Shown here one piece after another: positions 1 through 64,000 of a stretch of DNA of 64,000 bases. The notes beneath the pieces are model-generated. The model was not told the origin of the DNA. It saw only the letters and a program-made list of their open reading frames with translations, and did not search any database. Source of the DNA: an uncultured Alphaproteobacteria bacterium (lineage in GTDB: Bacteria > Pseudomonadota > Alphaproteobacteria > HIMB59 > GCA-002718135); NCBI GenBank assembly GCA_902573325.1, contig CACGJH010000004.1, positions 49,285-113,284 of the forward strand. The letters run 5' to 3'. The position numbers were made by a program, and so were the translations under genes. Position 1 is the stretch's first letter; each line of letters begins with the position of its first letter.

Positions 1-343
1 TATAAGCAAATAAAATACACAAAAGAATTGAAAAAAAGATATAAAGAAAAGAAATAAACATTTTTTTTGAATTTATTAAATTTACTACTTCATAAGAAAA
101 AGCAGAAAAGGTAGTAAATGAACCAAGTAAGCCAATTATTAAGAAAAACTTTACGAAATCTTCAGACAAACTCTTTGTATAATCAGAGGTAATTAAATAT
201 CCAATTAAAAAAGAACCTAAAATATTCACTGAAAGTGTTCCATAGATACTGGATGCAAATAAAGTTTTGCTGAGGCTGGTTAAGATATATCTCATGACGG
301 CCCCTGTTGCACCGCCAGTTGCTACAAACAATATATTAAACAA
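1..343 (-). CDS. crcB: Fluoride ion channel CrcB/FluC; the C-terminus runs off the left edge of the window
   Basis: Not in the ORF track because there is no stop in the window. My minus-strand translation from TTG at 343 reads (M)FNILFVATGGATGAVMRYILTSL..GTLSVNILGSFLIGY..GLLGSFTTFSAFSYEVV. These are the GGxxGAxxRY, NxxGxFxxG and GxxTTFSxFS motifs of CrcB. The in-frame TAG two codons upstream is the rplQ stop, so the start must be TTG 343 (or TTG 331). Confidence 0.8.
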   Translation of the reverse strand, partial: MFNILFVATGGATGAVMRYILTSLSKTLFASSIYGTLSVNILGSFLIGYLITSDYTKSLSEDFVKFFLIIGLLGSFTTFSAFSYEVVNLINSKKMFISFLYIFFSILLCILFAY

Positions 344-349
344 AAGTTT

Positions 350-787
350 CTAAATTTGAGGTTGTGGTTCAACTTCTTCCGTAGGTTTTTTTTCAATAAC
401 AGGGCCACTGTCTTGCCCTTTTGCATTTTCATCTCTGTCAACAAATTCTATTACCGCTGTAGGTGCATTATCACCAAATCTGTTTCCAAGTTTTATAATA
501 CGAGTGTACCCACCAACTCTATTCTTATACCTTTCAGCAAGAACATCAAAAACTTTTTTTGACATTTTTTGATCTTGTAAAATAGAAACAGTTTTTCTTC
601 GTGATAACAGCCCACCTTTTTTACCCAATGTTACTATTTTCTCAACAAATCTTTTAAGTTCTTTTGCCTTTGCTAAAGTAGTTGTAATCTGCTCATGTTT
701 AATAAGCGCATTTGACATGTTCATAAACATGGCCTTCCTATGAGAGGAGCTTTTATTTAATTTTTTATTTTTAATATTGTGCTTCAT
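350..787 (-). CDS. rplQ: 50S ribosomal protein L17
   Basis: 145 aa with [40 protein letters not shown]. Last gene of the alpha cluster, after rpoA. ATG start checked. Confidence 0.97.
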
Positions 788-792
788 ATGAA

Positions 793-1815
793 TTATTTAT
801 TAAAAGGATCCTCATATTTCTTAGCTAATTCGTCAATATTTTCAGGTGGCCAATCAGGAACGGACATTCCCAAATTTAGTTCCATTTGTTGAAGAACCTC
901 TTTTATTTCATTTAAAGATTTTCTTCCAAAGTTAGGTGTTCTTAACATTTCAGACTCTGATTTTTGAACTAGATCTCCAATGTAAATAATATTGTCGTTT
1001 TTAAGACAATTAGCAGACCTTACAGACAATTCTAATTCTTCTACTTTTTTAAGTAGATTAGAATTAAATGAAAGTGCTTCAACTTTAGATTGATCAGGTA
1101 AAACTTCAGGTTCATCGAAATTTATGAAAGGTTGAAGTTGATCTTGTAGAATTCTTGCTGCCAAAGCAATAGCATCATCTGGAGAAATTGCACCATTTGT
1201 TTCAACTTCAAAAATTAACTTATCAAAATCAGTAACTTGTCCAACTCTGCTATTTTCAACTTTGTAGGATGCTTTTACAACAGGGCTAAACATTGCATCT
1301 AATTTGATCTCTCCAATAACTTTATCTTCATCTTCAGCGACCTCTGCTGAAACATATCCTTTACCAGTCTCTACATTTGCTTCAATTTCAATGTCAGCAT
1401 TAGTATCAAGAGTCATAATCAACTGATCGGGATTCATAATCTCTGTTTCAGAGTCAGTCTCAAAATTTCCTGCTCTTAACTCACCAGAGCCAGAAGATTT
1501 AAGATACATTTTTTTGAGTCCTGGAGAGTGAACTTTCACTGCCACAGATTTTAAGTTTAAAAGTATGTCAGTTAAATCTTCTTTTACACCGGATATAGTT
1601 GTAAATTCATGTACCACACCTTTTATTTTTACTGATGTAATAGCTGCGCCTTGTAATGATGAAAGTAATATTCTTCTTATTGAATTGCCTAATGTTAGAC
1701 CAAATCCACGTTCTAGTGGTTCAGCTGTAAGTTTTCCAATTCTTCCATTAGTTTCTTCAACGTTGACTTCCATCTTCGTAGGTTTAATTAATTCACTCCA
1801 ATTTTTTTGTAACAC
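793..1815 (-). CDS. rpoA: DNA-directed RNA polymerase alpha subunit
   Basis: 340 aa. N-terminal domain [27 protein letters not shown] and C-terminal domain [12 protein letters not shown]. The start codon at 1815 is GTG. Confidence 0.97.
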
Positions 1816-1830
1816 GTAAATGCTCCTTTT

Positions 1831-2211
1831 TTAAACTCTTCTTCTTTTTCTTGGTCTACAACCATTATGGGGTATTGGAGTGACATCTTTAATTGAAGTA
1901 ATGACGTATCCAATTGACTGTAAAGATCTTAAAGCAGATTCTCTTCCAGAACCAGGACCAGAAACTTCAACTTTAAGATTTTTTAAACCATATTCCTTAG
2001 CTTTATTTCCAACATCTTCTGCAGCGATTTGAGCAGCATATGGAGTTGATTTTCTAGATCCTTTAAAACCTTTGTGACCCGAAGATGACCAAGCCAAAGC
2101 ATTTCCCTTATCATCAGTAATAGTTATAATTGTATTATTAAAAGATGAAACTATGTGAGCAACTCCTGAAGAGAATTTTTTCTTTACTTTAGATTTTTTC
2201 TTTTCAGCCAT
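1831..2211 (-). CDS. rpsK: 30S ribosomal protein S11
   Basis: 126 aa with [30 protein letters not shown]. Sits between rpsM and rpoA. Confidence 0.97.
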
Positions 2212-2212
2212 A

Positions 2213-2593
2213 TTAACCTTTAGTAACTTTTTTCTTTCCAGCTATTGCTACAGCTTTTCCTTTTCTTGTCCTTGCATTTGTATGGGTTCTTTGACCTCTT
2301 ACAGGTAATTTTTTTCGATGTCTTAAACCTCTGTAACAACCCAAATCATTCAATCTTTTAATATCAAGTGATATCTTTCTTCTCAAATCTCCTTCAACAG
2401 AATAGTCATTATCAATTACATCTCGAATTTTATTAATCTCATCATCGTTTAATTCGCTAACTCGCTTAGCAGTATCAATAGAAGCGTTATTACAAATATC
2501 AGTAGCTACTTTTCTTCCAATACCAAAGATATATGTAAGGGCTATGTTTATTTTTTTATTAGTAGGAATGTTAACACCCGATATTCTAGCCAT
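2213..2593 (-). CDS. rpsM: 30S ribosomal protein S13
   Basis: The track ORF starts at TTG 2605. ATG at 2593 gives the canonical N-terminus [10 protein letters not shown]. The C-terminal basic tail is typical of S13. Confidence 0.95.
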
Positions 2594-2622
2594 AATGAAA
2601 TCCAAAAAAATGAATGAGGGTC

Positions 2623-2650
2623 ATTACATGATAATTGTGTATTTAGTCAA
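2623..2650 (-). promoter_or_regulatory. Candidate sigma70-type promoter for rpsM-rpsK-rpoA-rplQ(-crcB)
   Basis: On the minus strand: TTGACT (2650..2645), a 16-nt spacer, then TGTAAT (2628..2623). This lies about 30 nt upstream of the rpsM ATG, in the only gap larger than 20 nt in the 16-kb ribosomal block. Confidence 0.35.
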
Positions 2651-2679
2651 GAAAAGATATCTAAAATTTTGGCAGATTT

Positions 2680-3252
2680 TCATGATTTTTTGATTATTTG
2701 CTTAATTTTCTCAGTTATTTCATTAATTTGCAACGATCCATCTATTTCATAAAAAATAGATGAATATTTATCTTTATAGAAGTTAGATACTTTTTGAGTA
2801 GAGTTAAGATATTCATTGTATCTAGTCTCGATAACTTCAATTTTGTCATCATCTCTACTTTCTTCTGAAGATCTTTTTAAAATCCTATCTTTCAAAATTT
2901 CAAAATTTATTTGAATATCAAAAATACAATTTATTGTATTTGAAGTTTCTAAAAGAAAATTATCAAGAAATTGTGATTGCTTTAAGGTTCTAGGATAACC
3001 ATCTAATATAAAACCATTATTTGATTCTTTCTTTAATCTTGATGAGACAATAGAATTAAGGATATCATCAGATACTAAATTTCCTGAAGACATTATTTTT
3101 TTTAATTTGATTGCCAGATCATCTTTATCAAATAATTTTTTTCTTAAAATATCACCTGTTGAAAGATGTGGCACTTTTAAAAAATCAGATATTATGGTCG
3201 CTTGAGTACCTTTTCCTGCTCCAGGGGGGCCAAAAAAAATTAAGTTCTTCAA
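2680..3252 (-). CDS. adk: Adenylate kinase (short-LID form, 190 aa)
   Basis: P-loop FFGPPGAGKGTQ and GFILDGYPRT. The start codon is TTG at 3252, directly abutting the secY stop (TAG 3255..3253). There is no ATG upstream of the P-loop. Confidence 0.93.
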   Translation of the reverse strand: MKNLIFFGPPGAGKGTQATIISDFLKVPHLSTGDILRKKLFDKDDLAIKLKKIMSSGNLVSDDILNSIVSSRLKKESNNGFILDGYPRTLKQSQFLDNFLLETSNTINCIFDIQINFEILKDRILKRSSEESRDDDKIEVIETRYNEYLNSTQKVSNFYKDKYSSIFYEIDGSLQINEITEKIKQIIKKS

Positions 3253-4593
3253 CTATCTTCTACCTTTTAACTTAGTTTTTTTAAGCAATCCTTCATATTG
3301 ATGTTGGAATAAATGTGATTGAATTTGAGTTATAAAATCTATCATTACTACAACAACGATTAGTAATGCAGTTCCTCCAAGATAAAATGGTATAGAAGTT
3401 CTTGATAATAAAAATTCTGGCAACAATGCAACAAATGTTAAATAAATTGTTCCAATGGTAGTTAATCTTATCAAAACAAATTCAATATATTTAGCAGTAT
3501 TTTCTCCAGGACGTATACCAGGAATAAATCCTCCATATTTTCTTAAATTTTCCGCTTGTTCATCTGGATTAAAAACTATTGAAGTATAAAAAAACCCAAA
3601 AAATATAATCATTGCAGCATAAAAAGCTAAATATAAAGGCTGTCCTCTGCCTAAGTAACTAGAAATAAATATAAATATATCACTTGAAGAACCAGCACCA
3701 AATCCAGACATAGTATTAGGAAGAAGAAGAATTGAAGATGCAAAAATTACAGGAATTACACCAGCTGTATTTATTTTTAAAGGCAGATGCGAACTTTGAC
3801 CTCCATAAATTTTATTTCCAACTTGCCTTTTCGGGTATTGAACAGGCAGTCTTCTTTGAGCTTTTTCAACAAATACAATAAATATTATTAAGAGTAATAT
3901 TAAGATTAGTATACCTAAGATGAATGCTATGCTCAACTCGCCAGTTCTTCCTAGTTGAAGAGTGCTGACAAATGCACTTGGTAAGTTTGCAATAATTCCT
4001 GCAGTAATTATAAGTGATATACCATTTCCAACACCTCTTGAAGATATTTGTTCACCTAACCACATCAAAAATATTGTTCCTCCCACTAAAGTTATAACAG
4101 TGGTTAATCTGAAGAAAAGACCTGGCTCAAATACGATATTACCATATGTTGTCTGCATTGACTCCAAACCAATTGATACTCCATAACCCTGTACAGCTGC
4201 AATAATAACAGTCACATATCTGGTATATTGAAGTAACTGTCTTCTGCCTTTTGAACCTTGTTCTTTTAAAGATTTAAGCAAAGGAATTGCTGATTGCATT
4301 AATGTCATAATTATTGATGAAGAAATATAAGGCATTACTCCTAACGCAAATATACCCATCCTTCCTAAAGCACCTCCAGAAAAGGTATCAAAAATTCCCA
4401 GTATCCCCGATGACTGTTGTTCAAAAAATTGCTGAAGAGCTAAAGGATTAATTCCTGGAATTGGCAAGAAAGTCCCTAATCTAAAAACAATTAATGCCCC
4501 TAAAGTAAATAATAATCTTTGCCTCAGTTCAGTCGCTTTACCGAGTGCGCCGAAATTTAAATTATTTGCTATTCTATCTGCAGCCGTTGCCAT
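3253..4593 (-). CDS. secY: Preprotein translocase subunit SecY
   Basis: 446 aa multi-TM protein in the canonical position after rplO. Typical N-terminus ..LRQRLLFTLGALIVFRLGTFLPIPGI. Confidence 0.97.
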   Translation of the reverse strand: MATAADRIANNLNFGALGKATELRQRLLFTLGALIVFRLGTFLPIPGINPLALQQFFEQQSSGILGIFDTFSGGALGRMGIFALGVMPYISSSIIMTLMQSAIPLLKSLKEQGSKGRRQLLQYTRYVTVIIAAVQGYGVSIGLESMQTTYGNIVFEPGLFFRLTTVITLVGGTIFLMWLGEQISSRGVGNGISLIITAGIIANLPSAFVSTLQLGRTGELSIAFILGILILILLLIIFIVFVEKAQRRLPVQYPKRQVGNKIYGGQSSHLPLKINTAGVIPVIFASSILLLPNTMSGFGAGSSSDIFIFISSYLGRGQPLYLAFYAAMIIFFGFFYTSIVFNPDEQAENLRKYGGFIPGIRPGENTAKYIEFVLIRLTTIGTIYLTFVALLPEFLLSRTSIPFYLGGTALLIVVVVMIDFITQIQSHLFQHQYEGLLKKTKLKGRR

Positions 4594-5052
4594 TTACTTC
4601 TTCGTTAATTTAATCGTACCACCATTTTTTTCCAAATATTCTATTGCTTTTTTTGAAGCATAAGAAATTTCTAGATTGGTAGTATTGTCAAGTTTTCCAA
4701 CGTTTAATAATTTAAGAAATCCTCTAGATTTTTTAAATATTTTTTTATTAAATAGTTCGTCTTCTTTTATTTCTTTAGGGTCTAATTTGTGTTTTTTAAT
4801 TAAATTATTAATAGTATTAAAGTTAATATTTTGAATTTTAATTTTAAATGGATTTTTGAATCCTCTTTTAGGTAAACGTCTATATATTGGCATTTGACCG
4901 CCTTCAAAACCATTTATAGAAACACCTGATCTTGATTTTTGACCTTTAACACCCCTTCCAGAAGTTTTACCTAGACCTGAACCAGACCCTCTTCCTCTTC
5001 TTTTATTTTTTTTATTTGAAGTTAATGTTGATTTTAGTTCGTTAATTTTCAT
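4594..5052 (-). CDS. rplO: 50S ribosomal protein L15
   Basis: 152 aa with [26 protein letters not shown]. Confidence 0.96.
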
Positions 5053-5054
5053 AT

Positions 5055-5564
5055 TTAATTATTCTTGCTATTATTAATTTCGTTTACTTTTTTTGATCTT
5101 TTAGCAGCCACAGATTTAGGAGACTCTGACATTTTGAAAGCATTTAATGTTGCCTTCAACATGTTATGTGGATTAGATGTACCAGTTGATTTAGCAACTA
5201 CATCTTTTATACCTAAAGACTCAAACAGTGCTCTCATTGGACCTCCTGCAATAATACCAGTTCCTGGAGCAGCTGATCTTAGAATTACTTTTCCAGCACC
5301 AAAACGACCGATTGTATCATGATGAATAGTTCTATTTTCTTTGAGGTGGACTCTGATCATCTTAGTTTTTGCGTTTTCAGTTGCTTTTCTTACAGCTTCT
5401 GGAACTTCTTTAGCTTTGCCAGTTCCAATACCTACTCTTCCTTTATTATCGCCAACTATCATAATAGCTGCAAAACCAAACCTTCTACCACCCTTAACAA
5501 CCTTTGCCACTCTATTAATCGTAACTAAATGTTCTGTTAACTCGGATTTATCATTTTCAAACAT
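5055..5564 (-). CDS. rpsE: 30S ribosomal protein S5
   Basis: 169 aa with [26 protein letters not shown]. Confidence 0.97.
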
Positions 5565-5572
5565 ATATACCT

Positions 5573-5905
5573 CTAAAAATTAAGACCTTCTACTCTTGCT
5601 GCTTCAGCAAGTATTTTTATTAATCCATGATATTTGTATTTACCTCTATCAAAGGCGACTTTGTCTATACCTTTGGAAATTATTTTTTTTGCAATGTTTT
5701 TACCAACTAACTCAGCTAACTCTTTTCTTGAAAGGTTTTTTTCTTTTACTGCTTTTTCTATAGATGAGGCACTAGCCAAAGTCACTCCTATATTGTCATC
5801 AATTAATTGTGCATAAATATGATTGTTTGATCTAAATACAGTTAATCTTTTTCTATTTGATACTTTTTTTGTTTTGTATCTTATTCTTTCTTTTCTATCT
5901 TTCAT
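5573..5905 (-). CDS. rplR: 50S ribosomal protein L18
   Basis: 110 aa with [43 protein letters not shown]. Confidence 0.96.
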
Positions 5906-5907
5906 AA

Positions 5908-6438
5908 TTATTTCTTTTTACCTTCTTTTCTAAAAATATATTCGTCAATATACTTTATTCCTTTTCCTTTAAATGGTTCTGGTTTTCTAAAGGATCGTAT
6001 TTTAGCTGCTGCTGCACCTAATTTTTCTTTATTAATACTAGTAAGTTTAATTAAATTTTGTTTTGGGCATTCAATTTTTACATCACTAGGAATTTCAAAA
6101 TTAATATCATGACTATATCCAAGCTCTAACTTTAATTTTGTACCAGAAACACTTGCTCTGTAACCTGTTCCATTCAATTCTAGTGTTTTACTAAAACCAT
6201 TTGTTACACCATTAATTGTGTTTGCAATTATAGCTCTTGTAGTTCCCCAATTTGGATCATTGTTTGCTTGATTAATAGGATGTACTGTAACTTCATCTTC
6301 ATTTATATTAACATTATAATCTGGATTAATATTTATTTGCATTTGACCTAATTTACCCTTTGCGGAAAAAATACCTTCATTAAAACTACATTCAATTTCT
6401 TTAGATATTTTAATAGGATTTTTTGCTATTCTTGACAT
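5908..6438 (-). CDS. rplF: 50S ribosomal protein L6
   Basis: 176 aa with MSRIAKNPIKI..GYSHDINFEIP..RKPEPFKGKGIKY. Confidence 0.96.
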   Translation of the reverse strand: MSRIAKNPIKISKEIECSFNEGIFSAKGKLGQMQININPDYNVNINEDEVTVHPINQANNDPNWGTTRAIIANTINGVTNGFSKTLELNGTGYRASVSGTKLKLELGYSHDINFEIPSDVKIECPKQNLIKLTSINKEKLGAAAAKIRSFRKPEPFKGKGIKYIDEYIFRKEGKKK

Positions 6439-6836
6439 TAAAAAACCTCACATAAAATTTCACCACCAACATTATTTTTCTTTGCTTGATGATCTGACAT
6501 AACACCTTTTGGGGTTGAAAGAATTGATATACCTAATCCTCCAAAAGGTTTGTTTAATTCATTAATTTTAGAATATTTTCTGATACCTGGTTTAGAAATT
6601 CTTTTAATTTTTTTTATAACAGGATTACCGTTATAATATTTTAAATCAATTTGAATTGAACTAACACCTTTTCTTTCTTCGATATTTTTAAAATCTCTAA
6701 TATATCCCTCATCTTTAAGTACACTCAAAACATTCAGATTTAATTTTGATTTGAGACATAAAGTTGAAACTTTATTTGCTTGGTGGGCGTTTTTAATTCT
6801 AGCTAGCATATCTGAAAGAGAGTCGTTAAAAGCCAT
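6438..6836 (-). CDS. rpsH: 30S ribosomal protein S8
   Basis: 132 aa with DSLSDMLARIKNA..GGEILCEVF. Overlaps rplF by 1 nt (TAATG). Confidence 0.96.
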   Translation of the reverse strand: MAFNDSLSDMLARIKNAHQANKVSTLCLKSKLNLNVLSVLKDEGYIRDFKNIEERKGVSSIQIDLKYYNGNPVIKKIKRISKPGIRKYSKINELNKPFGGLGISILSTPKGVMSDHQAKKNNVGGEILCEVF

Positions 6837-6845
6837 AATATCCTC

Positions 6846-7151
6846 CTACCAACTTGACTTCACAACCCCTGGTAAATCACCAGTCATTGAAAGTTCCCTT
6901 AGTTTTATTCTTGATAGTCCAAATTTTCTATAATTACCTCTTGGTCTACCAGTTATTTCACATCTATTTCTATGCCTAATTGAAGAACCATTTCTTGGAA
7001 GATCGTTAAGTTTGTTCTGATAAGACAATCTTTCTTCCAACGAAATATTCTTGTTTTTAATTTTTGATTTAAGAACTTCTCTTTTACTTCTATATTTTTG
7101 TATTAGTTTTTGTCTAAATAAGTTTTTTTGAATTGAGCTCAATTTTGCCAT
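6846..7151 (-). CDS. rpsN: 30S ribosomal protein S14 (long, 101-aa form)
   Basis: [26 protein letters not shown], ending in ..SSW. Confidence 0.96.
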
Positions 7152-7159
7152 ATTACTCC

Positions 7160-7711
7160 TTAATTAATTTTATTTTCATTAAAAGGCATATTAAAACTTT
7201 TTAATAATTCTAATGCCTCATTATTATTTTTTGCAGATGTACAAATTGTTATATCCATACCTCGTATTTTATCTACTTTATCGAAGTTTATTTCTGGAAA
7301 TATAACATGCTCTTTAATACCCATTGAGAAATTTCCATTACCGTCAAAACTTTTTAAATTTAAACCTCTAAAATCTCGTATTCTTGGTATAGCAATATTA
7401 ACTAACCTATCAAGAAACTCATACATGATTTTATTTCTTAGGGTTACTTTTACACCAAGAGGCATACCCTCTCTAATTTTGAAACCAGATATAGCTTTTT
7501 TTGACTTTGTTTTAATCGCTTTTTGTCCTGATATAAGTGATAAATCTTCAAGAGCTTTATCAATTAATTTAGAGTCATCCTTTCCTTCGCCAACTCCCAT
7601 ATTTAAAATAATTTTCTTTATCTTTGGAACCGCAAAGGAGTTCTTTAAACCAAGCTTATCTTTTAATTCACTTTTAATTTGGCTATTATATTGTTCTAAA
7701 AGTCTTGTCAT
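7160..7711 (-). CDS. rplE: 50S ribosomal protein L5
   Basis: 183 aa with [25 protein letters not shown]. Confidence 0.96.
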
Positions 7712-8026
7712 TTAGATCTCTTTTCCTGATGATTTGTTTATTCTAAATTTTTTGTCTTTATCTATTTTGAAACCTATTTTGATGCCTTTTTTTAAATTTG
7801 TGTCATAAAATGAAAGATTAGAGATATGGATTGGCATCTCTTTATCAATAATGCCTCCAGGTTGATTGTTGTCTGGTTTTTGATTTTTCTTAACTTTGTT
7901 TATTTCAGAAACTATAGCTTTATTTTGCTTTGGGATCATTTTAATTATTTTACCTGTTTTACCTTTATCTTTTCCTGCTAAAACCATGACTTCATCACCT
8001 TTTTTCAATTTAAATTTTATATTCAT
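7712..8026 (-). CDS. rplX: 50S ribosomal protein L24
   Basis: 104 aa with the KOW motif KKGDEVMVLAGKDKGKTGKI. Confidence 0.95.
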   Translation of the reverse strand: MNIKFKLKKGDEVMVLAGKDKGKTGKIIKMIPKQNKAIVSEINKVKKNQKPDNNQPGGIIDKEMPIHISNLSFYDTNLKKGIKIGFKIDKDKKFRINKSSGKEI

Positions 8027-8394
8027 TATATTACCTCAGGTGCTAAACTAATTATTTTCATAAATTTTTTACTTCTAAGTTCTCTGGTAACTGGTCCAAA
8101 TATTCTTGTAGCTATTGGTTCCTCTTGCTTGTCTAATAAAACAGCAGCATTTTTATCAAATCTTATTGCAGTACCATCTGATCTTTTAAAATCTTTTGAT
8201 GTTCTAACTACTACAGCTTTATAAACGTCACCTTTTTTAACTTTTGCTCTTGGAAGTGCATCTTTAATTGAAACTACGATTATGTCTCCTATCGACGCAG
8301 ATCTTCTCTTAGATCCACCCAAAACTTTTATACATTGAATTTTTCTAGCACCAGAATTATCAGCTACAAAAAGATTAGATTGCATCTGTATCAT
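8026..8394 (-). CDS. rplN: 50S ribosomal protein L14
   Basis: 122 aa with [28 protein letters not shown]. Confidence 0.97.
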
Positions 8395-8636
8395 TTTTTA
8401 TCTCCAATATTAGGCAAGACTTTCCATTTTTTTAGTTTTGAAATAGGCTTTGATTCTATTATGGATACAGTATCTCCAACATTAAATTCATTATTTTCAT
8501 CATGAGCGTGATATTTTTTTGTTTGTCTTATAATTTTTTTATAAAGTTTGTGTTTAATTCTTCTCGTAACATCAACAGTTATGGTTTTATTAGAATTAGA
8601 AGAAACAACTACACCAGATAAAACTCTCTTAGGCAT
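8391..8636 (-). CDS. rpsQ: 30S ribosomal protein S17
   Basis: The track ORF starts at 8654. ATG 8636 gives [12 protein letters not shown], the usual S17 N-terminus, and creates an 8-nt ATGCCTAA overlap with the rpmC stop. Confidence 0.93.
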
Positions 8637-8823
8637 TCTTAACTCCATTTGCATTTGATAGTTTGGTTTTTAATCTAGCAATCTCTTTTTTAGTATTTCT
8701 AATTTGAGATGTTTTTTCTAATTGGCCAGAAGATTTTTGAAAATTCAAGTTTAAAATTAACTTTTTTAGATTGAGTATTTCTTCTTTGATCTTTTTGCTA
8801 TCTATATTATTTTTTTTATTCAT
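8629..8823 (-). CDS. rpmC: 50S ribosomal protein L29
   Basis: 64 aa helical protein in the position between rplP and rpsQ, with ..[20 protein letters not shown]. Confidence 0.92.
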
Positions 8824-9239
8824 TATATATTTCTTTCAACAAATTTACATTTAATTGGAAGTTTTGCAGCTGCAAGAGTCATTGCTTTTCTTGCATCATT
8901 TATATTAACACCATCAACTTCAAACATAATTCTTCCTGGCTTAACTCTACAAGCCCAATATTCAGTTGAACCTTTTCCTTTACCCATTCTGACCTCTGCT
9001 GGTTTTTTTGATACTGGTACATCAGGAAATATTCTAATCCACATTCTTCCAGCTCTCTTCAAATATCTTGTGATTGCTTTTCTTGCAGCTTCAATTTGTC
9101 TAGATGTAACTCTCTCAGGTTCCATTGCTTTAAGACCAAAACTTCCATAATTTAATTTATAATTCCCCTTAGAACTTCCGTGTATTCGACCTTTAAATTG
9201 TTTTCTAAATTTTGTCTTTTTAGGAGATAACATATTCAT
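8823..9239 (-). CDS. rplP: 50S ribosomal protein L16
   Basis: 138 aa with [26 protein letters not shown]. Confidence 0.97.
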
Positions 9240-9916
9240 TATCTAACACTCCCTTGATCAATTTCTTTTTTTTCACTTGCATATGGATCCTTTAACAATA
9301 TCTCACCTTTATTAATCCAGACCTTAATTCCACAGATTCCATATGTTGTTTCAGCTTCAGCTGTAGAATAATCTATATCTCCTCTAAGTGTATGAAGCGG
9401 CACACTACCTTCGTGATATTTTTCAGTTCTAGCTATTTCAGCACCACCCAATCTTCCACTACAAACTACCTTTACTCCTTTTGCCCCTAATCTCATTGCA
9501 GATTGAACAGCTTTTTTCATAGCTCTTCTGAATGATATTCTTTTTTCTAGTTGCGAAGCTATATTTTCTGCAACTAACTTTGCTTCAACTTCTGGTTTTC
9601 TAACTTCTTTTATGTCTAAAAACACTTCAAGGCCTGACATTTTTGAGAGATCATTTTTTAATGTTTCTATGTCAGCACCTTTTTTTCCAATTATAATACC
9701 AGGTCTTGAACTGTATATTGAAAGTCTTAATTTTTTTGCTGCTCTTTCAATATTAATTTTAGAAATGCTTGCATTTTTTAATTTTTTTTCAACGTAGTTT
9801 TTAATTTTTAGATCTTGATGAAGTAGTTTAGTGTATTGATTTTTTGAAAACCATCTTGATGACCAAGTTTTATTTATACCAAGCCTAATACCGTAAGGAT
9901 TAACTTTTTGTCCCAT
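9239..9916 (-). CDS. rpsC: 30S ribosomal protein S3
   Basis: 225 aa with [24 protein letters not shown]. Confidence 0.97.
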
Positions 9917-10284
9917 TATTTTTTTTCCTTTTTAATTTCAGATCTTTCTTCAACGACTATAGTTACTTTGCTGAATGGTTTAATAATTGATGCGGCTCTA
10001 CCCTTAGCTCGAGGTCTCCATCTTTTCATTCTTAAACTTTTTCCTACAAAAACCTCTTTTACGAAAAGTTTATCTATATCTAATTGTTTGTTGTTCTCAG
10101 CGTTTGCGATGGCTGCATTTAAAACATTTAAGATTGTTTTTGATATTCTTTTTGAAGAAAATTTAAGCTGGTTAATTGCAGTACTAACTTTCATATTTAC
10201 AATGCTATTAACTAATATAGACAACTTTGAAGGACTAATTCTAACCATATTATCTCTAGCAATAGCAGTTAAGTTTTGATTCAT
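9916..10284 (-). CDS. rplV: 50S ribosomal protein L22
   Basis: 122 aa. Position between rpsS and rpsC, with ..[36 protein letters not shown]. Confidence 0.95.
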
Positions 10285-10562
10285 TTTTGCTCCGCCTTTT
10301 TGTCTGCTGCTGTATGCCCTTTGAATGTTCTAGTTGGAGAAAACTCACCAAATTTGTGTCCAACCATTTGTTCATTAACTGTTACTGGAACAAACTTCTG
10401 TCCATTATAAACACCGAATGTTAGACCTACGAATTGTGGGAGTATTGTCGATCTTCTAGACCATGTTTTTAATACTTCTTTTCTACCTGACTGAGATAAC
10501 TTTTCAGCTTTCTTCATTAAAGTTATATCAACAAATGGACCTTTCCAAATTGATCTTGTCAT
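10281..10562 (-). CDS. rpsS: 30S ribosomal protein S19
   Basis: 93 aa with [26 protein letters not shown]. Confidence 0.97.
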
Positions 10563-11383
10563 TATTTTTTCTTCCTTTTTATAATAAAAATATTTGTTTT
10601 TTTATTATTTCTTGTTTTTTTACCTTTAGTTGAAACTCCCCATGGAGTGACTGGATCTCTACCTCCAGAAGTTCTTCCCTCACCACCTCCATGAGGATGA
10701 TCGACGGGATTCATAACAACTCCTCTAACCTTAGGTCTAAAACCTAAATATCTTTTTCTACCTGCTTTACCTAATTTAATATTTTTTTGATCGGAATTCG
10801 ATACTTCACCAATTGTTGCTCTACAATTTTTATTAACATGTCTTATTTCACCTGAGATTAGTTTAATTTGAACATATGGTTGTTCTTTTGAAACTATTTG
10901 AGCTGATGAGCCAGCTGATCTAATTAGTTGTGCTCCTGCTCCAGGTTTAAGTTCAATATTATGAATGTTTGTACCAACTGGAATATTATTTATAGGTAGA
11001 CAATTACCATTCTTAATTGGAACGTTTTCACCAGATATTATTTTTTCACCAACTTTAATATTTTTTGGAGATATTATGTAACTATGTTCACCATCTTCAT
11101 ATTTTACAAGAGAAATAAATGCTGATCTATTTGGGTCATACTCATTTCTTACTACTTCAGCTAAGATATCAGTCTTGGATCTTTTAAAATCAATTAATCT
11201 ATACTTTCTTTTTACTCCACCACCCATTCTTCTGGAGGTAATTCTGCCTTGATTGTTTCTACCCCCTGTAGATGTTAGTTTTTTTGTAAGCGATTTATAG
11301 GGCTTATCTTTTGACAACTCCTTTTTTGAAACTAAAACTGTTCCTCTTAAGCCTGGAGTTGTAGGTTTAAATTTAATAAGCAT
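10562..11383 (-). CDS. rplB: 50S ribosomal protein L2
   Basis: 273 aa with [18 protein letters not shown]. Confidence 0.97.
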
Positions 11384-11694
11384 TATTTAATCTCCAATGA
11401 GGAATCAATGGTATTGCCTTCGTTTAATGTTACAATTGCTTTTTTAGTATCTTTACGGAAACCGAATTGTCCCTTAAAAGTCTTACCTTTACCACGTAAT
11501 ATAGATGTATTGACCTTAGTAACCTTAACTTTGAAAATTTTTTCGACAGCATTCTTAATTTCAGACACATTTGTATCTTTATCCACAACAAATGAATATT
11601 GATTAAATTGTTGAAGGTTAGTTGATTTTTCTGTTGTTATAGGTTTCTTGATAATTTCATAAGCTCTTTCAAGAGAAACATTTTTATTTTTCAT
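11383..11694 (-). CDS. rplW: 50S ribosomal protein L23
   Basis: 103 aa. Position between rplD and rplB, with ..[25 protein letters not shown]. Confidence 0.94.
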
Positions 11695-12314
11695 GATAAC
11701 CTCTTAGAAATTTCGTTTATAGATTGTTTCTCAATAAAAATTTTATCAAAAGTAATTAGGTCTTTAACATTTATACCTTTTTGATTTAAAGTAGATACTT
11801 TAGGTATATTTGAAGATGCAAGCATAAAATTTTTATCTAATCCACTTTCTGAATGAATAAATAGCGCAGATTCATAATTAAATTTTTTCAAATCTGAAAA
11901 CAAATCCTTGGTTTTAAAACTTTTAATTTCAAAAGTATCAATTATGATAATTTTATCTTCTGAATTTTTAATTGATAATGCTGATTTTAGAGCTAACTTC
12001 TTTTCTTTTTTATTTAAAGAAAATGAATAGTCTCTGTTTATAGGACCCATAGACACCGCACCGCCCCTAAAATTGGGAGGTTTATTACTACCTTGTCTTG
12101 CATTGCCAGTACCTTTTTGAGAAAAAGGTTTTTTACTTCTTCCTCTGACTTCTGATCTAGACTTCGTTTTGTGTGAACCTTGTCTGGATTTAGCATTTTG
12201 ATATCTAATATAATGATGAATCAAATCAGGTAGGTTTCTTACTCCAAATATATTTGCATCTAGATCTATGTCTCCTACGGTTTTATTTTTTAAATTTAGA
12301 ACTTCTCTTTTCAT
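11691..12314 (-). CDS. rplD: 50S ribosomal protein L4
   Basis: 207 aa with ..SRSEVRGRSKKPFSQKGTGNARQGS. Confidence 0.95.
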   Translation of the reverse strand: MKREVLNLKNKTVGDIDLDANIFGVRNLPDLIHHYIRYQNAKSRQGSHKTKSRSEVRGRSKKPFSQKGTGNARQGSNKPPNFRGGAVSMGPINRDYSFSLNKKEKKLALKSALSIKNSEDKIIIIDTFEIKSFKTKDLFSDLKKFNYESALFIHSESGLDKNFMLASSNIPKVSTLNQKGINVKDLITFDKIFIEKQSINEISKRLS

Positions 12315-12959
12315 TTATGACCTTTTAACTGAATCTTTTAAATATATAATTGAATTTTTTTTTCCTGGTACAGATCCTTTTATAATTAAAAGATTATTTT
12401 CATTATCAATTTGAATTATTTTTAAGTTTTGTTTAGTAACTTTTCTATTACCCATTCTTCCGGCCATTTTTTTTCCTTTAAAAACTCTTCCAGGATCTTG
12501 ATTTTGACCTGTTGAGCCATGAGAACGATGGGAAATAGATACTCCATGAGAAGCTCTAAGTCCTCCAAAGTTATGTCTTTTCATAACTCCTGCAAAACCT
12601 TTTCCAATTGAAAAACTACTGGCATCTATAAATTGATCAACCTTAAAATGACTAGCATCCAATTTTGTTCCAATTTCAAGAATATTTTCATTATCAACTT
12701 TAAACTCTTTCAATATTTTTTTTGGATTAATCTTAATGGAAGAAAAAATTTTTCTTTGCGGTTTTTTTATATTAGAAATATCTTTTAAAGTTTCGATGGA
12801 AGCCAATTGAACTGCATTGTATCCATCTTTTTCAGTAGTTTTAACGTTTGATACTATACACTCATCAACTTTTAATACAGTTACGTGTGTACTCGTGCCA
12901 TCATCATAGTAATAGGAACTATTCCCTATTTTAGTTGCTATGAGGCCAGATCTTAACAT
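12315..12959 (-). CDS. rplC: 50S ribosomal protein L3
   Basis: 214 aa with ..GKGFAGVMKRHNFGG..SHRSHGSTG..PGRVFKGKKMAGRMG. Confidence 0.96.
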   Translation of the reverse strand: MLRSGLIATKIGNSSYYYDDGTSTHVTVLKVDECIVSNVKTTEKDGYNAVQLASIETLKDISNIKKPQRKIFSSIKINPKKILKEFKVDNENILEIGTKLDASHFKVDQFIDASSFSIGKGFAGVMKRHNFGGLRASHGVSISHRSHGSTGQNQDPGRVFKGKKMAGRMGNRKVTKQNLKIIQIDNENNLLIIKGSVPGKKNSIIYLKDSVKRS

Positions 12960-12960
12960 G

Positions 12961-13269
12961 TTAAATTTTTATATCTACTTCTACCCCTGCGGATAGATCT
13001 AGTTTCATTAAAGCATCAACTGTCTGAGGTGTTGGATCAATTATATCTAAAAGACGATTGTGGGTTCTTATCTCTAACTGATCTCTACTTTTTTTATCTA
13101 TATGAGGTGATTTATTAACAGTAAATCTCTCAAACCTAGTAGGTAGTGGAATAGGTCCCTTTACTTTTGCTCCAGTTCTCTTTGCGGTATTAATAATATC
13201 TTGAGTACTCGTGTCTAAAAGTGAACTATCGAAACCTCTAAGTCTAATTCTAATATTTTGATTATCCAT
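12961..13269 (-). CDS. rpsJ: 30S ribosomal protein S10
   Basis: 102 aa with [20 protein letters not shown]. The start overlaps the fusA stop by 1 nt. Confidence 0.97.
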
Positions 13270-15347
13270 TATGCTAACTTTGCCTTTACTTCTTCGGCTA
13301 CATTTGATGGTACTTCTTCGTAATGATCAAATTGCATTGAGTAATTTGCTCTACCTTGAGAGAGCGATCTCAAATTATTTACGTATCCGAACATATTTGC
13401 AAGCGGTACCATTGCGTCAACAACGTTTGCATTACCTCTAGTTGACATTTCTTGAACTTGACCTCTACGACTATTAAGATCTCCAATTACATCACCCATA
13501 TATTCTTCAGGTGTGACTACTTCAACTTTCATCATAGGTTCTAATAAAACAGGTTTTGCTTTCGAGATACCTTCTCTAAAAGCTGCTCTTGCAGCAATTT
13601 CAAAAGCTAGAACACTAGAGTCCACATCGTGATAAGCTCCATCATATAATGTTGCTTTAAAATCAATACAAGGGAAACCAGCTATAACTCCAGTCTGTTG
13701 TTGAGCTATTAAACCCTTTTCAACCCCAGGAACATGTTCTGTTGGTATATTTCCACCTTTAATTTGATTTACGAACTCATAACCACTTCCAGGCTCACCA
13801 GGTTCAAATTTAATTTTTACTCTAGCAAATTGACCAGCTCCTCCAGATTGTTTTTTATGAGTATAATCAACATCAAATGAACTTGAAATTGTTTCTCTGT
13901 AAGCAACTTGAGGCGCGCCAACGTTAGCCTCGACTTTAAATTCTCTTTTCATCCTGTCTACCAGTATTTCAAGGTGTAGTTCCCCCATACCTTTTATAAT
14001 AGTCTGACCACTTTCATGATCAGTAGTTACTCTAAAACTAGGGTCTTCTTGTGCTAATCTTCCCAATGCTTGTCCCATTTTTTCATGATCAACCTTAGTT
14101 TTAGGCTCGACTGCAACTTCAATTACTGGATCAGGGAAGTCCATCTTTTCCAGTACTATTGGATTATCAGAAGCACATAAAGTCTCACCAGTTGTTACGT
14201 CTTTTAAACCTACCAATGCAACTATATCGCCAGCATTTGCAGTTTTTATTTCTTCTCTATTATTTGCGTGCATTAAAAGCATTCTTCCAATATTTTCTTT
14301 TTTCCCAGAATTTGAATTAAGCACTGAATCTTTTGTATTAATTGATCCCGAGTAAACTCTTGCAAAAGTAAGACTTCCAACAAAAGGGTCGGTCATAATC
14401 TTAAATGCTAGAGCACTGAATGGTTCATTATCCTCACATTTTCTAGTTAATTCTTTTGAGTCATCATTTACATCTACACCCTTAACGCTTGATACATCTG
14501 TTGGAGAGGGCATATAATCAATAACTGCATCCAAAAGTGGTTGCACACCTTTATTTTTAAATGCAGATCCTGTCAAAACAGGGACAAAAGCTCCTCTTAA
14601 AGTTCCTTTCCTAATACACAGCTTTAGTTCTTCAATAGTTGGTTCGTTACCTTCAAGATATTTCTCCATAATACTATCATCTTCTTCAACAGCTTTTTCT
14701 ATTAATTTTAATCTATATTCTGAGGATTGATCTTTCAAATCTTCAGGGATATCTACAACATCAAATTTAGCTCCGAGACTTTCATCTTGCCAAATAATAG
14801 CTTTGTTAGAAACTAAATCAATAACACCTTTTAAGCTACTTTCAATTCCAATAGGTAACTGGGTCACTAAAGGATAGGAACCTAAACGTTCAGAAATCAT
14901 TTCCACACACATAAAAAAGTTAGCACCAGTTCTATCTAATTTATTTACAAAGCACATTCTTGGAACTTTATATTTGTCAGCTTGCCTCCACACCGTTTCA
15001 GATTGTGGTTCTACGCCAGCTACTCCATCAAATACAGCTACTGCTCCATCTAAAACTTTCAAAGATCTTTCAACCTCAATTGTGAAATCTACATGCCCAG
15101 GGGTATCAATGATATTGATACGATGATCTTTCCAAAAACATGTGGTCGCTGCTGAAGTAATAGTAATACCTCTTTCTTGCTCTTGCTCCATCCAATCCAT
15201 TGTTGCAGCACCATCATGAACTTCACCAATTTTATGAGACTTACCTGTATAGTATAATATTCTTTCTGTAGTTGTCGTTTTGCCGGCATCAATATGTGCC
15301 ATGATACCTATATTTCTATATTTAGATAATGAATGTGATCTAGTCAT
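13269..15347 (-). CDS. fusA: Elongation factor G
   Basis: 692 aa with [30 protein letters not shown]. Confidence 0.98.
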
Positions 15348-15353
15348 TTAGCT

Positions 15354-15824
15354 TTACCATCTAAAGTGTGAGAAGGCTCTATTTGCGTCAGCCATTTTAT
15401 GAGTCTCTTCTCTTTTTTTAACTGCATTTCCCTTATTGTTAAATGCATCGATTATTTCATTAGCAACTCTTTCTCTCATTGTTTTTTCATTTCTTTTAGT
15501 TGCAGAGTCTACTATCCATTTCATTGCTAGAGTTTGAGCTCTCTTTGGTCTAACCTCCATTGGAACTTGATAAGTAGCGCCACCAACTCTACGGGATCTA
15601 ACTTCTAATGATGGCTTCACATTATTTAATGCATCATGAAAAAAATCAATTGGTGTTTTATCTGTTTTTTTTGATACAATATCAAAAGCGCCGTAAACTA
15701 TTTTTTCTGAAGTAGATTTTTTTCCATCTAGCATAATTCTATTCATAAATTTTGCTAAAACTAAATCTTTATATTTGTGATCTGGAAGAATAGTTCTTTT
15801 TTCTGCTGCTCTTCTTCTAGACAT
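15354..15824 (-). CDS. rpsG: 30S ribosomal protein S7
   Basis: 156 aa with [34 protein letters not shown]. Confidence 0.97.
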
Positions 15825-15826
15825 AA

Positions 15827-16198
15827 TTATTTAGGACGTTTTGCTCCATAAAGAGAGCGTCTTTGTTTTCTTGCCGAAACACCTTGAGTGTCTAGAGTTC
15901 CTCTTAAAATATGATACCTTACACCAGGTAGATCTTTTACACGACCACCTCTTATTAAAACAACTGAGTGCTCTTGCAAGTTATGGCCTTCTCCAGGGAT
16001 ATAAGCTGAAACCTCTTGTCCATTTGTAAGTTTTACTCTTGCAACTTTTCTTAATGCTGAATTTGGTTTTTTTGGAGTGGTTGTATATACTCTTGTACAA
16101 ACTCCACGTTTTTGAGGGCTTTTATCTAAAGCAGGAACTTTGTTCCTTTTTTTTACTGAAGTTCTACCTTTTCTAACAAGTTGGTTAATTGTTGGCAT
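15827..16198 (-). CDS. rpsL: 30S ribosomal protein S12
   Basis: 123 aa with [27 protein letters not shown]. Confidence 0.98.
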
Positions 16199-16258
16199 TT
16201 TATCCTCTAGTTAAGTGTTTGGAATTTAATCCACGACCTTTAACAAATCGTAGGGGTC

Positions 16259-16285
16259 TTTATAAATTGATTTCAATAAAGTCAA
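16259..16285 (-). promoter_or_regulatory. Weak candidate promoter upstream of rpsL
   Basis: On the minus strand: TTGACT (16285..16280), then TATAAA (16264..16259). The spacer is only 15 nt. Lies in the 104-nt rpoC-rpsL gap. Confidence 0.25.
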
Positions 16286-16302
16286 GCAGATATCCTATAA
16301 AA

Positions 16303-19300
16303 TTAAGAATTTTCTTGATTTTCTGACTGATTCTTATCAATTATTTCCTTATCTCGTTCAAATGCAATGTTTTCATAATCTGTGGTCATCTTTCCAGTTC
16401 CAGCAGGAATTAATCTACCAACAATAACATTTTCTTTTAAGCCATTTAGTGTATCTAATTTACCTAATGTAGCTGCATCTGTTAATACTTTTGTAGTTTC
16501 CTGGAATGAAGCAGCTGAAATAAACGAATTAGTTTGTAAGCTGGCCTTAGTTATACCTAATAATACTGGCTCATATATAACTTCATTTTTTCCTTCACTC
16601 GAAAGTATTTTATTTAATTTTATAACATCTCTTCTTTGTATCTGTTCTCCAACAATTAAATTTGAGTCTCCAGAATTTTTTATCAAAACTTTCTGAAGCA
16701 TTTGTCTAGCAATAGTTTCAATATGCTTATCATTAATATAAACTCCTTGAAGTTTATAAACGGATTGTACTTCTCTAACTAGATATCTTGCCAATTCTTC
16801 AACCCCTAAGATCCTTAGTATGTCGTGGGGAACGGGGGTTCCTTCAACTAAAATATCACCCTTTTTAACAAAATCTCCCTCTTGAACATTTAAATACTTT
16901 GATCTGGGAATTAATATTTCAAAGGTTTCTTTTTCATCAAGAGAAGTAATAATTACTCTTCTTTTATTTTTATAATCCTTACCAAAAGAAATTTTGCCAT
17001 CAATCTCACACATTATTGCAGGATCTTTAGGTTTTCTAGCTTCAAATAGCTCAGCAACTCTTGGTAATCCACCCGTGATATCTTTTGTTTTTGACGATTC
17101 TTTTGGAATTCTAGCTATAACTTGACCAGCTGAAACTTCTTGTCCATCCTCAACACTCAATATTGAGTCAATTGACATCGGGTAATTAGAAAAATTACTA
17201 TCTTCTTGTTTTTCAGATAAATTTTCTAGAATATTAATTGCAGGTTTGAAATTTTTACTTTTCTGGTTCTGACTCCAGTCAATTACTATTTTACTAGAAA
17301 TTCCTGTAGTATCATCAATGGACTCTCTAAAAGAAACACCTTGTTTCAAATCTACATATTTAATAAAACCATTTCTTTCCGCAATAATAGGTAAGGTATA
17401 AGGATCCCATTCAGCAATAATTTTATTATTATCTACATTATCTCCGTCGTTAAATAGGATTTTAGAGCCAAAAGGAATGTTTGAAGAATATTTTTCAATA
17501 TTTTCATCAATAATTTTTATTTTGGCATTTCTGCTTAAAACTATTTTGTTTTTAAAACGATCTTCTATAATTTTTATGTTTTCAAATTTTATTTTTCCCG
17601 ATACTGGTGAAGAGGCATTTGACTGTTCTACTGATGAACTTGCAGCACCTCCTATATGAAAGGTACGCATAGTAAGCTGTGTGCCTGGTTCTCCAATAGA
17701 TTGAGCTGCGATTATACCAACTGCTTCACCGACGTTTACTGGTGTACCCCTTGCAAGATCTCTTCCATAACATTTTGAACAAATACCATCTTCAGTTTCA
17801 CAAGTTAAAACAGATCTAATTTTTAAAGATCTGATACCAAGTTTAGAAATAGAGTCTAGGTCTCTTTCTGAAATTATTTCTCCAGCCTTGACTAGAATGT
17901 TATTGTTTTCGTCTGTTATATCTTCAACTGGCGTTCTACCTAATACTCTTTCTGTTAATGGAGAAGTAATATTCCCAGATTCTACAATTTCTTCAACAAT
18001 AACTCCATTTTTTGTCTTGCAATCTTCTTCACGAATTACAGCATCTTGAGCAACATCAACAAGTCTTCTAGTTAAGTATCCACTACTTGCTGTTTTCAGA
18101 GCCGTATCTGCAAGTCCTTTTCTTGCTCCATGAGTTGAAGTAAAATATTCTAGAACAGATAAACCTTCTTTAAAATTAGATTTAATTGGATTTTCTATTA
18201 TTTCTCCTGAAGGTTTAGCCATTAGGCCTCTCATACCCGATAATTGCTTTAATTGTGCTGCAGAACCTCTAGCACCAGAATGCGCCATCATATAAACAGA
18301 ATTTATTGGTTTATCATCATCAGGATTAGAAATAACATCAAGCATTTTATCTGCTACGTTGTTTGTACATTCTGACCATGCGTCAACAACCTTATTGTAT
18401 TTCTCCCCTTGCGTGATGAGGCCATCTTGATATTGATTTTCGTACTCTTGAACTTTTTGTTGAGTTTCATTTAATAAACTATCTTTTTCAGATGGAATAA
18501 TTAAATCATCCTTTCCAAATGAAATACCAGCAATAGCAGCGTATTTAAATCCTATTTGCATGATATGATCTGCAAATAACACAGTTTCTTTTTGACCACA
18601 AAACCTATAAACTGAATCAATTATGTTACTTACTTCTTTTTTTGTAAGTACTTTATTAATCATCTCAAAACTTATATTTTTGTTTTTTGGTAGAATATTT
18701 CCTAATATCATTCTACCTGGTGTAGTTTGAACTATTTGTTTTTGATCATCATAGTTTATTATTCTTGCATTTATTTTTGTGTGAAGACTTACATCACCAT
18801 TCTCTAATGCTTTTTCTATTTCATTTAAGTCTACAAAAATTCTTCCTTGACCTTTTTGACTTTCTCTCATGATAGATAAGTAATAAATTCCAAGTACTAT
18901 GTCTTGTGATGGAACAATTATTGGTTTTCCACTAGAAGGAGATAAAATGTTATTAGTACTCATCATTAGAACTCTTGCTTCTAATTGTGCTTCAAGACTG
19001 AGCGGTACATGAACCGCCATTTGGTCACCATCAAAATCAGCATTGAATGCAGTACAAACTAGTGGATGAAGTTGTATAGATTTGCCTTCAATCAAAGTTG
19101 GTTCGAATGCTTGAATTCCAAGTCTGTGTAATGTTGGCGCTCTATTTAAAAGCACAGGATGTTCCCGTATTACTTCCTCTAAAATATCCCAAACTCTAGG
19201 ATCCTCTTTTTCAACTAATTTTTTTGCTGCTTTAATTGTATTGGCCCAACCATAAATATCAAGTTTATGGAAAATAAAAGGCTTGAATAATTCGAGAGCC

Positions 19301-20421
19301 ATCTTTTTGGGAATACCACATTGATGGAGTTTTAAATTAGGACCAACTACAATTACAGATCTTCCAGAATAATCTACTCTTTTACCAAGAAGATTTTGTC
19401 TAAACCTTCCCTGTTTACCTTTAAGCATGTCAGATAATGATTTTAGAGGTCTTTTATTTGTAGAAGTTATTACTCTTCCTCTTCTACCATTATCAAATAA
19501 AGCGTCCACTGATTCCTGAAGCATTCTTTTTTCATTTCTAATAATTATATCTGGAGCTCTAAGATCAATTAATCTTTTTAATCTATTATTTCTATTAATT
19601 ACTCTTCTGTATAAATCGTTTAAATCACTTGTTGCAAACCTGCCTCCATCAAGTGGAACTAATGGTCTCAATTCAGGTGGAATTACAGGTAATACTCTTA
19701 ATATCATCCATTCTGGTTTGTTTTTTGATAAAATAAACGATTCAATTAATTTTAATCGTTTGGTAATTTTAGTTTTCTTTAACTCTGATTTAGTCTCAGT
19801 TAAATCAATTTTCAGTTGGTTATAATCGGATTCCAGATCAATACTTAATAGCATTTGTTCGATTGCTTCAGCACCAATTGCTGCACTGAAAGAATCTTCA
19901 CCATACTCATCTTGATAATCAATAAATTGCTCTTCAGAGATAATTTCACCTTTTTTTAAATCTGTTAAACCAGGTTCAACAACTATAAATTGTTCAAAAT
20001 AGAGAACTTTTTCAAGATTTTTAATTGTCATATCTAGTAGAGTTGCTATTCTGCTTGGTAAAGACTTCATAAACCAAATATGCGATACTGGAGCAGCTAA
20101 TTCTATATGACCCATTCTGTCTCTTCTTACTTTAGAAAGTGTAACCTCTACTCCACATTTTTCACAGATTATTCCTCTAAACTTCATCCTTTTATATTTT
20201 CCACAAAGACATTCATAATCTTTTACAGGACCAAAAATCCTAGAGCAAAATAGTCCGTCTTTTTCTGGCTTAAAAGTTCGATAATTAATTGTCTCAGGTT
20301 TTTTTATTTCACCGAATGACCACGATCTAATATCTTCTGGACTAGCTATAGAAATTTTTAGGCTATTAAAGTTTTGTACACCTTGATTCTGATTAAAAAT
20401 ATTTGTAAGTTCTTTATTCAT
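16303..20421 (-). CDS. rpoC: DNA-directed RNA polymerase beta-prime subunit
   Basis: 1372 aa. N-terminal zinc motif [23 protein letters not shown] and catalytic motif [12 protein letters not shown]. Overlaps rpoB by 8 nt (ATGAATAA). Confidence 0.98.
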
Positions 20422-23400
20422 TTGATCCTATTAAGTTAGTTAAATTATTTTCTTTAGAATTTTCCTTAAAATCTAAGTTTAAGCCAAGAGATCTAAGTTC
20501 TTTCACCATTACATTAAATGACTCAGGTGTTCCTGATTCAAAATTATTATCTCCTTTTACGATAGATTCATATACTTTTGTTCTACCGGCAACGTCATCA
20601 GATTTGATTGTAAGAATTTCTTGAAGAGTATATGCTGCACCGTATGCTTCTAAAGCCCACACTTCCATTTCACCAAATCTTTGACCACCAAATTGAGCCT
20701 TACCACCAAGTGGCTGTTGTGTAACTAAGCTATAAGGGCCAATAGATCGAGCATGTATTTTTTCATCGACAAGATGATGTAATTTAAGCATGTACATGTA
20801 ACCCACAGTTACCGGTCTATCAAATTTTTGGCCAGTTACACCATCATACAATATTTCTTGACCAGTTTCAGAAACACCAGATATTGAAAGCAAATTGGTA
20901 ATATCCTTTTCTTTTGCTCCATCAAATACAGGAGTTGCAAAAGGAATTCCCTCTTTCAAATTATTACCTAATTCAAAAATTTCATCATCGTTCATATTCT
21001 TGATAATTTTTTGATGTTTTTCAAGATCATAAATCTCTAAAAGTTTATTTCTTAAGTTTTTAGTTTGACCCTCTGATTGAATACTTTTAATCATTTCACT
21101 TACTTGTCTTCCCAAAGAAGCAGAGGCCCAGCCTAAATGTGTTTCAAGAATTTGTCCTATGTTCATTCTACTAGGAACACCTAAAGGATTTAAAACAATA
21201 TCAACAGGAGTTCCATCTTCTAAATATGGCATGTCTTCAACAGGACAAATTTTAGATATTACACCTTTATTTCCATGTCTTCCTGCCATTTTATCCCCAG
21301 GCTGAAGTTTTCTTTTTACGGATATAAATACTTTTATAAGTTTTAATACACCTGGCAATAATTCATCTCCACTTTGGATCTTATCTATTTTATTTTCAAA
21401 TTTTTGATTGATGTTTCCAAGTTGATTTTCATAATTCTTAACCAATGTTTCAATTTGATTAGTTTTATTATCGTTAGAAATGTTTATTTTGAGTAAATCA
21501 CTTAAATTTAGTTTCTCAATGTCTTCAAATTTGATTTCAGAATTTTTGTTTAGACTTTCGTAACCTGAAATAAATATTTGACCTGTGAGTAATTCTCTCA
21601 AATGATTACCAAAACTTTTCTCAAGAATTTTTAATTCATCGTCTCTATCACGAGCTATAACTTCAATTTGATTATTTTCGATACTTATAGCTCTTTCATC
21701 TTTTTCAATACCCCTTCTTGAAAACACTCTTATTTCAACAATTGTTCCTTTAACCCCTGGAGGAACCCTTAAACTGGTATCTTTAACATCTGCTGCTTTT
21801 TCTCCAAATATTGCTCTTAATAATTTTTCTTCTGGGGTCATTGGTGACTCTCCTTTTGGAGTCACTTTTCCAACCAATATATCTCCAGAATTAACTTCAG
21901 CACCAACGTAAACAATTCCTGTTTCATCTAGATTAACTAACATTTCTTCACTGGCATTTGGTATATCTCGAGTTATTTCTTCAGGACCAAGTTTTGTATC
22001 TCTTGACATAACTTCAAATTCTTCAACATGAATTGATGTAAACACATCATCCTGAACAACTTTTTCTGAAATTAGAATAGAGTCTTCAAAATTATATCCA
22101 TTCCAAGGCATAAAAGCTGCGAGCACGTTCCTTCCTAATGCAAGTTCGCCTAAATCTGTAGCTGGTCCATCAGCAATAACTTGATTTTTCTTGACCCTCT
22201 CTCCTACATTAACAAGAGGTCTTTGGGTTATACAAGTGTTCTGGTTTGATCTCTGAAACTTAGCAAGATTATAGATATCAATTTTATTTAAAGATTTATC
22301 ATTCTTATCGGTAATTCTAATTACTATTCTCTGTGCATCGAGCTGATCCACTATACCTTCTCTTTTTGCAACAATTGTTGAACCACTGTCATTAGCTACA
22401 GTGTATTCCATACCAGTTCCAACAAGTGGGGCTTTTGGTTTAATTAATGGCACTGCCTGTCTCATCATATTTGAACCCATCAATGCTCTATTAGCATCAT
22501 CATTTTCTAAGAAAGGAATTAAGGAAGAGGCTACAGAAACAAGTTGTTGTGGAGAAACATCCATTAGATCAATTGCTTCAATATCCACATTTATAAATTC
22601 ACCATTTTTTCTACAACTAACTATGTTGTCTCTAAATTTACCTTTTGGATCAATCTCAGCGTTTGCTTGCGCAATTACAAAATCTTCTTCGTCAATAGCA
22701 CTTAAATAAATTACCTTCTCTGTAACCTTTCCAGAATTAACAATTCTATATGGGGTTTCGATAAAACCATATTTATTTATTCTCGAATAAGATGCTAAAC
22801 TATTTATAAGACCAATATTAGCTCCTTCGGGTGTTTCAATTGGGCAAATTCTTCCATAATGTGTTTGATGGACATCCCTTACTTCAAAACCTGCTCTTTC
22901 TCTATTTAATCCCCCTGGTCCAAGTGCTGAAACTCTTCTTTTATGTGTTATTTCACTTAACGGATTTGTTTGGTCCATAAATTGACTCAACTGACTTAGT
23001 CCAAAAAATTCTTTAATTGAAGCAACAACAGGTTTTGCATTAACAATATCCTGTGGCATTATATTATCAACTTCTAAAGAGCTTAATCTTTCCTTTATTG
23101 CTCTATCCATTTTTAATAAACCAATTCGATATTGATTTTCTAGTAACTCTCCGACAGATCTGACTCTTCTATTTGCTAAATGATCGATGTCATCAATTTC
23201 ACCTTTTCCATCAATTAGATTGTGCATATGATTTACAACATCTAGGATGTCACTTTTGTCTAAAATTCTTTGTTCTATATCTGAAGATTTTTTAAATTTT
23301 GCGTTAATTTTAAGTCTTCCTACTGATGATAAATCATATCTGTCAGCATTGAAAAAAAGATTATTAAAAAGATTTTCTGCAGTTTCTATAGTTGGAGGTT

Positions 23401-24619
23401 CTCCTGGTCTAAGAATTTTGAATATTTCAAAAAGAGCTTCTTCTCTAGAGCGAGCTTTGTCTAACTGTAATGTATTTCTGATATAAGAACCAATTTCAAT
23501 ATTGTCGGATTTAAGTATATCTAACTTGTTTATTTTATTTTGATTTAAAAACTCAATAAAGATATCATCTATTTCATATCCTGCTTCAAAAAAAATCTTT
23601 CCTGTTTTTTCATCAATAATATCTGATGACAAGAAAAACCCTAAAAGAGATTCTTCGCTTATTGTTAAGTTAGATATATTTTTCTTTTTTATATCATTTA
23701 TTATTTTTTGATTAACTTTTGTACCTTTGGTTAAAATTGTTTTACCATTTTTAGAATCTAAAAGATCAAAATTTAAAATTTTACCTTTAAAAAAGCTTAG
23801 CTCTTGCTTAAAAGACCAACCAAATTCACTTTTTTTGTATTGTACATTATCATAAAATAAGGAAAGTATTTCTTCACCTGTCATTCCAAGAATTTTTCTT
23901 GAATCAGGTTCTATTTTATTTACTTCACATTCTTTTATATATTTTTCAGATTGTTTACTTAAAAGACATTTAAACAATGTGGTAACTGGAAATTTTCTTT
24001 TTCTATCAATTCTTGCATGAATATTATTTTTAGCATCATGCTCAAAATCTAACCAAGAACCTCTGTAAGGAATAATTCTTGCGTTAAACAAGTATTTTCC
24101 ACTTGTATGGGTTTTTCCAAAGTCATGATCAAAAAAAACTCCAGGTGATCGATGCATTTGACTTACAACAACTCTTTCTGTGCCATTTACAACAAATGTT
24201 GCATTTTTGGTCATCAGTGGGATGTCTCCCATATAAACTTCTTGTTCTTTTATATCCCTTACTGATTTTGTTCCGGCAATTTCATCAATGTCCCAAATAA
24301 TTAATCTAAAATTTACAAGAAGAGGAGTTCCATACGTCATTCCTCTTTGAGAACATTCTTCAACATCATATTTAGGAACTCCAAGATTATAACTTACATA
24401 ATCTACTGTTGCTCTCTCAGCATAGTCATTGATAGGAAAAACGGATTTAAATATTGAGTGCAGACCTGTATTTTCCCTTTTTTCAGGATCTGATCTAAGT
24501 TGTAAAAAATTATCAAAAGATCTTTTTTGAACTTCAACCAGATTTGGTAAAGATGTTACTAATGGTATTTTACCAAATGATTTTCTAATTTTTTTAAGAT
24601 TTATATGGTCTAAACTCAT
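20414..24619 (-). CDS. rpoB: DNA-directed RNA polymerase beta subunit
   Basis: 1401 aa. Contains the rifampicin-cluster region ..[34 protein letters not shown].. and the C-terminal [20 protein letters not shown]. Confidence 0.98.
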
Positions 24620-24647
24620 TTCACTTCCTTTATATTCTTACCAAAAT

Positions 24648-24672
24648 TTGTAGGCCTATCAAAGGCCTACAA
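24648..24672 (-). terminator. rplL-rpoB intergenic hairpin (attenuator/partial terminator candidate)
   Basis: Perfect 10-bp inverted repeat, ttgtaggcct (24648-24657) and aggcctacaa (24663-24672), with a 5-nt loop. It starts 2 nt after the rplL stop. On the transcript it is followed by AUUUUGG. It is one of the few GC-containing hairpins in the window. Confidence 0.5.
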
Positions 24673-24673
24673 T

Positions 24674-25051
24674 TTATTTCAATGTTACTTTTGCACCAGC
24701 TGCTTCTAATGCTTTTTTCATTTCTTCAGCTTCTTCCTTTTTAACCCCTTGTTTTAGTGGTTTAGGTGCGCCTTCAACAAGATCTTTTGCTTCTTTGAGC
24801 CCAAGACCAGTAATGGTTCTTACCTCTTTAATGACAGCAATTTTATTAGATCCAGATTCAGATAACTCAATATCAAATTCTGTTTTCTCTTCCGCAGCAG
24901 CTTCTCCACCACCGGCAGCCGGAGCTGCAGCAACTGCAACTGGCGCAGCAGCAGATACACCCCATTTTTCTTCAAGCAATTTACTTAATTCAGCTGCCTC
25001 AAGAACTGTTAGGGAAGAAAGATCTTCTACTATTTTATTCAAATCAGCCAT
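24674..25051 (-). CDS. rplL: 50S ribosomal protein L7/L12
   Basis: 125 aa. Ala-rich hinge [14 protein letters not shown] and C-terminal domain [24 protein letters not shown]. Confidence 0.98.
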
Positions 25052-25069
25052 TTATTTCTCCTTATTTAC

Positions 25070-25591
25070 CTAGTTCGACTCTTGTTTATTGCTACTGTTA
25101 GAACTAATTAATCTTGCAATTTGTGCTCCAGGTTCAGCTGTAATTGAAGCTATCTTTTGAGCAGGCGCTGAAATTAGTCCTATTATTTTTCCTCTTAACT
25201 CATCTAAAGAAGGTAGTTTTGCAAGAAAATCAATTTTTTCTTTATCAATTTTCTCTCCATTATAACCTCCACCAATAATTTTAAAATTTTCAAATTTTTT
25301 CTCAAAGCTAACTGCTACTTTTGCTGGTGCTACTGCATCATCAGAGTAAGCAATTGCTGTTGGACCTTTGAAAAGCTCAGAAATATCTTTAAATTGAGTT
25401 TCAGATATAGCAAGTTTAGTGAGTCTGTTCTTAGTTACTTTAAATTTTGATCCATTATCTCTCATTTCTTTTCTAAGTTGCTCTGTTTCATTAACTGTTA
25501 GCCCAGAATATTCAGCCACAATCACAGAAGTAGCATTTGAAAAGTCTTCTTTGAGATTTCTTACAAAATCTTTTTTTTCAGAACGTTTCAC
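25070..25591 (-). CDS. rplJ: 50S ribosomal protein L10
   Basis: The L10 body includes ..VIVAEYSGLTVNETEQLRKEMR. The track start at 25627 is TTG. GTG at 25591 gives (M)KRSEKKDFV.., the usual length of about 173 aa, and is preceded by GAGG 5 nt upstream. The choice of start is inference. Confidence 0.9.
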   Translation of the reverse strand: MKRSEKKDFVRNLKEDFSNATSVIVAEYSGLTVNETEQLRKEMRDNGSKFKVTKNRLTKLAISETQFKDISELFKGPTAIAYSDDAVAPAKVAVSFEKKFENFKIIGGGYNGEKIDKEKIDFLAKLPSLDELRGKIIGLISAPAQKIASITAEPGAQIARLISSNSSNKQESN

Positions 25592-25774
25592 GTCAACCTC
25601 GGTTTTAATTGGACCTATAAGATCCAATATTAGCTAAAATTAGTTTGCCCACCAAACTAACTTAAAGCCTGTCAAGAAGCAAATCAATGACTCGCTTCAG
25701 TCTATGCAGGAAATTAAGCTTTATGCCCCTGCAGTCTTTGACAGGTGATGATCATAGATCATCGATTGGATTAA
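25592..25774 (-). promoter_or_regulatory. Structured rplA-rplJ intergenic leader (candidate L10/L12 autoregulatory leader)
   Basis: Noticeably more GC-rich than other intergenic DNA here. Nested complementary segments: 25668-25676 pairs with 25736-25745 (one bulge), and 25705-25710 pairs with 25728-25733. A further 7-bp hairpin, gatgatc-ata-gatcatc, sits at 25747-25763. Confidence 0.45.
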
Positions 25775-26464
25775 TTAACGCAAGCTTGCTTGGTTAATAT
25801 TTAATCCAACTCCCATAGTTGAAGCTATGGTAACCTTTTTTATAAAAGAACCCTTAACAGCATCAGGTTTACTTTTACTAACTGAAGAATAAAATGTTTT
25901 AATATTTTCTAACAAATCTTCTTCGCTAAAATCTAGTTTGCCAACACCAGCATGAACGATACCAGATTTATCATTTTTGAATTTGACTTGACCTGACTTA
26001 GCGTCCTTTACTGATTGAGAAATTTCATTTGTTACTGTACCGAGCTTAGGGTTTGGCATTAATCCTTTTGGACCAAGTATTTTTGCTACTTTACCTAATT
26101 TAGGCATCATATCTGGAGTCGCAATTAAAACATCAAATTCTATTTTTGATTTAGAAATTGTTTCAATCAAATCATCACTCCCTACCAAATCAGCACCATT
26201 ACTTTTTGCATCTTTTTGTTTGTCATCATTTGCAATTACTGCGACTTTTACATTTTTTCCTGTTCCATTAGGAAGATTAACGACACCCTTAATATTTTGA
26301 TCAGTTTTGTTGCTATCAATTCCGAGATTGATAGAAATATCAATAGTTTCTTTAAACTTAACGAAAGATTTTTCTTTTAAAATTTTAATGGCTTCTAGTG
26401 GTTCGTAAATCTTTGAAGAGTCAAAATTATTTAACATTTGTTTTCTATTTTTTGTTATTTTCAT
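25775..26464 (-). CDS. rplA: 50S ribosomal protein L1
   Basis: 229 aa with ..KFKETIDISINLGID..IKGVVNLPNGTGK. Confidence 0.97.
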   Translation of the reverse strand: MKITKNRKQMLNNFDSSKIYEPLEAIKILKEKSFVKFKETIDISINLGIDSNKTDQNIKGVVNLPNGTGKNVKVAVIANDDKQKDAKSNGADLVGSDDLIETISKSKIEFDVLIATPDMMPKLGKVAKILGPKGLMPNPKLGTVTNEISQSVKDAKSGQVKFKNDKSGIVHAGVGKLDFSEEDLLENIKTFYSSVSKSKPDAVKGSFIKKVTIASTMGVGLNINQASLR

Positions 26465-26892
26465 TAACCAACTACCTCCATACCCATTGAAATGGCAGAA
26501 CCTTTAACCATGTTCATTGCTCCATCTAGATCAATAGCATTTAGATCTTGCATTTTTTCTTTGGCAATCTTTTCAATATCTTGCATTGAGACTTTACCTA
26601 CTAATGATCTTCCAGGAGTTGAGTTTCCTTTTTTTATTTTTGCTGCTTTTTTTAGATAAAAACTTACTGGTGGTAATTTTGTAGTAAAATCAAAGCTTCT
26701 ATCTTTGTATGCTGTTATAATAACTGGAATTGGCGCACCTTTTTCTAAATCTTTTGTTTTATCATTAAATGCTTTACAAAAATCCATTATATTTAATCCT
26801 CTTTGTCCAAGGGCAGGACCAACAGGAGGTGAAGGGTTGGCTCCTCCAGCAGGAATTTGTAATTTAATTAAACCTAAAATTTCTTTAGCCAT
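26464..26892 (-). CDS. rplK: 50S ribosomal protein L11
   Basis: 142 aa with [35 protein letters not shown]. Confidence 0.98.
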
Positions 26893-26895
26893 ATT

Positions 26896-27429
26896 TTATA
26901 CCTTTTCTACCTGAGAATATTCTAAATCAACAGGTGTTGATCTTCCAAAAATTGAAACAGCTACTCTTAATCTTGCTTTATCTTCATCTATTTGTTCGAC
27001 CTCTCCATTAAATGATGCAAAAGGTCCATCAATTACTTTTACTTGTTCTCCAACATCATACATTATCGCAGGTCTAGATTTTTCTACACCATCAATAACT
27101 TGTTCAGATATTCTTTTTGCTTCTGCGTTACTAATAGGAACTGGTTTACCTTTATTTCCTAGAAAACCACTTAGCTTTGGAGTTGTTTTAATAATATGCC
27201 AAGTATCATCATTTAAACTCATTTTAATAAGAATATATCCAGGAAATATTTTTCTTTCTGTATTAACCCTTACACCTCTTTTTACTTCAACAATATTTTG
27301 AACGGGGACAGATATTTCTTCGATATGTTCTTTAACTCCAAGTTTTGTTGCTTGGTCTAGGATGCTGTCAGCAACTTTTTTTTCATAACCTGAATAGGCA
27401 TGAAGAACGTACCATCTTGCTTTATTCAT
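26896..27429 (-). CDS. nusG: Transcription termination/antitermination factor NusG
   Basis: 177 aa with RWYVLHAYSGYEKKV, plus the C-terminal KOW motif GEQVKVIDGPFASFNGEV. Confidence 0.96.
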   Translation of the reverse strand: MNKARWYVLHAYSGYEKKVADSILDQATKLGVKEHIEEISVPVQNIVEVKRGVRVNTERKIFPGYILIKMSLNDDTWHIIKTTPKLSGFLGNKGKPVPISNAEAKRISEQVIDGVEKSRPAIMYDVGEQVKVIDGPFASFNGEVEQIDEDKARLRVAVSIFGRSTPVDLEYSQVEKV

Positions 27430-27644
27430 TAAAAACCAGAACCTATTTCAATTATTTTTCTTATTGAAAAAGACCATATTTGATCGGTTAAAAGAAAAAA
27501 TAATGAAAATAATATTATTAATAATATGACTATTGCAGAAGAAATAAAAGTATCTCTCCTTTGGGGCCAGGTTACTTTTTGTAATTCTTGTCTAACTTGT
27601 CTTACAAAAAGAGCTGGTGATGTTTTCTTTTTTTCAATATTCAT
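27429..27644 (-). CDS. secE: Preprotein translocase subunit SecE
   Basis: 71 aa with a single C-terminal TM segment and ..FVRQVRQELQKVTWP. Canonical position upstream of nusG. Confidence 0.9.
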   Translation of the reverse strand: MNIEKKKTSPALFVRQVRQELQKVTWPQRRDTFISSAIVILLIILFSLFFLLTDQIWSFSIRKIIEIGSGF

Positions 27645-27658
27645 ATTTTCGTTTCTCT

Positions 27659-27734
27659 TGGCAGGAGTGGCAGGACTTGAACCCGCAGCCCCCGGTTTTG
27701 GAGACCGGTGCTCTACCAGTTGAGCTACACTCCT
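27659..27734 (-). tRNA. trnW: tRNA-Trp (anticodon CCA)
   Basis: Minus-strand read: AGGAGTG-TA-GCTC-AACTGGTA-GAGC-A-CCGGT-CTCCAAA-ACCGG-GGGCT-GCGGG-TTCAAGT-CCTGC-CACTCCT-G-CCA. Folds by hand into a full cloverleaf. The 3-prime CCA is encoded. Confidence 0.95.
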
Positions 27735-27771
27735 AATAAGTAAAGGCTAACTGATAGAGTGGTCCCTAAAA

Positions 27772-28962
27772 CTATTCAATAATTTCAGCAACAACTCCAG
27801 CGCCAACTGTTCTTCCACCTTCTCTGATTGCAAATTTTAAACCTTTATCCATTGCAATTGGGGACAAAAGAGTAACTTCCATCGCAATATTATCACCAGG
27901 CATTACCATTTCGGTTCCTTCTGGTAATTTAATTGTTCCAGTCACATCAGTTGTTCTAAAGTAGAATTGAGGTCTGTAGTTTGAAAAGAATGGAGTATGT
28001 CTTCCACCCTCTTCTTTTTTTAATACATATGCTTCTGCTTTAAATTTTGTATGTGGTTTTATTGAGCCTGGTTTTGCTAATACTTGACCACGTTCAACTT
28101 CTTCTCTTTTTGTTCCACGAAGAAGAACACCGACGTTATCTCCAGCTTCACCAGAATCTAAAAGTTTTCTAAACATCTCAACTCCAGTACAAGTAGTTTT
28201 TTGAGGTTCTCTTATTCCTAGGATCTCGATTTCCTCTCCGACTTTAACTTGACCTTGTTCAATTCTTCCAGTTACAACCGTACCTCTACCAGAAATTGAA
28301 AATACATCCTCAACTGGCATTAAGAAAGGCTGATCTACAGGTCGGCTAGGTTGTGGTATATGTTCATCAACTGCTTTCATTAATTCCATAATTGAATTTT
28401 TTCCAATTTCATCATCTCTACCTTCAAGAGCTGCTAAAGCTGAACCCTTAATGATTGGGATAGTATCACCAGGGAATTCATATGAAGTAAGAAGTTCTCT
28501 AATTTCCATTTCGACTAGATCAATTAATTCTTTGTCATCTACTTGATCAACTTTGTTCATGTATACTACAAGAGCAGGCACGCCTACCTGTCTAGCTAAA
28601 AGTATGTGTTCTCTTGTTTGAGGCATTGGTCCGTCAGCTGCATTAACAACTAAGATTCCTCCGTCCATTTGAGCAGCACCAGTGATCATGTTTTTTACAT
28701 AATCGGCGTGTCCAGGACAGTCAACGTGAGCATAGTGTCTTGCTTCAGTTTCATATTCAACGTGTGCAGTTGAAATAGTTATTCCACGCTCTCTCTCTTC
28801 AGGTGCTTTGTCAATGTTTGCATAATCTGTAAATTCTGCTCCACCTGTTTCTGCTAATATTTTTGTTATAGCAGCAGTTAATGTTGTTTTACCATGGTCA
28901 ACGTGACCAACGGTTCCTATGTTACAATGCGGTTTGTTTCTTTCGAATTTTGCTTTAGCCAT
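27772..28962 (-). CDS. tuf: Elongation factor Tu
   Basis: 396 aa with [27 protein letters not shown]. Confidence 0.99.
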
Positions 28963-28988
28963 TTTTTTACCCCAATAATATTTTGTTA

Positions 28989-29062
28989 TGGAGCGGGTGA
29001 AGGGAATCGAACCCTCGTAGCCAGCTTGGAAGGCTGGAGCTTTACCACTAAGCTACACCCGC
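28989..29062 (-). tRNA. trnG: tRNA-Gly (anticodon UCC)
   Basis: Minus-strand read: GCGGGTGTAGCTTAGTGGTAAAGCTCCAGCCTTCCAAGCTGGCTACGAGGGTTCGATTCCCTTCACCCGCTCCA. The anticodon loop is CTTCCAA. The T-loop GGTTCGATTCC is present and CCA is encoded. Confidence 0.95.
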
Positions 29063-29120
29063 AACTAAACTGACTGCTTCACACACTCACTTTAATGCTT
29101 TCATCCCATTACCTCCATAA

Positions 29121-29206
29121 TGGTGGAGGGGGTAGGATTCGAACCTACGTACGCTCACGCGGGCGGATTTACAGTCCGCTGCCTTTAACCACTCGACCAC
29201 CCCTCC
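29121..29206 (-). tRNA. trnY: tRNA-Tyr (anticodon GUA), long variable arm
   Basis: Minus-strand read: GGAGGGGTGGTCGAGTGGTTAAAGGCAGCGGACTGTAAATCCGCCCGCGTGAGCGTACGTAGGTTCGAATCCTACCCCCTCCACCA. The anticodon loop is CTGTAAA. 86 nt, class II tRNA. Confidence 0.95.
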
Positions 29207-29224
29207 GTTTGAAGAAATTGGCCA

Positions 29225-29251
29225 ATACTAATAAATTAGTATATATGTCAA
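29225..29251 (-). promoter_or_regulatory. Candidate promoter for the tRNA-Tyr/tRNA-Gly/tuf transcription unit
   Basis: On the minus strand: a perfect -35 TTGACA (29251..29246), then TAGTAT (29230..29225) after a 15-nt spacer. This is about 20 nt upstream of the mature tRNA-Tyr 5-prime end. The spacer is shorter than optimal. Confidence 0.3.
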
Positions 29252-29376
29252 TCTAAAACAGCAGCTTCACCTTTGCAAAATACGTATACTCGTAAAAGCA
29301 ACGGCCTTTTAGACAAAAAATGCCTTTTTGTACATATCTAGATTGTATTAATTAGACAAATCTGTGATATTAAACC

Positions 29377-30138
29377 ATGAGTAAGTTTAGAAATAATAAA
29401 TCTAATAAAAACCAAGGAATTCATACAATTTTTGGTCAACATTCTGTTAAGGCAGCCCTTCAAAATGATAAAAGAGAGAATATTGAGCTTATAATTAGTA
29501 AAAATCAGACTAATTTTGCCAAAAAATATGAATCTAATATACAAAAAATAACCATTCTTCCTCAAAATGAATTCACAAGAAGATTTGGAAATGAAAACAC
29601 AACGCAGGGAGTAGTTCTAAAAACAAAAGATCTTACTTGGCCAGGTTTAGAAGAATTTGTAAAAGTAGAAAGTAAAAAATCAAAATCAGTAATATTAATT
29701 TTAGATCAAGTAACTGATCCTCAAAATATTGGCTCAATAATGAGATCATGTGCATTATTTGATTGTGCAGGAATTATAGTTGGCAAGGATAACTCACCAG
29801 AACTGACTTCATCACTTTATAAATCAGCTTCCGGTGCTGCAGAAATTGTAAATTATATTAAAGTGACAAATATTAGAAGAGCTATTTCTTTTCTTAAAAA
29901 AAATAATTATTGGATTTATGGATTTGACAGTTCGAAAAATAAAAATTCAAAATTAAATTTTTCACAAAAATCAGTATTAGTATTTGGCTCTGAAGGAAAA
30001 GGTATTAGAGAATTAGTAAAAAAGGAATGTGATGAAATAATTCAGATAAAAATGAAAAATAATTTAAAATTTGAAATTGATAGTTTGAATGTTTCTAATG
30101 CAACATCGATTGCTTTATATCAGTTTTACTCAACTTAA
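29377..30138 (+). CDS. rlmB: TrmH/SpoU-family 23S rRNA 2-prime-O-methyltransferase (RlmB-like)
   Basis: 253 aa. N-terminal substrate-binding part (IFGQHSVKAALQN) and SpoU methylase motifs LDQVTDPQNIGSIMRSCALFD, LVFGSEGKGI and SLNVSNATSIALY. Confidence 0.85.
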   Translation: MSKFRNNKSNKNQGIHTIFGQHSVKAALQNDKRENIELIISKNQTNFAKKYESNIQKITILPQNEFTRRFGNENTTQGVVLKTKDLTWPGLEEFVKVESKKSKSVILILDQVTDPQNIGSIMRSCALFDCAGIIVGKDNSPELTSSLYKSASGAAEIVNYIKVTNIRRAISFLKKNNYWIYGFDSSKNKNSKLNFSQKSVLVFGSEGKGIRELVKKECDEIIQIKMKNNLKFEIDSLNVSNATSIALYQFYST

Positions 30139-30150
30139 ATATTATTAAGG

Positions 30151-30226
<76 letters not shown>

Positions 30227-30276
30227 ATTATTTTTGCATTTATATTAAATTATAAATTCGACAAGAATTTTATAAA

Positions 30277-30399
30277 TTAAATTCCAGGAATATAAGGAAC
30301 TCCATCACCCTTTACCCTTTCGTTTAATTCACTTAATGTAGAGCATGCTGTGATTGGACTAAATACAAGAAATAAAATTATTAATATTTTTTTAATCAT
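30277..30399 (-). CDS. Putative 40-aa mini-lipoprotein
   Basis: The internal ATG at 30399 of track ORF 30277..30459 gives MIKKILIILFLVFSPITAC|STLSELNERVKGDGVPYIPGI. This is a signal peptide plus a lipobox-like ITAC. It starts 7 nt after the fdsA stop. No homology recognised. Confidence 0.4.
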   Translation of the reverse strand: MIKKILIILFLVFSPITACSTLSELNERVKGDGVPYIPGI

Positions 30400-30406
30400 A
30401 GAATAT

Positions 30407-33159
30407 TTATAACTTCTCAATTTTTGCTGCACAATATTTAAATTCAGGAATTTTTCCATATGGATCTAAAGCTGGATTAGTTAAAAGATTAGCAGCAGAT
30501 TCATTATAACAAAATGGAATAAATATGACTCCATCAGGAATCGCCCTGTCTTGCCTTACTCTAATATCTATTGAGCCTCTTCTAGTTGTGACTTTTATTT
30601 TATCACCAGCTTTCATATTATTTTTAATTATATCTTTAGGTGATATTGAAACTGAAGGTTCTGGTTCGATAGCATCTAAATTTGATGCCTTTCTAGTCAT
30701 AGCTCCAGTATGCCAATGCTCTAATTGTCTTCCTGTGGTTAGTATCATTCCAAATTCTTTATCAGGTACCTCATCTGGTGCAGTAACACTAGCTGGAACA
30801 AATTTACCTTTACCATTTTCGTTTGGAAATTTATCACCAAAAACAATTTCATCTCCGGGTGTAGTTGGAGATTTACTTGGATAAGTTACAGAGTTTTCAT
30901 TTTCTAATCTTTCCCACGAAATATTGTTTAAAGAAGGCATTGTTAGTGACATTTCTTCATAAATTTCCTTGGGATGATTATATTTCCAATTTAAACCCAT
31001 TCTTTTTCCAAGTTCATTTGTTATCCACCAATCTTCTTTAGCTTCACCTGGAGAGTCTAAAGCTTTTCTTCCCATCTGTACTTGCCTATTAGTATTAGTA
31101 ACTGTTCCATTTTTTCAGGCCATGCTGAAGCGGGGAAAATAACATCCGCATATGTTGCTGTTTCAGTTAAAAAAATATCTTGAACAACTAAATGCTCTAA
31201 CATTTGTAGAGCTTCTCTTGCATGATTTAGATCAGGGTCAGACATTGCTGGATTTTCACCAAGTATATACATACCTTTAATTGTATTCTCGTGAATAGCA
31301 TCCATAATTTCAACAACAGTTAGACCTTTTTTATCATCTAGAGGAGTGTTCCAAAGTTTTTCAAAGAAATCTCTATTATTATTTTTATCAACTAATTGGT
31401 AATCGGGATACATCATGGGTATAAGACCGGCATCAGACGCTCCTTGAACATTATTTTGTCCTCTTAAAGGATGTAAACCTGATCCTCTTTTTCCAACATT
31501 ACCTGTCATCAAAGCAAGAGAAATTAAACATCTAGCATTATCCGTACCATGTGTGTGTTGAGAAACCCCCATCCCCCAAAAAATTATTCCTTTATTTGTA
31601 TTGGCATATAAGCGTGCTACTTCTCTTATAAGTTCTGGATCGATACCTGTTTCGTTTTCCATTATATCAGGTGAATAATTCATTAAATGTTTTCTTAATT
31701 TTTCAAATCCTTCAGTTTGTTTTTTAATATATTCGGAATTAAATAAATTTTCTTCGACAATAACATTCATTATTGAGTTTAAGAGAGCAACATCAGATCC
31801 TGGTTTAAATTGTAACATATGAGTTGCATGTTTTTTTAAGGAATGGCCTCTAGGATCCATCACAATTAATTTAGAACCCTTTTTAGCAGCATTCTTAAAA
31901 AAAGTTGCTGCAACAGGATGGTTTTCAGTAGGATTTGCTCCAATGACTATTATTACATCTGAATGTTCAACTTCATAGAATGGAGCCGTAACAGCTCCTG
32001 AACCAATAGTTTCCAATAAAGCAGCTACAGAAGACGCATGACAAAGTCTTGTACAATGATCAACATTATTTGTATTAAAACCAGTTCTGATTAATTTTTG
32101 AAATAAATAAGCTTCTTCATTTGAACATTTAGCTGATCCAAAACCTGCAAGATTACTCTTACCATTTCTTTGTTTATTAAGTTTTAAAAATCCTTCTGCA
32201 GCATAATCTAGAGCTTCATCCCAAGATGCTTCTCTAAAATATTCATGAACATTCGAAAAATTAATACTTGGGTGTAAGTCTTTTGCTTTACCTTTAATTC
32301 TAATCAATGGCTTTGTAAGTCTTTCTGGATTATTTACATAATCAAAACCAAATCTTCCTTTTACACATAATCTATTCTTGTTTGCGGGACCATCAACACC
32401 ATTAACATATTTAATTTTGTTATCTTTTACATTGTATTCTATCTGACAACCCACACCGCAATAAGGACAAACGCTATCAATTTTTTTATCTACCTTGCTA
32501 TGGCCAACACCATCTTTATCTACAATGGATGCTGGCATTAATGCTCCAGTTGGACAAGCCTGTACACATTCACCACATGCCACACACGTGCTATCACCCA
32601 TTGGATCATCAAAATCAAATACAATTTTAGAATTTTCTCCTCGATATGCCATTCCGATGACATCGTTGACCTGAACTTCTCTACATGCTCTTACACAAAG
32701 ATTACATTGGATGCATGCATCTAGATTTACAGCCATACTAGGATGAGAAACATCTGCTTGACATGAAGTTTTTTTTGGAAATCTACTTTCTTTAACTTCA
32801 ACTTTTTCTATCCATTTCCAAAAGTCAGAATTATTATCATGAGCAATTTCTTTTTTTGGCTGGTCAGCTAGAAGTAATTCAAAAACTAACTCTCTAGATT
32901 TTTTAGCCTTTTCTGAAGAAGTTTTTACTTTCATACTATCAGTTGGCTTTCTAATACAAGATGCTGCCAACACACGCTCTCCTTCAATTTCAACCATACA
33001 TGCTCTACAATTTCCATCTGCTCTATAGCCAGGTTTATCGGAATAACATAAATGTGGGATTTCTGTTCCAAGTCTATTTGCAACTTGCCAAATAGTTTCA
33101 TCAGCATTTGCTTCAACTAATTTTTCATTTAAATAAAATTTTATTTTTTCTTTAGTCAT
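30407..33159 (-). pseudogene. fdsA: NAD-dependent formate dehydrogenase alpha (catalytic Mo/W-bis-MGD) subunit, interrupted by a 1-nt frameshift
   Basis: Two track ORFs, 31057..33159 (700 aa) and 30407..31075 (222 aa), together make one FdsA/FdhA-type protein. It has an N-terminal 2Fe-2S motif (CYSDKPGYRADGNCRACMVE), 4Fe-4S clusters (CIQCNLCVRAC, CVACGECVQACP) and an MGD domain (VDHCTRLCHASS). The frame changes at the A6 run, which is T6 on the plus strand at 31110-31115. Confidence 0.9.
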
Positions 33160-34855
33160 AAGTTATTTCATTGCTAAAATATTTTAAAACAGAATTTAAT
33201 GGGTTTGTTGCAGCTTGTCCTAAACCACATATCGATGCTTGAGCCATAACTTCACTTAAATCTTTTAATTTTTCTTTGTTCCAATTTTTTTCTTGCATTA
33301 ATTTTACAGTTTTCTCCGTACCTGAACGACATGGTGTACATTGACCACAACTTTCCTCTTCAAAAAATTTTAGTAAATTAAGTGCAACATGTTTCATATT
33401 ATCATGATCTGATAATACAACTACTGCCGCTGAACCTAAAAAACATCCGGCATCCATTAATTCTTTCGATCCATAATCAAGTGGAATATCATTCATATTA
33501 GCGGGAAGAATACCACCAGATGCACCTCCCGGAAGATATCCTTTAAAAATATGTCCATCTGCCATACCATCGCAATATTCATCAATTAATTGTTGAATGG
33601 TTATACCAGCTGGTGCAACTTTTACTCCTGGGCTCTTTACTCTTCCAGATACTGAAAAACTATGAAAACCCTTATTTCCATTTGAGCCTTTTTCAGCAAA
33701 CCACTTTGCTCCTTTTTCAATTATATCTCTTACCCAAAAAAGAGTTTCTAGATTATTTGTTAAAGTGGGACATCCAAATAAACCGATTTCAGCAACATAT
33801 GGTGGTCTATGCCTTGGCAATCCTCTCTTGCCTTCAATACTTTCTATCATTGCTGACTCTTCTCCACAAATATAGGCTCCGGCCCCTCTTCTAACTATGA
33901 AAAAGTCTTTTGGAATTATTTCTTCATCTTCCATTTTATTTATTTCATCAATTAAAATTTTTATAACTGCTGGGTATTCATCTCTCATATAAATGTAAAC
34001 TTTATGAGCATTTATAAAATAGGAAGCAATTAAAGCTCCTTCTAAAAATCTATGTGGATCACTTTCTAAATATGACCTATCCTTAAATGTTCCTGGCTCA
34101 CCTTCATCACCATTAACAGCAACATATTTTTTACCATTGAAATTTGAAACAATTTCCCATTTTTTTCCTGTAGGAAATCCGGCGCCACCCTTACCCTTCA
34201 ATCCGCTTTCATTTAATGAATCCAAAACTTGTTTTTTTGAGATCACACCATTTTTTATTTTGTTAGCAATATCATAACCGCCATTTTTTTTATAAGAAGA
34301 TAAACTTATATAATCTGGAATGAATGGGTCAAAAGTTTTTTCATCAATTGTTTTTTTAACTTTATCAAAACTAGCCACATCAACATAATTTTTTCCTACG
34401 CAGACAGTAGGAGCAACATTGCATCTTCCCATACATGGCCCAGGTACAACTTTTATATTTTTATTTTCTAATTTTTTAATATCTTGAAGTAATTTGTGTG
34501 CACCAAATAATTCACAAGTTAAACTTTCACACACCCTTACAACATTCACTGGGTTATAATCTTTACTATCTTTTATAATATTAAAGTGAGCATAAAAAGT
34601 TGCAACTTCATAAATTTCAGAAAGTGGTAAGTTAATAATAGTTGATAAAGCTACCAGATGCTTATCGTACAAAACACCAAATTTATCCTGTAATATATGC
34701 AAATATTCTATTAATTCATCTCGCTTAAATATTAATCCTGAAAACAATTTAGAAACTTCATCTAAATATTTATCTTCGACTTGTCTTCCTTTTGGAGTCC
34801 AACGTCTTTTCTTCTTTTTTAAAGAAGTTTCTGTTTGAGAAACAAATTTATCCAT
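33152..34855 (-). CDS. fdsB: NAD-dependent formate dehydrogenase diaphorase subunit (NuoE-like FdsG fused to NuoF-like FdsB)
   Basis: 567 aa. N-terminal thioredoxin-like 2Fe-2S part (CESLTCELFG..CMGRCNVAP), then an NuoF-like part with GKGGAGFPTGKKW, NGDEGEPGTFKDR and ESCGQCTPCR. Overlaps fdsA by 8 nt (ATGACTAA). Confidence 0.9.
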   Translation of the reverse strand: MDKFVSQTETSLKKKKRRWTPKGRQVEDKYLDEVSKLFSGLIFKRDELIEYLHILQDKFGVLYDKHLVALSTIINLPLSEIYEVATFYAHFNIIKDSKDYNPVNVVRVCESLTCELFGAHKLLQDIKKLENKNIKVVPGPCMGRCNVAPTVCVGKNYVDVASFDKVKKTIDEKTFDPFIPDYISLSSYKKNGGYDIANKIKNGVISKKQVLDSLNESGLKGKGGAGFPTGKKWEIVSNFNGKKYVAVNGDEGEPGTFKDRSYLESDPHRFLEGALIASYFINAHKVYIYMRDEYPAVIKILIDEINKMEDEEIIPKDFFIVRRGAGAYICGEESAMIESIEGKRGLPRHRPPYVAEIGLFGCPTLTNNLETLFWVRDIIEKGAKWFAEKGSNGNKGFHSFSVSGRVKSPGVKVAPAGITIQQLIDEYCDGMADGHIFKGYLPGGASGGILPANMNDIPLDYGSKELMDAGCFLGSAAVVVLSDHDNMKHVALNLLKFFEEESCGQCTPCRSGTEKTVKLMQEKNWNKEKLKDLSEVMAQASICGLGQAATNPLNSVLKYFSNEITYD

Positions 34856-34895
34856 TCCAATTAATATTATACTATATATTAAGTATCAGAAAACT

Positions 34896-35147
34896 ATGAA
34901 AGATTCAGTTGAAAAAGAAGAATTAGTTCTTGATACTAGTGGTACAGAATGTCCTATACCAGTACTTAAGGCTAGAAAAATTGCATCAGAATTAAACAAA
35001 GATACAATAATTAAAATTATTGCAACTGATCCTTTGGCTGAAGCAGATTTTGAACATTATTGTGATCAATCTAACTATGAATATTTAAGTTGTGAAAAAA
35101 TAAAAGATAAAATTGTAATTCGTTATAGATTTAAAATTAAAAATTAA
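34896..35147 (+). CDS. TusA/SirA-family sulfur-carrier protein
   Basis: 83 aa with the family-defining Cys-Pro-x-Pro motif, GTECPIPVLKARK. Divergent from fdsB across a 40-nt gap. Confidence 0.8.
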   Translation: MKDSVEKEELVLDTSGTECPIPVLKARKIASELNKDTIIKIIATDPLAEADFEHYCDQSNYEYLSCEKIKDKIVIRYRFKIKN

Positions 35148-36358
35148 AATAGACTTTCATAATTATAAAAATCAAATATATCTCCTTTTTTTACTTGAGA
35201 AACATTTTCATCAATTTCAATTATACCATCTGAATAGGATATAGAACTAATCATACCAGAACCTTGTTTGGGAAATTTATTAGCAATATTTTTATTATTT
35301 ATAGATTCTTTATTTACACGTAACCACTCCATTCTTTTTGTTTTTTTCTTCATAAAAAAATTTGCTGCAATTTTACTTGAAGATGGGAGCTTAAAATTTC
35401 CACCAGATAGTTTTTCTATTAATGGTTTTATTAACATTGCAAATAGTAATTGAACAGAAACTGGATTACCTGGTAAGCAAATTATGTAGCACTTATTTAT
35501 TTTTCCAACTGCAATTGGTCTTCCTGGTTTTATTGCTGCTCTCCAAAAATATACCTTACCTAATTCAGATAAAACTTTAATTAAATGATCTTCATCACCA
35601 ACAGATGCGCCACCAGCAGTTATTATTACATTAAATTTTTTTGAAGTATTAAAAATTTTGTTTTTAATAGATTTAAAATTATCTTTGAGATTTCCACAAT
35701 ATTTTTTTTCTATAAAATTCTTATCAAGTAAATTATATAAACTAAAATAGTTTGAATTATTAATTTCAGAATTTTTTAAATTTTTAGTTGGTTTTCGTAA
35801 TTCATTACCACTTGTAAAGAAACCAATTTTAATTTTTTTAAATACTTTTATTTTACTAATACCAGTAGCGGCAATTAAATTTATATTTTGTTGATTTAAT
35901 TTAGACCCCTTATCCAATATTTTTTGGTTTTTCTTAATATCTTCACCCTTTAATCTATAGTTGTCTCCAAATTTTGGAATTTTAATTAAATGAATTTTAT
36001 TTCCTTTCTTGTATGTATTTTCCTGCATAACTATAGTTGATGAGTTAGTAGGCATTTTTGCGCCAGTAAAAATTCTTACTGCTTCACCAGGTTTTACTTT
36101 TATATTTTTGTTATCTCCAGCAGCTATTCGTCTATTACAAAAAAAAATTTTTTTTGTTTTTAAATCTGCTTTTAAAATAGCATAACCGTCTACAGCAGAA
36201 TTATTAAAAGGAGGTAAATTAATTTTACTTTTTATATTTTCGTAAAGGAATCTATCCTCTGAATTTTCTAAATTAACTTTTTCAGAATTAAAAATTACAA
36301 CCTTTTGTTTTTTAAATAAATTAACAATTTGTTTTTTCGTTAGAGGTGATTTATTCAT
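35144..36358 (-). CDS. moeA: Molybdopterin molybdenumtransferase MoeA
   Basis: 404 aa with NSAVDGYA, ITAGGASVGDEDH and LPGNPVSVQ. Confidence 0.9.
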   Translation of the reverse strand: MNKSPLTKKQIVNLFKKQKVVIFNSEKVNLENSEDRFLYENIKSKINLPPFNNSAVDGYAILKADLKTKKIFFCNRRIAAGDNKNIKVKPGEAVRIFTGAKMPTNSSTIVMQENTYKKGNKIHLIKIPKFGDNYRLKGEDIKKNQKILDKGSKLNQQNINLIAATGISKIKVFKKIKIGFFTSGNELRKPTKNLKNSEINNSNYFSLYNLLDKNFIEKKYCGNLKDNFKSIKNKIFNTSKKFNVIITAGGASVGDEDHLIKVLSELGKVYFWRAAIKPGRPIAVGKINKCYIICLPGNPVSVQLLFAMLIKPLIEKLSGGNFKLPSSSKIAANFFMKKKTKRMEWLRVNKESINNKNIANKFPKQGSGMISSISYSDGIIEIDENVSQVKKGDIFDFYNYESLF

Positions 36359-36840
36359 TAAAATTCTCTCAAAATAAAATCAACTATATTATCAATCTCG
36401 TCATTCTTAAAAATTTTCAAGTTAGTTTCAAGTTTATTATTTGTAATAATAGCTTTTATATTTTTAATTTTACTGAATAAATAATTATCATTATCATTTT
36501 TAATTATTTCAATTTTTGGGTGATTTTCATTTTTAAAGCCTTCCACTATTACAATATCAATTTCTGAAAGTTGATTAATTAATTCATCTAATGTTTTTTC
36601 TTTTGAATTGTTTAACTCTGATATTTTAACCCATCGCTTTGATGAACTTACTATTACTTGAGAAGATCCGGCTAATCTATGCTTAAAGCTATCTGTATTA
36701 TCATGATCTATATCAAATTCGTGATGTGCATGTTTTATCGAAGCAACACGAAAATTTTTAGAGCTAAGTTTACTTATAATTTTAGTTGCAATAGTCGTTT
36801 TCCCTGAATCCTTCCAGCCAACAATTCCTACTATTTTCAT
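36358..36840 (-). CDS. mobB: Molybdopterin-guanine dinucleotide biosynthesis adapter MobB
   Basis: 160 aa with the P-loop VGWKDSGKTT and ..IKHAHHEFDID. Confidence 0.85.
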   Translation of the reverse strand: MKIVGIVGWKDSGKTTIATKIISKLSSKNFRVASIKHAHHEFDIDHDNTDSFKHRLAGSSQVIVSSSKRWVKISELNNSKEKTLDELINQLSEIDIVIVEGFKNENHPKIEIIKNDNDNYLFSKIKNIKAIITNNKLETNLKIFKNDEIDNIVDFILREF

Positions 36841-37529
36841 TTAATAGATCTATTATTTAATAAATATACTAGAGAGTAAATAATTATTGTTATTGATATT
36901 AAAACTAAACCTAATGCCATAGCGTATTCTAAATTTCCCATTCTAGTTTCTAAAGATATAGCAGTGGTCATTACTCGTGTATAATGATCAATATTACCAC
37001 CCACAATCATAACTGCACCAACTTCTGAAATTGCTCTTCCAAAAGCAGATAATAATGTAGTTATTAATAAAAAATAACTATGATTAAATAAAAGTTTTAC
37101 AGAACCCCAAAAAGGAATATTTAAGGATCTTATCTGATCTTTAAATTCAAACCAATTTTTAGAAAATATCTCATGAGATAATGAAGCAATTATTGGAAAA
37201 ATTATTATAGTTTGAGCAATAATCATTGCAGAAGGTGTGTATAGAAGCTGTAAGATACCTAAAGGTCCACCTGATGCAAAAATAAAATAAACAATTAAAC
37301 CAACTACAACTGGAGGAATTCCCATCAATGAGTTTATAATTATTAAAATAATTTTTTTGAAATAAAAATTATAAATTGCAAAATAATATCCTACTATAAA
37401 CCCTAATAATGATGCAATAATTAGGGCGGTAAAACTTACAAATAATGATAAAAGTATAATGTCCCATAGTTCACTATCTAAAGTAATAATTAATAGTATG
37501 GAATTTGTGAAAATTTCTAATATGTTCAT
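36837..37529 (-). CDS. ABC-transporter permease, TupB-like (tungstate/molybdate type); no cognate ATPase or binding protein in the window
   Basis: 230 aa, about 5 TM segments. The permease loop GRAISEVGAVMIVGGNIDHYTRVMTTAISLETRMGN resembles the TupB family as I recall it. Overlaps mobB by 4 nt. Confidence 0.65.
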   Translation of the reverse strand: MNILEIFTNSILLIITLDSELWDIILLSLFVSFTALIIASLLGFIVGYYFAIYNFYFKKIILIIINSLMGIPPVVVGLIVYFIFASGGPLGILQLLYTPSAMIIAQTIIIFPIIASLSHEIFSKNWFEFKDQIRSLNIPFWGSVKLLFNHSYFLLITTLLSAFGRAISEVGAVMIVGGNIDHYTRVMTTAISLETRMGNLEYAMALGLVLISITIIIYSLVYLLNNRSIK

Positions 37530-37555
37530 TTATATTATTAGTTTAATTACAACAT

Positions 37556-38371
37556 ATGGCAAAAAAAGAGAAATATTTAGTCTCACCTGATATTAATAAT
37601 AAGTCCTTAATTACAAAACTAAATGGTTTTAATGAGAAAGGGAATAAAATAATTTCTAAAGTTATTAATGAAAAAGCTCTCACAATTTTTCTTAATAATC
37701 AAGAGATAGTAACACTAATGTCTATTAGTGATCACCCAAAATATCTTGCAGTTGGGTATTTATTAAATCAAAATATGCTTAAGAAAAATGATGTAATTAG
37801 AAAAGTTGAAATTGATAAAGATTTAGGTGTGGTTGTTGTACGAACAAAACGTAAAACAAATTATGAAAACAAATTAAGAAAGAAAATAACAACTAGTGGT
37901 TGTGCAATAGGTACAGTATTTGGAGATATCTATGCAGAAATAAAAAAATCAAAATTAAAATCCAAAAAGAAAATTAAACATAAATGGATTTATGAAATTT
38001 CAAAAAAAATTACATTAACACCGAGCTTATATTTAGAAACAGGAGCAATACATGGTTGTGCCATTATTCATAATAATAAACCATTGATTTATATGGAAGA
38101 CGTAGGGAGACATAATGCTGTAGATAAAATTGCTGGTTTTATGTTTTTAAAAAAAATTAGCTCTTCAAATAAAATTTTTTACACTACAGGAAGACTAACT
38201 AGTGAAATGGTTATTAAAACTATAAAAATGGGTATTCCAATATTAATTTCTAGATCAGGATTCACAGCATGGGGTGTAGAGCTGGCGAGAGGCTCGAATT
38301 TAACACTTATTGGACGAGCAAAGGGAAAAAAATATTTAGCACTTTCTGGAGAACATAGAATTGACCATTAA
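37556..38371 (+). CDS. fdhD: Formate dehydrogenase accessory sulfurtransferase FdhD
   Basis: 271 aa with TTSGCAIG (conserved Cys loop), DVGRHNAVDKIAG and SRSGFTAWGVELA. Confidence 0.9.
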   Translation: MAKKEKYLVSPDINNKSLITKLNGFNEKGNKIISKVINEKALTIFLNNQEIVTLMSISDHPKYLAVGYLLNQNMLKKNDVIRKVEIDKDLGVVVVRTKRKTNYENKLRKKITTSGCAIGTVFGDIYAEIKKSKLKSKKKIKHKWIYEISKKITLTPSLYLETGAIHGCAIIHNNKPLIYMEDVGRHNAVDKIAGFMFLKKISSSNKIFYTTGRLTSEMVIKTIKMGIPILISRSGFTAWGVELARGSNLTLIGRAKGKKYLALSGEHRIDH

Positions 38372-38963
38372 TAAGAAAAAAATTTTGTTTGCCATACTTG
38401 CTGGAGGTCAATCAAAAAGATTTGGAGGTGGATTTAAAGCTTTTGCTAAAATAAATGGAATTACAATCTTAGACAAAATAATAAACAAGCTTAAAAAATA
38501 TAGTAATGAAATAATAATAAATGCTAATGACTTAAAAAGTTTTAAGAAAATTAATTACCCAATAATTGAAGATAGATTCAAAGGTTTTGTGGGACCTTTA
38601 GCAGGAATTCACACATCAATGTTGTGGGCTAAAGAAAATTACACAAACAAAGAATGGGTTTTTACTGTTCCAAGTGATACTCCATTTTTACCCGATAATC
38701 TTTTCGATAAGTTTTTAGAGGCATATGATGAAAATGTAAAAATATTGATTGCAAGATCAAATAGTAGACATCATCCTGTAATAGCAATGTGGCATATATC
38801 CTTAATAACTAGTTTAGAAAATGAGTTAATATTAAAAAATAGTAAAATTATGTTTTGGGTTAAAAAGCACAAATATAAATTTGTTGAATTCGACAAAAGC
38901 CAAGAAAAAAATTTTTTCAATGTTAATACTCAAGAAGAATGGAATACTGCAAAAAATATCTGA
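38361..38963 (+). CDS. mobA: Molybdenum cofactor guanylyltransferase MobA
   Basis: 200 aa with ILAGGQSKRFGG..DRFKGFVGPLAGIHT..PSDTPFLP. The track start at 38361 is TTG, overlapping fdhD by 11 nt. An alternative TTG at 38385 is possible. Confidence 0.85.
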   Translation: MTINKKKILFAILAGGQSKRFGGGFKAFAKINGITILDKIINKLKKYSNEIIINANDLKSFKKINYPIIEDRFKGFVGPLAGIHTSMLWAKENYTNKEWVFTVPSDTPFLPDNLFDKFLEAYDENVKILIARSNSRHHPVIAMWHISLITSLENELILKNSKIMFWVKKHKYKFVEFDKSQEKNFFNVNTQEEWNTAKNI

Positions 38964-39014
38964 ATTTCATATAAATATGTAAAAAATATTTTTTTTGTAT
39001 AAAGAATATTTTAA

Positions 39015-40109
39015 ATGGTAAGTTCAATATATAAAATATTTCCAGGAATTATATTTTGTTTTATAATTGCTTATTCAGGCATATACCTAAGTGATTTGAT
39101 TGGAAAAGAAATTTTAAATTTAAATAAAAGTCCAATATCACCAATAATGCTATCAATAATATTTGGTCTTTTGATAGGAAATATATTTCATATTAATAAT
39201 TTTTTATTAGAAGGAATTAAGTTTTCATTAAAATTTATTCTAAGATTAGGAATAATATGTCTTGGTATTAGATTAGGGCTTTTAGATATTTTTAAAGTTG
39301 GAATAGTTGGAATACCTCTAATTGTTGCTTGTATTATTATATCAATCTTGGTTGTAAATTATTTATGCAAGTTATTAAATGTTTCTTCAAAAATGGGATC
39401 ATTAATTGCAGTTGGAACAAGTATTTGTGGAGCATCTGCAATTGTAGCAACCAGTCCTGCAATTAATGCTGATAAAGAGGAAGTTGCTTATGCCATAGCT
39501 AATATTACAATATTTGGAATAATTGCAATGTTCCTCTATCCATTTATGGCATATTATCTTTTTAGTGGAGATGAGTTAGCATCCGGATTATTTCTTGGAA
39601 CTTCAATACATGAAACTGCTCAAGTTGCTGGGGCTGGATTGATATATGCGGAACAATTCAATTCACCAAAAACTATGGATATAGCGACAATTACAAAATT
39701 AGTAAGAAATGTCAGTATGATAATCGTCATTCCTACAATAAGCTATATGTATCTGAGAAATAATATTGGTGAAAATAATAGCAAACCATCAATAATTTCT
39801 ATGTTTCCAATTTTCATAATTGGTTTTATTCTTATGGGTCTTATAAGATCAATTGGAGATTATGGAATTCAAAATAGTAATTTAGCTTTTGAAATATTAA
39901 CCAATAATAACTGGCAATTAATAATCAATATTATTAAATCTATTGCTGAGTATTCTTTAGCAATAGCAATGGCAGCTGTTGGCATAAGTACAAATTTAGT
40001 TTCTTTAAAAAGCTTAGGCATAAGACCATTTTATGTTGGTTTTTCTGCAGCTTGTTGTGTTGGAATTGTAAGTTATATCGGAATCATAGTACTAAATAAT
40101 TTTATATAA
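39015..40109 (+). CDS. YeiH/UPF0324-family integral membrane protein (putative exporter)
   Basis: 364 aa, about 10 TM segments. ..AVGTSICGASAIVATSPAINADKEEVAYAIANITIFG..LFLGTSIHETAQV is typical of the YeiH family. Confidence 0.7.
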   Translation: MVSSIYKIFPGIIFCFIIAYSGIYLSDLIGKEILNLNKSPISPIMLSIIFGLLIGNIFHINNFLLEGIKFSLKFILRLGIICLGIRLGLLDIFKVGIVGIPLIVACIIISILVVNYLCKLLNVSSKMGSLIAVGTSICGASAIVATSPAINADKEEVAYAIANITIFGIIAMFLYPFMAYYLFSGDELASGLFLGTSIHETAQVAGAGLIYAEQFNSPKTMDIATITKLVRNVSMIIVIPTISYMYLRNNIGENNSKPSIISMFPIFIIGFILMGLIRSIGDYGIQNSNLAFEILTNNNWQLIINIIKSIAEYSLAIAMAAVGISTNLVSLKSLGIRPFYVGFSAACCVGIVSYIGIIVLNNFI

Positions 40110-40172
40110 TTTTCTAAAATAAATATAATTTGTACTTATTAAGTAATAATTATATAAAATTCATAAAAAAAT

Positions 40173-41087
40173 ATGTCAATTTATCTTCCAATAGCTGAAA
40201 TGAACGTCAATATTTTTCTTATTGTCTTTATTGGTATGAGTATAGGGATACTTTCAGGAATTTTTGGTGTTGGTGGTGGATTTTTAATGACACCACTACT
40301 AATTTTTTTAGGCATACCTCCAGTTGTAGCTGTTGGTTCTGAAGCTCCGCACGTTTTAGCAACTTCAGTTTCAGGTTTTATTGCTCACTGGAGAAAAAGA
40401 AATGTTGATATAAAGATGGGTATATTCCTTTTAATAGGAGGCTTAATTGGCTCCACAGTTGGTGTAAATATTTTCAGTTATCTAAAAAACTTTGGGCAAA
40501 TCGATTTAGTTATTCAGTTATTATTTCTTTTCTTTTTAGGTTTTATTGGTTTTAGTATGGCTTTTGAAAGCGCAAGAACTACAATAAAACACTATAGAGC
40601 AAGAAACACTAAAAGAACAAAACTGCATCAACATTCTTGGTTTCACGGACTTCCATTCAAAGTTCGCTTTCATAGATCAAAACTTTATATAAGTGCGATA
40701 CCACCTGTACTGATAGGGTTCGCAGTTGGAGTAATGTCCGCAATGATGGGAGTTGGAGGAGGATTTATAATGATACCTGCAATGGTATACATACTTGGAA
40801 TGCCAACAAGTATAGTAGTTGGGACATCTTTATTTCAAATCATTTTTGTTACCGCTAATGCAACATTCTTTCAATCCTACATAAATTATAATGTAGATAT
40901 TGTGCTGTCTGCACTAATGATATTTGGAGGAGTAATTGGTGCACAAATTGGTGTAATTTTTGGGTCTAAATTAAAAGCAGAATATTTGAGAGGTATTTTG
41001 GCTATATTAGTACTGGGTGTCTGTGGTAAAATTTTTACAGATCTAGTTTTAAGACCTAATGATTTATTTTCATTGGTAATGATATGA
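40173..41087 (+). CDS. TSUP/TauE-SafE (DUF81) family anion-exporter-like membrane protein
   Basis: 304 aa with an internally duplicated GVGGGFLMTPLL / GVGGGFIMIPAM signature. Confidence 0.8.
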   Translation: MSIYLPIAEMNVNIFLIVFIGMSIGILSGIFGVGGGFLMTPLLIFLGIPPVVAVGSEAPHVLATSVSGFIAHWRKRNVDIKMGIFLLIGGLIGSTVGVNIFSYLKNFGQIDLVIQLLFLFFLGFIGFSMAFESARTTIKHYRARNTKRTKLHQHSWFHGLPFKVRFHRSKLYISAIPPVLIGFAVGVMSAMMGVGGGFIMIPAMVYILGMPTSIVVGTSLFQIIFVTANATFFQSYINYNVDIVLSALMIFGGVIGAQIGVIFGSKLKAEYLRGILAILVLGVCGKIFTDLVLRPNDLFSLVMI

Positions 41088-41491
41088 TATCAATATTTAA
41101 TTTTTCAATTAATTTATTGATCGTAGTTTGCCTCTTTATATATTTTATTTTTAGAACCATTGGTTTTAATCTGGAGAATATTGAATATTTTTTAATTCTA
41201 ATAATTGTTATAAACTCATTTAACAAAATTTATATTTGGTCAAATTTCAGAGTATTTATTAAAAAAGATTTTAATAAAATATTTAAAGACATATTATTTA
41301 ATGATACATTTGTAAAACTAAGTATAGTTATTTTATCCACTGTAATTCCAATTTATATGCTTATGCAAAAAGATATATTAGTGATTGATATATTGATTGA
41401 GAAAGCATCTTTTTTATTAGTATCAATTTTTGCATTAATTGGATTTTATTTAGAATTTTATATTTTAGAAGTGACAAAAACAGATGATTAA
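41084..41491 (+). CDS. Hypothetical small membrane protein (about 4 TM)
   Basis: 135 aa and very hydrophobic, with no motif I recognise. Translationally coupled on both sides (4-nt and 8-nt overlaps), which argues that it is real. Confidence 0.5.
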   Translation: MISIFNFSINLLIVVCLFIYFIFRTIGFNLENIEYFLILIIVINSFNKIYIWSNFRVFIKKDFNKIFKDILFNDTFVKLSIVILSTVIPIYMLMQKDILVIDILIEKASFLLVSIFALIGFYLEFYILEVTKTDD

Positions 41492-42248
41492 TAATTTATA
41501 TATAAAGTTTGCTTTTAATCTAACAATTTTATTGACTGTAATTTTTTTTTATAACTTTCTTAATGCTGAAGAAATTTACTTTGACTTATCTGAGGATAGT
41601 ATTGAATTAAAAACAGATTTTAATGGAAAAGAAATTATTATTTTTGGATTACTAAAAAATGATCATGAGACACTTTTGACAATAAAAGGGCCACCATCAA
41701 AAATGAGAATACAAAAAAAAGAGAGGTATTTTGGAATATGGATAAATAATCAATATGTTACCTATAGTAACATTCCATCTTTATTCTTTTTATCCTCCTC
41801 AAAAGAAATTAACGAAATCTTGCCTGAGTCGATATTAATTAATGAGGATCTAAGTTTTGAAAAAATTTTAAATAATAAGACTTTTAATCAAAATTTTATT
41901 TTCAAAAATGACCAAAAAAGTTGGAATGAAAATTTTGTTAGAATAAAAAAAGAACAATCATTTTATAAAAGTTTTGAAATGAAAAAGATCAAAGATAAAT
42001 TATTTCAAACTAGCGTTTTTTTTCCAACAAATACAATACCAGGGATTTATAATGTTGATATTTACTATATAAGAAATAACACAATTATGAGTACTGATCA
42101 AAAAAATATAGTTATAAAAAAAACTGGTATAGGAAGTCAAATATTTGACTTTGCTAATGAAAATGCAGCTACATACGGAGTTTTTGTAATTATCTTTTCA
42201 ATATTTTCAGGTTTTATTGCTGCTGCTTTATTTAGGAGAAGTAAATGA
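41484..42248 (+). CDS. Alph_Pro_TM (TIGR02186)-like conserved alphaproteobacterial membrane-anchored protein of unknown function
   Basis: 254 aa. N-terminal signal/anchor, ..GKEIIIFGLL..IKGPPSKMRIQKKERYFGIWIN.., and a C-terminal TM segment ATYGVFVIIFSIFSGFIAAALFRR. The family assignment is from memory of the family pattern. Confidence 0.6.
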   Translation: MINNLYIKFAFNLTILLTVIFFYNFLNAEEIYFDLSEDSIELKTDFNGKEIIIFGLLKNDHETLLTIKGPPSKMRIQKKERYFGIWINNQYVTYSNIPSLFFLSSSKEINEILPESILINEDLSFEKILNNKTFNQNFIFKNDQKSWNENFVRIKKEQSFYKSFEMKKIKDKLFQTSVFFPTNTIPGIYNVDIYYIRNNTIMSTDQKNIVIKKTGIGSQIFDFANENAATYGVFVIIFSIFSGFIAAALFRRSK

Positions 42249-42718
42249 GTGATGATAGATATATTCTAGTTGTTGCAGATAATTCAGAAGAAATGAATAC
42301 AGCCCTTGAATATGCTTGTGCAAGATCAAAAAAAACAGGAAGAAAGATTATAATTGCAACATTCATAGAGCCTTTGGATGTTCTAACAACCAAGGGTGTT
42401 ACAGACATTATGAAAGAGGAAGCTAGAGAAGAAGCAGCAACAATTCTTAAAAAAGCTGCCTCATTTGTCCAAGAAAGAACAGGCGACTATCCTGCTCTCT
42501 CTTTAAGAGAGGGGGATACTATATCTGAATTAAAACAATTATTAGATGAGGAAAAAAATATTAATGTTCTTGTTTTAGCTGCCAATACTGATCCAAATAG
42601 TAAAAACCCTGGTCCAATAATAACTTCTCTGGTGAGTAATGAAATAACAAACCTAAGAATACCAATAATGATTGTACCTGGAAATTTATCATTTGAACAT
42701 ATTGCGCAAATAACTTAA
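42245..42718 (+). CDS. Universal stress protein (UspA) family
   Basis: 157 aa with ILVVADNSEEMNTALEYA..VLVLAAN.., the length and topology of a Usp alpha/beta fold. Confidence 0.65.
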   Translation: MSDDRYILVVADNSEEMNTALEYACARSKKTGRKIIIATFIEPLDVLTTKGVTDIMKEEAREEAATILKKAASFVQERTGDYPALSLREGDTISELKQLLDEEKNINVLVLAANTDPNSKNPGPIITSLVSNEITNLRIPIMIVPGNLSFEHIAQIT

Positions 42719-42722
42719 AAAA

Positions 42723-43358
42723 ATGTCTAAAGAGATAGCTAAAATATTAGTTGATATAAAGTCAATTAATTTTTCATTTGATAAATATTTTACTCTTACA
42801 TCAGGCTTGGCCAGTCCTGTTTATGTAGATTGTAGAAAAATTATTTCTTTTACAAAAGAAAGAAATTTTATAATTGATAAAGCCATAGATTATTTAACTA
42901 AAAATAATATTCAGACAGAAATTATTGCTGGTGGAGAGACCGCTGGAATTCCCTATGCTGCTTTTATTTCTCAAAAATTAGATAAACAAATGATTTACAT
43001 TAGAAAGAAAACAAAAGGTTTTGGAAAAAACAAACAAATTGAAGGTGAATTTGAAAATAATCAAAAAGCTCTTTTAGTTGAAGATCTAGCTACTGATGGA
43101 GGTAGTAAAATAATTTTTATTAACGCAATGCGTGAAGCAGGATTAAAAGTTAGAGATATATTTGTAATATTTTATTATGATATTTTTAATTTCAAAGAAT
43201 CAGAATTATTTAAATTAAATGTAAATATGCACTCACTGTGTACTTGGAAAGATATAATAAATTATATTGAAAGTGAAAAAATATATTCCGAAGATAAGAT
43301 TTCAAACTTAAAAGAATTTTTAGAAGATCCAGAAAAATGGAGAAGCAAGTATGCGTGA
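42723..43358 (+). CDS. pyrE: Orotate phosphoribosyltransferase
   Basis: 211 aa with F.LTSGLASPVYVDCR and the PRPP motif ALLVEDLATDGGS. Confidence 0.88.
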   Translation: MSKEIAKILVDIKSINFSFDKYFTLTSGLASPVYVDCRKIISFTKERNFIIDKAIDYLTKNNIQTEIIAGGETAGIPYAAFISQKLDKQMIYIRKKTKGFGKNKQIEGEFENNQKALLVEDLATDGGSKIIFINAMREAGLKVRDIFVIFYYDIFNFKESELFKLNVNMHSLCTWKDIINYIESEKIYSEDKISNLKEFLEDPEKWRSKYA

Positions 43359-43785
43359 AATAGTTGTTGTCAGTGGAGGTTTTGATCCAATTCACAGTGG
43401 TCATATAAAATTAATTAAAGAAGCTGCTAAACATGGTGAAGTTGTAGTTTTGCTAAATTCTGATTTATGGCTTCAAAAAAAGAAAGGTAAGGAATTTCTT
43501 CCTTTTATTGAAAGAACTATAATTATGAATGAGTTGAAAAATGTTATCGATGTTATAGAATTTGATGACGGAGATAAGACGTGCATCGATGGTCTTAAAA
43601 AAGTAAAAAATAAATATCCAAAATCAATTATTAAATTTGCAAATGGAGGTGATAGAAATAATAGTACAACACCAGAATCAATATTCTGTGAAAAAAACAA
43701 TATACAGTTACTTTGGGGTATAGGGGGTGACAATAAATCAAATTCTAGTTCATGGATTTTACAAAAATGGAAAGAAGATAATTAA
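43351..43785 (+). CDS. Small HxGH-family nucleotidyltransferase (cytidylyl/adenylyltransferase-like); substrate unknown
   Basis: 144 aa with VVSGGFDPIHSGHIKLI and a C-terminal ..GGDR..SSS. Overlaps pyrE by 8 nt (ATGCGTGA). Confidence 0.7.
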   Translation: MREIVVVSGGFDPIHSGHIKLIKEAAKHGEVVVLLNSDLWLQKKKGKEFLPFIERTIIMNELKNVIDVIEFDDGDKTCIDGLKKVKNKYPKSIIKFANGGDRNNSTTPESIFCEKNNIQLLWGIGGDNKSNSSSWILQKWKEDN

Positions 43786-44387
43786 GGATATAATTTTCTT
43801 GTAACCCAACCATCATTTTCCATACGGAATTCAAGTCTGTCATGCAATCTGAATGGCATATCTTGCCAAAATTCAATTAATACAGGCGCTACTAAGTAAC
43901 CATTCCAATGTGAAGGTCTTGGTATATCATTATCTGAAAATTTTTTTTCAAACTCTTCTACTCTTTTAGTTAATGTCGATCTATCATCTAGTTCTTCTGA
44001 CTGTAATGAAGCCCAAGCTCCTATTCTACTTCCTAATGGCCTTGAATTATAATATTCATCAGCTTCAGCGTTTGAAATTTGTGAAACATTACCTTCTATT
44101 CTAATTTGTCTTTGAAGTGTTTTCCAATGAAAATTTAAAGCTACACTATCGTTGTTTTTAATTGCTCTACCTTTTTTACTATTTGAATTTGTGTAAAAAA
44201 CAAACCCTTTATCATCATATGATTTAAGTAAAACAATTCGCGAGCTGGGTTTGCCATCAGAAGATATAGTAGCAAGGTTCATAGCATTTGGATCATTGAT
44301 TTCACTTTTCTTTGCCTCTTCAAACCATTCTTGAAAAAGTTCAATTGGTTTTTTATCAGAATTTATTAATTTTTGATTTGATTGCAT
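43782..44387 (-). CDS. pdxH: Pyridoxamine 5-prime-phosphate oxidase
   Basis: 201 aa with ..MNLATISSDGKPSSRIVLLK..RIEG..IEFWQDMPFRLHDRLEF. Confidence 0.92.
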   Translation of the reverse strand: MQSNQKLINSDKKPIELFQEWFEEAKKSEINDPNAMNLATISSDGKPSSRIVLLKSYDDKGFVFYTNSNSKKGRAIKNNDSVALNFHWKTLQRQIRIEGNVSQISNAEADEYYNSRPLGSRIGAWASLQSEELDDRSTLTKRVEEFEKKFSDNDIPRPSHWNGYLVAPVLIEFWQDMPFRLHDRLEFRMENDGWVTRKLYP

Positions 44388-44455
44388 ATTATAGATATGA
44401 ATATTATTTTATAAGTATATATATCTATATTTATAAAAAAACACTGATTTACAAT

Positions 44456-45283
44456 ATGTTAATGCAAAATAAAAAAGGTCTGATTATGGGAGTGGCAAAT
44501 GACAGATCTATTGCTTGGGGTATTGCGAAAAAATTAGCAGAACAGGGTGCAGAAATTGCACTTACTTATCAAGGTGAAGCTCTTAAGAAAAGAGTTCAGC
44601 CACTTGCAGAAGAAATAGGGTCTAACACTATTATTCCTTGTGATGTTTCAGACTCACAAAGTATGAATAACGTTTTTGAAACACTTAAAAATAAATGGGG
44701 TGAATTAGATTTTCTTGTTCATGGAATTGGTTTTTCCAACAAAGATGAATTAAGAGGTAAATATTACAATACATCTTCTGATAATTTTAAACAAACTATG
44801 CATATATCATGTTATTCTTTTACAGAAGCTTGTAGGCTAGCAGAACCTTTAATGAATAATGGTGGATCAATTTTAACTTTAACATATTATGGATCAGAAC
44901 AAGTTATGCCTCATTATAATGTTATGGGAGTTGCAAAAGCAGCTTTAGAAGCAAGTGTTAGATATTTAGCAGTTGATTTGGGAGAAAAAAATATAAGAGT
45001 TAATGCTATTAGTGCTGGGCCAATTAAAACTTTGGCAGCATCAGGAATAGGTGATTTTAGATTTATTCTAAAATGGAACGAGCTTAATGCTCCACTTAAA
45101 AGAAATGTAAATCAGCAAGATGTTGGAAATTCTGCTTTGTATCTCTTAAGTGATCTCGGGAGTGCCGTTACTGGTGAGATACAACACGTCGATTGTGGTT
45201 ATCATACTGTAGGAATGGTTGCAGTTGATGAGAGTGAAAGTGTTTCAGAATTATTAGGTGAATTTACAAATTCTAAAAAATGA
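44456..45283 (+). CDS. fabI: Enoyl-ACP reductase (NADH) FabI
   Basis: The track ORF begins at 44312, inside the pdxH gene and intergenic DNA. ATG 44456 gives [24 protein letters not shown].., the normal FabI N-terminus. [12 protein letters not shown] and [13 protein letters not shown] are present. Confidence 0.93.
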
Positions 45284-46350
45284 CTTCTAATTCAATAGGA
45301 AAAATCTTTAACTTTACCACATGGGGAGAAAGCCATGGCAAAGCTATTGGTTGTGTTGTCGATGGAGTGCCATCAAACATAAATTTAACTGAAAAAGATA
45401 TTCAACCCTATTTAGATAAAAGAAAACCTGGTCAGTCAAAATTTACAACTCAAAGAAAAGAAGAGGATAAAGTTGAAATACTATCTGGAACTTTTGAGGG
45501 AAAAACAACAGGTCATCCTATTTCTCTAATTATCTACAATCAAGATCAGAGATCAAAAGATTATGGTGATATCAAAAGTAAATTTAGACCAGGTCATGCA
45601 GATTATACGTATTGGAAAAAATATGGCATAAGAGATTATAGGGGTGGTGGTAGATCTAGTGCTAGAGAAACTGCAATGAGAGTAGCAGCAGGGGCAATAG
45701 CAAGAAAAATCATAGAAAATAAAATTAAAAATCAAGTTATAATAACAGGTGCATTAATTCAAATAGGTAATCATAAAATTAATTATGATAATTGGAATAA
45801 TAATTTTATTCCAAAAAATAATTTTTGGAGTCCTGATAAAGAAATTATTAAAATATGGGAAAACGAAATACAAACTGCAAGAAAATCTGGCTCCTCTTTA
45901 GGTGCAATAATTGAAATTAGAGTGAAAGGTTTGCCAGCTGGATTAGGAGAACCTATTTATGAAAAAATAGACTCTGATATTGCTAAGGCATTGATGTCTA
46001 TTAATGCTGTTAAGGGAGTAGAAATGGGAAATGGATTTAGCAGTGTTTATGAAACTGGAATTTCTAATGTTGATGAAATGAGAATAAAAAATAAAAAACC
46101 TTTATTTCTTTCAAATAATAATGGTGGAGTTCTTGGGGGTATTACAACGGGCCAAGAATTAATTACTAGATTTGTAGTAAAACCTACAAGCTCAATATTA
46201 TCCCCAAAAAAAACAATTAATACAAAATTAAAAGAAACAACAATATCTACTAAAGGTCGTCATGATCCATGTGTTGGAATAAGAGCTGTTCCTGTTGGTG
46301 AAGCAATGGTTGCCACAACTATAGCTGATCATTGTTTAAGATTTCTTTAA
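45280..46350 (+). CDS. aroC: Chorismate synthase
   Basis: 356 aa with [34 protein letters not shown]. Confidence 0.96.
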
Positions 46351-47085
46351 AATACTATAAATCAAAAATTCTTTATTTCCTTTTGGTCCAGTTATTGGAC
46401 TTTCGACTAAACCTACAACTTCAGCCTTAATTGTTTTTTTAAACCAATTCGATATATCATTACATACTTGTTCATGAATCAATGGATCTTTCACAATACC
46501 TTTTTTCAAATTTATTTTATTAGTTTCAAATTGCGGCTTAATTAGTGAAATAATCTCAGCTTTACTTGATAAAAGCTTCAGGCTAGGTTCTATAACCTTT
46601 GTTAGACTAATGAAACTAACATCACAGACTACTAAATTAATTTTTTCATGAATTATTGAGTTATCTAAATATTTAGCATTAAAATTTTCTATACTAATAA
46701 TTTTTTTTTCTTTTTTTAATTTTTCATGAAGTTGATTTGTACCAACATCAATAGAATATATTTTTTTAGCGTTTTTTTTTAAAAGAACTTCTGTGAATCC
46801 ACCAGTTGATGAACCGATATCTAAACAAATTTTATTTTCAATATCAATCTTAAAATGATCAATCGCTTTGAGTAATTTAAATGCACCTCTTGATACCCAT
46901 GGAGGATGTAGTTGTTTAATTTTTATTTTTGAGTTTTCATTAAAACTGTTACCACTTTTGGTAATAATTTTATCGTTTACATAAACTTGACCGGCCATAA
47001 TCATAGATTGAGCCTTTGATTTAGTATCAGCTAAGTTTCTATCCATTAAAAGCTGATCAAGTCTTATTTTTAGATTTTTACTCAA
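46336..47085 (-). CDS. tlyA: TlyA-family rRNA 2-prime-O-methyltransferase (S4 domain + FtsJ-like)
   Basis: 249 aa with [30 protein letters not shown] and [14 protein letters not shown]. The start codon at 47085 is TTG. Confidence 0.88.
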
Positions 47086-47094
47086 ATTTGAAAA

Positions 47095-47313
47095 TTACTT
47101 AAAATCTTCTTTTGTAACTTTATTGTTTTCTTGCTTAATTTTTTTAATTTGACTTTCAATGCTTTTTAATTTTTCCTCACATGCTTTTTTTAAATTCATT
47201 CCTTCTTCGTAAAGTTTTACAGATTCTTCTAAATCAACTTCACCATTTTCTAATTTCTCCACAATAGACTCAAGTTTTTTTAAGTTGTTTTCAAAATTAT
47301 TATCTTTATTCAT
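47095..47313 (-). CDS. xseB: Exodeoxyribonuclease VII small subunit
   Basis: FENNLKKLESIVEKLENGEVDLEESVKLYEEG. I chose ATG 47313 because it gives an ATGAATAA junction with the upstream ORF. ATG 47322 is also possible. Confidence 0.85.
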   Translation of the reverse strand: MNKDNNFENNLKKLESIVEKLENGEVDLEESVKLYEEGMNLKKACEEKLKSIESQIKKIKQENNKVTKEDFK

Positions 47314-47599
47314 TAGATGCATCTATTTTTGTAATATTTGATGTTTCTATATCATATATTAAAGCATAAACTTTATCATTACTTTTTATTGTAAACAAAA
47401 TCTGATTATTATAAATCATATCTATATCTGTAATTTTATGCCCTTTTTCTAAATTTAAATTATATTCAATTAAATTTGTTTCTAAATTACTTTGTTTTTT
47501 TGTTGTTTTTATATACAAACCATAAACTAGAGCTAAAAAACAAATAACAATTAATATACCTAAAAATATTACAATAAATTTAAGAATTTTTTGAGACAT
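47306..47599 (-). CDS. Hypothetical membrane-anchored protein
   Basis: 97 aa with an N-terminal TM segment (KFIVIFLGILIVICFLALVYGLYI) and a domain of about 60 aa. No homology recognised. Coupled to xseB. Confidence 0.5.
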   Translation of the reverse strand: MSQKILKFIVIFLGILIVICFLALVYGLYIKTTKKQSNLETNLIEYNLNLEKGHKITDIDMIYNNQILFTIKSNDKVYALIYDIETSNITKIDASNE

Positions 47600-48569
47600 G
47601 AACGAATTCTATAATCTTAAATTAACTATAAATAAACAATTAAGTTCACAAAGATTAGATAAAGTGCTCGTTTCAAAATTGGAAGGATATTCAAGAACAC
47701 AAATTAAAACTTTAATATTAAATGGCAATGTATGTCTTAATGAAAAGGAAATAAAAGATCCATCTTACATAACTAAAGAAAATGAAAATTACTTTATAAA
47801 TATTATCTTAAAGCAAGAAACAAAACATTCAGCTGAAAATATAGACTTAAACGTTATTTTTGAAGATGAAGATTTAATTGTTATAAATAAACCTCCAAAT
47901 TTAGTAATGCATCCAGCTCCTGGAAATGAAAGCGGCACTCTTGTGAATGCTCTTATGCATTACACTAATAATCAACTAAGTAATTTAGATGATAATTCTA
48001 GACCAGGAATAGTCCATCGTTTAGATAAGGATACGAGTGGAATTCTTGTTGTTGCTAAAAATAATTATGTTCATATTAATTTAGCCAAACAATTCAAAGA
48101 ACATACAATATCTCGAAGATATAAAGCAATTGTTTGGGGAACTCCTGATAATCAATCAATTGAAGGGTACATAGAGAGAAATAAAAAAAATAGAAAAAAA
48201 ATGAGTTTAAATAATAGAGGTTTTGGAAAATATTCTAAAACTGATATTAAATTAGAAAAAACTTTTGGTATTGCTAGTTTAGTTGACTGTCATTTACATA
48301 CTGGAAGAACACATCAAATTAGACTTCATTTAACTTCTAAAAATTCTCCAATCATTGGTGATAAGATTTATGGAAAAAGTAAAATTAATCAATTTGGAAA
48401 AGATAAAAATACATTTAATAAATTCATGATTTTAAAAAATTTTGAAAGACAAGCATTGCATGCTTATCATCTTGGTTTTGATCATCCTACATCAAAAAAA
48501 AGGATGGATTTTGATATTGAAATTCCTGAAGATTTTAAGAATTTAATTGAATTATTGCTTAAATATTAA
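47598..48569 (+). CDS. rluD: RluA-family 23S rRNA pseudouridine synthase (RluD-like)
   Basis: 323 aa. S4 domain (QRLDKVLVSKLEGYSRTQIKTLILNGNV) and catalytic HRLDKDTSGILVVAK. Confidence 0.9.
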   Translation: MNEFYNLKLTINKQLSSQRLDKVLVSKLEGYSRTQIKTLILNGNVCLNEKEIKDPSYITKENENYFINIILKQETKHSAENIDLNVIFEDEDLIVINKPPNLVMHPAPGNESGTLVNALMHYTNNQLSNLDDNSRPGIVHRLDKDTSGILVVAKNNYVHINLAKQFKEHTISRRYKAIVWGTPDNQSIEGYIERNKKNRKKMSLNNRGFGKYSKTDIKLEKTFGIASLVDCHLHTGRTHQIRLHLTSKNSPIIGDKIYGKSKINQFGKDKNTFNKFMILKNFERQALHAYHLGFDHPTSKKRMDFDIEIPEDFKNLIELLLKY

Positions 48570-48599
48570 ATTATATTTTATTTATGATATAGGCGTATT

Positions 48600-51827
<3,228 letters not shown>

Positions 51828-51835
<8 letters not shown>

Positions 51836-53183
51836 GATAAGGCCTTACTAATCTTTTTATCTCTAAAGACTTCTTTTTTACCTCTGTAATTTCTCGCCCT
51901 TCAACTAGTATTCTTACTAATGGTTCAGTTCCAGAAAACCTAACAAGAGATCTTATTTTTTTATTATTATATAGTTTATCATTTTTTAACTTACCAAGAA
52001 TTTTCAACAGTTTAGCATTCTTTGTTTTATACGTTAAGTTAATTTTATCTTGAGGAAAATCATTGTACAAATCAAAAAGTTTACTTGCTTTATTTTTATT
52101 TGATATCAAAATTTCAGTAATTTTTAGAGCTGCTAAAATTCCATCGCCAGTATTAGAGTGTTCTGACAATATTATATGTCCTGATTGTTCACCGCCAATC
52201 ATAGATTTGGATTTTTTCATTTGATTTATAACGTTTATATCTCCAACAGCTGTTCGTTTGATATTTAATTTTAATTTATTTGTAAGATAATTTTCTAATC
52301 CCATGTTAGACATGACTGTTATAATAACATCATGCTGGTTACTTTTTTTCTTTGGTTTTACATAACTTTTACATAGTAATCCTATAATCTTATCACCATC
52401 AACTTCATTTCCTTTTTCATCTACAACTATTAATCTATCTCCATCACCATCAAATGCAAATCCAACATCTGCTTTTTCTTTTATAACATTTTGTGAAAGT
52501 GATTTAACGTCAATTGCGCCACAATTTTTATTAATATTCAAACCATCGGGGTTATTATTTATGGCTATTACATTATGACCTAATTCCCAAAATAAATTTG
52601 GGGCTATATTGTATGTAGCTCCATTCGCACAATCCAAAACAATTTTTATTTTTTTCTTGGATGACGTTTTATTTAAAGTACTCTTTAAAAATTCTGAGTA
52701 CCTGCCTGAAGCATCTTCTAGTCTTTTTGCATTTCCAGATACAAATGTATTGTTTGTTACTTTAGAATATTTTTTATTATTTAAAACTATATTTTCAACT
52801 TTTTGTTCTATTGATGAACTTAATTTTGTTCCAGTACTGTCAAAAAATTTAAGCCCGTTATATTCATATGTATTATGAGAAGCTGTAATCATTACACCAA
52901 TATCAGCTCTTAAAGTTTTAATCATCAATGGTACAGCAGGTGTTGGAAGTGGACCAACTAAAATTACATCCATGCCCATAGAAATAAATCCAGCTGTAAC
53001 AAGTGGCTCGTATAAATAACCAGATAATCTTGTATCTTTACAGATGACAACCCTGCTATTTTTTGAGTTTTTCTTTTTGAGAAGAAATGCTACTGTCTTT
53101 GATATTTTTAGACAGGTTTCTGCAGAAAGAGGTTCTTCGTTAACTAAGCACCGTATGCCATCGGTACCAAAAATTTTAGACAT
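51828..53183 (-). CDS. glmM: Phosphoglucosamine mutase
   Basis: 451 aa with FGTDGIRC..ITASHNTYEYNGLKFF..FDGDGDRL. Confidence 0.95.
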
Positions 53184-53227
53184 TTAGGTCTTTTATTCAA
53201 AAAAATAAGTAAAGTGAAGTATTTAAA

Positions 53228-55132
53228 TTAATTAGCTGTTGCAGAAGCTGATCCACCAGTTTTAGGAACAGATGGCGATGTTTTTGGAGGAGTATTATCG
53301 ACATCATTTCCAAATTCATCCCTTGAAGGCTTAATACCATTCAATAAGTCTTTTATCTCATCACCTGTAAGTGTCTCATATTCGAGTAGACCTTTAGCTA
53401 TAATATGTAACTGATCAATATTATCATTAATAATCTTTCTAGCTTTAGTTTTAGCTTCTTCAATTAGACGCTTCACTTCTTCATCAATAAGTTGGGCTGT
53501 ATCGTCAGATAGATTTTTAGATTGTGTAACAGAGTGACCCAGAAATACTTCTTCTTGATTGTTTGTATATCTTATAAACCCTAATTTATCACTAAATCCA
53601 CATTCAGTAACCATCCTTCTAGCTAGATTAGTTGCCATTTGAATATCACCTACGGCTCCTGTTGCAACCTTATCTTTACCAAAAATAATTTCTTCAGAAA
53701 TTCTAGCAGCGACCATTTCAACTAATTGTGCCTCAAGCTGATCTTTTCTTTGGTGAACTTTATCTTTCTCAGGAACTGACATTACATATCCAAGTGCTCT
53801 GCCTGTTGGAATTATTGAGCTTTTATATATAGGATCTGATTCCTTACAGTGAATATTTGCAAGAGCATGTCCAGCTTCATGATATGCTGTTATTTCCTTA
53901 TCTTCTTTAGTCATTACCATAGATCTTCTCTCTGAGCCTAACATTACTTTATCTTTGGCATATTCAAAATCTTCTAATGTAACCATTCTTTTGTTTTTTC
54001 TAGCAGCCATTAAAGCTGCTTCATTAACTAGATTTGCTAGATCAGCTCCTGAAAATCCTGGTGTTCCTCTTGCTATAATTTTTGTGTCGAACTTAGGAGA
54101 AACTTTAATTTTTTTTATGTGTACTTTTAAAATTTTGTCACGGCCAAGTATATCTGGATTTGAAACTGTAACTTGTCTATCAAATCTTCCTGGTCTTAAT
54201 AAAGCAGGGTCTAATACATCAGGTCTGTTTGTTGCAGCAACAATTATAACTCCCGCGTTTGCCTCAAAACCATCCATTTCAACAAGTAGTTGGTTAAGTG
54301 TTTGCTCACGTTCATCATTACCACCACCAAGACCAGCACCTCTATGACGACCAACTGCATCAATTTCATCAATGAATATTATACAAGGAGCATTTTTCTT
54401 TCCTTGTTCGAACATATCTCTAACTCTACTTGCTCCAACACCAACAAACATTTCAACGAAGTCAGAACCAGAAATAGAAAAGAAAGGAACATTAGCTTCG
54501 CCTGCAATTGCTCTGGCTAGTAATGTCTTTCCTGTACCTGGAGGTCCAACTAAAAGAGCACCTCTTGGAATTTTTCCACCTAATCTAGAAAACTTTGAAG
54601 GATCTTTTAAAAACTCAACAACTTCTTCTAATTCTTGTTTAGCTTCATCAATACCTGCTACATCGTCAAATGTAACTTTACCAACTGCTTCATTTAATAA
54701 TTTTGCTTTAGATTTACCAAAGCCCATTGCTTTTCCGCCACCACCTTGCATTTGACGCATAAAGAAGATCCATACTCCAATTAAAAGCAGCATTGGGAAC
54801 CATGACAATAATACACTTAGTAGTGGATGCATTGAACGCTCTGATGGTTCAGCAGTTATTTTTACACCATTTTCATTTAACTTATCGACAAGATTTGGAT
54901 AATTTGGAGCGTAGGTACTAAATGAACGACCATCATCGAGAAAACCTGTTACCATATTTCCACTTATATTTACCTCAGAGACATTTCCACTTTCAGTAGC
55001 TGCTATGAAGTCAGAAAAAGGTATTTTTGAAGTATTTCTATTATTAGAAGATCCCTGGAAAAGATTGAAAAGCACAATTAAGAGCAACCCAATTATAATC
55101 CACAATACAACATTTTTACTGATGTTTTTCAT
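53228..55132 (-). CDS. ftsH: ATP-dependent zinc metalloprotease FtsH
   Basis: 634 aa. Two N-terminal TM segments, the AAA motif [13 protein letters not shown], and the zinc site HEAGHAL. Confidence 0.98.
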
Positions 55133-55183
55133 CTACTTATTACATAGGAATTTATTATAAAAACACAATAGTTTTGTAGAAAA

Positions 55184-56155
55184 TTAAACAGTTTTTCTTA
55201 AAAATGTTAGAAAATCATCATTTTTTTTAACTATCATACCCTTAATATTAAAATTATTAAAATTTAATTTCTTCATTTCACTGATTAAGATTCTAGTTTT
55301 TTTTGATCGTGGCGCATTAGATTCATAAAATAAAAATTGATATATTCTTCGTATAATATTTTCAGAATTAATTTCATTCAAATTTTTCATATTATCAAGA
55401 CCAACAATAATTTTTTTACTATCAATCTTAATAATATTTTTGAGAAGTATCTCATATATCATTTGAATGAAATATGGTGAATAAAAAAGTATGCTCTCAA
55501 AATCTTTATTTATTTCTTTAATAGTTTTTTGGTCAGATTTTTTAAGAAAATTTCTTATTGTAGGACGAGTATAATCTAAATTAAAATTTGATGGATCATT
55601 AATATATTCTATTTTATTTTTCTTATTGTAGTTCAATAATGCATCTTTAGAAAAATTTAAAAGCGGTCTAATTATGCAAACTTTATTATAAAGTGAGAAT
55701 TCCGACATTGATTTTAAACCATAAAAGTCACTTCCAGCTATCTTTCTATTCAAAAAAGTTTCTAAATTATCATCTTTGTGATGAGCAACAAATAAATGCA
55801 AAAAATTATTTTTAATACAAAAATCTGTAAGTAAATTATAACGATTATTTCTAGCCTCATTCATACTTTTCTTACTAACATAATCTTTATCTACAGTTAG
55901 AATTTGTGAATTAATGTTGTTGTTATCCAAGTATGTAGAAATATATTTTGCTTCCTCTTTAGAATTTTTTCTAATACGATGATCAACGATTAAAGCCATC
56001 AAGTTTCCTTTTTTGTATTTTATAAAAGTATTTACAAGGAATAATAATGACATACTATCCGGACCACCTGAAACTGCGACAGCAACTGACGGGTTTTTTT
56101 CAAAAGTATATTTTTTTTCTATGTTTTTAATGAATTCTTTATTGGTGAGCTTCAT
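55184..56155 (-). CDS. tilS: tRNA(Ile)-lysidine synthase (short form)
   Basis: 323 aa with the PP-loop AVSGGPDSMSL and the canonical position upstream of ftsH. Confidence 0.85.
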   Translation of the reverse strand: MKLTNKEFIKNIEKKYTFEKNPSVAVAVSGGPDSMSLLFLVNTFIKYKKGNLMALIVDHRIRKNSKEEAKYISTYLDNNNINSQILTVDKDYVSKKSMNEARNNRYNLLTDFCIKNNFLHLFVAHHKDDNLETFLNRKIAGSDFYGLKSMSEFSLYNKVCIIRPLLNFSKDALLNYNKKNKIEYINDPSNFNLDYTRPTIRNFLKKSDQKTIKEINKDFESILFYSPYFIQMIYEILLKNIIKIDSKKIIVGLDNMKNLNEINSENIIRRIYQFLFYESNAPRSKKTRILISEMKKLNFNNFNIKGMIVKKNDDFLTFLRKTV

Positions 56156-57066
56156 TCATTATTATCTAAGCAATTATACTCAACAATTTGTTTTTTTGTT
56201 TGAGGAATTATTTTATTTTTAGGAAAATCTATAATTAATTTTTCCATAGTTTTACAAGCCTCCGTAGTTTTTTCAACTTGGTATAATGACTGTGAAAGTT
56301 TGAAAAGCATTTCTGCAGCTTTAATACTATCTGGAAATTTTTGGAAACCTTCTGCAAATATAAGTGCTGCTTCTCTATAATTTTTTTCTAGAATGTATAG
56401 TTCTCCAAGCCAATAATGTGCTGAACCTGATAGTTGATTGTCAGGATTATTTAAAATAAATTGTTCAAATGCGGTTTTGGCATCCTGCCATTTTTTATCT
56501 CTGATATTATCAAATGCTACCTGAAATTGATCTTCAGGTGATAACACCTCCTCTTTTTCATTGGAATTTACTTCTTGATTGTCAGATACAACTTCATCAT
56601 TTGTATCATTTGTATTTTTTGATATATTTAATGTTCCAAGTGTATTCTCAGTTTCAGTATCACTTAAAGTATTACTATTAACCTTAGAACTATCTTGTGA
56701 AGCTTCATCAGTATTTTCAACATTATTTAAAGGAACTGATTGTAAATTATTAATAACTAATTCTAAGTTTTCTAACTTATTTAAAATATCGTCTAATTGA
56801 AAATACAGTTCCTCTAAGTTTGAAGTTAAATTTTTTATATCGTTTTCAATATCATATATTCTCAAATCGATAGCAGAAAGATTCTTTACAAAATCATTAT
56901 TTGTTCCACTTAATTGACTTGATGAATTTGAAAATACTTCTTTAGAAAGATCAGAAACTTCTCTTTGTAATCTTTCTAATTGCTGGTTGATTGTAAGTTC
57001 ATTTTCATTAGAATAAATATGAGTTGAAAAAAAAAGAATTAAAAAAATGAGTATGTATTTAAACAT
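56152..57066 (-). CDS. cpoB: Tol-Pal system protein CpoB/YbgF (coiled coil + TPR)
   Basis: The track start at 57069 is TTG. ATG 57066 gives the signal peptide MFKYILIFLILFFSTHIYS. The protein has an N-terminal coiled coil, an acidic N/S/T/E-rich linker, and a C-terminal TPR region (..AHYWLGELYILEKNYREAA..). Confidence 0.8.
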   Translation of the reverse strand: MFKYILIFLILFFSTHIYSNENELTINQQLERLQREVSDLSKEVFSNSSSQLSGTNNDFVKNLSAIDLRIYDIENDIKNLTSNLEELYFQLDDILNKLENLELVINNLQSVPLNNVENTDEASQDSSKVNSNTLSDTETENTLGTLNISKNTNDTNDEVVSDNQEVNSNEKEEVLSPEDQFQVAFDNIRDKKWQDAKTAFEQFILNNPDNQLSGSAHYWLGELYILEKNYREAALIFAEGFQKFPDSIKAAEMLFKLSQSLYQVEKTTEACKTMEKLIIDFPKNKIIPQTKKQIVEYNCLDNNE

Positions 57067-57092
57067 CAAAAGATTTTAATTTCTAATTAAGA

Positions 57093-57124
57093 TAAAAATG
57101 TGGCGCCATATTTCTATAGCGCCA
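57093..57124 (-). terminator. Candidate intrinsic terminator/attenuator after pal
   Basis: GC-rich stem: tggcgc (57101-57106) pairs with gcgcca (57119-57124). On the minus-strand transcript it is followed by CAUUUUUAUC. It lies 23 nt after the pal stop and before cpoB. Confidence 0.5.
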
Positions 57125-57146
57125 AGTATTAAGGAAAATAAATAAA

Positions 57147-57668
57147 TTAATTAACTATTGTTACCGATCTTCTATTTTGAGCCCATGCTCCATCGTTAGA
57201 TCCAACAACGGCAGGTCTTTCTTTACCATAACTAATAGTTGAGACTCTATCAGGATTTATTCCTAATCCAATTAGATAATTTTTAACAGCTTGAGCTCTT
57301 TTTTCTCCAAGAGCTAAGTTGTACTCTCTAGTTCCCCTTTCGTCACAGTGTCCTTCAATGGTTACTGAAACATCACTATTTTGCTTAAGCCATGCAACTT
57401 GATCTTGAAGTAACTCTAAAGCGTCAGAGTCTAAATCTGAACTATCATATCCAAAAAATACTCTGTCTCCAACATTAACAATTAAATCTTCTTGTGATCC
57501 AGAAACTATTCCACTTCCAGTGGTTTCAGTAATAGTTCCTTCTGAAGAAACGTCACTTCCGGAACTACTTGATCCTGAACCTGAAGAGTCAGCTGAGTCT
57601 TTTGGTGTTGTTGCACAAGCTGCAACAAATAAAACCATAAATATAGAGATAAAAAACTTGTAAAACAT
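57147..57668 (-). CDS. pal: Peptidoglycan-associated lipoprotein Pal (OmpA-like)
   Basis: 173 aa. Lipobox LFVAAC, a Ser/Gly-rich linker, and the OmpA domain ..IEGHCDERGTREYNLALGEKRA. Confidence 0.95.
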   Translation of the reverse strand: MFYKFFISIFMVLFVAACATTPKDSADSSGSGSSSSGSDVSSEGTITETTGSGIVSGSQEDLIVNVGDRVFFGYDSSDLDSDALELLQDQVAWLKQNSDVSVTIEGHCDERGTREYNLALGEKRAQAVKNYLIGLGINPDRVSTISYGKERPAVVGSNDGAWAQNRRSVTIVN

Positions 57669-57769
57669 AAATAATTGCTCCCTTAATACTTTGAGTAGAT
57701 ATACTAAATTATTAAGAGTTCCTTAACATTTTTTTCAGAATTTCGTATATTTTTTTGTATTATATTGAA

Positions 57770-59086
57770 TTAATGCATCAAAGGAGACCAAGCAGGGTCA
57801 GACCCTCCTAATGGCGTTATTACTTTTCTTTCATTATAACCGGTTAAATCTATAGAATATAGACTGGATTCACCGCCTGATCCGTCCTCAGCAGTTCTCT
57901 CTTCTTTAAAGTACATCAAAAATCTGCCATTTGGAGCCCATGTAGGCCCCTCTACATGGAATGATTTTGCAATCATTCTTTCATTTGAGCCATTAATCTC
58001 CATAACACCTATGTAAAATTGCCCCCCTTCTTGTTTAGTGAATGCAATCATATCACCTCTTGGAGACCAAACTGGTGTGTAATAACTTCCTGCTTCCCGG
58101 CTGATTCTTTTAACATTTTTTCCATTATTATCACTTACATACAAATGTCTTCTTCCACTTCTATCTGAATTAAAAACTATTTTTTTTCCATCTGGTGAAA
58201 AACTTGCTGAAACATCAATTGAAGAATTATTAGTAACTCTTTTTGAAATTCTTGTTTTTAAATCAAGAATATAAATTTCAGAATTACCAATTTCTGGATC
58301 AGTGTAAGACATGATGATTTGATTTCCGTCAGGTGAAAAACGAGGAGCAAATGTCATTCCTGGAAATTCCCCTACAATTTCTTGTTTCCCAGTTTCAATA
58401 TCAAAAATGTAAACTCTTGGATTATTTCTATTTACATAAGACATGTATGTTATTTTTTGTGAATTAGGAGAAAACCTTGGAGTTAATACTAAGTATGATC
58501 CATCTGTTAAAAAACGATGATTTGATTGATCTTGGTCCATTATTGCTAATCTTTTTTGTTTATTTTCTTTTGGGCCTGTCTCAGCAACGTAAACTATTCT
58601 TGTATCAAAGTATCCACCTTCACCAGTGATATTTTTAAAAATAGAATCAGATATAATATGAGCAACCCTTCTCCAATTTTTTTCATTAGTCTCATATTTT
58701 TTTCCTATTATCTGCTTTTGTTGAAAGACATCAAATAGTCTGAATTCTACAGATATTTTACCATTGTTTGTTGAAATTTTTCCTGAAACTAAATGCTGAG
58801 CCTTTATTAATTTCCAATCTTCAAATCTTGGTTTGTTTGCCAATGATTCATTGTCTTGAATAAATGATCTTTTATCTATTGGTAAAAAAAGCCCAGACCT
58901 TTCTAAATTATCTGAAATAACAGTTGAAATATTTTTACCTACTTTAGTTAATTGTGAATTTTTTGAATATAGCTCTGTTACAGCTATTGGAGTTGGCTTC
59001 ACACTACCTTGTGTTAGAGTCACTTCTAATGAATGGACTTTTAAACTCGAAAATAAAAAAAAGGTTATTAAGAAAACTTTTTTCAT
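57770..59086 (-). CDS. tolB: Tol-Pal system beta-propeller protein TolB
   Basis: The track start at 59089 is TTG. ATG 59086 gives MKKVFLITFFLFSSLKVHS. Repeated ..P.FSPDG..I.. propeller blades. Confidence 0.95.
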   Translation of the reverse strand: MKKVFLITFFLFSSLKVHSLEVTLTQGSVKPTPIAVTELYSKNSQLTKVGKNISTVISDNLERSGLFLPIDKRSFIQDNESLANKPRFEDWKLIKAQHLVSGKISTNNGKISVEFRLFDVFQQKQIIGKKYETNEKNWRRVAHIISDSIFKNITGEGGYFDTRIVYVAETGPKENKQKRLAIMDQDQSNHRFLTDGSYLVLTPRFSPNSQKITYMSYVNRNNPRVYIFDIETGKQEIVGEFPGMTFAPRFSPDGNQIIMSYTDPEIGNSEIYILDLKTRISKRVTNNSSIDVSASFSPDGKKIVFNSDRSGRRHLYVSDNNGKNVKRISREAGSYYTPVWSPRGDMIAFTKQEGGQFYIGVMEINGSNERMIAKSFHVEGPTWAPNGRFLMYFKEERTAEDGSGGESSLYSIDLTGYNERKVITPLGGSDPAWSPLMH

Positions 59087-60156
59087 CAATATCCTTTCAT
59101 AATACTATAATCAAAAGTAATTGTAAGATTTTTCCATAGATTATATTTATCTTTTGGAAGTTTTAACGGTGTACATTCTGGGTTTAAAAGAGTTCTCATT
59201 GCGCTATCTGTGATTGGTCCATAAAATGGATTAGTTTTAGCTATATTTGTGTCAACAATGCGGATGCTACTTGGTGAAACCTTCATATTTTGTAATATTT
59301 TTGCTGAAATTGTTACTTTGTCTCCTCTTTCTATAACTGCACCTGCTGGAGCATTCCAACAAGAAGATAATTGCTGCCTCAACATGTCTATTTCAGATAT
59401 TGATAGCATAATATTGTCATCAGTATCATCTGTACTTTTATTATCAACCTCTTCAACCTCTTCCTTAACTTCATTTTGAACCATATTTGTTTTTTCATTT
59501 CTTAAATCTTTAAGCATTGATGCTATGCTAAAATCTTTCTCAGGTTTCGGCTTTGGTTTAGATACGGTTTTATCATTTTCCAACTTTGGTTTATCCTTAA
59601 TGTTTGTTTCAACATCTAAATCTGATTTAACATTTTCATTATTTATAATTTTTGGCTTTGGCTTGAGTTTTGGTTTAATTATATCAGTTTTAATTGTTTC
59701 TACTTTTTTCTTAACCTCTAAAATTTCCTTTTCTTTGATAACTACTTTTTTTGTTTCCTTAACTTCTAAATTTGGAGTTTGTTTCATTTCCAAAACTGGT
59801 TGATTTGGATTAGTTTTTTCTTCAATTTCAATTTTATTTATTTCAACATTTTTTTTTACTTCTAATTGATCTGATGAATTAAATTTTTTTTGCTTAGTAA
59901 TTGTTTCCTTATTTTTATTTTCTGGTTTTTCAGTATCAGATTTTTTTAAATTTGTATTTTCATCAACATTAAGTATTTCAATAGGTATTACGTTTGGAAC
60001 ATAGATTTCTTTTGTAGAAAAAAAATTTGGTAAGCCGACCATAAACAAAAGGATAATTAAATGTATTAATGTTGAAAAAATAACTCCTGATGTTTTAGGA
60101 TTTAAATTTTCAAAAAAGTTTATAATTTTTAAACTATTATAGCTTATACGATCCAT
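59086..60156 (-). CDS. tolA: TolA-like protein (N-terminal TM, Lys/Glu/Pro-rich spacer, C-terminal TolA/TonB-like domain)
   Basis: 356 aa in the position between tolR and tolB. It has a TM helix GVIFSTLIHLIILLFMVGL and low-complexity KPKLKPKPK/E-K stretches. Confidence 0.75.
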   Translation of the reverse strand: MDRISYNSLKIINFFENLNPKTSGVIFSTLIHLIILLFMVGLPNFFSTKEIYVPNVIPIEILNVDENTNLKKSDTEKPENKNKETITKQKKFNSSDQLEVKKNVEINKIEIEEKTNPNQPVLEMKQTPNLEVKETKKVVIKEKEILEVKKKVETIKTDIIKPKLKPKPKIINNENVKSDLDVETNIKDKPKLENDKTVSKPKPKPEKDFSIASMLKDLRNEKTNMVQNEVKEEVEEVDNKSTDDTDDNIMLSISEIDMLRQQLSSCWNAPAGAVIERGDKVTISAKILQNMKVSPSSIRIVDTNIAKTNPFYGPITDSAMRTLLNPECTPLKLPKDKYNLWKNLTITFDYSIMKGY

Positions 60157-60585
60157 CTATTGCTCAAGATTTTGAGTAATTAATGCAACTTTAATATATC
60201 CTGCTGAATTTATTATGGACATAATTTCCATAATCCTTCCATAAGCTACTACTCTATCACCTCGTATATAAATTCTTGCTTCTGTGTTTTGTTCAGTTAT
60301 TGCGTTTAGTCGAGGAATTAAATTTTCTACTTCAACCTTTGATTCTCCAATGTAGACTTGTCCGTCTAACTTAACGGTTATCTCGATTGGATCTTTAATA
60401 TCAGTTAATGCAGTGGCTTTAACCTTTGGTAAATCAACTTTTATTCCAACAGTCAGAAGAGGAGCGGTAACCATAAAAACAATTAGTAAAACAAGCATAA
60501 CATCTACAAAAGGTGTAACGTTAATTTCACTCATTTGAGTGTATCTTTGTTTCTTACGTTTGTTTAAATTATTTGAGGTAATCAA
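60157..60585 (-). CDS. tolR: Tol-Pal system protein TolR (ExbD family)
   Basis: 142 aa with MSEINVTPFVDVMLVLLIVFMV. The track start at 60585 is TTG. The basic N-terminal tail resembles other TolR proteins, and ATG 60534 is an alternative start. Confidence 0.9.
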   Translation of the reverse strand: MITSNNLNKRKKQRYTQMSEINVTPFVDVMLVLLIVFMVTAPLLTVGIKVDLPKVKATALTDIKDPIEITVKLDGQVYIGESKVEVENLIPRLNAITEQNTEARIYIRGDRVVAYGRIMEIMSIINSAGYIKVALITQNLEQ

Positions 60586-60586
60586 T

Positions 60587-61300
60587 TTATTTTTTCTCTA
60601 ATTGTCTAAAAAAAATTGTTGAGAATTCATCCATAAATGTTTCCAATGATATGAAGTATTTTGATAAATCGTTTGAAATTTTATTGTACGCAACTACAGC
60701 AGGTATAGCTACAAAAAGGCCTAATGCTGTTGCAAATAGCGCCTCTGCAATTCCTGGAGCAACTACTGCTAAATTAGTATTTTGTGCAATTGCGATAGAT
60801 TTAAAACTATTCATTATGCCCCAAACTGTTCCAAATAATCCTATAAACGGGGCAGTTGATCCAGCAGTTGCGAGGAATGTTAAATTTCTTTCAACATTTT
60901 CACTTTCTTTATTAAAAACAACTGTCATTGATCTCATCATTCTATCTTTTAAAGAATTAATATCAGATGTGTCATTTTCAAACTGAGTTTTACTTTTTTT
61001 CCACTCTAAAATTGCAGCACAAAACAATTTTGATTTTGGATCTGTCTGATTAAAGTTTAAAGTTTCATATAAATCTTCAAATGAATTTCCAGACCAAAAA
61101 AGATCTTCAAATTCTTTTTCAAGTTTTTTTAATTGTCTAATTCTTAAAATTTTTGAAATTATTACATTCCAAGAATAAAGAGAGGCTAAGATTAATATTA
61201 TAATTACAGATTTGACAACAATGTCAGCTTGCATGAATAATGCAAGCATTGAAAAATCTGGTGCTTCTGTCGATAAATTTGTACTATTAATATCTGCCAT
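60587..61300 (-). CDS. tolQ: Tol-Pal system protein TolQ (MotA/ExbB family)
   Basis: 237 aa, 3 TM segments, with ..LATAGSTAPFIGLFGTVWGIMNSF..VAPGIAEALFATALGL. Confidence 0.95.
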   Translation of the reverse strand: MADINSTNLSTEAPDFSMLALFMQADIVVKSVIIILILASLYSWNVIISKILRIRQLKKLEKEFEDLFWSGNSFEDLYETLNFNQTDPKSKLFCAAILEWKKSKTQFENDTSDINSLKDRMMRSMTVVFNKESENVERNLTFLATAGSTAPFIGLFGTVWGIMNSFKSIAIAQNTNLAVVAPGIAEALFATALGLFVAIPAVVAYNKISNDLSKYFISLETFMDEFSTIFFRQLEKK

Positions 61301-61305
61301 AATTA

Positions 61306-61599
61306 TTATTTTTTAATTTTTTCAAGATCGCTACTATGAACCATAACCCAAAACCCTGGTCTATTTTTTTCACATAATGCTATTACTGGTGTCTTACCCT
61401 CCTCTTTCGCAAGTTTTGCAGTATCATCCCATAAACTAATTGCTGTATGTTTTGCTCTTAGTTTACATTCTATAAATAATTCTTCATGGATTACATCAGC
61501 TCTTGTCACTTTACCATTACCGCCACTCAAAGGTGTCCTTTTCCCATTGAAATAGTTTGCAACGTCTCTTTCTCTTTTTTTCCAGGCTTTATCAGGCAT
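61306..61599 (-). CDS. Small PD-(D/E)XK-type nuclease-like protein with Hjc-like (archaeal Holliday-junction-resolvase-like) motif order
   Basis: 97 aa with ATG at 61599 and AAGGA 7 nt upstream. Motifs occur in the order E10 (KKRERD), S25-G-G, D35 (RADVI) and E44-x-K46 (FIECK), followed by hydrophobic strands TPVIAL and GFWVMV. Lies 14 nt after yebC and 5 nt before tolQ. Confidence 0.55.
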   Translation of the reverse strand: MPDKAWKKRERDVANYFNGKRTPLSGGNGKVTRADVIHEELFIECKLRAKHTAISLWDDTAKLAKEEGKTPVIALCEKNRPGFWVMVHSSDLEKIKK

Positions 61600-61613
61600 C
61601 TATATTCCTTTCA

Positions 61614-62363
61614 TTAGGCTGTGAGTGAAGATAGAACATTATCATCAACTTCAAAATTTGATGATACAACTTGAACGTCGTCATTGTCTTCTAAAACTTC
61701 AAGTAATTTAAATAGTTTGTCCGCTGTTTCTTTTCCAATATTTATATTATTTTTACTTTTCCAAATTAAATTTGCAGAGTTAGTCTGCCCATACTGTTTA
61801 ATTAATTTATCATTAAGTTCATGCAAATGGTTTTGATCACAGTATATTGAATATTCTGTTTCATTAATTTCATAATCTTCACTATTATTTTCAATGAGAA
61901 ATTCTAAGAGTTGATCTTCTTTTACTAAGTTTTTATCGAGAGTGATATTTCCAAATCTGTCAAAACCAAAACTAACACTTCCTGTTTCACCCAAATTGCC
62001 TCCATATTTACTAAAAGAAGACCTAATCTCAGCAGCTGTTCTATTTTTATTATTTGTAAGTGCCTCAACTATTATTGCAATACCTTCAGGGCCATATCCT
62101 TCATATCTTACTTCTTCATAATTGCTATCAGGATCATTTCCTTGACCTTTTTTTATTGCTCTCTCAATATTATCTTTTGGCATATTGAGTGACTTGGCCG
62201 ACGAAATTGCAGATCTTAATCTAATATTACTCTCAATATCTTCACCTCCTACTTTAACAGCAACAGAAATTTCTCTTCCAAGTCTTGAGAAAACTTTTGC
62301 TCTTTTTTTATCTTGAGCACCTTTACGATGCATAATATTTTTAAATTTCGAGTGCCCTGCCAT
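61614..62363 (-). CDS. yebC: YebC/PmpR-family DNA-binding regulator
   Basis: 249 aa with MAGHSKFKNIMHRKGAQDKKRAK.F.RL.REI. Confidence 0.93.
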   Translation of the reverse strand: MAGHSKFKNIMHRKGAQDKKRAKVFSRLGREISVAVKVGGEDIESNIRLRSAISSAKSLNMPKDNIERAIKKGQGNDPDSNYEEVRYEGYGPEGIAIIVEALTNNKNRTAAEIRSSFSKYGGNLGETGSVSFGFDRFGNITLDKNLVKEDQLLEFLIENNSEDYEINETEYSIYCDQNHLHELNDKLIKQYGQTNSANLIWKSKNNINIGKETADKLFKLLEVLEDNDDVQVVSSNFEVDDNVLSSLTA

Positions 62364-62442
62364 TACGAGTAGATTTATAAATATTTAATCCGATGTTAGT
62401 AAAGATATAAAATATTAGATAAATGTGTCTAATATATGTAAA

Positions 62443-63234
62443 TTATGTCTCTTGAATTGGGGTGATATTTTTAGCTAAACCAGTATTAGTATCAATCTCT
62501 ATTAAAGCCCCGCATACTGTTATGTTTTCAGTAGCAGGTGTAAATCTACCTTCTGCCCTGTACCCCTTAACAAATCCATGTATTGGATTATTTATATCAA
62601 AACCAATTATTGAATTATAATCACCTGACATCCCCACGTCTGTTTGATAGGCTGTACCCTTAGGTAAAATAACACTGTCTGCCGTTGGCACATGAGTATG
62701 TGTGCCTAAAACTGCCGTAACTTGTCCATCAACATAATATCCAAATGCCTTTTTTTCAGAAGTTGCTTCACCATGCATATCAATAATTATCGCATCACAT
62801 GTACTGCCTAACTTCTCTTTTTGAAGAAATTCAATTATGCCTTTAAAGGGATCATCTAATGATAAATTCATAAATAATCTGAGCATTACTTGTACTACTA
62901 TAATTTTTTTTCCATTTAAAAGTTCAAGCATATAATATCCTTTTCCAGGAACCCCATCAGGATAATTCAAAGCTCTGATTATTTTTGGATTTTCTTCAAT
63001 ATAAGAAAGCATGTCTCTTTGATCCCATGCATGATTCCCAAGTGTAAGTAGATCAATTCCGCTAGAAAATAATTCTTCTGCGTCCTTTTTTGAAAGTCCA
63101 TAACCAGAAGTAGCATTCTCACCATTAGCAATAATCATGTCTGTATTATATTTAGATTTGAGTGTTGGGATAATTTCTTTAATTTTTTTTCGTGACGCCT
63201 TACCGACAATATCACCTATAAAAAGAATTTTCAT
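62443..63234 (-). CDS. YmdB-like metallophosphoesterase (TIGR00282 family)
   Basis: 263 aa with MKILFIGDIVGK..ANGENATSGYG..LGNHAWD..DMHGEATSEK..GTHTHVPT. Confidence 0.85.
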   Translation of the reverse strand: MKILFIGDIVGKASRKKIKEIIPTLKSKYNTDMIIANGENATSGYGLSKKDAEELFSSGIDLLTLGNHAWDQRDMLSYIEENPKIIRALNYPDGVPGKGYYMLELLNGKKIIVVQVMLRLFMNLSLDDPFKGIIEFLQKEKLGSTCDAIIIDMHGEATSEKKAFGYYVDGQVTAVLGTHTHVPTADSVILPKGTAYQTDVGMSGDYNSIIGFDINNPIHGFVKGYRAEGRFTPATENITVCGALIEIDTNTGLAKNITPIQET

Positions 63235-63812
63235 TGAAAACTATATAAATTTTTTTCAGTAATAACATAATCCACTTTAAAATCAAATTTGTCTGTGGGT
63301 ATGTAATCTAACTTTTGTTCTTCATATGCATAGGCTACAGAGATGAATCTGTGATTAATTTTATTTAAATAAGCAAATGTCCTATCATAATAACCTCCAC
63401 CATAACCTAATCTATTTCCCTTCTTATCAAAAGCTAAACAAGGTACAAAAATTAATTCTGGATTTAAAATTTTATTTTTATTTTGAGGCTCTGATATATT
63501 CATATGTCCTTTTACAAAATTCTCTTCAATCTTAAATTGCTTAAAGATTAAATGACTATTTTTTTTTTCAATTACAGGGAGACATAAAATTTTATTTTTA
63601 ATAAAGATAAGATTGTTAAGCTCTCTTGTATTTATCTCAGAATTTATAGAAATAAAACTAGAAACTATATTAATTTCTTGAAAATTAATTTTTTCAAAAA
63701 ACTCATTAAACAAAGTTAAAGCAAAATGAGATGGTTTATTATTAAAAATCTTATCTCTTATAATTTTTTGTTTTTTTCTGATAATTGATTTTTCATCTTT
63801 AATATTATTCAT
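63231..63812 (-). CDS. 5-formyltetrahydrofolate cyclo-ligase
   Basis: 193 aa with ..IRKKQKIIRD.. at the N-terminus and ..VPCLAFDKKGNRLGYGGGYYDR. Confidence 0.85.
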   Translation of the reverse strand: MNNIKDEKSIIRKKQKIIRDKIFNNKPSHFALTLFNEFFEKINFQEINIVSSFISINSEINTRELNNLIFIKNKILCLPVIEKKNSHLIFKQFKIEENFVKGHMNISEPQNKNKILNPELIFVPCLAFDKKGNRLGYGGGYYDRTFAYLNKINHRFISVAYAYEEQKLDYIPTDKFDFKVDYVITEKNLYSFQ

Positions 63813-64000
63813 AATAAGAATTCTTAATTATATTAATTAAACCTTCTACCTTTTTATTTATTTCATCAAATTCTTGATCTAATTTCATTTTTTCATCTTC
63901 TAAAATTTTTTTTTCATTTTGTAGTTTTAGTATTTTGTCTTTAAGTTCTAAATTGTTCTTTAGATATTCTTGTTTGTTGGTATCATTTACTTCTGAACTT
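63805..64000 (-). CDS. C-terminal part of a coiled-coil protein (possibly ZapA/ZapB-like); the N-terminus is outside the window
   Basis: Not in the ORF track. My minus-strand translation is ..SSEVNDTNKQEYLKNNLELKDKILKLQNEKKILEDEKMKLDQEFDEINKKVEGLINIIKNSYYE*. The stop overlaps the next start (ATGAATAA). The function is guessed only from coiled-coil character and from the zapA-ygfA synteny of other proteobacteria. Confidence 0.4.
   Translation of the reverse strand, partial: SSEVNDTNKQEYLKNNLELKDKILKLQNEKKILEDEKMKLDQEFDEINKKVEGLINIIKNSYYE

Follow-up and report, generated by a model that had tools for sequence, protein, structure and literature searches.

A putative phage-type PD-(D/E)XK junction-resolving nuclease in the ruvC position between yebC and tolQ of SAR11 bacteria

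Nearly all free-living bacteria carry either RuvABC or RuvAB together with RecU. In a TBLASTN survey from 2012, fewer than 2% of bacteria, mostly parasites, were found to be without RuvAB, and Table S1 of that study lists Pelagibacter HTCC1062 and HTCC7211 as positive for YebC and negative for RuvC, RecU, RuvA and RuvB (PMC3403352). The same study describes the adjacency of yebC and ruvC, as well as the linkage of ruv to ybgC/tol, as general features, and presents RecU, a PD-(D/E)XK enzyme, as the resolvase that has taken the place of RuvC in one bacterial lineage. Since recombination in SAR11 proceeds at up to ~60x the mutation rate (PMC3448164), some means of junction processing is to be expected in this group. 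One SAR11 core cluster is named ‘putative Holliday junction resolvase’ (SAR1131; PMC3686209); it may correspond to YqgF/RuvX, in which case SAR11 would have a second candidate resolvase in addition to the one analysed here. Our literature search for work linking SAR11 or Pelagibacter to ruvA, ruvB, ruvC, RuvABC, recG or Holliday junctions found no paper on point.

The gene that we describe here encodes a 97-aa SAR11 protein, which resembles several described systems, each in a different respect. RecU (PF03838), which occurs in Firmicutes and Mollicutes, provides the precedent for displacement of RuvC. However, RecU is a protein of ~200 aa with a stalk region and coexists with RuvAB, its gene lying far from ruvAB, whereas the SAR11 protein has 97 aa and its gene occupies the old ruvC position in a group from which RuvAB is reported missing. 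With RuvC itself the protein has in common the position beside yebC, upstream of the tol-pal cluster, and presumably the cellular task; in fold and chemistry the two are unrelated, RuvC having the DEDD RNase H fold and the 97-aa protein a PD-(D/E)XK motif. Archaeal Hjc (PF01870; PDB 1GEF, 1HH1, 2WCW) is, like the 97-aa protein, a small single-domain protein, but the characterised Hjc proteins are 25–45 residues longer, and Hjc is archaeal whereas relatives of the 97-aa protein are found in bacteria and phages. Finally, the phage family PHROG_2002 bears the name ‘Holliday junction resolvase’, a predicted function label; the SAR11 protein resembles this family in sequence and in predicted structure. 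The relatives outside SAR11 lie in phage replication/recombination modules, whereas the SAR11 gene is chromosomal and part of a housekeeping operon of a free-living bacterium.

In the window, i.e. the whole 64-kb stretch of DNA that was analysed, the gene is an ORF on the minus strand (61306..61599, ATG start, stop codon included) with the translation MPDKAWKKRERDVANYFNGKRTPLSGGNGKVTRADVIHEELFIECKLRAKHTAISLWDDTAKLAKEEGKTPVIALCEKNRPGFWVMVHSSDLEKIKK. Directly upstream lies yebC (61614..62363, minus strand; 249 aa, TACO1/YebC family, with PF20772 and PF01709 on the syntenic orthologue), the product of which is now regarded as a translation factor. On the other side the ORF is followed by tolQ (60587..61300, minus strand; 237 aa, MotA_ExbB family, with PF01618 on the syntenic orthologue) and further downstream by the colinear block tolR-tolA-tolB-pal-cpoB-tilS-ftsH (53228..60585, minus strand), for which the Pfam labels come from the syntenic loci L001 and L013. 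The TAA of yebC is separated from the ATG of the ORF by a spacer of 14 nt that reads TGAAAGGAATATAG on the minus strand; within it lies a Shine-Dalgarno sequence, AAGGA (61606..61610, minus strand), which ends 6 nt before the ATG. The TAA of the ORF is in turn followed after only 5 nt by the ATG of tolQ. A promoter and terminator scan of these two tiny spacers gave no signal above shuffled expectation, which fits co-transcription of the ORF with yebC and tolQ. When the ORF list of the 64-kb window was read for ruvA, ruvB, ruvC and ybgC-like ORFs, none was evident.

These observations agree with the original prediction, which had been made from the DNA letters. It had described an ORF with an AAGGA ribosome-binding site wedged between yebC and tolQ, and the coordinates bear this out down to the two spacer lengths. 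It had also stated that yebC is present and that everything from tolQ to ftsH is colinear, which the ORF list and the syntenic Pfam labels confirm, and that the ruvCAB-ybgC segment is missing from the locus, as is indeed the case in the window.

The same arrangement recurs across the sampled SAR11 loci. The order yebC-ORF-tolQ, with the ORF in single copy, is kept in 87/87 Pelagibacteraceae (SAR11) loci examined, comprising 80 genome loci and 7 metagenome loci with identity down to 72%, and it is thus this ORF that fills the ancestral ruvC position in the window and in every one of these loci. The scan of the genome collection used a SAR11-level alignment, and all the genomes that it returned are at least 92% identical. 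We found 374 close homologues of the protein; the identical protein is present on 833 contigs, and NCBI names it ‘hypothetical protein [Pelagibacteraceae bacterium]’.

The PD-(D/E)XK signature consists of an acidic residue in helix 1, an Asp in a strand and (D/E)-x-K in the next strand, and in the 97-aa protein these elements are represented by E10 (codon 61570-61572), D35 (61495-61497) and E44-C-K46 (E44, 61468-61470; K46, 61462-61464). The codons delimit a predicted active-site block (61462..61572, minus strand) that also includes R21 and S25-G26. All four catalytic candidates, as well as the hydrophobic segments TPVIAL (residues 70–75) and GFWVMV (residues 82–87), sit where they had originally been placed. 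Across 102 divergent relatives with 39–88% identity to the 97-aa protein, E10, R21, G26, D35 and K46 are invariant, and no fewer than 90% retain W6, K7, S25 and E44; the expected conservation of E/D/E-x-K in orthologues is therefore observed.

Curated protein families do not capture the protein. A Pfam search with the 97-aa sequence gave no family match, the lone line returned (Fip1, E=0.13) being noise, and NCBIfam and PDB sequence searches gave no match, whether the query was the lone protein or the profile of 102 sequences. Neither query reached the threshold of Hjc in Pfam or of another curated PD-(D/E)XK model. Below threshold, Pfam matches among the 102 relatives were to PDDEXK_15 (PF24608, a phage putative PDDEXK endonuclease; 13 relatives), Hjc (one relative, E=0.028) and UPF0102/YraN (one relative). 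The PDDEXK_15 and UPF0102 matches are consistent with membership in the same superfamily; however, for both the 97-aa protein itself has no match, and none of the matches of its relatives attains a curated cut-off. YraN is an uncharacterised chromosomal family of wide distribution and is not known to be linked to ruv. Identity with RuvC (PF02075) is excluded, given a PD-(D/E)XK-type motif and the lack of a Pfam or NCBIfam match. RusA (PF05866) was rejected as well: the Pfam model matches neither the protein nor its 102 relatives, and the conserved E/D/E-x-K differs from what we take to be the Asp-rich active-site pattern of RusA. The Pfam model of RecU, too, gave no hit when the 97-aa sequence and those of the 102 relatives were searched.

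A relationship to archaeal Hjc emerges when profiles are compared with profiles. In hhalign the family aligned with archaeal Hjc over 79 columns at P=0.0023, with a probability of only 12.6%, which supports a relationship within the superfamily and not membership in the Hjc family. The score of 25.45 is to be compared with a mean of 11.8 for column-shuffled profiles (sd 2.3, max 21.5); 0/200 shuffles reach the real score (z ~6). The Hjc HMM scores above 5 bits with 153/382 family sequences vs 1/382 shuffled ones. The alignment pairs E10, R11, F17, R21, S25, D35, E44 and K46 with E9, R10, F21, R25, S29, D33, E46 and K48 of the P. furiosus protein. Of these, E9, R25, S29, D33, E46 and K48 are invariant or nearly so in the Hjc alignment, and we take E9, D33, E46 and K48 to be the catalytic residues of the P. 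furiosus enzyme, given the conservation of their columns. Besides E...D...E-x-K, the register thus extends to the E-R pair of helix 1, to the Arg closing strand 1 and to the Ser of the glycine-rich loop.

Both predicted models of the 97-aa protein have the secondary-structure order alpha-beta-beta-beta-alpha-beta-beta-alpha, which fits the alpha-beta-beta-beta-alpha-beta core of the superfamily and is also the element order of Hjc. For the model with pLDDT 64 the best PDB neighbours are Hjc proteins from three archaea, at E 0.05–0.1 and TM ~0.5, i.e. not significant; RecU chains come no higher than rank 34 (E=0.43). A Foldseek search of PDB with the AlphaFold model (pLDDT 90.2) returned nothing better than E=0.96 and did not retrieve Hjc. 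The same model does match predicted structures of phage proteins, some of them named Holliday junction resolvase, at E 3e-5 to 2e-3 and with TM up to 0.81. Structural similarity was therefore recovered with predicted phage proteins and not with experimental structures, the pLDDT-90 model having no significant neighbour in PDB. With similarity below the Pfam threshold for Hjc, the evidence from profiles supports the view that the 97-aa protein and archaeal Hjc are related within one superfamily.

The phage family PHROG_2002 is matched directly. Its HMM hits the 97-aa protein at E=3.2e-10, with residues 3–94 on profile positions 16–112 of 130, so that 92/97 residues of the SAR11 protein are spanned; 88/102 divergent relatives match it as well (best E=7.8e-11). 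Predicted structures of PHROG_2002 members (BFVD) superpose on the SAR11 model with TM up to 0.81, and the family counts 1052 clusters at 50% identity. A profile match to a nuclease family, anticipated for a PD-(D/E)XK enzyme, is thus provided by PHROG_2002 and, more weakly but above the null, by the profile-profile match to Hjc. PHROG function labels are loose, since 20/102 relatives match PHROG_244, which is labelled ‘RusA-like’.

In phage genomes the gene lies at the end of the replication/recombination module or just before terminase, where nucleases that act on branched DNA ahead of packaging are usually encoded. Relatives that are 55–67% identical to the SAR11 protein adjoin genes for AAA_24, DUF669, helicase, Prim-Pol, SSB, DnaB, exonuclease, integrase and terminase. 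Closer copies, 77–78% identical, are found on low-GC marine phage contigs (27–34% GC), where they adjoin primase/helicase genes or directly precede the terminase, portal and capsid genes. Several divergent relatives lie on contigs of 1–2 kb, the context of which is uninformative. As every sampled relative outside SAR11 lies within a phage replication module, the gene is best described as phage-type, not archaeal. The original prediction had proposed an archaeal/phage-type resolvase: its phage half stands, given these modules, and its archaeal half does not. On the basis of motif, profile matches and gene position we consider it probable that the 97-aa protein is a domesticated phage PD-(D/E)XK nuclease, with predicted junction-resolving activity, that displaced RuvC in place.

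In phages, enzymes encoded at such a site often have broad nuclease activity on branched DNA, as exemplified by T4 endonuclease VII and T7 endonuclease I, and the motif and family evidence point to a nuclease, not to a substrate. The protein could accordingly be a PD-(D/E)XK nuclease that acts on stalled or reversed forks, flaps or D-loops, or in some other repair incision, and not in junction resolution, with junctions being handled by YqgF/RuvX, RecG, or helicase plus topoisomerase dissolution. A UDG domain fused to one relative points to DNA repair generally, and the SAR11 core cluster with the name ‘putative Holliday junction resolvase’ (PMC3686209) would fit such a division of labour. We nevertheless regard a role other than junction resolution as rather unlikely. 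In all the SAR11 loci studied the gene fills the ruvC slot beside yebC, RuvC and RecU are listed as lacking in two strains (PMC3403352), and among characterised proteins the best remote match is the Hjc resolvase, for which all residues of catalysis and DNA binding are in register.

The family is overwhelmingly phage-borne, and one phage copy lies within a CDS that bears NUMOD4 and HNH homing-endonuclease domains. Furthermore, the 77–78% identity of the low-GC marine phage copies suggests ongoing exchange. Taken by themselves, these findings would suit a phage-derived selfish or conflict gene, e.g. a restriction-like nuclease, a toxin, a homing element or an anti-phage factor, with no housekeeping role. 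We deem this improbable given how the gene behaves in SAR11: it is a single-copy gene that keeps the same position in 87/87 loci, down to 72% identity, and its dN/dS is 0.014–0.07 (against 10 other SAR11 genomes, with dS saturated), lower than the 0.04–0.20 of yebC, so that it is better conserved than the housekeeping genes around it. The dN/dS values of tolQ in divergent loci were disregarded, since indels in the ungapped comparison produce artefacts. The base composition is native: GC (0.35) and GC3 (0.21) fall inside the span seen for neighbouring genes, and composition gives no signal of horizontal transfer. At 14 and 5 nt, the flanking spacers are too small for regulation of its own, no methylase, antitoxin or similar partner gene is adjacent, and PADLOC gave no hit. 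The ORF is a real gene and no chance reading frame.

Least probable of the alternatives, and very improbable in our view, is that the protein is a partner of YebC or of the Tol-Pal envelope/division system, as an RNA-directed or non-catalytic nucleic-acid binder: although the tight co-transcription with yebC and tolQ suggested in every genome and the presence of tRNA-splicing RNA endonucleases among the fold neighbours of the pLDDT-64 model speak for it, relatives outside SAR11 never adjoin yebC or tol genes in the sampled contigs, yebC and tol genes flank ruvCAB in many bacteria without known functional coupling (PMC3403352), so that the SAR11 neighbourhood would be inherited from the displaced genes, and conservation of the acidic triad and the lysine (E44 in at least 90% of relatives) argues for catalysis on phosphodiesters.

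If the 97-aa protein is a domesticated phage resolvase, we envisage it as a small Mg2+-dependent PD-(D/E)XK endonuclease with an Hjc-type layout. An N-terminal helix with E10-R11 would be followed by a short strand that has R21 at its end and by a phosphate-binding loop at S25-G26; the D35 strand, the E44-x-K46 strand, a helix, two further strands and a C-terminal helix would complete the fold. A phage copy would have become fixed in the SAR11 chromosome, in the yebC-tolQ interval that in many other proteobacteria is occupied by ruvC-ruvA-ruvB-ybgC. We infer nuclease activity, dimerisation, junction specificity and the replacement of RuvC alike: as a homodimer the protein would bind four-way DNA junctions made by RecA, a metal ion would be held by E10, D35 and E44, the attacking water would be positioned by K46, and paired nicks would resolve the junction. 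Because RuvAB is reported absent, the resolvase would either work in the manner of phage resolvases, which have no dedicated RuvAB motor, or rely on a different translocase, e.g. RecG or RadA.

SAR11 bacteria are free-living and count among the most abundant and most strongly recombining bacteria of the ocean, yet the two Pelagibacter strains surveyed are listed as being without RuvA, RuvB, RuvC and RecU. A canonical ruvC in every genome with the ORF, which the original prediction named as fatal to displacement, is not what the survey lists for these strains. We see roughly an even chance for the full scenario, in which SAR11 lost the whole of RuvABC and resolves recombination intermediates with a minimal, motor-independent resolvase of 97 aa that it took over from its own phages, seated in the vacated ruvC slot and apparently still exchanged with low-GC marine phages. 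If true, this would be the second independent displacement of RuvC by a PD-(D/E)XK enzyme after RecU, here phage-sourced and in place. It would also define a minimal and motor-independent resolvase family that is missing from Pfam and NCBIfam, and would offer experimental grounding for the phage family, whose more than 1000 clusters carry a predicted label. Hundreds of Pelagibacteraceae entries now called ‘hypothetical protein’ could gain a name. Finally, a candidate resolvase in the old ruvC slot makes the completion of recombination in SAR11 directly testable with one small protein.

The 97-aa ORF starts with ATG and occupies positions 61306..61599 on the minus strand of the window. In agreement with the original prediction, it is wedged between yebC (61614..62363, minus strand), which ends 14 nt upstream, and tolQ (60587..61300, minus strand), which starts 5 nt past the ORF stop codon. 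The 14-nt yebC-ORF spacer (minus strand: TGAAAGGAATATAG) contains a Shine-Dalgarno AAGGA (61606-61610, minus strand) that ends 6 nt before the ATG. On the same strand tolQ is followed by tolR, tolA, tolB, pal, cpoB, tilS and ftsH (Pfam labels via syntenic loci), and the ORF listings of the 64-kb window contain no evident ruvA, ruvB, ruvC or ybgC-like ORFs, just as had been claimed for a region in which yebC and a colinear tolQ-ftsH block persist without ruvCAB-ybgC. Scanning for promoters and terminators yielded no signal beyond shuffled expectation. Elsewhere in the window, the formate dehydrogenase alpha-subunit gene (30407-33159, minus strand) is apparently split into two ORFs in different frames that overlap by 19 nt (700 aa at 31057..33159 and 222 aa at 30407..31075); a frameshift, a pseudogene or a faulty assembly may lie behind this.

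The exact window protein is present on 833 contigs under the NCBI name 'hypothetical protein [Pelagibacteraceae bacterium]', which assigns the window to a SAR11 genome, and none of its 374 close homologues has a Pfam domain on record. A species-level genome collection yielded 168 genomes with a relative. Comparing the loci of the best 80 of these (mostly single-cell genomes) and seven metagenome loci, we found the yebC-ORF-tolQ order with the same tiny spacers in 80/80 and 7/7 cases, the metagenome loci extending to 72% protein identity. In the same genomes both housekeeping neighbours have diverged further than the ORF: identities to the window for ORF, yebC and tolQ are 94.8%, 74.7% and 81.6% at locus L083 and 72%, 59% and 67.5% at locus L013. 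Nei-Gojobori comparison with ten genomes gave dN/dS of 0.014-0.07 for the ORF (dS 0.3-2.2) and 0.04-0.20 for yebC; tolQ values for divergent loci are indel artefacts and lie outside the comparison. These comparisons mark the ORF as a genuine, strongly constrained gene. A typical SAR11 yebC-ORF-tolQ locus (97%, 96% and 96% identical to the window, respectively) was also found in a MAG titled 'Gammaproteobacteria bacterium TMED225' (L076, NHJW02000023.1); probably the contig is mis-binned or the MAG mis-classified.

Searches of Pfam, NCBIfam and PDB sequences with the single window protein gave no match. Its sole significant match was PHROG_2002, a phage protein family annotated 'Holliday junction resolvase' (E=3.2e-10, residues 3-94). 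Searched exhaustively with an HMM, a set of 1.84 billion representative proteins contains 1052 clusters with E<=1e-3, of which 609 reach E<=1e-10. We aligned 102 full-length relatives, 39-88% identical to the window protein. E10, R21, G26, D35 and K46 are invariant among them, and at least 90% retain W6, K7, A14, S25, E44, L56, A64, E67, K69, P71 and G82. The proposed E/D/E-x-K constellation is thus conserved, and E10, D35, E44-C-K46 and the segments TPVIAL and GFWVMV all lie at the positions originally assigned to them. PHROG_2002 is matched by 88/102 relatives and PHROG_244 ('RusA-like') additionally by 20/102, while sub-threshold Pfam matches comprise PDDEXK_15 (described as 'phage putative PDDEXK endonuclease') in 13 relatives, Hjc in one and UPF0102 in one. 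NCBIfam gave no match across the 102 relatives, and their profile retrieved no PDB chains. The family is thus missing from the curated libraries and has so far been described solely as a predicted phage family; an IMG entry in a SAR11 cluster already carries the name 'Holliday junction resolvase'. We consider it highly probable that the ORF encodes a PD-(D/E)XK nuclease of this phage resolvase-like family. In a subgroup of 21/150 representatives (P0124, P0129, P0135, P0137, P0140, P0144 and others) the proteins are 150-180 aa long, the full domain being followed by its C-terminal half alone (about profile positions 45-97, with helix 2, strands 4-5 and helix 3 but no catalytic N-terminal half).

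We compared the family with archaeal Hjc using an alignment of P. furiosus Hjc (same sequence as PDB 1GEF), 14 further Thermococcales homologues with PF01870 and three PDB Hjc/Hje sequences, in which E9, R10, F21, R25, D33, E46, K48, F68 and K81 are invariant. In hhalign the two profiles align over 79 columns (score 25.45, P=0.0023, probability 12.6%). E10, R11, F17, R21, S25, D35, E44 and K46 of the family pair with E9, R10, F21, R25, S29, D33, E46 and K48 of P. furiosus Hjc, respectively, PVIAL with PVLAV, and GFWVMV with GWRFIEV. The pairs include E9, D33, E46 and K48, which we take from the work of Komori and Nishino to be the catalytic residues of Hjc. Shuffling the columns of the Hjc alignment 200 times never gave 25.45 or more (mean 11.8, sd 2.3, max 21.5), and the reversed alignment, a control for hhalign, scored 11.0. 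The Hjc HMM exceeded 5 bits for 153/382 family sequences compared with 1/382 shuffled ones; as the sequences are mutually related, we take this as support and not as an independent line. We read the link as real but remote superfamily homology with a predicted Hjc active-site architecture. The Hjc-like assignment holds for the register of the catalytic residues and for the score above shuffles; it does not extend to PF01870 membership, the Pfam search of the window protein being negative.

Structure prediction, the main weak point of the case, gave a mixed picture. AlphaFold with a shallow SAR11 alignment gave a model (pLDDT 63.7) whose top PDB neighbours are Hjc of A. fulgidus, P. furiosus and Sulfolobus and tRNA-splicing endonucleases, at non-significant E-values (0.05-0.3, TM ~0.5). 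Using the 102-sequence alignment as input lifted pLDDT to 90.2. For this model no PDB neighbour is better than E=0.96; its matches are predicted phage proteins in BFVD (E 3e-5 to 2e-3, TM up to 0.81), of which some bear the name Holliday junction resolvase. Both models share the predicted element order alpha-beta-beta-beta-alpha-beta-beta-alpha, the strands of the confident model being very short by DSSP.

Outside SAR11, the informative contexts of relatives 55-67% identical are all phage or prophage, so that, of the archaeal/phage-type resolvase first proposed, the phage part stands and the archaeal part does not. A 764-kb bacterial contig has AAA_24, DUF669, a DEAD helicase and Prim-Pol upstream of the relative; integrase, terminase, AAA_24, SSB, exonuclease and DnaB genes accompany it on a 69-kb element; a further element has integrase, pRha and a helicase; a 55-kb phage contig has a sliding clamp, DnaB and SSB; and on a small contig a cI/Cro-like switch adjoins the relative. 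In Bacteroides phage BS162P1 (L006, OP172706.1, 5323-6315) a 330-aa CDS annotated 'DNA endonuclease I-HmuI' combines N-terminal NUMOD4 and HNH_3 with 92 C-terminal residues 47% identical to the window protein; this is a true fusion, or else the annotation has joined the gene to a homing endonuclease inserted upstream of it. The 318-aa protein P0258 is a DNA-repair fusion of the family domain to a C-terminal uracil-DNA glycosylase superfamily domain (PF03167, E=7.6e-18). Five marine phage contigs from IMG/VR (L097-L101) carry copies 77-78% identical to the window protein, one with primase and helicase upstream and another (L099) immediately preceding the genes for the terminase large subunit, portal, protease and major capsid protein. 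Given their SAR11-like GC (27-34%), these contigs are probably pelagiphages. A rough neighbour-joining tree puts the marine phage group closer to the SAR11 chromosomal group than any other. The marine phage copies suggest that genes have recently moved between SAR11 and its phages. The 99-aa protein P0112, with 40 N-terminal residues like divergent phage-type variants (…SGGSSRHTRSDSLH…) and residues 41-90 identical to the window protein, looks like a recombinant of phage-type and SAR11-type alleles or a chimeric assembly.

YebC subgroup I genes adjoin ruvC, STRING ranks YbgC and TolB with the top partners of RuvABC, RuvAB is always present in RuvC-containing organisms, and the bacteria without RuvAB (<2%) are mostly parasites (PMC3403352). 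Table S1 of that 2012 survey scores Candidatus Pelagibacter ubique HTCC1062 and Pelagibacter sp. HTCC7211, the two strains on which the reported absence of RuvABC and RecU in SAR11 rests, as +,-,-,-,- for YebC, RuvC, RecU, RuvA and RuvB (PMC3403352). The ORF sits in the slot that ruvC(AB)-ybgC would occupy, and together with these RuvC-negative entries this supports the proposed displacement. Where displacement happens in place and the operon is conserved, equivalence of function has good circumstantial support, and we favour, as rather likely overall, a domesticated phage PD-(D/E)XK junction-resolving nuclease that displaced RuvC in place. Replacement of RuvC by RecU in Firmicutes is a known event of the same kind, and Hjc, RecU and phage enzymes are known PD-(D/E)XK junction resolvases, the same kind of enzyme as the predicted product. 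A nuclease with another DNA substrate or repair role would also fit the family assignment, and we regard it as possible though rather unlikely, given the gene's position in the ruvC slot. That a gene of phage origin persists here as a selfish or conflict element is improbable: its position is fixed in every SAR11 locus compared, it is strongly constrained, its base composition is native (GC 0.35, GC3 0.21, inside the native range), it has no partner gene, and the PADLOC defence library gave no match. Least probable is a function tied to the adjacent YebC or Tol-Pal, as the neighbourhood is explained by inheritance from the displaced ruv genes and non-SAR11 relatives were never found beside yebC or tol genes.

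As a junction resolvase, the activity we infer, the product would be a homodimeric, metal-dependent, structure-selective endonuclease, with E10, D35 and E44 as putative Mg2+ ligands, K46 orienting the nucleophilic water, and R11, R21, S25 and neighbouring lysines making the contacts to the DNA backbone. The enzyme would cut a four-way junction by paired nicks, leaving nicked duplexes that can be ligated. It would either do without RuvAB, like phage resolvases, or work alongside another translocase.

The predicted resolvase label on the phage family is already known, and a SAR11 core cluster, SAR1131, is listed as 'Putative Holliday junction resolvase' (PMC3686209), which may be YqgF/RuvX or the yebC-tolQ ORF itself. 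The element that appears new is that SAR11 has, order-wide, taken this family into its chromosome at the ruvC slot, and that this goes along with a reported RuvAB loss; our literature search found no paper linking such a capture with resolvase loss. The SAR11 recombination rate is up to ~60 times the mutation rate (as cited in PMC3448164). Thus a free-living, highly recombining bacterium, reportedly without the standard resolvasome, has a constrained gene for a predicted Hjc-like nuclease of phage type.
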